Shown here: positions 1-5,358 of the stretch, one piece after another
Position numbering within the stretch: position 1 is the first letter of the stretch
Layout of the letters: each line of letters opens with the position of its first letter
Source: a virus
Lineage: Duplodnaviria > Heunggongvirae > Uroviricota > Caudoviricetes
DNA length: 5,358 nt
IMG/VR virus record: IMGVR_UViG_3300000059_000099
Span: 1-5,358 of that record
Direction: 5' to 3' (one strand)
Translations under genes and position numbers: made by a program
Notes under the pieces: model-generated
Told to the model about the DNA's origin: nothing
The model's database searches: none
Seen by the model: the letters and a program-made list of their open reading frames with translations, nothing else

Positions 1-999
1 ATCGCGGAATTTTTCGAAGTAGCCGATAAATGCGCCAAGAGTTTGCGTGCGCATATGTGCCAGCAGGCGCAGGATTGCCCGACGGCGGTCAGTATCAATT
101 TCAGCTATAGGTAGCAGGTCGCCCAGAATCTCGTTGTAGCCCTTCACAACTTCAGCAGGGTCAACGGCAGCCTCAGCAGTGGCCCACGCCTCAGCGTCAG
201 CCAGATATCCGTCAAACCGGTTTACGCGGCAAATGTTCGCAGGTTTCGGCACGCTTCCGCTACGACGGCGCCATGTCGCAATAACCCAACGAATTACTAA
301 CTGAATCTCAGCCACGCTGTAACCAGCGCGGGTGGTGGTGGCAGTCAGCAGCATGACAAACGGTTTAACGTCGCGGCAGCGTGTACCGACTTTCTCGTTG
401 TAGTAGTTCAGAGCTTTTTGAGCGTCAGCGAGAATGATTTCCTCGCCCTCCCCCTTTTGGGGGTAAGGGGGATCTTTTATCTCTGTAGTACTCTCTGTTG
501 TATTCTCTGTAAGAGATTGGGTCATTTTGACCTTAGCGCATGGGTCAACTTGACCTGATGCTTGGGTCACATTGACCTCTTCGATTGGGTCAACTTGACC
601 TGATGCTTGGGTCACATTGACCTCTTCGATTGGGTCAACTTGACCTAATCGATTGGCCACAGGGAATGTTGTCTCTTCAATCTTACATAACTGGGCATAA
701 TTGATTGAATACCACTTGGTTTTATCCCAGGCATCACTGTTAAAGTTCCCAGTAAGCAACACATTCAATTTTTCCAGATTGGCCAACACGCGTTTTATTG
801 TCGACTCGCTCCAGAACGGGAATTGTTCTTGCCAGTCGGTCACACTGTTGTACACCCAGTGGCGATTTTCGAAGAAATTTTGAGACGAATTCAGCCAGTA
901 GTGGATTTGCTGTAGAACGATGGCTTCATTCAACCCTATAGTGCATGCCAACGTGGGCAGGACCTGAAGGGGGTTTTCGTTAATCAGCAAACGACTCAT
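1..999 (-). CDS. Phage replication initiation / replisome-organizer protein, N-terminal 333 codons (continues past window start); lambda O-like in architecture (origin iterons inside the gene) but not obviously in sequence
   Basis: Hand translation of the minus strand from ATG (complement of 997..999) is open to position 1: MSRLLINENPLQVLPTLACTIGLNEAIVLQQIHYWLNS... The iteron-encoded stretch reads in frame as repeated GQVDPIEEVNVTQAS. A GGAG Shine-Dalgarno sits about 8 nt upstream; the start lies 2 nt after the upstream gene's stop. The six-frame track omits it, apparently because it has no in-window stop. Confidence 0.75.
   Translation of the reverse strand, partial: MSRLLINENPLQVLPTLACTIGLNEAIVLQQIHYWLNSSQNFFENRHWVYNSVTDWQEQFPFWSESTIKRVLANLEKLNVLLTGNFNSDAWDKTKWYSINYAQLCKIEETTFPVANRLGQVDPIEEVNVTQASGQVDPIEEVNVTQASGQVDPCAKVKMTQSLTENTTESTTEIKDPPYPQKGEGEEIILADAQKALNYYNEKVGTRCRDVKPFVMLLTATTTRAGYSVAEIQLVIRWVIATWRRRSGSVPKPANICRVNRFDGYLADAEAWATAEAAVDPAEVVKGYNEILGDLLPIAEIDTDRRRAILRLLAHMRTQTLGAFIGYFEKFRD
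518..646. repeat. Iteron array (candidate replication origin) inside the replication gene: six copies of TGGGTCA-NN(N)-TTGACCT with internal dyad symmetry (GGTCA..TGACC), spaced 22-24 bp
   Basis: Direct reading: copies start at about 518, 541, 563, 587, 609 and 631, alternating the variants GGGTCAACTTGACC and GGGTCACATTGACC. A pyrimidine-rich segment and a C5TTTTG5 hairpin lie at 451-517. Confidence 0.7.
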
Positions 1000-1001
1000 A
1001 C

Positions 1002-1226
1002 TCAGATCTCCAGAGCTTCGGCTATCTGACGACAACCGGCTTCATAGTCCGCATTGCTCAGCCCTTTGTCGCGCAACTCGACCTTCCTGGATTCATACTG
1101 CTCCCACACCGAAAGCGCGGCAGCCATACGCCCATCAAAAATAGGTTGGATCTCTGCAACATGTGCCGGGCGCCCATTCAGGTGCCAGCCGTTACGCCAG
1201 GTAATGCGGTCAATATGTCTTAACAT
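1002..1226 (-). CDS. Hypothetical 74-aa phage protein between the YdaT-like gene and the replication gene
   Basis: ORF in the track (MLRHIDRITWRNGWHLNGRPAHVAEIQPIF...). On the minus strand it is preceded by GAGGAAAGACCG then ATG, the same initiation cassette used at 3794. Tightly packed with its neighbours. No family recognised. Confidence 0.55.
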   Translation of the reverse strand: MLRHIDRITWRNGWHLNGRPAHVAEIQPIFDGRMAAALSVWEQYESRKVELRDKGLSNADYEAGCRQIAEALEI

Positions 1227-1265
1227 CGGTCTTTCCTCGGTATAAGTTAAACGCTGGTCAGGCGC

Positions 1266-1742
1266 TCATGCATGGTGGCCTTGCGCAGTGCTTATCACTG
1301 CTCCTCGCGTCGCTACCAGCGCCGCTATTGCTTCGTCAATTTCCTGAATAGTTAACTCTGGCGCGAAGTGGAGATGTACAGCGTTAATCGCTTCCACCCC
1401 TTCTTTTGCCGCCAGCGTTGCCAGCAAAACGGGATCGCCCGGCGACTCCAGACGCGCCCGCCGTTCTGCGGGTAGCACTGCTTTCATCACACTGGCCAGC
1501 ACCTGAGTTTTTCGGCGCGCCGCCGTTGTCTCGCCACGTAACCAGCGAAAGATTTTCTGCCGGTTGTTGTTGATGGCTCTCCAGTCCACGTTGCCGTCCG
1601 TGTCCTCAAATTCATGTAGTCTCAACTCATCATTGCGTCCCTGACTGAACCAGGCCCGGCAGATTTCAATCGTGACGAGTTCCTGCCCTGCCCTTGCCGC
1701 CCAGGTCAAAATCTCTTTTTGTAATTCCTCTTGGTTTTCCAT
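1266..1742 (-). CDS. ydaT: YdaT-like protein (Rac prophage YdaT family; described as a CII-like regulator / putative toxin), 158 aa
   Basis: Recalled similarity to Rac YdaT: LxxAAxxGQ near the N-terminus, NNRQKIFRWLRGET, and LPAERRARL. AGGAGA Shine-Dalgarno upstream of the ATG at 1742. Sits immediately downstream of the Cro-like gene, as in Rac (ydaS-ydaT). Confidence 0.6.
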   Translation of the reverse strand: MENQEELQKEILTWAARAGQELVTIEICRAWFSQGRNDELRLHEFEDTDGNVDWRAINNNRQKIFRWLRGETTAARRKTQVLASVMKAVLPAERRARLESPGDPVLLATLAAKEGVEAINAVHLHFAPELTIQEIDEAIAALVATRGAVISTAQGHHA

Positions 1743-1801
1743 AGCGTCTCCTGTCGCTAAAAATTGATTACGCTTAATCAGATGTAATAAGCCGCCTTTT
1801 G

Positions 1802-1999
1802 CTAAGCTTTTTCATGTTTTGGAACATCGTAAAAAGTCGGGTCATATTTCAGTGCTCCATTAGTGATATGGTCGAGTCGAGCTGCTCGCTTTTCAGGAAC
1901 TGTTGCCCCCCAACGAGTAACCGCCACTTGTGATATACCCAGCACCTTGGCTGTGGCTGTCTTTGAACCAAAAAAACTAATAACCGTCTCTGTTTTCAT
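1802..1999 (-). CDS. dicC: DicC/YdaS-like Cro-type HTH regulator, 65 aa
   Basis: Translation MKTETVISFFGSKTATAKVLGISQVAVTRWGATVPEKRAARLDHITNGALKYDPTFYDV matches the DicC pattern recalled from Qin (FGSKT...VPE.RA.RL...L.YDP..Y). Strong GGAGGAAT Shine-Dalgarno before the ATG. Divergent from the DicA-like repressor. Confidence 0.7.
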   Translation of the reverse strand: MKTETVISFFGSKTATAKVLGISQVAVTRWGATVPEKRAARLDHITNGALKYDPTFYDVPKHEKA

Positions 2000-2067
2000 A
2001 ATTCCTCCGCGTAACTTTTGTTAGCAACATAAATACTAACGAAAGTTATGTCAAGTTAACTTATATT
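2000..2067. promoter_or_regulatory. Divergent immunity control region (OR analogue): two palindromic operator-like sites, TAACTTTTGTTA (2012-2023) and TAACGAAAGTTA (2037-2048), plus a leftward promoter for the Cro-like gene
   Basis: The two 12-mers are reverse-complement variants of each other and form a 13-bp inverted repeat around an 11-bp centre. On the minus strand, TTGACA (complement of 2049-2054), a 17-nt spacer and TATGTT (complement of 2026-2031) make a promoter, with one operator in its spacer. AGTTAACT palindrome at 2053-2060. Confidence 0.5.
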
Positions 2068-2481
2068 ATGAGGATGAAAAATTTGATGCTTAGCGACCGT
2101 TTATCTCAAAGACGCAAACAGCTTGGTCTAACCCAACAACAGCTTGCTGATATGGTTGGAAGATCGAGTGTGAGCGTTTTTAAATGGGAAAGCGGACAAA
2201 ATGAACCAAAGGGCCAGAACTTGTTGGCTTTGGCCAATGCACTCAAGTGTTCTGCCACATGGCTGCTTTTTGGTGACGAAGACCAGGCGCCAACTCCGGT
2301 AGACGAATTACCAACAGAGCTGGATTCACGTCAAAAAAGATTGTTAGAGTTATTTGATTCATTACCCGAGTCAGAAAAAGAAAAGCAACTAATTGAATTA
2401 GAAGATAAAGTTGAAAACTTTAATCGTTTATTTGAAGAGTTACTGGTTACCAGAAAGAAACTAACCCCCACCAAAAAATAA
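2068..2481 (+). CDS. dicA: DicA-like HTH (XRE-family) prophage repressor, 137 aa from the first ATG; alternative starts at 2074 and 2086
   Basis: Translation ...MKNLMLSDRLSQRRKQLGLTQQQLADMVGRSSVSVFKWESGQNEPKGQNLLALANALKCSATWLLFGDEDQAPTP... closely parallels the DicA sequence recalled from Qin (KNLTIGERIRYRRKNL..., SPTWILFGDEDKQPTP, LPESE, KNFNKLFEELL). No good Shine-Dalgarno before 2068, so the message may be leaderless or start at 2074/2086. Confidence 0.85.
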   Translation: MRMKNLMLSDRLSQRRKQLGLTQQQLADMVGRSSVSVFKWESGQNEPKGQNLLALANALKCSATWLLFGDEDQAPTPVDELPTELDSRQKRLLELFDSLPESEKEKQLIELEDKVENFNRLFEELLVTRKKLTPTKK

Positions 2482-2484
2482 AAT

Positions 2485-2519
2485 AAAGGCAATGTTTTCA
2501 ATGCATTGCCTTTATTTTT
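2485..2519. terminator. Rho-independent terminator after the repressor gene, probably bidirectional
   Basis: Stem AAAGGCAATG (2485-2494) pairs with CATTGCCTTT (2504-2513) around a 9-nt loop, followed by TATTTTTA. The A-rich 5' flank (AAAAAATAAAAT) gives a U-tract on the opposite strand. Confidence 0.7.
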
Positions 2520-2530
2520 ACCCCAAATAC

Positions 2531-2580
2531 TAACTTTTGTTATAAAACATCTTGCACATAAAATTACCTTTAGTTATATT
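2531..2580 (+). promoter_or_regulatory. Second operator copy (TAACTTTTGTTA, 2531-2542) next to a near-consensus sigma70 promoter firing rightward (-35 TTGCAC 2552-2557, 17-nt spacer, -10 TATATT 2575-2580): a pL/OL analogue
   Basis: The 12-mer is identical to the operator at 2012-2023. Hexamers and spacing were read directly. Placement just beyond the repressor terminator mirrors lambda OL/pL. Confidence 0.45.
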
Positions 2581-2914
2581 CATTCCATCAACAACGCTTA
2601 CCCAGCGGCAGTTGTTCAGAAACACGTTCTGACAGCCGGAAAGACGGCACCAAATTTTGCGCGTCGGCGCCAACACGGTGACAGAGGGAAAGACTTCACC
2701 GGCATATGGCACATGTGTCGAAGCGGTCTGGATGGAAGCGGAGCCTTAACGCGTTGTCTCCATAGCAGGTAGCCGGAATGTGCAAGCCACAGCCAGGTAT
2801 GAGCGATTGATTCACCATCAAGGCGATACGGTGTGACCACCAGGGAAGAGTCCTGGCTACAACACGAGAGCGCACTTCATCGACTCAACTTTGAGCTTTG
2901 TCGTTAAATTTTGA

Positions 2915-3055
2915 AATGGCGGAGTGCGCTCCCGGTTGTGGTGAACAGGTGTTTAACGGGAACTCCCTGCCCGTTACCCGGTTCGATTCCGGGCGCCCAT
3001 CATCAATTTGCTGTGTTTAGTCTTTGCCCAGTCCGCACGATGGGCCATTTTTTCA
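2915..3055 (+). ncRNA. Candidate small structured RNA (speculative): two adjacent hairpins, one a tRNA-like T-arm, closed by an intrinsic-terminator-like hairpin
   Basis: Hairpin AACGGG-(9 nt)-CCCGTT at 2955-2975. Hairpin CCCGG-TTCGATT-CCGGG at 2977-2993, where the loop matches the tRNA T-loop pattern (GGTTCGATTCC). Downstream stem GCCCA / TGGGC with T6 at 3026-3053. Only a weak promoter upstream (TCGACT, 18 nt, TAAATT, about 2881-2910). No ORF support. Confidence 0.2.
3025..3054 (+). terminator. Candidate intrinsic terminator inside the non-coding stretch
   Basis: GCCCA (3026-3030) pairs with TGGGC (3041-3045) around a 10-nt loop, followed by CCATTTTTTC (T6 at 3048-3053). The stem is short but GC-rich. 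Confidence 0.35.
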
Positions 3056-3146
3056 CACAGCCAGGTTTTATCGCTGTGCCTGAGTCCCCAACAGGAGAGG
3101 CCAAACCCGCAGCGTGACACCAGGGAAAGACCGGAGGAAGTACCAC

Positions 3147-3214
3147 GCCTGACCAGCGTTGACCATGAGCCTGACCAGCTCAAAACAGGAAAGACCAGCC
3201 CGGGCCTGACCAGC
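3147..3214. repeat. Short direct-repeat cluster: GCCTGACCAGC three times (3147, 3169, 3204) with extra GACCA(G/T) copies, phased about 11 bp apart
   Basis: Direct reading of gcctgaccagc-gttgaccatga-gcctgaccagc-tcaaaacaggaaagaccagcc-cgg-gcctgaccagc. GACCA cores at about 3151, 3162, 3173, 3194 and 3208. Confidence 0.6.
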
Positions 3215-3334
3215 CCTGTACGGTCGTAATGGAAACATAACGACGCCGGAAACGTAACCGGCACCCTTTAGATAGCAAAAGACCCGCACAAGGCGGGCCA
3301 GTTACCCCGAACGGCGACCAAACCATTCGGATTT

Positions 3335-3358
3335 ATCACAAGTGACCAAACTTGTGAT
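3335..3358. other. Perfect 9-bp inverted repeat ATCACAAGT-GACCAA-ACTTGTGAT (operator-like palindrome or RNA hairpin), directly upstream of a degenerate gene-start cassette
   Basis: Positions 3335-3343 pair perfectly with 3350-3358. No U-tract follows, so it is not a canonical terminator. Confidence 0.5.
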
Positions 3359-3442
3359 GAGGAAAGACCAACGACACTGACGCTATGGAAGCTGATCAAT
3401 ATTCGCTGATCGGCTCTGAGTATACATTACCAAGGAGTCGCT

Positions 3443-3763
3443 ATGGAAGCGCGCACCATCCCAGTAACACTCTTTATTCATTATGCAACTTCAACTTTCA
3501 GCCACGAAAAGCTGCTTGTTGCGACGGTTGATATGTCAAAAAATTTTCCAGACAGGTACATCCTTCTGGAAAGCCGCGAAATTGAAATTACCGTCAACCA
3601 GCCCCAGCCAATCGACATCATCGGTTTACAGGTCGAGCAGCTGCATGAGCAAAAACAGAAAACAGCCGCCGACGCCCAACAGCGTATTGCTGCTATCGAT
3701 GACGAAATCCAGCAGTTACTTTGCATCGAATACACGCCAGATACCGATGAAATCCCCTACTAA
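3443..3763 (+). CDS. Hypothetical 106-aa acidic protein, first gene after the non-coding stretch
   Basis: ORF in the track (MEARTIPVTLFIHYATSTFSHEKLLVATVDMSKNFPDRYILLESREIEITVNQ...). Strong AAGGAG Shine-Dalgarno 5-6 nt before the ATG; ends 30 nt before the next gene on the same strand. No family recognised. Confidence 0.6.
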   Translation: MEARTIPVTLFIHYATSTFSHEKLLVATVDMSKNFPDRYILLESREIEITVNQPQPIDIIGLQVEQLHEQKQKTAADAQQRIAAIDDEIQQLLCIEYTPDTDEIPY

Positions 3764-3793
3764 AGACCACTGACCTGTAATGAGGAAAGACCA

Positions 3794-5358
3794 ATGACCA
3801 TTTTTAACGGCTTGTTAGAAGCGAAAAAAGGCGCGCTCAAAAACGGTGCGATCCCGGCGCTGGCCATCGCCATCGACGCCCCTAACAAAAAAGTTGCCGA
3901 GAACATCATCATCGGCAAATTGTGGGAAGCCTACCCTGACCACGGCGACAACTATTTCAAACCTAAAATCTGGGAAGATGCCCCGGGCCAACCGCGCCCT
4001 GGCGTCGGTGAGTTTGATGAGACGTTTGCCACAGAACACAGTTTTGATGGCGAAAAATGGGTAGTTAACACCCCCGCTGATTCAGATAGCGGTTCAGCAG
4101 ATATCGCACAGGTTAACGACCTGATGAAACTGCCTGCTCGTGAACGCTTCGCCGCCGTCCTGCTGTTCAGCCACGACGCCAACGAAGTCGACAGTGAATT
4201 GCTTGCGCAGACGCGTGAATACTTGGAGATGCTCGACAACAGTGATACTAACAGTGAGGATGAGGTTGACGCGTTTAACCGCATCGTCCTCGATGCCATG
4301 GTAGCGTGTAAGCCCATTGAGTACATGCATATTGCTGGATTGAATAATCTGGTACATGCAATTTTGGCAAGTTGCGATACCCAGGAACAAAACCCGACCA
4401 GTTGGACTATCTCCAAATTTATAAAAAAATGGGTAGAGAATCCCGGTAAACGCGATGAAATGCTGCCGGAGGTAAAACCACAAACAGCATCCGCACGTCC
4501 TTACCAACAGACTCACGCCACACTGGATCGTGAAATTGCCTGCGCCCTGTTACCTGTTGCCCCGGAAAAAATCACCCCCAGCATCCTGAAAGCGGCAGAC
4601 GAAATAATCAGTCAGGACAGGGAAGATTTTAAACGCTGGTCAATGGCCTTGCGCACAACGGATCAGATCCTTGCCTATGACCGCGCATCAGTATTCGGTG
4701 TTATTCAGAGCGCCCCCGCAAAAGACACGTACCACTTCCCACAATCCCTGCGCAGTCACATCGACAACTGGCTGCAAGCTAACGGGCAGCGTGATGCAAA
4801 TGCTGTTGAAGAGAAGCCAAAGGAAGCAGCACCAAAGGATGATGTAAAAGTCACCAACCACGGCGGCGGACGATTCTCAATTGATGGGATGATGTCAGAA
4901 ACACCCTCAAATCAGGGCGAAAAAAGCGAAGCAGCAAATGCTGGAGAACGTAGTTTGCAGCAGTTGCGTGAGCAGTTTGTCACGCCTCGCCATGTGTATG
5001 ACGTACCTGAAAATAACGCCGTATCACAGAGGGAACCTGCAGCTATTACCCCGGCAGAAGAGACTCCTCCACAAGAACAACTTAGCGAGCAGGTAAAGGA
5101 TCTGGTGCAGAACGTTGACGCGCTGGTTGAGCGGATCCATACCGAAGAGTACAAGCGGCAGAATGCAATCTCAGCTATCGAAACGGAGTTAAAGGACTCC
5201 GACGACACGGATAATCTGGCATTGTGGAAGAACATATTCAAAACCGATGAGCGCTTCACCAGTGCTTTCTCTCAGAATGGCGGCGGCACATCCATCAACG
5301 GCACTTATATAGCGATGAAAGCGACTCGCGAATTTGGGCCGTTTGGTATTGGCTGGGG
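3794..5358 (+). CDS. Large hypothetical protein, N-terminal 521 codons (continues past window end); C-terminal part in the window ends with ...INGTYIAMKATREFGPFGIGW, loosely reminiscent of the Rad52/Sak-type annealing-protein core (uncertain)
   Basis: Hand translation from ATG 3794 (MTIFNGLLEAKKGALKNGAIPALAIAIDAPNKK...) runs 521 codons to the window edge without a stop. GAGGAAAGACCA precedes the ATG. Absent from the track, apparently for lack of an in-window stop. The antisense track ORFs 3952..4416, 4094..4516 and 4912..5259 lie wholly inside it. Confidence 0.7.
   Translation, partial: MTIFNGLLEAKKGALKNGAIPALAIAIDAPNKKVAENIIIGKLWEAYPDHGDNYFKPKIWEDAPGQPRPGVGEFDETFATEHSFDGEKWVVNTPADSDSGSADIAQVNDLMKLPARERFAAVLLFSHDANEVDSELLAQTREYLEMLDNSDTNSEDEVDAFNRIVLDAMVACKPIEYMHIAGLNNLVHAILASCDTQEQNPTSWTISKFIKKWVENPGKRDEMLPEVKPQTASARPYQQTHATLDREIACALLPVAPEKITPSILKAADEIISQDREDFKRWSMALRTTDQILAYDRASVFGVIQSAPAKDTYHFPQSLRSHIDNWLQANGQRDANAVEEKPKEAAPKDDVKVTNHGGGRFSIDGMMSETPSNQGEKSEAANAGERSLQQLREQFVTPRHVYDVPENNAVSQREPAAITPAEETPPQEQLSEQVKDLVQNVDALVERIHTEEYKRQNAISAIETELKDSDDTDNLALWKNIFKTDERFTSAFSQNGGGTSINGTYIAMKATREFGPFGIGW

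What the first reader, a model, noticed from the sequence alone, without database searches (positions are those of the whole stretch)
2590..3440. About 0.9 kb with no convincing ORF in the early-left position, between the repressor module and the next gene
Phage genomes are densely coding, yet this stretch has only short overlapping ORFs in several frames on both strands. It sits downstream of a near-consensus promoter with an operator copy, the position where lambdoid phages keep N, exclusion and accessory or defence genes. By eye it is more GC-rich than the AT-rich repressor gene beside it. It holds a tRNA-like hairpin, a candidate terminator, phased short repeats, a perfect 9-bp hairpin and repeated gene-start cassettes. 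It could encode structured RNA(s), a protein-binding array, or decayed genes left by mosaic recombination.
Basis: partly seen in the sequence, partly recalled or inferred. Interest (0 to 1): 0.7.

Follow-up and report, generated by a model that had tools for sequence, protein, structure and literature searches.

The report
Prophage leader packed with RNA genes
The "empty" 0.9 kb after the prophage repressor is a conserved non-coding leader that appears to encode several RNAs: a copy of the working end of the host regulator RprA, an antisense small RNA related to Salmonella IsrB, and a structured RNA family absent from Rfam.

Summary
Window 2590-3440 has no credible gene. RefSeq annotates none, and no ORF matches Pfam or PHROGs. 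Against a 76%-identical relative, 18 of 21 indels break the reading frame and substitutions show no codon phase. The leader is nevertheless better conserved than the flanking genes (about 58%).

It is the untranslated leader of the early-left operon, related to the dicA/PdicB/dicF locus of prophage Qin. Four parts stand out:
- **Structured RNA, + strand, 2700-2856 (helix extension to 2941).** It has a pseudoknot and strong covariation. It occurs in at least 120 viral contigs and in Enterobacterales prophages, often next to tRNA-Arg(UCU). It has no Rfam match.
- **Small RNA, about 49 nt, 3005-3053.** Its seed and terminator are homologous to the last 47 nt of RprA, and it sits where DicF sits in Qin.
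- **Short hairpins** with GAAAGA or CUGACCA loops.
- **Minus-strand small RNA, about 3412 to 3276.** It has two UUGGUC loops and a terminator, and G·U pairs favour the minus strand. It is a diverged relative of IsrB.

Decayed genes and a lambda-type nut site are not supported. Expression, targets and the structured RNA's function are inferred, not shown.

The parts
2480..2518 (.). Bidirectional terminator hairpin ending the repressor gene
   Evidence: Perfect 15-nt inverted repeat flanked by A and T runs.
2525..2543 (+). Operator copy (AAATACTAAC..GTTAT, containing TAACTTTTGTTA)
   Evidence: Repeated at 2012-2049 in the divergent repressor/cro promoter region.
2552..2580 (+). Early-left promoter (-35 TTGCAC/TGCACA, -10 TATATT); the transcript probably starts near 2587-2589 (AUCAAC...)
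   Evidence: Consensus scan, 9 of 12. Aligns with PdicB of prophage Qin and with the promoters of relatives. Homology between prophages with different repressors begins here.
2590..2616 (+). 5' stem-loop of the leader (AACAAC ... GUUGUU)
   Evidence: Kept in BUCT709 with an A-to-G change that gives G.U on the + strand, and in the K-12 dicB leader with a compensated stem.
2635..2697 (+). Two small hairpins with GAAAGA loops (2635-2648 and 2684-2697), each preceded by UGACAG
   Evidence: Across 45 leader variants, 44 of 102 distinct GGAAAGAC contexts have at least 3 further flanking pairs, against about 8 expected. Stems covary and include G.U on the + strand.
2700..2856 (+). Core of a structured RNA family absent from Rfam ('module C'): P1 2700-2720, P2, invariant GGUAGCCGGAAUGUGCAAG at 2768-2786, P4 with a UUCACCA loop pseudoknotted to GGUG, and P5 2840-2856 with a GAAGAG loop
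   Evidence: At least 120 viral contigs, 114 distinct variants. 97.4% of cells paired, 10 pairs changed on both sides, covariation 0.313 against 0.133 shuffled (0 of 500) and at most 0.08 when slid. Invariant U.G pairs fix the + strand. The covariance model scores the window copy at 140 bits. No Rfam match.
2859..2941 (+). Long closing helix (ACAAC-GAGAGCGCACU ... AGUGCGCUC-GUUGU) around a variable insert; 3' extension of module C
   Evidence: Covaries between phages (GAGAGCAUU/AGUGCUCUC against GAGCGCACU/AGUGCGCUC). Homologous to the segment upstream of dicF in E. coli K-12. 104 of 125 module C copies have the GTTGTG motif within 260 nt downstream.
2977..3002 (+). tRNA-like T arm (CCCGG-UUCGAUU-CCGGG) plus an acceptor-like 3' strand; not a tRNA
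   Evidence: ARAGORN finds nothing and tRNA-Sec scores 19 bits (cut-off 47). Absent from BUCT709. Similar T-arm remnants precede the same sRNA in other phages.
3005..3053 (+). Small RNA homologous to the 3' half of RprA, in the DicF position: seed UGCUGUGUUUAGUCUU 3009-3024, terminator stem 3026-3030/3041-3045, U run 3048-3053
   Evidence: Rfam RprA scores 37 bits in the window and 48-56 bits in relatives (cut-off 70), aligned over the invariant RprA core and terminator. The seed is kept while terminator stems change with compensation. At least 120 viral contigs; 74 of 87 distinct contexts have a hairpin plus T run.
3055..3061 (+). 'Anti-seed' ACACAGC just after the U run, complementary to the start of the seed
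   Evidence: 35 of 102 contexts carry ACACAG, ACACAA or CACACA within 14 nt after the T run, against a background of 0.5%. It pairs with the seed in the leader fold.
3056..3230 (+). Strongly conserved A/C-rich segment with three hairpins that display CUGACCA loops (3145-3159, 3167-3181, 3202-3216), plus GGAAAGACC motifs
   Evidence: The first ~125 nt (3056-3180) are about 95% identical by eye to BUCT709, where the leader overall is about 72-76%, with 1-nt indels. The stems ACGC/GCGU, GAGC/GCUC and GGGC/GCCC covary; 20 of 35 contexts have at least 4 bp against about 7 expected.
3276..3412 (-). IsrB-like antisense small RNA: SL1 3358-3335 and SL2 3330-3307 (both with UUGGUC loops), terminator 3299-3281, U tail 3280-3277. 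The 5' end is inferred
   Evidence: The same three-hairpin fold appears in 23 of 23 variants, and the minus strand is always the more stable. 91.4% paired, 13 pairs changed on both sides, SL1 100% paired. In SL1 and SL2, 29 G.U cells lie on the minus strand against 2 on the plus strand. z = -6.55. Rfam isrB scores 15 bits here and 30.4 bits in relative L111 (cut-off 35). The order of elements matches the isrB locus of Gifsy-2.
3359..3373 (+). Copy of the phage's gene-start cassette GAGGAAAGACCAAYG, here with ACG and no gene
   Evidence: AGGAAAGACCA is kept in all 34 leader variants and the full GAGGAAAGACCAA in most. The same cassette starts four annotated genes, including the exonuclease gene at 3782-3796. 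It is complementary to the 5' part of the inferred minus-strand RNA.
3419..3447 (-). Candidate promoter of the antisense RNA (TCCATA-17-TATACT), overlapping the start of the next gene
   Evidence: Best minus-strand match, only 8 of 12. It lies in the most conserved block of the leader. In Gifsy-2 the isrB -10 (TAGAAT) sits in the equivalent place. Inferred.
3432..3445 (+). Shine-Dalgarno sequence (AAGGAG) and ATG of the first early-left gene (106 aa, phrog_2479)
   Evidence: ORF 3443-3763. PHROG hit E = 3e-51. Annotated in RefSeq.

Best explanation
The stretch is the non-coding leader of the prophage's early-left operon, the counterpart of the dicB operon of prophage Qin. It is transcribed from a repressor-controlled promoter at about 2552-2580.

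It is a mosaic of RNA modules kept by selection, not of genes. On the + strand the transcript carries, in order:
- a 5' stem-loop;
- small hairpins with GAAAGA loops;
- a roughly 160-240-nt pseudoknotted structured RNA of a family absent from Rfam, which in other phages sits next to tRNA-Arg(UCU) or tRNA-like elements;
- a tRNA-like remnant;
- a roughly 49-nt small RNA that ends at an intrinsic terminator.

That small RNA is a homologue of the processed 3' half of the host regulator RprA and occupies the slot that DicF occupies in Qin. I infer three things about it. It is released by termination plus 5' processing, as DicF is. It pairs with host mRNAs through the RprA-type seed. Its terminator also attenuates transcription into the recombination genes downstream.

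Further on, the minus strand encodes a convergent small RNA related to Salmonella IsrB, with two stem-loops carrying UUGGUC loops and a terminator. It is antisense to the leader just upstream of the first gene. I infer that it acts on the early-left mRNA by loop-loop pairing with the GACCA-loop hairpins and with the shared gene-start cassette GAGGAAAGACCAAUG.

Shown here: absence of coding signal, conservation, folds with covariation, strand assignment, and homology to RprA, the dicF locus and IsrB. Inferred: transcription, processing, targets and the role of the structured RNA.
For: Non-coding and under constraint:
- No CDS in RefSeq and no Pfam or PHROG hits.
- Against BUCT709 the leader is 76% identical. 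18 of 21 indels are not multiples of 3 and mismatches fall 66/55/61 by phase. The flanking genes are about 58-59% identical with third-position bias.

Relation to the dicF locus:
- The promoter, the 5' leader and the helix upstream of dicF align with K-12 Qin.
- Rfam calls a sister copy of the sRNA DicF at 61.6 bits.

RprA homology:
-.
- The seed is invariant while terminators vary with compensation, in at least 120 viral contigs.
- RprA's last 47 nt exist and act in vivo (PMC9262595).
- DicF is made by RNase E processing plus termination or RNase III cleavage and binds Hfq (PMC5069750).

Structured RNA.

Antisense RNA:
-.
- IsrB is northern-verified, lies on the opposite strand to the exonuclease operon in Gifsy-1 and Gifsy-2, and is ProQ-associated (PMC2330248; PMC5391140).

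Hairpin arrays and cassette.
Against: - There are no expression data for this prophage. All RNAs are inferred from sequence.
- The window's sRNA is below Rfam's RprA cut-off (37 against 70 bits) and has no DicF hit.
- Its terminator stem is weak, 5 bp, and the sRNA segment folds only modestly better than shuffles (z = -2.3).
- The window's antisense RNA scores only 15 bits against isrB (cut-off 35).
- The antisense RNA's promoter is a poor consensus match, 8 of 12, and the standard scan found none.
- RprA's rpoS-pairing region lies mostly upstream of the part that is conserved here, so the phage RNA need not share RprA's best-known target (my recollection of the published pairing; not tested here).
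- The variants compared are related prophages. Shuffle controls therefore overstate significance, although the slid controls are also low.
- The function of the structured RNA and of the small hairpins is unknown.
Confidence: 0.75

Rival explanations
1. The stretch consists of decayed genes: frameshifted remnants of accessory or exclusion genes left by mosaic recombination, with no present function.
For: - The leader is mosaic. Its length ranges from 366 to 1349 nt among relatives, and modules are gained and lost.
- One relative (SE11) carries a 500-bp insertion with a small CDS at this place.
- Copies of a gene-start cassette without a gene are present, with ACG in place of ATG at 3371.
Against: - No ORF matches any Pfam or PHROG family.
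- There is no codon-phase bias, and 18 of 21 indels break the frame.
- The leader is nevertheless more conserved than the real genes beside it.
- Helices show compensatory changes and strand-specific G.U pairs, which decaying genes would not keep.
Confidence: 0.04
2. The leader is a cis-acting antitermination region of the lambda nut/boxB or HK022 put kind. Its repeated hairpins (GAAAGA loops) would bind an N-like protein or RNA polymerase so that transcription passes the internal terminators.
For: - The position directly downstream of the PL-type promoter fits.
- Internal terminators must be read through for the recombination genes to be expressed.
- The hairpins have a G-GAAAGA-C loop, which resembles the boxB loops GAAAA and GAAGA (from my own knowledge of lambda). 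Their stems covary.
Against: - No boxA on the + strand.
- The first gene product is acidic, with no arginine-rich motif (sequence; phrog_2479 has unknown function).
- The hairpins occur 3-8 times per leader rather than once.
- This does not account for the sRNA, module C or the minus-strand RNA. It could still be true of the small hairpins alone.
Confidence: 0.1
3. The leader acts mainly as a sponge. Its arrays of short hairpins and A/C-rich motifs would titrate a host RNA-binding protein (Hfq, ProQ or CsrA) or a host small RNA.
For: - Many repeated loop motifs: GGAAAGAC 3-8 times and GACCAA 3-7 times per leader.
- GACCAR occurs 13 times against 5.4 expected.
- Strong A over T skew on the + strand.
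- The related RNAs DicF and IsrB are Hfq- or ProQ-associated.
Against: - The loops are not the CsrA-type ANGGA loops. The weak rsmX hits lie on the minus-strand sRNA and are far below the gathering score.
- No binding data exist.
- The UUGGUC loops of the minus-strand RNA already provide a specific RNA partner for the GACCA loops.
Confidence: 0.08
4. The tRNA-like piece and the RprA-like piece are inert relics of former attachment sites. Phages that integrate into the 3' end of a tRNA or sRNA gene carry that 3' end, and recombination could have moved the relics here.
For: - Both pieces are 3' halves: a T arm with an acceptor strand, and the last ~47 nt of RprA.
- Some viral contigs with the seed look like host rprA genes at prophage borders.
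- The T arm is not conserved in BUCT709.
Against: - The RprA-like unit is about 7 kb from the integrase, and this prophage lies next to the leuZ-cysT-glyW tRNA cluster.
- The seed is invariant across more than 80 contexts while terminator stems change with compensation, and two terminator types (RprA-like and DicF-like) are exchanged. That is the pattern of a functioning sRNA.
- A relic origin for the T arm alone remains possible.
Confidence: 0.05

Closest known systems
dicB operon leader and DicF sRNA of cryptic prophage Qin (E. coli K-12; Rfam RF00039)
   Same: - A DicA-type repressor, then a repressor-controlled promoter, then a leader starting AUCAAC with a 5' hairpin.
- A long untranslated segment with the helix ...GCGAAAGCGCA...GUCGUUAAAUU...GUGCGCUUCCGGUUGUGG.
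- A small RNA ending at an intrinsic terminator in mid-operon.
- Sister copies of the window's sRNA with GGCGG-type terminators are called DicF by Rfam.
   Different: - The seed is RprA's (UGCUGUGUKUAGUCUU), not DicF's ftsZ-pairing UUUCUGGUGACG.
- There are no ydfABC or dicB genes.
- Module C, the hairpin arrays and an IsrB-like antisense RNA are present.
- No DicF model hit in the window.
RprA (Rfam RF00034), especially its processed 47-nt 3' form
   Same: - The invariant core AUUGCUGUGUGUAGUCUUUGCC and the terminator GCCCA..CGAUGGGC-U run align base for base.
- The processed 47-nt form exists and regulates narP (PMC9262595).
   Different: - The 5' half of RprA is absent, including the stem-loops and most of the rpoS-pairing region.
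- Scores are 37-56 bits, below the cut-off of 70.
- It is encoded inside a phage operon leader, not at the host rprA locus.
- One G-to-U change in the window's seed.
IsrB-1/IsrB-2 of Salmonella prophages Gifsy-2/Gifsy-1 (Rfam RF01386)
   Same: - A small RNA on the strand opposite to the early-left operon, next to the RecE-type exonuclease region.
- A stem-loop with a UUUGGUC loop followed by a GC hairpin terminator.
- The same order of elements on the sense strand.
   Different: - Below the family cut-off: 15 bits in the window and 30 bits in a relative, against 35.
- Two UUGGUC loops instead of one.
- It lies upstream of an extra gene (phrog_2479) rather than directly before the exonuclease gene.
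- It is probably longer, about 137 nt against 88/94 nt.
P1/P7 c4 RNA and P4 CI RNA (leader-encoded immunity RNAs cut out of an operon transcript by RNase P)
   Same: A working analogy only. These are regulatory RNAs embedded in an early operon leader, with tRNA-like features next to the RNA and short repeated complementary sites in the same transcript. This rests on my own knowledge and was not tested here.
   Different: - No sequence similarity was found; Rfam, which should include the C4 family, gave no hit.
- c4 and CI act in the sense orientation on downstream sites, whereas here the complementary partner is a minus-strand RNA.
Lambda nutL (boxA and boxB)
   Same: Position after PL; a small hairpin with a purine-rich loop.
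   Different: No boxA, no N-like protein, and many hairpin copies.

Membership tests
RprA (RF00034) | Covariance-model score at or above the gathering score (70 bits) over the full ~105-nt RNA | tested here: not met
   37.4 bits in the window; 48-56 bits in relatives.
RprA (RF00034) | Invariant single-stranded core UUGCUGUGUGUAGUCUUUGCC followed by the terminator | tested here: met
   3007-3053 aligns to model positions ~62-108, with one inserted U and one G-to-U change.
RprA (RF00034) | 5' stem-loops and the rpoS-pairing region (CCCCUGA...AACGAAUU) | tested here: not met
   The upstream sequence is a tRNA-like T arm and aligns poorly to the 5' half of the model.
RprA (RF00034) | Chromosomal rprA locus under Rcs control | tested here: not met
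   It lies in a prophage operon leader between the repressor and the recombination genes.
DicF (RF00039) | Embedded in a dicA/PdicB-type early operon, upstream of downstream genes, ending at an intrinsic terminator | tested here: met
   The promoter, leader and upstream helix are homologous to Qin. Terminator at 3026-3053.
DicF (RF00039) | Covariance-model score of at least 48 bits, with the DicF 5' seed that pairs with ftsZ | tested here: not met
   No DicF hit in the window at E up to 10. A sister copy with a GGCGG-type terminator scores 61.6 bits. The seed differs.
DicF (RF00039) | 5' end made by RNase E, alternative 3' end made by RNase III; Hfq binding | not testable with these tools
   Known for DicF (PMC5069750). 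Here there is only an A/U-rich junction and a seed/anti-seed helix that could be an RNase III site.
IsrB (RF01386) | Covariance-model score of at least 35 bits | tested here: not met
   15.2 bits for window 3277-3361 on the minus strand. 30.4 bits in relative L111.
IsrB (RF01386) | Stem-loop with a UUUGGUC loop followed by a GC-rich terminator and a U run | tested here: met
   SL2 3330-3307 and terminator 3299-3281. The alignment to the isrB consensus is shown.
IsrB (RF01386) | Encoded opposite to the early-left operon beside the RecE-type exonuclease gene of a lambdoid prophage | tested here: met
   The element order matches Gifsy-2. G.U asymmetry fixes the minus strand. The exonuclease gene is phrog_2489.
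IsrB (RF01386) | Expressed as an ~90-nt RNA | not testable with these tools
   A northern blot exists only for Salmonella (PMC2330248).
tRNA | Cloverleaf recognised by ARAGORN or the Rfam tRNA models | tested here: not met
   ARAGORN finds 0 genes. tRNA-Sec scores 19.3 bits against a cut-off of 47. Only a T arm and an acceptor-like strand are present.
Lambda-type nut site | boxA (CGCUCUUA) upstream of a boxB hairpin, with an N-like arginine-rich protein encoded next | tested here: not met
   No + strand boxA with up to 1 mismatch. The first ORF is acidic, phrog_2479.
Any Rfam 15 family (for module C, 2700-2941) | A covariance-model match | tested here: not met
   The only hit at E up to 10 on 2690-2950 is a chance miRNA match of 18 bits.

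The most novel reading that the evidence does not exclude
Module C (2700-2941) is an undescribed class of pseudoknotted structured RNA of Enterobacterales phages. It works together with the tRNA, tRNA-like and small-RNA genes that it is fused to. One possibility is a maturation switch: the strand GUUGUGG can pair either with the upstream ACAAC of module C or with CCACAAC as a tRNA-like acceptor stem. Meanwhile the phage uses a copy of RprA's processed seed to take over part of the host RprA regulon, and an IsrB-type antisense RNA with UUGGUC loops controls every phage gene that starts with the GAGGAAAGACCAAUG cassette.
Probability: 0.4. Interest if true: 0.8.

Novelty: new variant of a known kind. 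Interest (0 to 1): 0.65.

Why it matters
About 9% of complete E. coli genomes searched (475 of 5426, including ST131 strains) carry this leader.

- **Host regulation.** If the RprA-like RNA is active, an inducible prophage injects a copy of a core host regulator's working end into the cell. RprA is tied to envelope stress, biofilm and stationary phase. That would be a direct route for prophages to rewire host physiology, beyond the single well-studied case of DicF.
- **IsrB.** The locus offers a concrete, testable hypothesis for IsrB, a prophage RNA known since 2008 for which I found no assigned function. Its loops match arrays of GACCA loops and a shared gene-start cassette.
- **A structured RNA family.** Module C is well defined: 113-158 bits, with nothing else below E = 0.01 in 1 Mb of related DNA. 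It has a pseudoknot and many invariant unpaired bases. That is the profile of RNAs that bind a ligand, a protein or another RNA.

Tried and rejected
- **Near-identity search.** Megablast against phage genomes found nothing. Only a distant blastn search did.
- **tRNA and boxA.** ARAGORN found no tRNA. No boxA was found.
- **Rfam on sub-regions.** Scans of module C and of the antisense region alone gave only chance hits, apart from isrB.
- **Alternative fold of module C.** RNAalifold proposed a long-range helix (GCACAU with AUGUGC). Both strands are invariant, and it leaves the A-U/G-C covariation of the P1 hairpin unexplained. I kept the local hairpin. A switch between the two folds cannot be excluded.
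- **Small ORFs.** I considered mini-ORFs starting at the GAGGAAAGACC cassettes, and a 48-aa ORF at 3385-3531. Start codons are not conserved (ATG, ACG or absent), and the same hairpin types fall in different frames.
- **Minus-strand promoter.** The standard scan found none. A relaxed scan gave only 8 of 12.
- **Covariance model of module C.** It found no distant members in 1 Mb of related loci, so it added no diversity.
- **Literature.** Searches by name and by sequence string found no description of the RprA-like phage RNA or of module C. A catalogue of 10,006 candidate viral structured RNAs (PMC10690425) might contain module C, but I could not check this.
- **Relatives by protein.** A viral-contig search with the 106-aa protein returned only close relatives.
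- **Not run.** I did not run the large protein-database searches on the leader ORFs, because the indel and phase evidence was already decisive.
Full report
**Setting**

The window is the immunity region of a lambdoid, Rac/Qin-like prophage of E. coli.

On the minus strand lie:
- a replication gene with iterons;
- a 74-aa gene;
- a gene annotated as YdaT family (PHROG: CII-like activator);
- a Cro-like gene.

On the plus strand lie a helix-turn-helix repressor (2068-2481), then the stretch in question, then a 106-aa gene (phrog_2479), a RecE-type exonuclease gene and a Gam-like gene.

Near-identical DNA is present in 475 of 5426 complete E. coli genomes. In the one genome inspected (SK1144) it is a prophage lying next to leuZ-cysT-glyW. 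In prophages that carry a different repressor, homology starts at about 2580. That is the transcription start of the promoter at 2552-2580, so the stretch is a unit of its own.

**The observation**

- no ORF above 96 aa;
- higher GC than the repressor gene's end (0.53-0.585 against 0.29-0.43);
- a promoter with an operator copy (TAACTTTTGTTA at 2012 and 2531);
- a T-arm-like hairpin;
- a terminator;
- short repeats;
- a perfect 9-bp hairpin;
- a duplicated gene-start cassette.

**It is not coding, and it is under selection**

RefSeq annotates no gene here, and ten ORFs from the stretch match nothing in Pfam or PHROGs.

The best diverged relative is phage BUCT709. It is labelled a Stenotrophomonas phage, but its architecture is that of an enterobacterial lambdoid. 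It aligns over the whole leader.
- 18 of 21 indels are not multiples of three, and mismatches fall evenly on the three phases (66/55/61).
- The two genes downstream show the usual third-position excess.
- The leader is 76% identical while those genes are only about 58-59% identical.

A non-coding stretch that outlasts its coding neighbours is under constraint of another kind.

**Relation to the dicF locus**

Several elements align with the dicA/PdicB region of prophage Qin in E. coli K-12:
- the promoter;
- the first 40 nt of the transcript (AUCAAC, a stem-loop, then CAGAAAC);
- a long helix (ACAAC-GAGAGCGCACU ... GUCGUUAAAUU ... AGUGCGCUCCCGGUUGUGG, 2859-2941).

In Qin that helix lies just upstream of dicF. 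Qin likewise has about 570 nt without a gene around dicF. The window is therefore a relative of a known non-coding locus, but with different cargo.

**The small RNA in the DicF slot**

Rfam's only notable hit in the window is RprA at 2945-3055 (37 bits, cut-off 70). The match lies entirely in RprA's 3' half: the invariant core UUGCUGUGUGUAGUCUUUGCC and the terminator.

In relatives the seed is unchanged while the terminator stem is rebuilt with different bases, for example GCCCGGG-CGCC-CCGGGC and GCCCGC-UUUGCG-GCGGGC. Those copies score 48-56 bits.

The 16-mer TGCTGTGTNTAGTCTT occurs in at least 120 viral contigs.
- 74 of 87 distinct contexts have a GC hairpin plus T run within 80 nt. Stems are either RprA-like (GCCC, 38 contexts) or DicF-like (GGCGG, 34).
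- One DicF-like copy passes Rfam's DicF threshold.
- A few contexts look like genuine host rprA genes next to prophages, and seven are chance matches in unrelated phages.

The published processed form of RprA is its last 47 nt, and it is active in vivo (PMC9262595). The window element (3005-3053) corresponds to it.

DicF is made by RNase E cleavage of the operon transcript plus termination, or by RNase III cleavage of read-through RNA, and it binds Hfq (PMC5069750). I infer the same route here.

Directly after the U run comes ACACAGC, complementary to the start of the seed. A similar motif follows the T run in 35 of 102 contexts, against a 0.5% background. In read-through RNA the seed would therefore be locked in a long helix, a plausible RNase III site.

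The window's own terminator is weak: a 5-bp stem, z = -2.3. That fits a leaky stop ahead of genes that must be expressed.

**The structured RNA (module C)**

A distant blastn search showed that 2700-2871 resembles unannotated DNA in very different phages:
- epsilon15-like Uetakeviruses (SPN1S, Tyrion, PAT1);
- Klebsiella phages;
- P1-like phage-plasmids (D6, SJ46).

The invariant 19-mer GGTAGCCGGAATGTGCAAG retrieved at least 120 viral contigs with 114 distinct variants. It also retrieved 24 sites in species-representative genomes. All are Enterobacterales apart from two metagenome bins labelled Oscillospiraceae and Bacillota, which I suspect are mis-binned.

My model has a 9-bp hairpin P1, a variable long stem P2, the invariant core, a variable hairpin, P4 whose UUCACCA loop pairs with a downstream GGUG (a pseudoknot), and P5 with a GAAGAG loop. 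On 31 sequences with pairwise identity below 95%:
- 97.4% of cells are paired;
- 10 pairs change on both sides;
- the covariation score is 0.313, against 0.133 for shuffles (0 of 500) and at most 0.08 when partners are slid.

U.G pairs that never vary fix the + strand. A covariance model gives 113-158 bits to true copies (140 for the window) and nothing else below E = 0.01 in 1 Mb of related DNA.

Rfam has no match. Text searches for its sequence found nothing.

Context links it to tRNAs:
- Of 125 copies with 800 nt of downstream sequence, 21 are followed on the same strand within 700 nt by tRNA-Arg(UCU); in the 114-variant set the tRNA starts right after the closing GUUGUG. Other copies are followed by T-arm-like remnants or by the RprA/DicF-type sRNA.
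- In EPEC E2348/69 it is followed by a 113-nt 'pseudogenic tRNA' whose acceptor stem is GUUGUGG/CCACAAC, and then by a DicF-like sRNA.
- In D6 an unannotated tRNA precedes it.

The same GUUGUGG can thus pair upstream (the closing helix) or downstream (an acceptor stem). Its function is unknown. My working guess is a stable RNA released by the tRNA-processing enzymes that influences maturation of its neighbours or acts as a decoy. This is inference only.

**Small hairpins**

GGAAAGAC occurs in two contexts across 45 leader variants.
- In the first, preceded by UGACAG, it forms the loop (G-GAAAGA-C) of a hairpin with covarying stems, including G.U on the + strand. 44 of 102 contexts have at least 3 further pairs, against about 8 expected.
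- In the second it is the Shine-Dalgarno part of GAGGAAAGACC(A/G)AUG. That is the real start of four annotated genes in this phage, including the exonuclease gene.

The three GCCTGACCAGC repeats are loops (CUGACCA) of hairpins with stems ACGC/GCGU, GAGC/GCUC and GGGC/GCCC. No boxA accompanies any of them.

**The minus-strand RNA**

Where relatives have a mismatch on the + strand, it is a G.U pair on the minus strand.
- Over two helices there are 29 G.U cells on the minus strand against 2 on the plus strand.
- The minus strand folds more stably in 23 of 23 variants.
- The fold is two 9-bp stem-loops, both with UUGGUC loops, then a GC hairpin and a U run.
- 91.4% of cells are paired and 13 pairs change on both sides; z = -6.55.

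Rfam's isrB model matches the relative L111 at 30.4 bits (cut-off 35) and the window at 15 bits. The alignment runs through the UUUGGUC loop and the terminator.

IsrB-1 and IsrB-2 are northern-verified RNAs of 88/94 nt in Gifsy-2 and Gifsy-1. They lie on the strand opposite to sbcA (the exonuclease gene) and its upstream neighbour, are induced by starvation, and are ProQ-associated (PMC2330248; PMC5391140).

The Gifsy-2 sequence shows the same order on the sense strand: terminator hairpin, GACCAAA-loop hairpin, second hairpin, the complement of the isrB -10 box, then the gene's ribosome site. In the window the equivalent -10 would be TATACT (3424-3419), in the most conserved block of the leader. 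As a promoter it scores only 8 of 12, so the 5' end (about 3412) is inferred.

The loops are complementary to the GACCA(A/G) motifs, which are over-represented (13 against 5.4 expected; seven lie on the + strand within 3151-3371). The 5' part of the inferred RNA is complementary to the shared gene-start cassette. I therefore propose that it represses the early-left mRNA, and possibly other cassette genes, by loop-loop contacts. This is untested.

**Verdict**

The finding is real. The best reading is a multi-RNA locus, not decayed genes.

Its frame (the dicF-type leader and the IsrB-type antisense RNA) is of a known kind. The RprA-type seed in phages and module C appear undescribed in the sources I could search.

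Noticed in passing
window 3132-3163 and about 1091-1122; L291 1440-1620: E. coli 702/18 carries two adjacent type I-E CRISPR spacers that match this prophage exactly. One lies inside the non-coding leader (protospacer followed by CAT, which gives an ATG PAM on the other strand). The other lies in the 74-aa gene.
   Followed up: partly
window 515-656: Iteron array (23-nt period x6.3; two perfect 45-nt units) inside the minus-strand replication gene. It is probably the phage origin.
   Followed up: no
L002 4151-4653 (inserted at window ~2630): E. coli SE11-type prophages have a ~500-bp insertion in the leader. It carries an annotated 74-aa CDS and what looks like a second, convergent small ORF, possibly an accessory gene insertion (moron) or a toxin-antitoxin pair. 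Its ribosome site sits where ydfA starts in Qin.
   Followed up: no
L001 2127, 4547, 7206, 10381; window 1226-1240 (-) and 3782-3796 (+): Four annotated genes on both arms of the prophage share the same start cassette GAGGAAAGACC(A/G)ATG: a 136-aa gene, the 74-aa gene, the exonuclease gene and a DUF4224 gene. Each is the first gene after an intergenic gap.
   Followed up: partly
L005 2333-2405 (phage D6): Rfam finds a tRNA (58.5 bits) that is not annotated in the D6 record, directly upstream of module C.
   Followed up: no
L003 (OM816835.1) and OM816834.1: 'Stenotrophomonas' phages BUCT708 and BUCT709 have the gene order and the leader of an enterobacterial lambdoid prophage, about 72% identical to this E. 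coli leader. The host assignment may deserve a second look.
   Followed up: no
L293 2440-2610 (E. coli K-12, between dicF and dicB): K-12 has another tRNA-like module after dicF (GUGAUGUGGUGAAUGCGG ... CACCUGGAGGCACCAGG ... CAUCAC). It recurs after module C in other phages (GGTGAATGCGCAGGCTGATGCGCG).
   Followed up: no
L249, L259, L282, L289 (viral contigs): Some copies of the RprA-seed sRNA have a long terminator stem that encloses a ribosome site and an ATG (GGAGGTGAAGATAATG). They may be dual-function RNAs.
   Followed up: no
window 3350-3375 versus 3773-3798: The 26-nt repeat suggests that the IsrB-like gene once lay directly upstream of the exonuclease start, as in Gifsy-2. The phrog_2479 gene would then have been inserted with duplication of the cassette.
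   Followed up: partly

Follow-up and report, generated by a model that had tools for sequence, protein, structure and literature searches.

Short RNA words at translation initiation regions are read by several well-known regulators. CsrA/RsmA, whose activity is countered by the decoy RNAs CsrB/RsmZ, binds a GGA motif displayed in a hairpin loop and overlapping Shine-Dalgarno (SD) sequences, and in phage T4 a single regulator, RegA, co-ordinates the translation of many early mRNAs by recognizing a short sequence in their initiation regions. The closest precedent for the signal described here is formed by the start-associated sequences (SAS) and extended SAS of the Cluster K mycobacteriophages (Pope et al., 2011; PMC3203893). 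The SAS has the consensus 5′-GGGATAGGAGCCC, and the extended SAS consists of imperfect inverted repeats of 17 bp, separated by a variable spacer; these repeats differ by subcluster and find little support as an RNA hairpin.

The window, by which we mean the whole stretch of 5,358 nt of tailed-phage DNA that was analyzed, contains an 8-mer, GGAAAGAC, that is the core of a conserved RNA-level signal in one lineage of temperate Enterobacterales phages and prophages. The motif probably marks one shared post-transcriptional control.

Occurrence of the motif

Seven exact copies of GGAAAGAC are present in the window, at 1229 (minus strand), 2638, 2687, 3124, 3188, 3361, and 3784, against a chance expectation of 0.25; the largest count among 200 shuffles was three, and seven was reached in none of them. 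The sequence-only reading, which had counted seven copies and put the expectation at about 0.2, is borne out in this respect. Two related loci hold 10 copies each (0.4–0.7 expected), although the sites counted in related loci share ancestry and do not represent independent events. When SD composition is accounted for, as that reading had asked, the frequency of the motif does not correspond to the background: prophages of the lineage have about one copy per kb and contigs of other phages, 1.06 Mb in all, 0.015 per kb, and in GAGGA..ATG contexts GAGGAAAGAC is found in 84 of 101 cases inside the lineage and in 0 of 221 outside it. The 8-mer is strand-specific and oriented in the direction of transcription; likewise, in the untranslated leader described below, GACCA occurs nine times and TGAC ten times on the plus strand, and neither occurs on the minus strand.

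Phages of this lineage are equipped with cI-like, Cro, and YdaT regulators, and they also carry RepO and DnaB-type replication genes and encode a 738-aa exonuclease. About 9% of complete E. coli genomes contain the lineage, and the composite pattern extends to species of Serratia, Citrobacter, Enterobacter, Raoultella, Rosenbergiella, and Shimwellia, with the motif unchanged from Escherichia to Serratia and Rosenbergiella. Megablast against phage records returned no close phage relatives. Literature searches found no description of the GGAAAGAC motif or of a prophage copy of RprA, a module of which is considered below.

Two exclusive forms of the motif

The 164 distinct contexts of the motif fall into two forms. 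In 106 of them the motif is preceded by A, and none of these is a hairpin, whereas 41 of the 58 contexts that do not have this A are closed by at least three further base pairs (5% expected by chance), with 17 different stem sequences. The S form is an unpaired GA-GGAAAGAC-C located 1–4 nt before a start codon, which combines an SD sequence with its spacer. In the H form, the closing G-C pair and a GAAAGA hexaloop both come from the 8-mer, and the hexaloop is constant over the 17 covarying stems; H-form copies are preceded by UGACA or UGACG, UGACA lying unpaired just 5′ of the stem.

S sites usually have a GC hairpin upstream, directly after the preceding stop codon, that displays a second word, (C)UGACC(A), within a 7-nt loop. 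Among 99 loop hairpins with stems of at least 4 bp, which comprise 33 stem sequences, the loop is CUGACCA in 42 and AUGACCA in 12. In related loci these words stay fixed while the spacers between them diverge, which points to selection on the words themselves. Of 157 non-redundant sites, 69 precede ORFs of at least 30 aa by 1–4 nt, a few lying up to 7 nt before the ATG, and 43 are hairpins without a start codon. An S site stands ahead of the first cistron in each of the tightly packed early blocks (74-aa/RepO/DnaB, the genes after DnaB, exonuclease/Gp157, and DUF4224/integrase), and the positions of these sites match the intervals that separate one run of overlapping genes from the next. Untranslated RNA downstream of a PL-like promoter contains repeated H sites and loop hairpins.

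Cassettes at start sites

Three of the copies in the window had been read as initiation cassettes, and this reading is supported:

1224–1267, minus strand: intercistronic cassette from the YdaT/cII-like gene to the 74-aa gene, with the same layout in every relative and a diverged spacer
3332–3374, plus strand: upstream-ORF cassette, fold –14.2 kcal/mol, z = –3.9
3782–3796, plus strand: start cassette GAGGAAAGACC-A-ATG of the 738-aa exonuclease-family gene (ATG at 3794)

GAGGAAAGACC-N-ATG does precede both the large ORF and the 74-aa minus-strand gene, as proposed. In the latter cassette the order is stop codon TGA, hairpin GCGC-CUGACCA-GCGU (about 1250–1267), a 13-nt spacer, GAGGAAAGACC (1228–1238), and ATG (1226–1224). 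Upstream of the 3782 cassette the hairpin is decayed in the window (CACUGACCUG); relatives have GGCGC-[G/C]UGACCU-GCGCC. At the upstream-ORF cassette, a stem of 3332–3343 with 3350–3361 encloses the loop GACCAA (3344–3349) and overlaps the start of GAGGAAAGACC (3359–3369), and in BUCT708 this whole stem is swapped for CCGUAGGG/CCCUACGG with the loop kept.

The copy at 3361 reads GAGGAAAGACCAACGAC and is part of a 26-nt repeat with 88% identity to 3773–3798. Its 5′ flank was said to match that of the 3784 copy, and the two are indeed similar, their actual sequences (cttgtgatga and cctgtaatga) being close to those quoted. It is also the only copy that fits the idea of an ATG replaced by ACG (3372–3374), and it fits loosely: many relatives have ATG there, and the relatives are split about evenly between an ATG with a poorly conserved ORF of 34–47 codons and an ACG or ACA. 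A decayed gene start is a description that holds for this copy alone, and only loosely, and since the ACG variant recurs in several diverged members it is no isolated case of decay.

The start sites could be explained entirely in cis, with GAGGAAAGACC as a strong ribosome-binding cassette, the post-stop hairpin as an intercistronic stabilizer or processing signal, and no common factor. Selection and gene conversion would then keep both, while the leader hairpins would be structural and would have the 8-mer in common by descent only. In favor of this view, S sites occur precisely at the gaps separating coupled gene blocks, where initiation has to be independent; GAGGA at 7 nt from the ATG has a near-ideal spacing; and the copy number of the leader array varies as expected from tandem duplication. 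However, ribosome binding needs neither the AAGACC spacer nor the CUGACCA loop, yet both are invariant while stems and spacers change. The invariance of the hexaloop across its 17 stems, and the fact that the cassette is found in no other phage within the 1.06 Mb, also argue against a purely cis-acting arrangement, which we consider unlikely, although it retains appreciable weight.

Hairpins of the untranslated leader

The leader hairpins lie within an untranslated region of about 850 nt. The features of this region and of the promoter upstream of it are as follows:

2537–2580, plus strand: PL-like sigma-70 promoter, located by consensus scan, downstream of the terminator of the cI-like gene (2480–2518)
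2629–2648, plus strand: hairpin unit 1, CUGACA then GCCG-[GAAAGA]-CGGC, –7.7 kcal/mol, 8-mer at 2638–2645
2659–2670, plus strand: small hairpin GCGC-GUCG-GCGC between units 1 and 2
2676–2701, plus strand: hairpin unit 2, GUGACA then GAGG-[GAAAGA]-CUUC, –8.6 kcal/mol, 8-mer at 2687–2694
2700–2880, plus strand: inserted module, a widespread, unannotated, pseudoknotted RNA element
3008–3056, plus strand: RprA-like small-RNA module with the seed UUGCUGUGUUUAGUCUUUGCC and an intrinsic terminator (stem about 3026–3045, U run 3047–3052)
3114–3134, plus strand: hairpin unit 3, GUGACA then CCaGG-[GAAAGA]-CCGG with a bulged A, –3.4 kcal/mol
3145–3216, plus strand: array of three hairpins with 7-nt loops, every loop CUGACCA

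The promoter, which has the operator-like words AAATACTAAC and TAACTTTTGTTA in common with the divergent cro/cI region (2011–2040), presumably drives the leader. In relatives the stem of unit 1 is GCCCG/CGGGC, GUCCG/CGGGC, or GUCUG/CAGAC, and that of unit 2, which is enclosed by an outer CGGUGA/UCACCG stem, is UGCGG/CUGCA or UGCGG/CCGCA; the small hairpin between them conserves its GUCG loop on a compensated stem (UCGG/CCGA). In unit 3 the 8-mer (3124–3131) is followed by GGAGGAAG, and this block is identical in BUCT708; as a hairpin, unit 3 is weak and uncertain, its fold energy being no better than that of shuffles. The array has the stems ACGC/GCGU (3145–3159), UGAGC/GCUCA (3166–3182), and GGGC/GCCC (3202–3216), with one unpaired GGAAAGACC (3188–3196) without a start codon between its hairpins, and it comprises 2–8 units in relatives. 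The earlier observation that two of the four start-less copies fall in apparent hairpins is accordingly correct for those at 2638 and 2687, the copy at 3124 being weak and bulged and that at 3188 unpaired.

These four copies had been suggested to be relics of gene starts that were lost or, alternatively, joints left by recombination where modules meet. Some relatives do have an ATG and a short ORF at leader copies (37-aa and 34–47-aa ORFs in four relatives, a 48-aa ORF in another), unit 1 is replaced by inserted ORFs in variants of the SE11 type, as seen in SE11 and TUM13936, and a 15-bp indel is flanked by CCAGCCC. The short ORFs, however, vary in length and sequence, the hairpin copies show compensatory changes in their stems, as the closed hairpins of the 58 contexts attest, and the leader is more conserved than the coding sequence next to it, being 74–81% identical to BUCT708 as against 59%. 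The evidence at 2638 and 2687 largely refutes the relic reading; that at 3124, where the hairpin is weak, does so less firmly, and as a general account this reading is improbable. Nor does it extend to two other repeats on which it drew. CGCTATGGAAGC, the start context of the 106-aa gene, is duplicated at 3381 and also at 3439, but the 3381 copy sits in a 17-nt stretch missing from BUCT708. ATGGAAGCG does recur near 2733, although it starts at 2732 and meets a stop after five codons; BUCT708 does not have this ATG, which falls within a variable hairpin belonging to a structured RNA. The other possibility raised at the time, a shared regulatory or RNA-binding motif, gives the best fit to a word that is strand-specific, lineage-wide, and invariant amid diverging spacers.

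The inserted element at 2700–2880 comprises P1 (2700–2720), an invariant 19-mer (2768–2786), P4 (2807–2821; loop UUCACCA, the CACC of which pairs with GGUG at 2830–2833), and P5 (2840–2856; loop GAAGAGU). Rfam 15 contains no family that matches it, either in the window (cutoff E ≤ 1) or in seven phage loci carrying the element (E ≤ 0.5). The pseudoknotted RNA is also found in phage P1. Four relatives are without the element and still keep the motif system.

The RprA-like module and the terminator

The RprA-like module closes a short PL transcript carrying units 1 and 2, which places two H sites inside the body of a small RNA that ends at the terminator, with more in the read-through leader. 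The module has 83.7% identity to an annotated rprA gene, is homologous in its 3′ half alone, and is conserved across the lineage with compensated terminator stems; it matches Rfam RprA (RF00034) at 37.4 bits, below the gathering score of 70. This sub-threshold match was the sole hit in Rfam scans of the window and seven related phage loci, in which the hairpins matched no family, and ARAGORN detected no tRNA or tmRNA in the window. Through its own copy of the seed, the phage could reprogram the targets of host RprA.

It is conceivable that the seed, GUCUUUGCC, pairs with GGAAAGAC at ribosome-binding sites and that the leader copies act as sponges. AGUCUUUGCC (3019–3028) is 90% complementary to GGGAAAGACU (2686–2695), and AAAGAC/GUCUUU offers six contiguous pairs with every copy. 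Nevertheless, the seed has drifted to GUCUUGGCC and GAGAUUUGG, with GGAAUUUGG as its Serratia version, against an GGAAAGACC that is constant throughout; the seed follows host RprA rather than the motif and lies partly inside the terminator stem. Because the seed drifts and the motif does not, we reject such pairing as the main explanation and regard it as highly improbable.

Another reading takes UGACA plus the purine-rich-loop hairpin as a boxA and boxB-like nut site, or a put-like site, that promotes read-through of the terminator at 3026–3052. Units 1 and 2 are situated downstream of the promoter and ahead of this conserved intrinsic terminator, through which transcription has to continue if the 106-aa, exonuclease, and integrase genes are to be expressed, and a linear word followed by a GAAAGA-loop hairpin resembles boxA followed by boxB, whose loops are GAAAA or GAAGA. 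On the other hand, no boxA (CGCUCUUUA-like) is present in the leader, the sole match with one mismatch being inside the 106-aa coding sequence and at chance level; no gene like lambda N, which encodes an arginine-rich antiterminator at the head of the PL operon, was recognized by Pfam and PHROGs searches of the early proteins; put RNA is about 70 nt long with two stems, and HK022 was not matched among the best 40 of 44 blastn records. Furthermore, the majority of copies are found beyond the terminator or at ribosome-binding sites, positions in which a nut site would serve no purpose. Antitermination therefore seems to us a poor prospect.

A candidate shared factor

The explanation that we prefer, tentatively and with real room for doubt, is that the start and leader copies are binding sites for one candidate trans-acting factor, the leader copies being competitor or loading sites. 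Such a factor would recognize both the motif and the UGAC word and would set the translation or stability of the early gene blocks, and the multiple leader sites would compete for it or load it, so that the abundance of the leader would tune early gene expression. A conserved host component is somewhat likelier in this role than a fast-evolving phage protein, because the motif is unchanged between distant host genera. Searches of 14 early proteins against Pfam and PHROGs revealed no RNA-binding domain, and the 74-aa and 106-aa proteins of the lineage, although modeled confidently (pLDDT 87 and 86), gave no significant fold match (best PDB matches at E = 1.5 and 0.086, respectively) and no RNA-binding signature. 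It also speaks against a shared factor that unit 1 is dispensable in the SE11-type variants. The S and H forms could also function separately and share their sequence only via duplication of one into the other.

It is tempting to speculate that the host component is one that normally recognizes ribosomal RNA. Ribosomal proteins and the ErmC methylase control mRNAs by recognizing in them an imitation of their own rRNA site. GGAAAGACC is identical to G2056–C2064 of 23S rRNA, a segment that includes the single-stranded A2058–A2062 of the peptidyl-transferase loop and is flanked by helices 73 and 74, and the H-form hairpin presents these bases much as 23S rRNA does. The host component that recognizes this segment would be borrowed to gate translation of the early blocks, with the leader titrating it, and a motif frozen across Escherichia, Serratia, and Rosenbergiella is what would be expected if the partner were a universally conserved host component. 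However, chance alone would give an exact 9-mer match within some 4.5 kb of rRNA with a probability of about 0.03, before allowing for the fact that the comparison was unplanned, and coincidence is more likely. We accordingly rate mimicry of rRNA as very unlikely. Complementarity to rRNA was considered separately and discarded, the matches of AAGACCAG to 16S positions 984–991 and of CUGACCA to 23S rRNA at position 1615, counted in the annotated gene, both being at chance level for words this long; a short-word BLAST of the leader against the rrn operon likewise gave no more than a chance scatter of 9–12-mers.

If one factor does read these sites, the lineage carries a compact post-transcriptional regulon, which would couple the replication, recombination, and integration/excision modules to the abundance of the early leader RNA.

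Comparison with known systems

RegA sites are AU-rich, overlap the AUG, and have neither a hairpin partner nor a decoy array, in all of which the present sites differ, and no RegA homologue was seen here. The sites resemble lambda nut and HK022 put in that a linear word and a small purine-loop hairpin occur in the leader of the early leftward operon, upstream of a terminator; they are, however, far more numerous and are also located at ribosome-binding sites. The likeness to CsrA is that a short motif at SD sites is also displayed many times in the hairpin loops of a non-coding RNA, and CsrA targets often pair an upstream hairpin site with one at the ribosome-binding site. By contrast, GGA here straddles stem and loop, its first G being paired, and 8–11 nt are invariant, far beyond what CsrA needs. 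A CsrB-like sponge of GGA motifs was rejected: beyond the 8-mers, the leader has 15 GGA where 16 are expected and so shows no enrichment.

The SAS resembles the present motif most closely. Both are asymmetric, lineage-specific words that occur in many copies, are rare in or absent from the background, are oriented with transcription, and lie a few bases before a subset of starts; at about half of the SAS sites an inverted-repeat feature is located just upstream. The SAS consensus is unrelated to GAGGAAAGACC and the hosts differ, and the resemblance is an analogy, not membership. Whereas the extended SAS is built from long imperfect repeats, the upstream element here is a covarying GC stem of 4–5 bp with a fixed 7-nt loop. 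Moreover, the start word is reused here as a hairpin loop in an untranslated leader and small RNA, which has not been described for the SAS. If the shared-factor explanation is true, the lineage would provide, with defined sites, clear covariation, and easy genetics, a tractable E. coli counterpart to the unexplained SAS phenomenon of the mycobacteriophages.

Genomic Setting of the Repeated Motif

The window derives from a lambdoid-type prophage and corresponds to its immunity and early region. Of 5426 complete E. coli genomes, 476 match a 1.3-kb stretch around the repeated motif; identity is mostly 95-99%, and the match is chromosomal in every case. In one of them, the prophage adjoins the leuZ-cysT-glyW tRNA genes and pgsA. 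The annotated order in this genome is replicative helicase, RepO-like gene, 74-aa gene, YdaT/cII-like gene, and Cro on the minus strand, and cI-like repressor, approximately 950 bp without an annotated gene, 106-aa gene, 738-aa exonuclease-family gene, Gp157, a small gene, DUF4224, and integrase on the plus strand, assignments that are consistent with Pfam and PHROGs. Gene order and the position of one further feature indicate that the motif array spans the untranslated stretch (hereafter, the leader) from this promoter to the first genes of the leftward operon:

2537-2580, PL-like promoter

The PL-like promoter (2525-2550) shares the words AAATACTAAC and TAACTTTTGTTA with the cro/cI divergent promoter region (2011-2040); the cI-like repressor probably uses them as operators. 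The RepO-like gene contains, at 520-655, tandem iteron-like repeats (GGGTCAACTTGACC.. and GGGTCACATTGACC), where the replication origin of a lambdoid phage is expected.

Frequency and Lineage Specificity

The 8-mer GGAAAGAC occurs seven times in the window (expected, 0.25), and none of 200 dinucleotide-preserving shuffles gave seven copies; the coordinates reported in the sequence-only reading were all borne out, trivial slips aside. The enrichment extends to L001, a related locus of 25 kb (10 copies, 0.7 expected), and to the 10.8-kb locus of the related phage BUCT708 (10 copies, 0.4 expected). Shine-Dalgarno composition had been considered as a possible source of this frequency. The density is approximately 1 per kb in related loci versus 0.015 per kb (16 copies) in 1.06 Mb of other enterobacterial phage contigs retrieved by an unrelated pattern, and the motif is present in 84 of 101 GAGGA-N(5-8)-ATG contexts of related loci, versus GAGGAAAGAC in 0 of 221 such contexts of the background contigs, which rules out this source. 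Among representative genomes, the composite pattern GCCTGACCAGCG-N(8-24)-GAGGAAAGACC was found in Serratia, Citrobacter, Enterobacter, Raoultella, Rosenbergiella, Shimwellia, Pseudescherichia, and Escherichia whittamii, mostly two or three times per prophage.

Two Presentations of the Motif

We collected 164 distinct sequence contexts of GGAAAGAC from 35 related loci. In 106 of them an A precedes the motif, which reads GA-GGAAAGAC-C (S form), and a hairpin around the motif is possible in none of these. Among the remaining 58, 41 lie in a stem that extends the G-C pair by three or more base pairs (H form; approximately 5% by chance). These stems comprise 17 different sequences, and UGACA or UGACG directly precedes the stem. 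The two presentations are mutually exclusive. Two window copies take the H form, and both fold as predicted:

2638, plus strand, H-form copy, stem GCCG/CGGC
2687, plus strand, H-form copy, stem GAGG/CUUC

These stems are exchanged in relatives for GCCCG/CGGGC, GUCUG/CAGAC, or UGCGG/CCGCA. The copy at 3124 lies in a weak bulged hairpin with a folding energy no better than that of shuffled sequence. An earlier count of 157 non-redundant sites from 22 of the 35 loci comprised 69 sites ahead of ORFs of at least 30 aa, 14 ahead of very short ORFs, 43 hairpins, and 31 in neither class.

In L001, the S sites occupy the only sizeable gaps within the early operons, each at the head of a run of overlapping or abutting genes:

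74-aa gene, RepO, helicase
four small genes past the helicase
exonuclease, Gp157, 60-aa gene
DUF4224, integrase

Cro, YdaT, the cI-like gene, and the 106-aa gene are served by other ribosome-binding sites. The cassette is found at the same orthologous junctions in Serratia and Rosenbergiella.

A Second Word and Its Orientation

Upstream of the intercistronic S form lies a small GC hairpin, in most cases with a GCGC/GCGC or GCGU stem, whose 7-nt loop reads CUGACCA (variants AUGACCA, GUGACCU, CAGACCA, and CUAACCA). It begins 0-8 nt past the stop codon of the preceding gene and is separated from the motif by 10-20 nt; the spacer varies from phage to phage while both words are constant. The leader of the window contains three CUGACCA-type loop hairpins, each with its own stem (3145-3159, 3166-3182, and 3202-3216), and the copy at 3361 follows a long hairpin with the loop GACCAA, of which the whole stem is exchanged in BUCT708 and the loop retained. 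Within the leader, GACCA occurs nine times and TGAC ten times on the plus strand, and neither occurs on the minus strand. This bias implies that the system follows transcription rather than replication, an orientation that points to action as RNA.

One CUGACCA hairpin is absent from L001 owing to a 15-bp indel (window 3197-3211 versus L001 12709-12730) bordered by the direct repeat CCAGCCC, showing that units are added to and lost from the array through slippage or recombination.

Architecture of the Leader

Leader segments are 74-81% identical to those of BUCT708, versus 59% for the 106-aa coding sequence and 49% for the promoter and operator region; judged by sequence conservation, the leader is a functional RNA rather than debris. 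It is modular. Hairpin units 1 and 2 come first, separated by a small hairpin with a GUCG loop. Some phages then have a structured element of approximately 180 nt, with a tRNA or the remnant of one behind it. Next come the RprA-like seed and its intrinsic terminator, 2-8 arrayed units of the S, H, and loop-hairpin kinds, a conserved block, and the upstream-ORF cassette. In SE11-type variants, unit 1 is replaced by inserted ORFs: E. coli SE11 (L002 3150-3650) and TUM13936 (L003 3150-3850) carry, instead of the first leader hairpin (window equivalent, ~2626-2660), an insertion of ~470-640 bp with one or two small ORFs and their own ribosome-binding sites, and insertions of this kind occupy the same point in the related loci L179 and L172. 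Within a highly conserved leader block, the minus strand of 3281-3299 has a GC-rich hairpin (GGCCCGC..GCGGGTC) followed by TTTTGC, resembling an intrinsic terminator directed toward the immunity region.

The copy at 3361 had been described as a cassette with ATG replaced by ACG. Relatives are split at this position: L005, L059, L100, L102, and L169 have ATG, and L080, L179, L224, L175, L173, and L168 have ACG or ACA, as in the window. The ATG variants open an ORF of 34-47 codons that runs into the 106-aa gene in a different frame; neither its length nor its sequence is conserved, so any role would belong to initiation as such or to the site. The term decayed start is fair for this copy, and no other copy fits it; that the copies as a whole are relics or recombination joints is improbable. 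A 48-codon ORF at 3385-3531 runs in a different frame across the start of the 106-aa gene, and its middle part (LIGSEYT..RSRYGS) is common to the ORF from the BUCT708 cassette ATG; this apparent conservation may stem simply from that of the ribosome-binding region of the 106-aa gene.

Other RNA Elements in the Leader

Window 2700-2880 belongs to a structured, pseudoknotted RNA family that matches no Rfam family and has the invariant 19-mer GGTAGCCGGAATGTGCAAG, which is present in at least 120 viral contigs. Its members lie in the ban-operon leader of P1, P7, and D6, beside tRNA genes; in epsilon15-like phages (e.g., SPN1S and Tyrion) and Klebsiella phages; and in the PL leader of mEp390, directly past the repressor gene. 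All are oriented with transcription, and often a tRNA follows them. On 41 sequences, a structure with five helices plus two pseudoknots gave 97.6% paired cells versus 25-47% with the partners slid, and compensatory changes in 12 pairs. The covariation is strong (score 0.227 versus 0.112 in shuffles; none of 500 shuffles as high). A tRNA-like remnant follows at 2945-3000, with CCCGG-UUCGAUU-CCGGG (T-arm-like, 2977-2993) and then CGCCCAUCA; ARAGORN called no tRNA in this interval. Genuine tRNAs lie 3′ of the element in relatives, namely tRNA-Arg directly past GUUGUGG in a Klebsiella phage and a tRNA approximately 110 nt downstream in SPN1S.

At 3008-3056, the window matches the 3′ half (seed and terminator) of the annotated host small-RNA gene rprA at 83.7% identity; BLAST detects rprA in nearly every E. 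coli genome. The phage lineage as a whole conserves this prophage copy, and changes in its terminator stems are compensated; it is without the 5′ part of RprA, which contains the rpoS-pairing region. On the other RprA targets, the copy could act as a mimic or a competitor. Pairing of the motif with this RprA-like seed is very improbable, because the seed drifts and the motif is constant.

A Possible Trans-acting Partner

The analysis shows two conserved words in a fixed 5′-to-3′ order, with two structural presentations and strand specificity, conserved in position at block-initial cistrons and reiterated in the leader. The leading model, to which we give slightly less than even chances, is that one trans-acting factor would recognize both words and control the translation or stability of the early gene blocks, with the leader copies competing with or loading this factor. 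That the words act as cis-only elements is an unlikely account, and antitermination of the nut or put type is rather less plausible still, as the leader contains no boxA. A CsrB-like GGA sponge was excluded since GGA is not enriched in the leader outside the 8-mers.

For the trans-acting factor, the constancy of the motif without drift across hosts of different families argues more for a host partner that is itself conserved than for a phage protein. The partner was not found: Pfam identified an RNA-binding domain in none of the early proteins, and the two lineage-restricted small proteins were modeled confidently with uninformative fold matches. The 9-mer GGAAAGACC (e.g., 3124-3132 and 3784-3792) is identical to G2056-C2064 of the 23S rRNA in the comparison record L264 (numbering as in PMC12887398). 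This segment contains the A2058 macrolide, Erm, and TLR13 site. The chance of such an identity is ~0.03 for this word before multiple testing, and 9-mer matches to rRNA are common; the identity is probably coincidental. It offers a lead to a conserved host partner.

Comparison with Start-associated Sequences

The closest parallel comes from Cluster K mycobacteriophages, whose start-associated sequences are copies of an asymmetric 13-bp word a short distance ahead of numerous start codons, with an upstream inverted repeat at half of the sites and an unknown partner (PMC3203893). The present motif differs from them in sequence, host, and upstream feature, and is best regarded as an analogue rather than a member. 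No description of the motif was found in the searchable literature, and it is a new feature that the start word doubles as a hairpin loop within a leader or small RNA.

What the first reader, a model, noticed from the sequence alone, without database searches (positions are those of the whole stretch)
2915..3055. tRNA-like T-arm hairpin with a downstream terminator: candidate small RNA or tRNA-derived relic
CCCGG-TTCGATT-CCGGG (2977-2993) is a 5-bp stem with a 7-nt loop matching the tRNA T-loop, preceded by a second hairpin and followed about 30 nt later by a terminator-like stem with T6. I could not fold a full cloverleaf: there is no 5' acceptor partner for CGCCCAT and no CCA. It is therefore not a canonical tRNA gene, and its 3' end matches none of the E. 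coli tRNAs I can recall. It may be a tRNA-like module of an sRNA, a relic of a tRNA-targeted integration site, or a degenerate phage tRNA.
Basis: seen in the sequence. Interest (0 to 1): 0.55.

Follow-up and report, generated by a model that had tools for sequence, protein, structure and literature searches.

The report
Prophage copy of RprA small-RNA tail
The "tRNA-like" hairpin and terminator are not a tRNA or an att relic: they lie in the untranslated leader of a prophage early operon, and the last 50 bases copy the active 3' part of the host regulatory RNA RprA, a cassette found in many phages and apparently not yet described.

Summary
There is a 5-bp/7-nt T-loop hairpin (2977-2993), a 7-bp hairpin directly before it (2954-2976), and a terminator (3026-3053). 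Both hairpins covary across phage variants.

It is not a tRNA. ARAGORN and Rfam find none. The supposed 5' acceptor/D-arm segment (2921-2939) is instead the 3' strand of a long covarying helix with 2859-2878. No E. coli tRNA matches the region, so an att relic is not supported.

The key result is that 3008-3057 is homologous to RprA nt 61-108 (84% identity). That is the processed form, RprA60-105, published as sufficient to repress csgD. The same seed-plus-terminator cassette occurs in at least 119 viral contigs with many different 5' parts. It almost always lies just downstream of a cI-type repressor gene and before the first early-left gene. Its seed is antisense to the csgD 5'UTR: 15 perfect bp in most phages, one mismatch here.

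The element sits about 430 nt into an ORF-free leader of about 850 nt, behind an operator-controlled PL-like promoter.

Best reading: a PL-leader-derived, RprA-mimicking small RNA, with the T-loop hairpin as a structural or processing module. Expression, Hfq binding and targets are inferred, not shown.

The parts
2068..2481 (+). cI-type repressor gene (HTH_3), upstream neighbour
   Evidence: ORF list. Pfam HTH_3, 1.4e-14. Annotated as a helix-turn-helix protein in RefSeq genomes.
2480..2518 (.). Terminator of the repressor gene: perfect 15-bp inverted repeat flanked by A and T runs
   Evidence: the repeat finder I1/I2. Weak Rfam STnc240-like hit that covers only this terminator.
2525..2543 (+). 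OL-type operator copy (AAATACTAAC-TTTT-GTTAT; core TAACTTTTGTTA at 2531-2542)
   Evidence: The same 12-mer occurs in the cro-cI intergenic region at 2012-2023, and inverted at 2036-2048.
2537..2580 (+). PL-like promoter region: two overlapping sigma-70-like sites. The transcript probably starts near 2587-2590 at the conserved CAUCAACAACGC.
   Evidence: These are the only promoter-like sites in 2300-3600. Related phages have different promoter and operator sequences followed by the same CATCAACA(A/G)CG start.
2859..2878 (+). 5' strand of long helix P1
   Evidence: Pairs with 2921-2939. 92% of cells are paired and 6 pairs are compensatory across 7 phage types.
2921..2939 (+). 3' strand of helix P1. 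This is the segment that a relaxed ARAGORN run uses as acceptor 5' strand and D-arm.
2954..2976 (+). Hairpin P2: 7-bp stem, loop AACUCCCUG with conserved UCCCUG
   Evidence: Covariation in alignment A2.
2977..2993 (+). Hairpin P3, the T-arm-like hairpin: CCCGG/CCGGG stem, loop UUCGAUU
   Evidence: Compensatory C-G to U-A changes at two stem positions, with a U-G intermediate; the loop is invariant.
2994..3009 (+). Single-stranded A/U-rich linker CGCCCAUCAUCAAUUU; candidate RNase E processing site (CAA|UUU)
   Evidence: Sequence. The RprA homology starts here, at the position of RprA's own processing site (PMC9262595). Cleavage is inferred.
3008..3057 (+). RprA 3'-domain homolog (corresponds to RprA nt 61-108)
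   Evidence: 84% identity to rprA in about 5,000 E. coli genomes, E=8e-5. Alignment. Rfam RprA 37.4 bits, below the gathering score of 70.
3010..3025 (+). Seed GCUGUGUUUAGUCUUU (most phages and RprA have GCUGUGUGUAGUCUUU)
   Evidence: Antisense to csgD 5'UTR -99..-83.
3026..3053 (+). Intrinsic terminator: stem GCCCA/UGGGC, then CA, then U6
   Evidence: Hairpin energy is -8.0 kcal/mol, against -12.5 to -15 in RprA and other phage copies.
3054..3061 (+). CACACAGC, complementary to the seed's GCUGUGUG. It could pair with the seed only in read-through transcripts.
   Evidence: Sequence. An ACACAG-type motif recurs after the U-tract in the other leader-type phage copies.
3443..3763 (+). First gene of the early-left operon (106 aa, no Pfam hit); marks the end of the leader
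   Evidence: Homologous first genes (MEAL.IPVKLY...) follow the module in other phages.

Best explanation
The two hairpins and the terminator are consecutive modules of one non-coding transcript: the ORF-free leader of about 850 nt of the prophage's early-left (PL) operon. The last ~50 nt before and through the U-tract (3008-3057) are a paralog of the 3' domain of the host Hfq-dependent sRNA RprA. That domain is the processed form (RprAproc, RprA60-105), which is active on its own.

Proposed mechanism:
- When the cI-type repressor leaves the operator at 2525-2543 (induction or infection), PL fires.
- Part of the polymerases stop at the RprA-like terminator.
- RNase E cuts in the A/U-rich linker (about 3000-3009), just 3' of the stable P2-P3 hairpin stack.
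- This releases a 47-50-nt RNA with an Hfq-type 3' end and the seed UUUGCUGUGUUUAGUCUUU.
- The RNA acts in trans like the RprA 3' domain. Its best-supported target is site I of the csgD leader, the curli/biofilm master regulator.

The T-loop hairpin is not part of a tRNA. It is a structural module occupying the place of RprA stem-loop 2, and probably serves as a folding, stability or processing boundary.

Shown here: the homology, the covarying helices, the conserved position after the repressor gene, the operator and promoter, and the csgD complementarity. Inferred: transcription, termination efficiency, processing, Hfq binding and regulation.
For: - RprA homology: 50 nt at 84% identity, E=8e-5 against 28 Gb; alignment; Rfam full-length RprA alignment at 37.4 bits.
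- The homology begins at RprA nt 61. This is the start of the 47-nt processed form that coexists with full-length RprA and regulates narP (PMC9262595). It is also the start of RprA60-105, 'the highly conserved region', which is sufficient to down-regulate csgD (PMC3465796).
- The seed-plus-terminator cassette GCTGTGTNTAGTCTTTGCCC occurs in at least 119 IMG/VR contigs, in 84 distinct contexts, none of them the chromosomal rprA context. Terminator stems differ by compensating changes.
- Loci fetched independently of the seed, through the 5' motif or the T-arm pattern, still carry UUGCUGUGUGUAGUCUU.
- Position is conserved. The module lies downstream of a repressor and upstream of early genes, on the same strand, in phage Flotzy, vB_EcoM-606R2 and the 20 sampled loci. 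Six of seven upstream ORFs tested are HTH_3/Peptidase_S24/CI repressors.
- There is an operator repeat and the only promoter-like sites upstream.
- The csgD 5'UTR contains a perfect 15-bp complement to the RprA/phage seed. The window seed pairs at -20.8 kcal/mol; 1.6% of shuffles do as well.
- P2, P3 and P1 are supported by covariation.
- Sister phages (type A') keep P1-P3 but lack the cassette, so the cassette is an accessory insert rather than an essential leader part.
Against: - There are no expression data: no TSS, 3' end, Hfq binding or target test.
- PL should be repressed in a lysogen, and no internal promoter was found. The RNA would then be made only on induction or infection.
- This particular copy looks weaker than its relatives. 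It has a G-to-U change in the seed (one mismatch to csgD), a terminator hairpin of only -8.0 kcal/mol, and a U-tract separated from the stem by CA.
- It is 100% identical in 448 genomes, so selection on this copy cannot be read from E. coli data.
- The seed set was ascertained by the seed pattern itself.
- The Rfam RprA score is below the gathering threshold.
- The two-hairpin module also exists without the cassette, so its role need not be tied to the sRNA.
Confidence: 0.55

Rival explanations
1. The element acts only in cis. The RprA-like module is a tL-type terminator or attenuator that gates expression of the early-left operon, and the hairpins are leader structure. No trans-acting RNA is involved.
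For: It lies in the PL leader, before the first early gene, in many phages. A complementary CACACAGC follows the U-tract and could reshape read-through RNA. A terminator in a leader is classic lambdoid logic (established knowledge of lambda tL1/tR1).
Against: A terminator needs no conserved 16-20-nt single-stranded sequence upstream. Yet that sequence is invariant while stems and loops vary, and it matches RprA and the csgD leader. Type A' phages with the same leader and the same downstream genes lack the module altogether. The two roles are not mutually exclusive.
Confidence: 0.2
2. The cassette family is functional, but the copy in this prophage type is a decaying, inactive member.
For: The seed has a G-to-U substitution unique to this type. 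It has the weakest terminator of those compared, and its U-tract is offset by CA. One contig carries a further seed mutation (UAGCCUUUG, L123) and another a 1-nt deletion in the T-stem (L143).
Against: 448 of 5,426 complete E. coli genomes hold an identical copy. The seed still pairs with csgD better than 98% of shuffles. A U6 tail and an upstream U-rich stretch remain.
Confidence: 0.12
3. The element is a degenerate phage tRNA gene, or a tRNA-derived relic with no present RNA function.
For: The T-arm is canonical, with G53-C61-type closure and a UUCGAUU loop. ARAGORN at 90% thresholds draws a 'tRNA-Val(aac)' at 2924-3001. Rfam tRNA-Sec scores 19.3 bits, E=3.3.
Against: Default ARAGORN finds nothing. 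There is no Rfam tRNA hit near the gathering score. The acceptor has 2 mismatches, and the acceptor pairing is lost in type B. The acceptor/D-arm nucleotides are the 3' strand of the covarying helix P1. The hairpin before the T-arm has 7 bp and an 8-9-nt loop with no spacer, unlike an anticodon or variable arm. A neutral relic would not show compensatory changes.
Confidence: 0.08
4. The element is a relic of a tRNA-targeted integration site (att core).
For: Only the T-arm resemblance. Many integrases do target tRNA 3' halves (established knowledge).
Against: No tRNA in 5,426 E. coli genomes matches 2944-3005. The element lies between the repressor and the early genes, about 5 kb from the integrase and the real attachment end at leuZ. 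No integrase or direct repeat is nearby. The structure covaries as RNA.
Confidence: 0.02
5. The region encodes a small protein: a 34-codon ORF at 2916-3020, MAECAPGCGEQ...CCV.
For: An ATG-initiated ORF of the same length, ending at the same TAG, exists in types A and B.
Against: The conserved nucleotides are read in different frames in A and B (TRFDSG against SGSIPD). Natural 1-nt indels break the frame (L143, L148). Type C has no ATG. No Shine-Dalgarno sequence precedes it. RefSeq annotates nothing here.
Confidence: 0.02

Closest known systems
RprA (Rfam RF00034), specifically its processed 3' form RprAproc / RprA60-105
   Same: About 48 nt are homologous. This covers the seed UUGCUGUGU(G/U)UAGUCUUU, the GCCC...GGGC terminator and the U-tail. 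The homology starts at RprA's processing site. The complementarity to csgD site I is the same (PMC3465796; PMC9262595).
   Different: It lacks RprA stem-loop 1, the UCCCCUGA seed hairpin and the AACGAAUU rpoS-pairing stretch, which are replaced by P1/P2/P3. It lies in a prophage PL leader, not at ydiK-ydiL behind an RcsB promoter. It scores below the Rfam gathering threshold (37.4 against 70). It has one seed substitution and a weaker terminator.
DicF (Qin prophage)
   Same: An sRNA embedded in the long transcript that starts next to the immunity repressor (the dicA-type arrangement), upstream of early or kil-type genes. It is made by processing and termination and is silent while the repressor is active (established knowledge; PMC5069750 appeared but was not read).
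   Different: No sequence similarity. DicF has a different seed and targets (ftsZ and others). Rfam does not call DicF here.
StxS of Shiga-toxin phages
   Same: A phage sRNA produced by termination in the leader of an operon that is otherwise read through.
   Different: StxS comes from the late PR' leader and is made in lysogens. This element lies in the early-left leader behind an operator. The sequences are unrelated.
3'ETS-leuZ and other tRNA-linked sRNAs
   Same: A T-arm-containing structured unit is followed by a short Hfq-type RNA ending at a terminator, with RNase E cleavage proposed between them (from my own knowledge).
   Different: In 3'ETS-leuZ the upstream unit is a real tRNA. Here only a T-loop hairpin exists, and the rest is not a cloverleaf.
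tRNA T-arm / T-loop motif (also found in the tmRNA tRNA-like domain, RNase P RNA and riboswitches)
   Same: A 5-bp stem closed by G-C, and a 7-nt loop UUCGAUU with U at position 1 and A at position 5. The loop is invariant while the stem covaries.
   Different: There is no acceptor stem, no CCA, and no D-arm partner demonstrated. ARAGORN finds no tmRNA.

Membership tests
tRNA gene | Detected by ARAGORN, or by the Rfam tRNA models at their thresholds | tested here: not met
   ARAGORN default finds 0 genes. The best Rfam hit in the tRNA clan is tRNA-Sec at 19.3 bits, against a gathering score of 47, E=3.3. RefSeq/PGAP annotates nothing here in 448 genomes.
tRNA gene | 7-bp acceptor stem joining the 5' and 3' ends | tested here: not met
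   The relaxed ARAGORN model has 2 mismatches and a G-U. In type B the 3' strand changes to CACCCAA and the pairing is lost. The 5' strand belongs to helix P1, which has 6 compensatory pairs.
tRNA gene | Anticodon arm (5 bp, 7-nt loop) and a variable region before the T-arm | tested here: not met
   The covarying hairpin has 7 bp and an 8-9-nt loop, and abuts the T-like stem with no spacer.
tRNA gene | T-arm with a T-loop | tested here: met
   CCCGG-UUCGAUU-CCGGG at 2977-2993, with covariation.
tRNA gene | Encoded 3' CCA after the discriminator (usual in E. coli and its phages) | tested here: not met
   The sequence after the T-stem is CGCCCAUCAUCAAUU.
RprA (RF00034) | Reaches the Rfam gathering score over the full model | tested here: not met
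   37.4 bits against 70, E=0.059.
RprA (RF00034) | Conserved 3' domain (nt 60-105): seed, terminator and U-tail | tested here: met
   84% identity over 50 nt to rprA in about 5,000 genomes; alignment.
RprA (RF00034) | 5' stem-loop, the UCCCCUGA seed hairpin and the rpoS-pairing AACGAAUU | tested here: not met
   The alignment shows no similarity 5' of nt 61. The Rfam alignment places P2 and P3 where SL1 and SL2 sit, with non-matching sequence.
RprA (RF00034) | Chromosomal ydiK-rprA-ydiL locus | tested here: not met
   The element is in a prophage integrated next to leuZ.
Hfq-dependent sRNA (3' Hfq-binding module) | Rho-independent terminator hairpin, a U-tail of at least 6, and a U-rich stretch just upstream | tested here: met
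   Stem 3026-3045, U6 at 3048-3053, upstream UUUAGUCUUU. The CA between stem and U-tract, and the -8 kcal/mol stem, are suboptimal.
Hfq-dependent sRNA (3' Hfq-binding module) | Physical binding to Hfq and Hfq-dependent regulation | not testable with these tools
   Needs co-IP, RIL-seq or a reporter assay.
tRNA-type att site relic | Identity to the 3' part of a host tRNA, and location at a mobile-element boundary | tested here: not met
   No tRNA match at E<=10. The element is internal to the prophage, about 5 kb from int and leuZ.
HK022-type put antiterminator RNA | Two-stem RNA at the start of the PL transcript, with the put sequence signature | tested here: inconclusive
   No sequence similarity to the HK022 immunity region, except a 16-mer that lies inside an HK022 coding sequence. 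The published put features (A3GACG7 and others) were not seen. Structure-level similarity was not tested.

The most novel reading that the evidence does not exclude
Temperate phages of Enterobacteriaceae, and apparently some virulent Erwinia phages, carry a portable 'RprA 3'-domain' cassette. In the temperate phages it is inserted just downstream of the repressor gene. With it they mimic a core host sRNA and reach into its regulon: csgD/curli and biofilm, dgcM, narP and others. In one Escherichia lineage the cassette is fused to a T-loop-bearing two-hairpin module inside a large, modular, structured PL-leader RNA whose other repeated elements (GGAAAGAC, GCCUGACCAGC) suggest further RNA-level functions.
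Probability: 0.4. Interest if true: 0.75.

Novelty: new variant of a known kind. Interest (0 to 1): 0.6.

Why it matters
Phage-encoded sRNAs such as DicF, StxS, AgvB/AsxR and PreS are known, but each has its own sequence. Here a phage element is a recognisable paralog of the active half of a core host sRNA. The same cassette recurs at a fixed position, after the repressor gene, in many unrelated phages.

If it is functional, phages would switch off the curli/biofilm master regulator csgD, and other targets of the RprA 3' domain, on induction or infection. It would also give a natural set of RprA 3'-domain variants for dissecting what that domain does, which is still unclear for narP (PMC9262595).

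About 8% of complete E. coli genomes carry this copy, unannotated. These include the ST131-type strain SK1144 and many human isolates.

The case also shows that a perfect T-arm is not evidence of a tRNA. Here it is one hairpin of a larger covarying leader RNA.

Tried and rejected
- **Full tRNA or tmRNA.** ARAGORN default finds nothing. The relaxed run gives a poor cloverleaf, which helix P1 contradicts.
- **att relic.** BLAST of 2944-3005 against all complete E. coli genomes finds only the element itself.
- **Known Rfam family for the phage copies.** 12 loci scanned at gathering thresholds gave only one unrelated tRNA.
- **Match in cultured-phage genomes.** Window 2880-3070 gives no match in 50,697 phage records.
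- **put-like antiterminator.** There is no similarity to HK022. The one 16-mer match lies in an HK022 coding sequence.
- **More distant two-hairpin modules.** Covariance model R1 found only types A, A' and B in 150 loci. The genome and metagenome pattern scans added only the same types plus unrelated sequences. The looser viral scan mostly hit real tRNAs, but it did yield L195 and L207.
- **Internal promoter for a short RNA starting near 2917.** The scan found none. A conserved GTTAAAT lacks a convincing -35.
- **Small ORF.** Rejected.
- **Phage-internal targets of the seed.** Nothing of 9 nt or more, apart from a chance-level 10-mer in fliZ.
- **Literature on phage RprA-like RNAs.** Five searches found none. 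A sequence-string search found only RprA itself. The PNAS 2015 RprA/ricI paper is not held, so statements about ricI were left out.

Full report
**1. Where the window lies**

The window matches a lambdoid/Rac-like prophage integrated beside the glyW-cysT-leuZ tRNA genes of E. coli. The best overall match is 99.3%. Annotated examples are SK1144 and Z0117EC0036.

The gene order is: YdaT-like and Cro-like genes on the minus strand, then a cI-type HTH repressor on the plus strand (2068-2481; Pfam HTH_3). A stretch of about 960 nt with no annotated gene follows. Then comes a 106-aa gene (3443-3763) and the rest of the early-left genes, running to the integrase.

The finding (2915-3055) lies in that unannotated stretch. 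The 163 nt around it are 100% identical in 448 of 5,426 complete E. coli genomes. Nothing is annotated there.

**2. The observation**

- the T-like hairpin CCCGG-UUCGAUU-CCGGG at 2977-2993;
- a preceding hairpin, refined here to 2954-2976 (7 bp, loop AACUCCCUG), which abuts the T-like stem;
- a terminator, with stem 3026-3045 and U6 at 3048-3053.

GGTTCGANTCC is expected 0.01 times in a window of this composition.

Five variants came from different phages: types A, A' and B, plus L195 and L207. In them all 12 base pairs of the two hairpins are kept and 5 show changes on both sides. Slid controls pair 32-55%. The loop UUCGAYU never changes. These are selected RNA hairpins.

**3. It is not a tRNA and not an att relic**

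ARAGORN finds no tRNA or tmRNA. Rfam gives only tRNA-Sec at 19.3 bits, E=3.3.

At 90% thresholds ARAGORN draws a 'tRNA-Val(aac)' at 2924-3001. It has two acceptor mismatches and an anticodon stem with two Watson-Crick pairs.

The nucleotides it uses as acceptor 5' strand and D-arm (2921-2939) instead pair with 2859-2878, forming a 19-bp helix (P1). Across seven phage types P1 is 92% paired, with six compensatory pairs; slid controls pair 30-53%. In type B the would-be acceptor 3' strand has changed and no longer pairs.

A BLAST of 2944-3005 against every complete E. coli genome at E<=10 hits only the element itself and no tRNA. The element lies about 5 kb from the integrase and the true attachment end.

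A 34-codon ORF (2916-3020) is not conserved at the protein level.

**4. What the 3' part is**

The Rfam E-value scan aligned 2945-3055 to the whole RprA model at 37.4 bits, below the gathering score of 70.

BLAST shows that window 3008-3057 is 84% identical to the last ~50 nt of chromosomal rprA in essentially every E. coli genome, E=8e-5 against 28 Gb.

The homology starts at RprA nt 61. Published work shows three things about this region:
- The last 47 nt of RprA (RprAproc) coexist with the full-length RNA and repress narP on their own (PMC9262595).
- RprA60-105, 'the highly conserved region', is sufficient to down-regulate csgD mRNA and protein.
- csgD site I (-119..-84) pairs with RprA nt 60-97, and this was confirmed by compensatory mutations (PMC3465796).

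I extracted the MG1655 csgD leader. It contains UACUACACACAGCAGUG at -99..-83, which is a perfect 15-bp complement of UUGCUGUGUGUAGU.
- RprA seed: -24.6 kcal/mol; 0 of 500 shuffles do as well.
- Window seed, which has one G-to-U change: -20.8 kcal/mol; 1.6% of shuffles do as well.

**5. A phage-borne cassette**

These fall into 84 distinct sequence contexts, and none has the chromosomal rprA upstream sequence. Terminator stems differ through compensating changes, and the 5' parts are unrelated to each other.

Because that set was selected by the seed, I also looked at loci fetched through other motifs: the 5' P1 motif and the T-arm pattern. Their cassettes still carry UUGCUGUGUGUAGUCUU, while the stem changes (GCCC, GGCCCGGG, GGCGGUACC). 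The most distant ones (L195, L207) keep UGUGUAGUC.

Cultured phages with the cassette include:
- Escherichia phages Flotzy, Eeyore and LLS;
- vB_EcoM-606R2 and its relatives;
- with shorter matches, Cronobacter phiES15 and Erwinia N4-like and jumbo phages.

None of these loci is called by any Rfam family at gathering thresholds. Five literature searches found no description of phage RprA-like RNAs.

**6. Conserved position**

In Flotzy the cassette lies about 500 nt downstream of the CI-like repressor, on the same strand, before the early genes. In 606R2 it lies about 1.1 kb downstream of the repressor.

In 20 diverse IMG/VR loci, an ORF with a repressor-like N-terminus lies 0.2-1.7 kb upstream on the same strand, and an early gene starts 80-400 nt downstream. 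Six of seven such upstream ORFs have HTH_3, Peptidase_S24 or CI domains.

In some types the cassette directly follows the stop codon of a gene downstream of the repressor. There it could be the 3' end of a lysogenic transcript. I did not resolve this.

**7. How this copy is probably made**

The operator core TAACTTTTGTTA of the cro-cI intergenic region (2012-2023, inverted at 2036-2048) recurs at 2531-2542. That position is right after the repressor gene's terminator (2480-2518) and next to the only sigma-70-like sites in 2300-3600, at 2537-2580.

Related phages with other immunity types have different promoter and operator sequences, followed by the same transcript start CAUCAACA(A/G)CG. I therefore read 2537-2580 as PL, repressed in the lysogen. 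The finding lies about 330-465 nt into its leader.

Helix P1 requires RNA from 2859 onward, which argues against a short transcript starting near 2917.

The likely products are a ~465-nt terminated leader and, after cleavage in the A/U-rich linker (CAUCAA|UUU), a 47-50-nt RprAproc-like RNA. The linker lies at the position of RprA's own RNase E site. The P2-P3 stack sits where RprA stem-loop 2 sits in the Rfam alignment. RNase E is known to use a neighbouring duplex when it cuts RprA (PMC6202311), so a role for P2-P3 as a processing or stability module is plausible. That role is inferred, not tested.

**8. Caveats**

- This copy has the weakest terminator among those compared: -8.0 against -12.5 to -15 kcal/mol, with CA between stem and U-tract. 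It also has a seed substitution, so it may be a poor or decaying member.
- Type A' phages (E. whittamii, and several viral and metagenome contigs) keep P1-P3 but replace the cassette with other sequence, starting right after CCGGGCGC. The cassette is therefore dispensable for the leader, which is consistent with an accessory trans-acting function. Equally, the T-loop module's role is not necessarily tied to the cassette.
- Nothing here shows transcription, Hfq binding or regulation.

**9. Verdict**

The tRNA and att interpretations are rejected. The 'small RNA' interpretation is sharpened to a prophage-borne mimic of the RprA 3' domain embedded in a structured PL leader.

It is a new variant of a known kind: a phage-encoded Hfq-type sRNA that is also a paralog of RprA. 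It belongs to a sizeable family that, as far as the searchable literature shows, has not been described.

Noticed in passing
window 2638, 2687, 3124, 3188, 3361, 3784 (+) and 1229-1236 (-): GGAAAGAC occurs 7 times against 0.25 expected, always in the sense orientation of the early operons. Two copies are real ribosome-binding contexts (GAGGAAAGACCnATG, before the genes starting at 3795 on the plus strand and 1226 on the minus strand). The five in the ORF-free leader have no start codon after them. Several sit in short hairpins whose stems covary between phages (GCCGGAAAGACGGC, GUCUGGAAAGACAGAC, GCGGGAAAGACCGC and others). Possible readings are boxB-like or CsrA-site-like elements, or decoy RBSs. 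The motif is also nearly complementary to the seed's GUCUUUGCC.
   Followed up: partly
window 3147-3157, 3169-3179, 3204-3214 (+) and about 1251-1262 (-): GCCTGACCAGC is repeated three times in the leader. It occurs again, in the sense orientation, in the rightward operon just upstream of a GAGGAAAGACC ribosome-binding site. A two-part motif present in both early operons is reminiscent of nutL/nutR, but this was not tested.
   Followed up: no
window 2840-2856: The hairpin CCAGG-GAAGAGU-CCUGG just before helix P1 becomes CCCGG-GAAGAGU-CCGGG in type C/D phages. This is a compensatory change with an invariant loop that resembles the lambda nutL boxB loop GAAGA.
   Followed up: no
window 2589-3442: The whole PL leader of about 850 nt is ORF-free and is built from modules that recur in different orders and combinations in other phages (P1, the GUUGUGGUGAA box, P2-P3, the RprA cassette, the GAAAGA hairpins). 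It looks like a mosaic structured RNA of unknown overall function.
   Followed up: partly
L135, L146, L235 (Escherichia whittamii), L246: Type A' phages have a leader identical up to CCGGGCGC. The RprA-like cassette is then replaced by about 90 nt of other sequence (hairpins CUCUGG-UGAAAG-CCAGAG and CCUCUC-GCA-GAGAGG), with no terminator.
   Followed up: partly
window 3274-3300: The hairpin GACCCGC-ACAAG-GCGGGCC is conserved in types A, A' and B. On the minus strand it reads as a terminator (GGCCCGCCTTGTGCGGGTC TTTT), although no minus-strand gene lies upstream of it. Rfam gives a weak Trp-leader-like hit caused only by this hairpin.
   Followed up: no
Erwinia phages Ea9-2, Frozen, Rexella, Gutmeister, Tellus, and the pEa_SNUABM and Y3 jumbo phages: Virulent Erwinia phages also carry 25-45-nt matches to the RprA seed and terminator. 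Host-sRNA mimicry may therefore not be limited to temperate phages. Their context was not examined.
   Followed up: no
window 2884-2895; Flotzy L240 4013-4029: A small palindrome (CTCAACTTTGAG here, ATTTCAACATTTGAAAT in Flotzy), followed by TTTGAAATG, is conserved just upstream of otherwise different 5' domains of the cassette-bearing RNAs. It could be a protein-binding site or a hairpin; its function is unknown.
   Followed up: no
window 2592-2607 and HK022 29637-29652: The exact 16-mer CAACGCTTACCCAGCG is shared between the start of this PL leader and the coding sequence of an HK022 gene located after cro (an HTH-like stretch). This may be chance or an old recombination trace.
   Followed up: partly

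What the first reader, a model, noticed from the sequence alone, without database searches (positions are those of the whole stretch)
3794..5358. Large acidic ORF (at least 521 aa) of unknown function in the accessory position
No family is recognisable for the first ~480 residues. The last ~20 residues in the window (INGTYIAMKATREFGPFGIGW) loosely resemble the conserved core of Rad52/Sak-like annealing proteins, but the spacing differs, so that link is tentative. The protein does not look like RecE as I recall it. With the upstream 106-aa acidic protein it forms a two-gene unit downstream of the non-coding stretch.
Basis: partly seen in the sequence, partly recalled or inferred. Interest (0 to 1): 0.5.

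Follow-up and report, generated by a model that had tools for sequence, protein, structure and literature searches.

The report
RecE-like N-terminus fused to Rad52-type annealase
The large acidic ORF is the first 521 residues of a 738-residue prophage recombination protein: the non-catalytic N-terminal module of the RecE exonuclease is joined to a Rad52-type DNA-strand-annealing domain instead of a nuclease, so databases that call it an "exonuclease" are probably wrong.

Summary
The ORF is real: ATG at 3794 with a Shine-Dalgarno sequence, open to the window end, pI 4.8. Near-identical E. coli genomes (99.7%) show a 738-aa protein in the early-left operon of a Rac/Qin-type prophage.

- **Residues ~471-738:** a Rad52-fold single-strand annealing domain. 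The AlphaFold2 model has pLDDT 85-96. The only significant PDB match is human RAD52 (E 1e-4, probability 1.0). 32 of 38 homologs hit Pfam Rad52_Rad22. The lysines aligned to RAD52 K152/R153 are nearly invariant and invariant.
it aligns to RAD52 residues 66-84.
- **Residues 1-340:** homologous to the N-terminal non-catalytic region of RecE and to the K-12 Qin remnant YdfE (Pfam YdfE_N). No nuclease domain exists anywhere in the protein.
- **Natural chimeras:** some relatives join a RecE N-terminus (49% identical to K-12 RecE) to this annealase.
- **Partner gene:** a Sipho_Gp157 gene follows, usually with a 4-bp overlap, in 77 of 80 viral loci. No match to K-12 RecT or the RecE nuclease domain lies within 5 kb, and no defence-family hit was found.

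Verdict: a phage recombinase, and a new variant of a known kind. The N-terminal module's function remains unknown.

The parts
3443..3763 (+). Conserved 106-aa acidic ORF, the first gene of the operon. It occupies the position of racC in Rac but shows no detectable similarity to RacC.
   Evidence: PHROG 2479 at E 3e-51. No Pfam, NCBIfam or PADLOC hit. No BLASTP similarity to RacC. A 107-aa counterpart sits in the same place in Salmonella and in phage BUCT708.
3782..3796 (+). Shine-Dalgarno GAGGA (3782-3786) and the ATG start codon (3794-3796) of the large ORF.
   Evidence: Read directly from the sequence. The upstream in-frame stop is at 3761-3763.
3794..5358 (+). The large ORF: residues 1-521 of a 738-aa protein, cut off by the window end.
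   Evidence: 97% identical to P0071 over all 521 residues.
3794..4078 (+). Residues 1-95: a compact alpha/beta domain (YdfE_N).
4121..4801 (+). Residues ~110-336: an all-helical domain. Its C-terminal part (231-336, nt 4484-4801) is the segment most clearly shared with the RecE N-terminal region (RecE ~253-361).
   Evidence: AF2 pLDDT is 73-97. NCBIfam NF007259 exoVIII gives E 9e-13, matching residues 231-336 to model positions 260-370. PHROG 607 and 2082 also match. BLASTP matches residues 243-308 to RecE 263-332.
4802..5071 (+). Residues ~337-426: an acidic linker, largely predicted to be disordered.
   Evidence: pLDDT is below 50 for residues 366-427 in the better model and 337-429 in the full-length model. 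pI is 4.67 for residues 337-470.
5072..5197 (+). Residues 427-468: one long helix leading into the annealase domain.
   Evidence: AF2 helix 427-468 with pLDDT 81-92.
5204..5358 (+). Residues 471-521: the beginning of the Rad52-type annealing domain, which continues to residue 738 outside the window.
   Evidence: Stand-alone homologs start exactly here. The motif aligns to human RAD52 residues 66-84. W478, T484, T489, T499, A510, T511, G515, G518 and G522 are invariant in 52 sequences.

Best explanation
The ORF encodes the recombinase of a Rac/Qin-type lambdoid prophage.

Shown here:
- The C-terminal third (residues ~471-738) has the Rad52 fold and conserves the basic residues that line RAD52's ssDNA groove.
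- The first ~340 residues are homologous to the non-catalytic N-terminal region of RecE and YdfE.
- An acidic, largely disordered linker and one long helix join the two parts.
- There is no nuclease domain.
- A Sipho_Gp157 gene follows in almost every relative, usually with a 4-bp overlap.
- No match to K-12 RecT or the RecE nuclease domain lies nearby.

Inferred:
- The C-terminal domain forms Rad52-like oligomeric rings, binds ssDNA and anneals complementary strands without ATP. This would serve phage genome circularisation, replication-linked recombination and mosaic exchange. It would do the job of RecT or Bet.
- Gp157 is its obligate accessory partner, perhaps handling DNA ends. Resection would be supplied by host nucleases or by an unknown activity.
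- The N-terminal module is a portable, non-catalytic adaptor. Nature attaches the same module either to the exonuclease half (RecE) or to the annealase half (this protein) of a two-component recombinase. It therefore probably delivers the machinery to a common target: DNA ends, a host factor or the partner protein.
For: Rad52 domain:
- AF2 model of P0071 (97% identical over the window ORF): pLDDT 85-96 for residues 500-738, with helix, long beta-hairpin sheet and helix topology.
- Foldseek against the PDB returns human RAD52 8bjm_B as the only hit with E <= 0.001 (E 1.1e-4, probability 1.00, 172 columns).
- 32 of 38 homologs hit Pfam PF04098, best E 8e-6. P0052 carries a precomputed PF04098 hit.
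- The profile against the PDB puts RAD52 on top, with co-linear alignment to residues 57-159. K613/K614 align to RAD52 K152/R153. K613 is conserved in 50 of 52 sequences and K614 in 52 of 52.

Modularity:
- Stand-alone proteins of 230-300 aa make up most of the listed hits, out of 2565 at E <= 1e-3.
- About 28 fused clusters of 667-814 aa exist.
- P0198 combines RecE 1-518 (49% identity) with this annealase (68% identity).

N-terminal homology.

No nuclease.

Partner and context:
- Gp157 lies immediately downstream in 77 of 80 IMG/VR loci.
- The same holds in E. coli, Salmonella, phage BUCT708, Yersinia and two metagenomic phages.
- No phmmer hit to K-12 RecT or the RecE nuclease domain occurs in any of the 80 loci.
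- Sipho_gp157 genes are known alternative neighbours of erf and sak4 in Firmicutes phages (PMC8093625).
- The gene sits where Rac has recE-recT.
Against: - This protein itself scores below Pfam's Rad52_Rad22 gathering threshold (13.8 against 20.3 bits, E 0.055).
- The profile hit to RAD52 in the PDB is weak (E 1.6).
- The structural match has a modest TM-score (0.45 normalised to RAD52) and rests on a predicted model of a 97%-identical ortholog.
- No biochemical activity, oligomeric state or partner interaction was tested.
- The C-terminal 217 residues lie outside the window and are inferred from 99.7%-identical genomes.
- The role proposed for the N-terminal module is pure inference. It has no informative structural neighbour.
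- Gp157's function is unknown. The PHROG label 'Mu Gam-like' was not reproduced.
- The source of end resection is unexplained. Only RecE-type nucleases were searched for in the 80 viral loci, not lambda-Exo/YqaJ-type ones.
Confidence: 0.78

Rival explanations
1. It is a RecE-type exonuclease (exodeoxyribonuclease VIII), as PHROG 2489 and 7838 and some NCBI records ('exonuclease family protein', 'phage-associated endonuclease') label it.
For: PHROG labels. NCBI names. Real homology of residues 1-340 to the RecE N-terminal region.
Against: - The homology covers only RecE's non-catalytic part.
- There is no similarity to RecE residues 564-866.
- There is no Pfam nuclease domain.
- The NCBIfam exoVIII score is 47 bits against a cut-off of 1269.
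- The region that PHROG 7838 calls 'exonuclease' is the Rad52-fold domain.
Confidence: 0.03
2. The Rad52-fold domain is used for something other than homologous recombination. Examples are a replication-initiation or replication-restart factor, an RNA/ssDNA-binding regulator, or a protein involved in phage-host or phage-phage conflict, such as a decoy or trigger for recombinase-sensing defence systems.
For: Phage annealases are reported to be needed for replication in some phages (title of PMC5499656, seen). They are also known targets of defence systems (PMC8093625; abstracts of PMC11846896 and PMC13581612). The large acidic N-terminal module has no assigned function.
Against: - No PADLOC hit for any protein of the operon.
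- The gene position matches the recombination genes of Rac.
- The ssDNA-groove lysines are conserved.
- Association with Gp157, a recurrent neighbour of other annealases.
- These roles are mostly extensions of annealing activity, not alternatives to it.
Confidence: 0.12
3. It is a decaying remnant in a cryptic prophage with no present function.
For: K-12 ydfE is exactly such a remnant, truncated by IS2. IS3-family (ISEc52) insertions occur in this region in several genomes. Some loci carry split ORFs (L015, L046).
Against: - Intact ORFs of 654-881 aa occur in about 76 of 80 viral loci, over 49-99% identity.
- The ORF is intact in the near-identical E. coli genome and in the Salmonella ortholog examined, and 449 complete E. 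coli genomes carry at least 80% of the region at 95% identity or more.
- Functional residues are invariant.
- It is present in a deposited phage genome (BUCT708).
- The overlap with Gp157 is preserved.
Confidence: 0.05

Closest known systems
Rad52/Rad22 family annealases: human RAD52 N-terminal domain, and lactococcal phage ul36 Sak (Pfam PF04098)
   Same: Same predicted fold, and the only significant PDB neighbour. The alignment is co-linear over the annealing core, with conserved lysines at the positions of RAD52 K152/R153. Most family members hit PF04098. It is phage-borne, like Sak.
   Different: - It is too divergent to pass Pfam's threshold.
- It carries a 470-residue N-terminal RecE/YdfE-type extension that I did not find described for Rad52-type annealases in my searches.
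- It has a ~100-residue three-helix C-terminal tail.
- It is always paired with Gp157.
- Ring formation and annealing are untested.
RecE (exonuclease VIII) of the Rac prophage, with RecT
   Same: Same operon position in the same type of prophage. The N-terminal ~340-360 residues are homologous and co-linear. Natural chimeras share 49% identity with RecE 1-518.
   Different: The C-terminal catalytic domain is a Rad52-type annealase, not a PD-(D/E)XK nuclease. The downstream gene is Gp157, not recT. In effect the module is attached to the other half of the two-component recombinase.
YdfE of the Qin cryptic prophage (E. coli K-12), Pfam PF27430 YdfE_N
   Same: Homologous over YdfE residues 3-256 (E 1e-43). 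Same position downstream of the immunity region and next to the integrase.
   Different: YdfE is a pseudogene cut by IS2, so its original C-terminal domain is unknown. The window gene is intact as far as the window reaches.
Lambda Red (Exo/Bet/Gam) and P22 Erf/Abc modules
   Same: An early-left-operon recombination module of a temperate enterobacterial phage, built around a Rad52-superfamily annealase (established knowledge; PMC2896510, PMC3945230).
   Different: - No cognate exonuclease gene is apparent.
- The annealase is of the Rad52/Sak branch, not Red-beta/RecT or Erf. No Pfam hits to those families were found.
- The partner is Gp157.

Membership tests
Rad52/Rad22-type single-strand annealing proteins (PF04098; includes phage Sak) | Rad52 N-terminal-domain fold (beta-hairpin and beta-sheet packed on a long helix) | tested here: met
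   AF2 model with pLDDT 85-96 over residues 500-738. Foldseek against the PDB: human RAD52 8bjm_B is the sole hit with E <= 0.001 (E 1.1e-4, probability 1.00). The test was done on P0071, which is 97% identical over the window ORF.
Rad52/Rad22-type single-strand annealing proteins (PF04098; includes phage Sak) | Sequence-profile membership (Pfam gathering threshold) | tested here: inconclusive
   This protein scores 13.8 bits against a cut-off of 20.3 (E 0.055). 32 of 38 homologs hit at E <= 0.1, best 8.3e-6. One homolog has a precomputed PF04098 hit.
Rad52/Rad22-type single-strand annealing proteins (PF04098; includes phage Sak) | Conserved basic residues of the ssDNA-binding groove (RAD52 K152/R153) | tested here: met
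   K613/K614 align to RAD52 K152/R153. K613 is conserved in 50 of 52 sequences and K614 in 52 of 52.
Rad52/Rad22-type single-strand annealing proteins (PF04098; includes phage Sak) | Oligomeric ring and ATP-independent annealing of complementary ssDNA | not testable with these tools
   Needs biochemistry, electron microscopy or multimer modelling.
RecE / exodeoxyribonuclease VIII | C-terminal PD-(D/E)XK 5'-3' exonuclease domain (RecE 564-866) | tested here: not met
   No similarity to that region. No Pfam nuclease domain. No nuclease fold found.
RecE / exodeoxyribonuclease VIII | Full-length equivalog score (NCBIfam NF007259) | tested here: not met
   47.3 bits against a cut-off of 1269. Only residues 231-336 match.
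RecE / exodeoxyribonuclease VIII | Homologous N-terminal non-catalytic region | tested here: met
   Profile of residues 1-340 against K-12 RecE 6-361: E 1e-35 using all sequences, which is partly circular. E is 7.8e-7 (RecE 176-352) after removing every sequence with any BLASTP hit to RecE. The first 95 residues link to RecE only through bridging sequences.
RecE / exodeoxyribonuclease VIII | Adjacent recT gene | tested here: not met
   The downstream gene is Sipho_Gp157. No RecT hit in 80 related loci.
YdfE_N (Pfam PF27430) | Match to the family | tested here: met
   A precomputed PF27430 hit is recorded on P0071 and all fused orthologs. The model is absent from the local Pfam copy, so it was not re-scored. 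A direct profile against K-12 YdfE gives E 1e-43 and BLASTP gives 34% identity.
RecT/Red-beta, Erf, Sak3 (DUF1071) annealases | Pfam profile match | tested here: not met
   No hit in the protein. None appears among the 25 most frequently matched Pfam families across 38 homologs.
Known anti-phage defence systems (PADLOC-DB 2.0) | Match to any defence-protein model | tested here: not met
   No hit for the fusion protein, Gp157, the 60-aa ORF or the 106-aa ORF.

The most novel reading that the evidence does not exclude
The long-enigmatic N-terminal region of RecE is a portable adaptor module. Evolution plugs it onto either half of a two-component phage recombinase: the exonuclease in RecE/RecT, or the annealase here. 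'RecE-N-Rad52 annealase + Gp157' would then be a previously unrecognised two-component recombination system. Gp157 would replace the dedicated exonuclease or Gam function, and the shared N-terminal module would target the machinery to DNA ends or to a host factor. This could explain why full-length RecE is needed for linear-linear recombination.
Probability: 0.35. Interest if true: 0.7.

Novelty: new variant of a known kind. Interest (0 to 1): 0.55.

Why it matters
1. It corrects a propagating annotation error. PHROGs 2489 and 7838, labelled 'exonuclease', are Rad52-type annealases. The label already appears in many deposited phage genomes.

2. It gives a comparative handle on an old open question: what RecE's roughly 560-residue N-terminal region does. 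That region is still described as 'unknown function', yet it enhances linear-linear recombineering (PMC11611040). The same module is naturally fused to an annealase instead of a nuclease. That argues for a targeting or scaffolding role independent of catalysis, and it suggests direct swap experiments.

3. It defines a widespread annealase + Gp157 module with no cognate exonuclease. The module is in about 8% of complete E. coli genomes, including O25b:H4 strains, and in thousands of Salmonella assemblies. It is a candidate new recombineering tool and a route to a function for the Gp157 family.

4. Such relaxed-fidelity recombinases drive prophage mosaicism in pathogens (PMC3945230).

Tried and rejected
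- **Pfam and NCBIfam on the window ORF and the full protein:** no curated hit above threshold.
- **phmmer of the full protein against PDB sequences:** noise only.
- **Megablast against the phage collection:** no match.
- **First structure job:** I re-ran it with P0071.
- **First full-length AF2 model:** the N-terminus was poor (pLDDT about 30-60). A deeper N-terminal alignment raised the mean to 79.
- **RacC against the 106-aa ORF:** no similarity.
- **Gp157 as 'Mu Gam-like' (PHROG 253):** hhalign probability against Mu Gam was 0.45%. PDB profile hits were coiled-coil noise, and Pfam showed only PF05565. The label is not supported, although the profile was shallow (6 sequences).
- **Rfam on the window:** no hit.
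- **PADLOC:** no hit.
- **Literature searches for a described RecE-N/Rad52 fusion, YdfE function or Gp157 function:** nothing specific.
- **The 'miniRecE E121-T222' result in PMC12825301:** it might concern this N-terminal module, but the numbering basis is unclear, so I did not use it.
Full report
**Observation**

The frame from ATG 3794 to the window end (5358) is open for 521 codons. The nearest upstream in-frame stop is at 3761-3763, and a GAGGA Shine-Dalgarno sequence sits 7 nt before the ATG. The product is acidic: pI 4.80, net charge about -30.

The surrounding genes place it in a prophage immunity and early region. On the minus strand are a P22_Cro/YdaS-like gene (1802-1999) and a YdaT-like gene (1266-1742). 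On the plus strand is an HTH_3 repressor (2068-2481), followed by about 960 bp without annotated genes, a conserved 106-aa ORF (3443-3763), and the large ORF. That is the layout of the Rac and Qin cryptic prophages.

**Full-length gene**

Megablast finds the region in 451 of 5426 complete E. coli genomes, always chromosomal. In genomes 99.7% identical to the window, the gene is 2217 nt and encodes 738 aa. RefSeq calls it 'hypothetical protein' or 'phage-associated endonuclease'.

It is followed by a Sipho_Gp157 family gene whose ATG overlaps its stop codon (ATGA). After that come a 60-aa ORF, a DUF4224 excisionase-like gene, an integrase, and a tRNA-Leu/Cys/Gly cluster beside pgsA-uvrC. No RecT, Bet or Erf gene is annotated. 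Everything I say about residues 522-738 is inferred from these near-identical genomes, because the window stops at residue 521.

**C-terminal third: a Rad52-type annealase**

- PHROG 2489 matches the whole protein. PHROG 7838, a 242-aa family, matches residues 472-721. Both are labelled 'exonuclease'.
- A search with residues 471-738 found many stand-alone proteins of 240-280 aa. One carries a precomputed Pfam Rad52_Rad22 hit.
- An alignment of 38 sequences shows a strongly conserved motif, DGEAPKKSLTDAxKKALSxLGFSADIF.
- Scanned individually, 32 of the 38 hit Pfam PF04098, best E 8.3e-6. The query itself scores 13.8 bits, below the 20.3-bit cut-off.
- The family profile puts human RAD52 at the top of the PDB list. 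The E-value is weak (1.6), but the alignment is co-linear over RAD52 residues 57-159. It places the window's INGTYIAMKATREFGPFGIGW against RAD52 IEGHRVINLANEMFGYNGW, and K613/K614 against the ssDNA-groove residues K152/R153. K613 is conserved in 50 of 52 sequences and K614 in all 52.
- An AlphaFold2 model of P0071 (738 aa, 97% identical to the window ORF) has pLDDT 85-96 over residues 500-738.
- Foldseek against the PDB returns a single hit with E <= 0.001: the human RAD52 undecamer 8bjm_B (E 1.1e-4, probability 1.00, 172 aligned columns).

I conclude that this domain is a divergent member of the Rad52/Sak branch of annealases. No Erf, RecT/Red-beta or DUF1071 signal was seen.

**N-terminal two-thirds: the non-catalytic module of RecE and YdfE**

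- NCBIfam's exodeoxyribonuclease VIII model matches only residues 231-336, at model positions 260-370. E is 9e-13, and the score is 47 bits against a cut-off of 1269.
- BLASTP against K-12 RecE aligns residues 243-308 to RecE 263-332 and nothing in the nuclease domain.
- All fused relatives carry a precomputed Pfam hit, PF27430, which the context tool names YdfE_N.
- K-12 ydfE is a pseudogene cut by IS2. It lies at the equivalent place in Qin, downstream of the dicA immunity region and next to intQ. It is 34% identical to residues 18-87 of the ORF.
- A profile of residues 1-340 hits YdfE 3-256 (E 1e-43) and RecE 6-361 (E 1e-35). That alignment contained RecE-like N-termini, so I removed every sequence with any BLASTP hit to RecE. 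The hit to RecE 176-352 survives at E 7.8e-7. The link for the first ~95 residues then rests on bridging sequences only.
- A second AF2 model of window residues 1-470, built with a deeper alignment (mean pLDDT 79), shows four parts. There is a compact alpha/beta domain (1-95, pLDDT above 90), a helical domain (~110-335), a disordered acidic stretch (366-427) and a long helix (427-468).

There is no nuclease fold anywhere in the protein.

**Modularity and natural chimeras**

The exhaustive representative search found 2565 proteins at E <= 1e-3. Most of the 150 listed are stand-alone C-terminal-type proteins of 230-300 aa, and about 28 clusters are fused proteins of 667-814 aa.

P0198 (775 aa) is 49% identical to K-12 RecE over residues 1-518 and 68% identical to the annealase domain studied here. 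P0194 (814 aa) hits both N-terminal types.

The RecE N-terminal module therefore occurs in nature joined either to the PD-(D/E)XK nuclease (RecE) or to a Rad52-type annealase. The junction falls in the linker just before the catalytic domain.

**Conserved partner**

- In Salmonella, the ortholog P0186 is indexed in about 2000 blocks of the collection. The order there is 107-aa ORF, 81-aa ORF, fusion, Gp157, 60-aa ORF, DUF4224, integrase.
- The deposited phage vB_SmeS_BUCT708 has the same order.
- Stand-alone homologs in a Yersinia prophage and in two metagenomic phages are also followed at once by Gp157. They sit within N/cIII- or NinB/NinG/SSB-containing early regions.
- I retrieved 80 IMG/VR loci with the C-terminal profile. 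78 are fused and 2 are stand-alone. 77 have a Gp157-type ORF immediately downstream, mostly with a 4-bp overlap. Two of the three exceptions run out of contig.
- None of the 80 loci has a phmmer hit to K-12 RecT or to the RecE nuclease domain within 5 kb.
- In Firmicutes phages, sipho_gp157, Mu-gam-like, DUF2483 and DUF1351 genes are alternative neighbours of erf and sak4, which the authors took to suggest analogous functions (PMC8093625).
- My own test of the PHROG label 'Mu Gam-like' for Gp157 was negative but shallow.

**Mechanism**

Shown: the domain composition, the conserved groove residues, the absence of a nuclease, the operon position, and the coupling to Gp157.

Inferred:
- The protein is the prophage's recombinase. 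Its C-terminal domain would oligomerise, bind ssDNA and anneal complementary strands as RAD52, Sak, RecT or Bet do.
- Gp157 is its accessory factor.
- Resection is supplied by the host or by an unrecognised activity.
- The N-terminal module is a non-catalytic adaptor shared with RecE.

[quoted passage not shown] That fits a targeting or scaffolding role, but it does not prove one.

**Rivals**

An exonuclease identity is contradicted by every test of the catalytic region. A defence or exclusion role has no support (PADLOC). A dead remnant is unlikely given the intact, conserved ORFs across genera and the preserved overlap with Gp157.

The statements that nothing is recognisable in the first ~480 residues, and that the protein is unlike RecE, need correcting. 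The '106-aa + large ORF' two-gene unit is really the start of a six-gene early-left operon, and the tight partner is downstream.

**Novelty and limits**

The function class, a phage Rad52-type annealase, is known. The architecture and the partner are what is new. In the searches I could run, I found no description of this architecture (RecE/YdfE N-terminal module + Rad52 domain), of its constant pairing with Gp157, or of the lack of a cognate exonuclease. The existence of the new Pfam family YdfE_N shows that curators have at least noticed the N-terminal domain. I rate it a new variant of a known kind.

Limits:
- Structures are predictions made on a 97%-identical ortholog.
- The Pfam threshold is not met by this protein itself.
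- The nuclease screen of neighbourhoods used only RecE and RecT probes.
- Nothing was tested biochemically.

Noticed in passing
window 2482-3442: About 960 bp between the repressor gene and the 106-aa ORF carries no annotated gene in any of about 448 E. coli genomes that hold it at 95-99.8% identity, and it has no Rfam match. It shows an excess of terminator-like hairpins on the minus strand at 3191-3299 (8 found against 2.2 expected). CRISPR arrays of two other E. coli strains contain spacers matching about 3121-3164 (95.5%) and about 3342-3374 (100%).
   Followed up: partly
PHROG families 2489, 7838 and 253 (hits to L001:9395-12174): The PHROG function labels look unreliable here. 2489 and 7838, both 'exonuclease', are Rad52-fold annealases. 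The label has spread into deposited phage genomes such as the Vibrio phage D-series and Pseudomonas phage vB_PaeP-F1Pa. The 'Mu Gam-like end protection' label of PHROG 253 for Gp157 was not reproduced by hhalign against Mu Gam.
   Followed up: partly
L009:5079-5999 (E. coli K-12 ydfE, Qin prophage): The K-12 pseudogene ydfE is the N-terminal remnant of this same gene type. It is truncated by IS2E next to intQ, so Qin once carried either a RecE-like gene or an annealase-fusion gene at this position.
   Followed up: yes
E. coli hits H10-H15, corresponding to window 3400-5358: In several human isolates the match is split in two pieces by an IS3-family ISEc52 insertion inside or beside this gene pair.
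   Followed up: no
L007 (Stenotrophomonas phage vB_SmeS_BUCT708, OM816834.1): A phage deposited as infecting Stenotrophomonas maltophilia carries the same immunity and early region: Cro, YdaT-like gene, repressor, 107-aa ORF, fusion, Gp157, 60-aa ORF, DUF4224, integrase. Its annealase domain is 69% identical at protein level to the enterobacterial gene. This is either a striking cross-order mosaic or a questionable host assignment.
   Followed up: no
window 2068-2481 and L005:3994-4719: The window's repressor is a short HTH-only protein of 137 aa with no Peptidase_S24 domain, like RacR and DicA. One Salmonella relative of the same prophage type has a 241-aa HTH + S24 (LexA-like, self-cleaving) repressor at that position. 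The immunity modules are therefore swapped between otherwise syntenic prophages.
   Followed up: no
L001:12177-12359 and L010:5343-5525: The 60-aa ORF after Gp157 (PHROG 2482) is conserved in E. coli, Salmonella and BUCT708. In Yersinia, the 60-aa ORF at the same position is Pfam DUF1317. It may be a third conserved member of the module.
   Followed up: no
PMC12825301: A 2026 paper reports a 102-residue 'miniRecE' (E121-T222) that enhances knock-in in mammalian cells as well as full-length EcRecE does. If the numbering refers to full-length RecE, this fragment lies in the N-terminal module shared with the ORF studied here. I could not establish the numbering basis.
   Followed up: no
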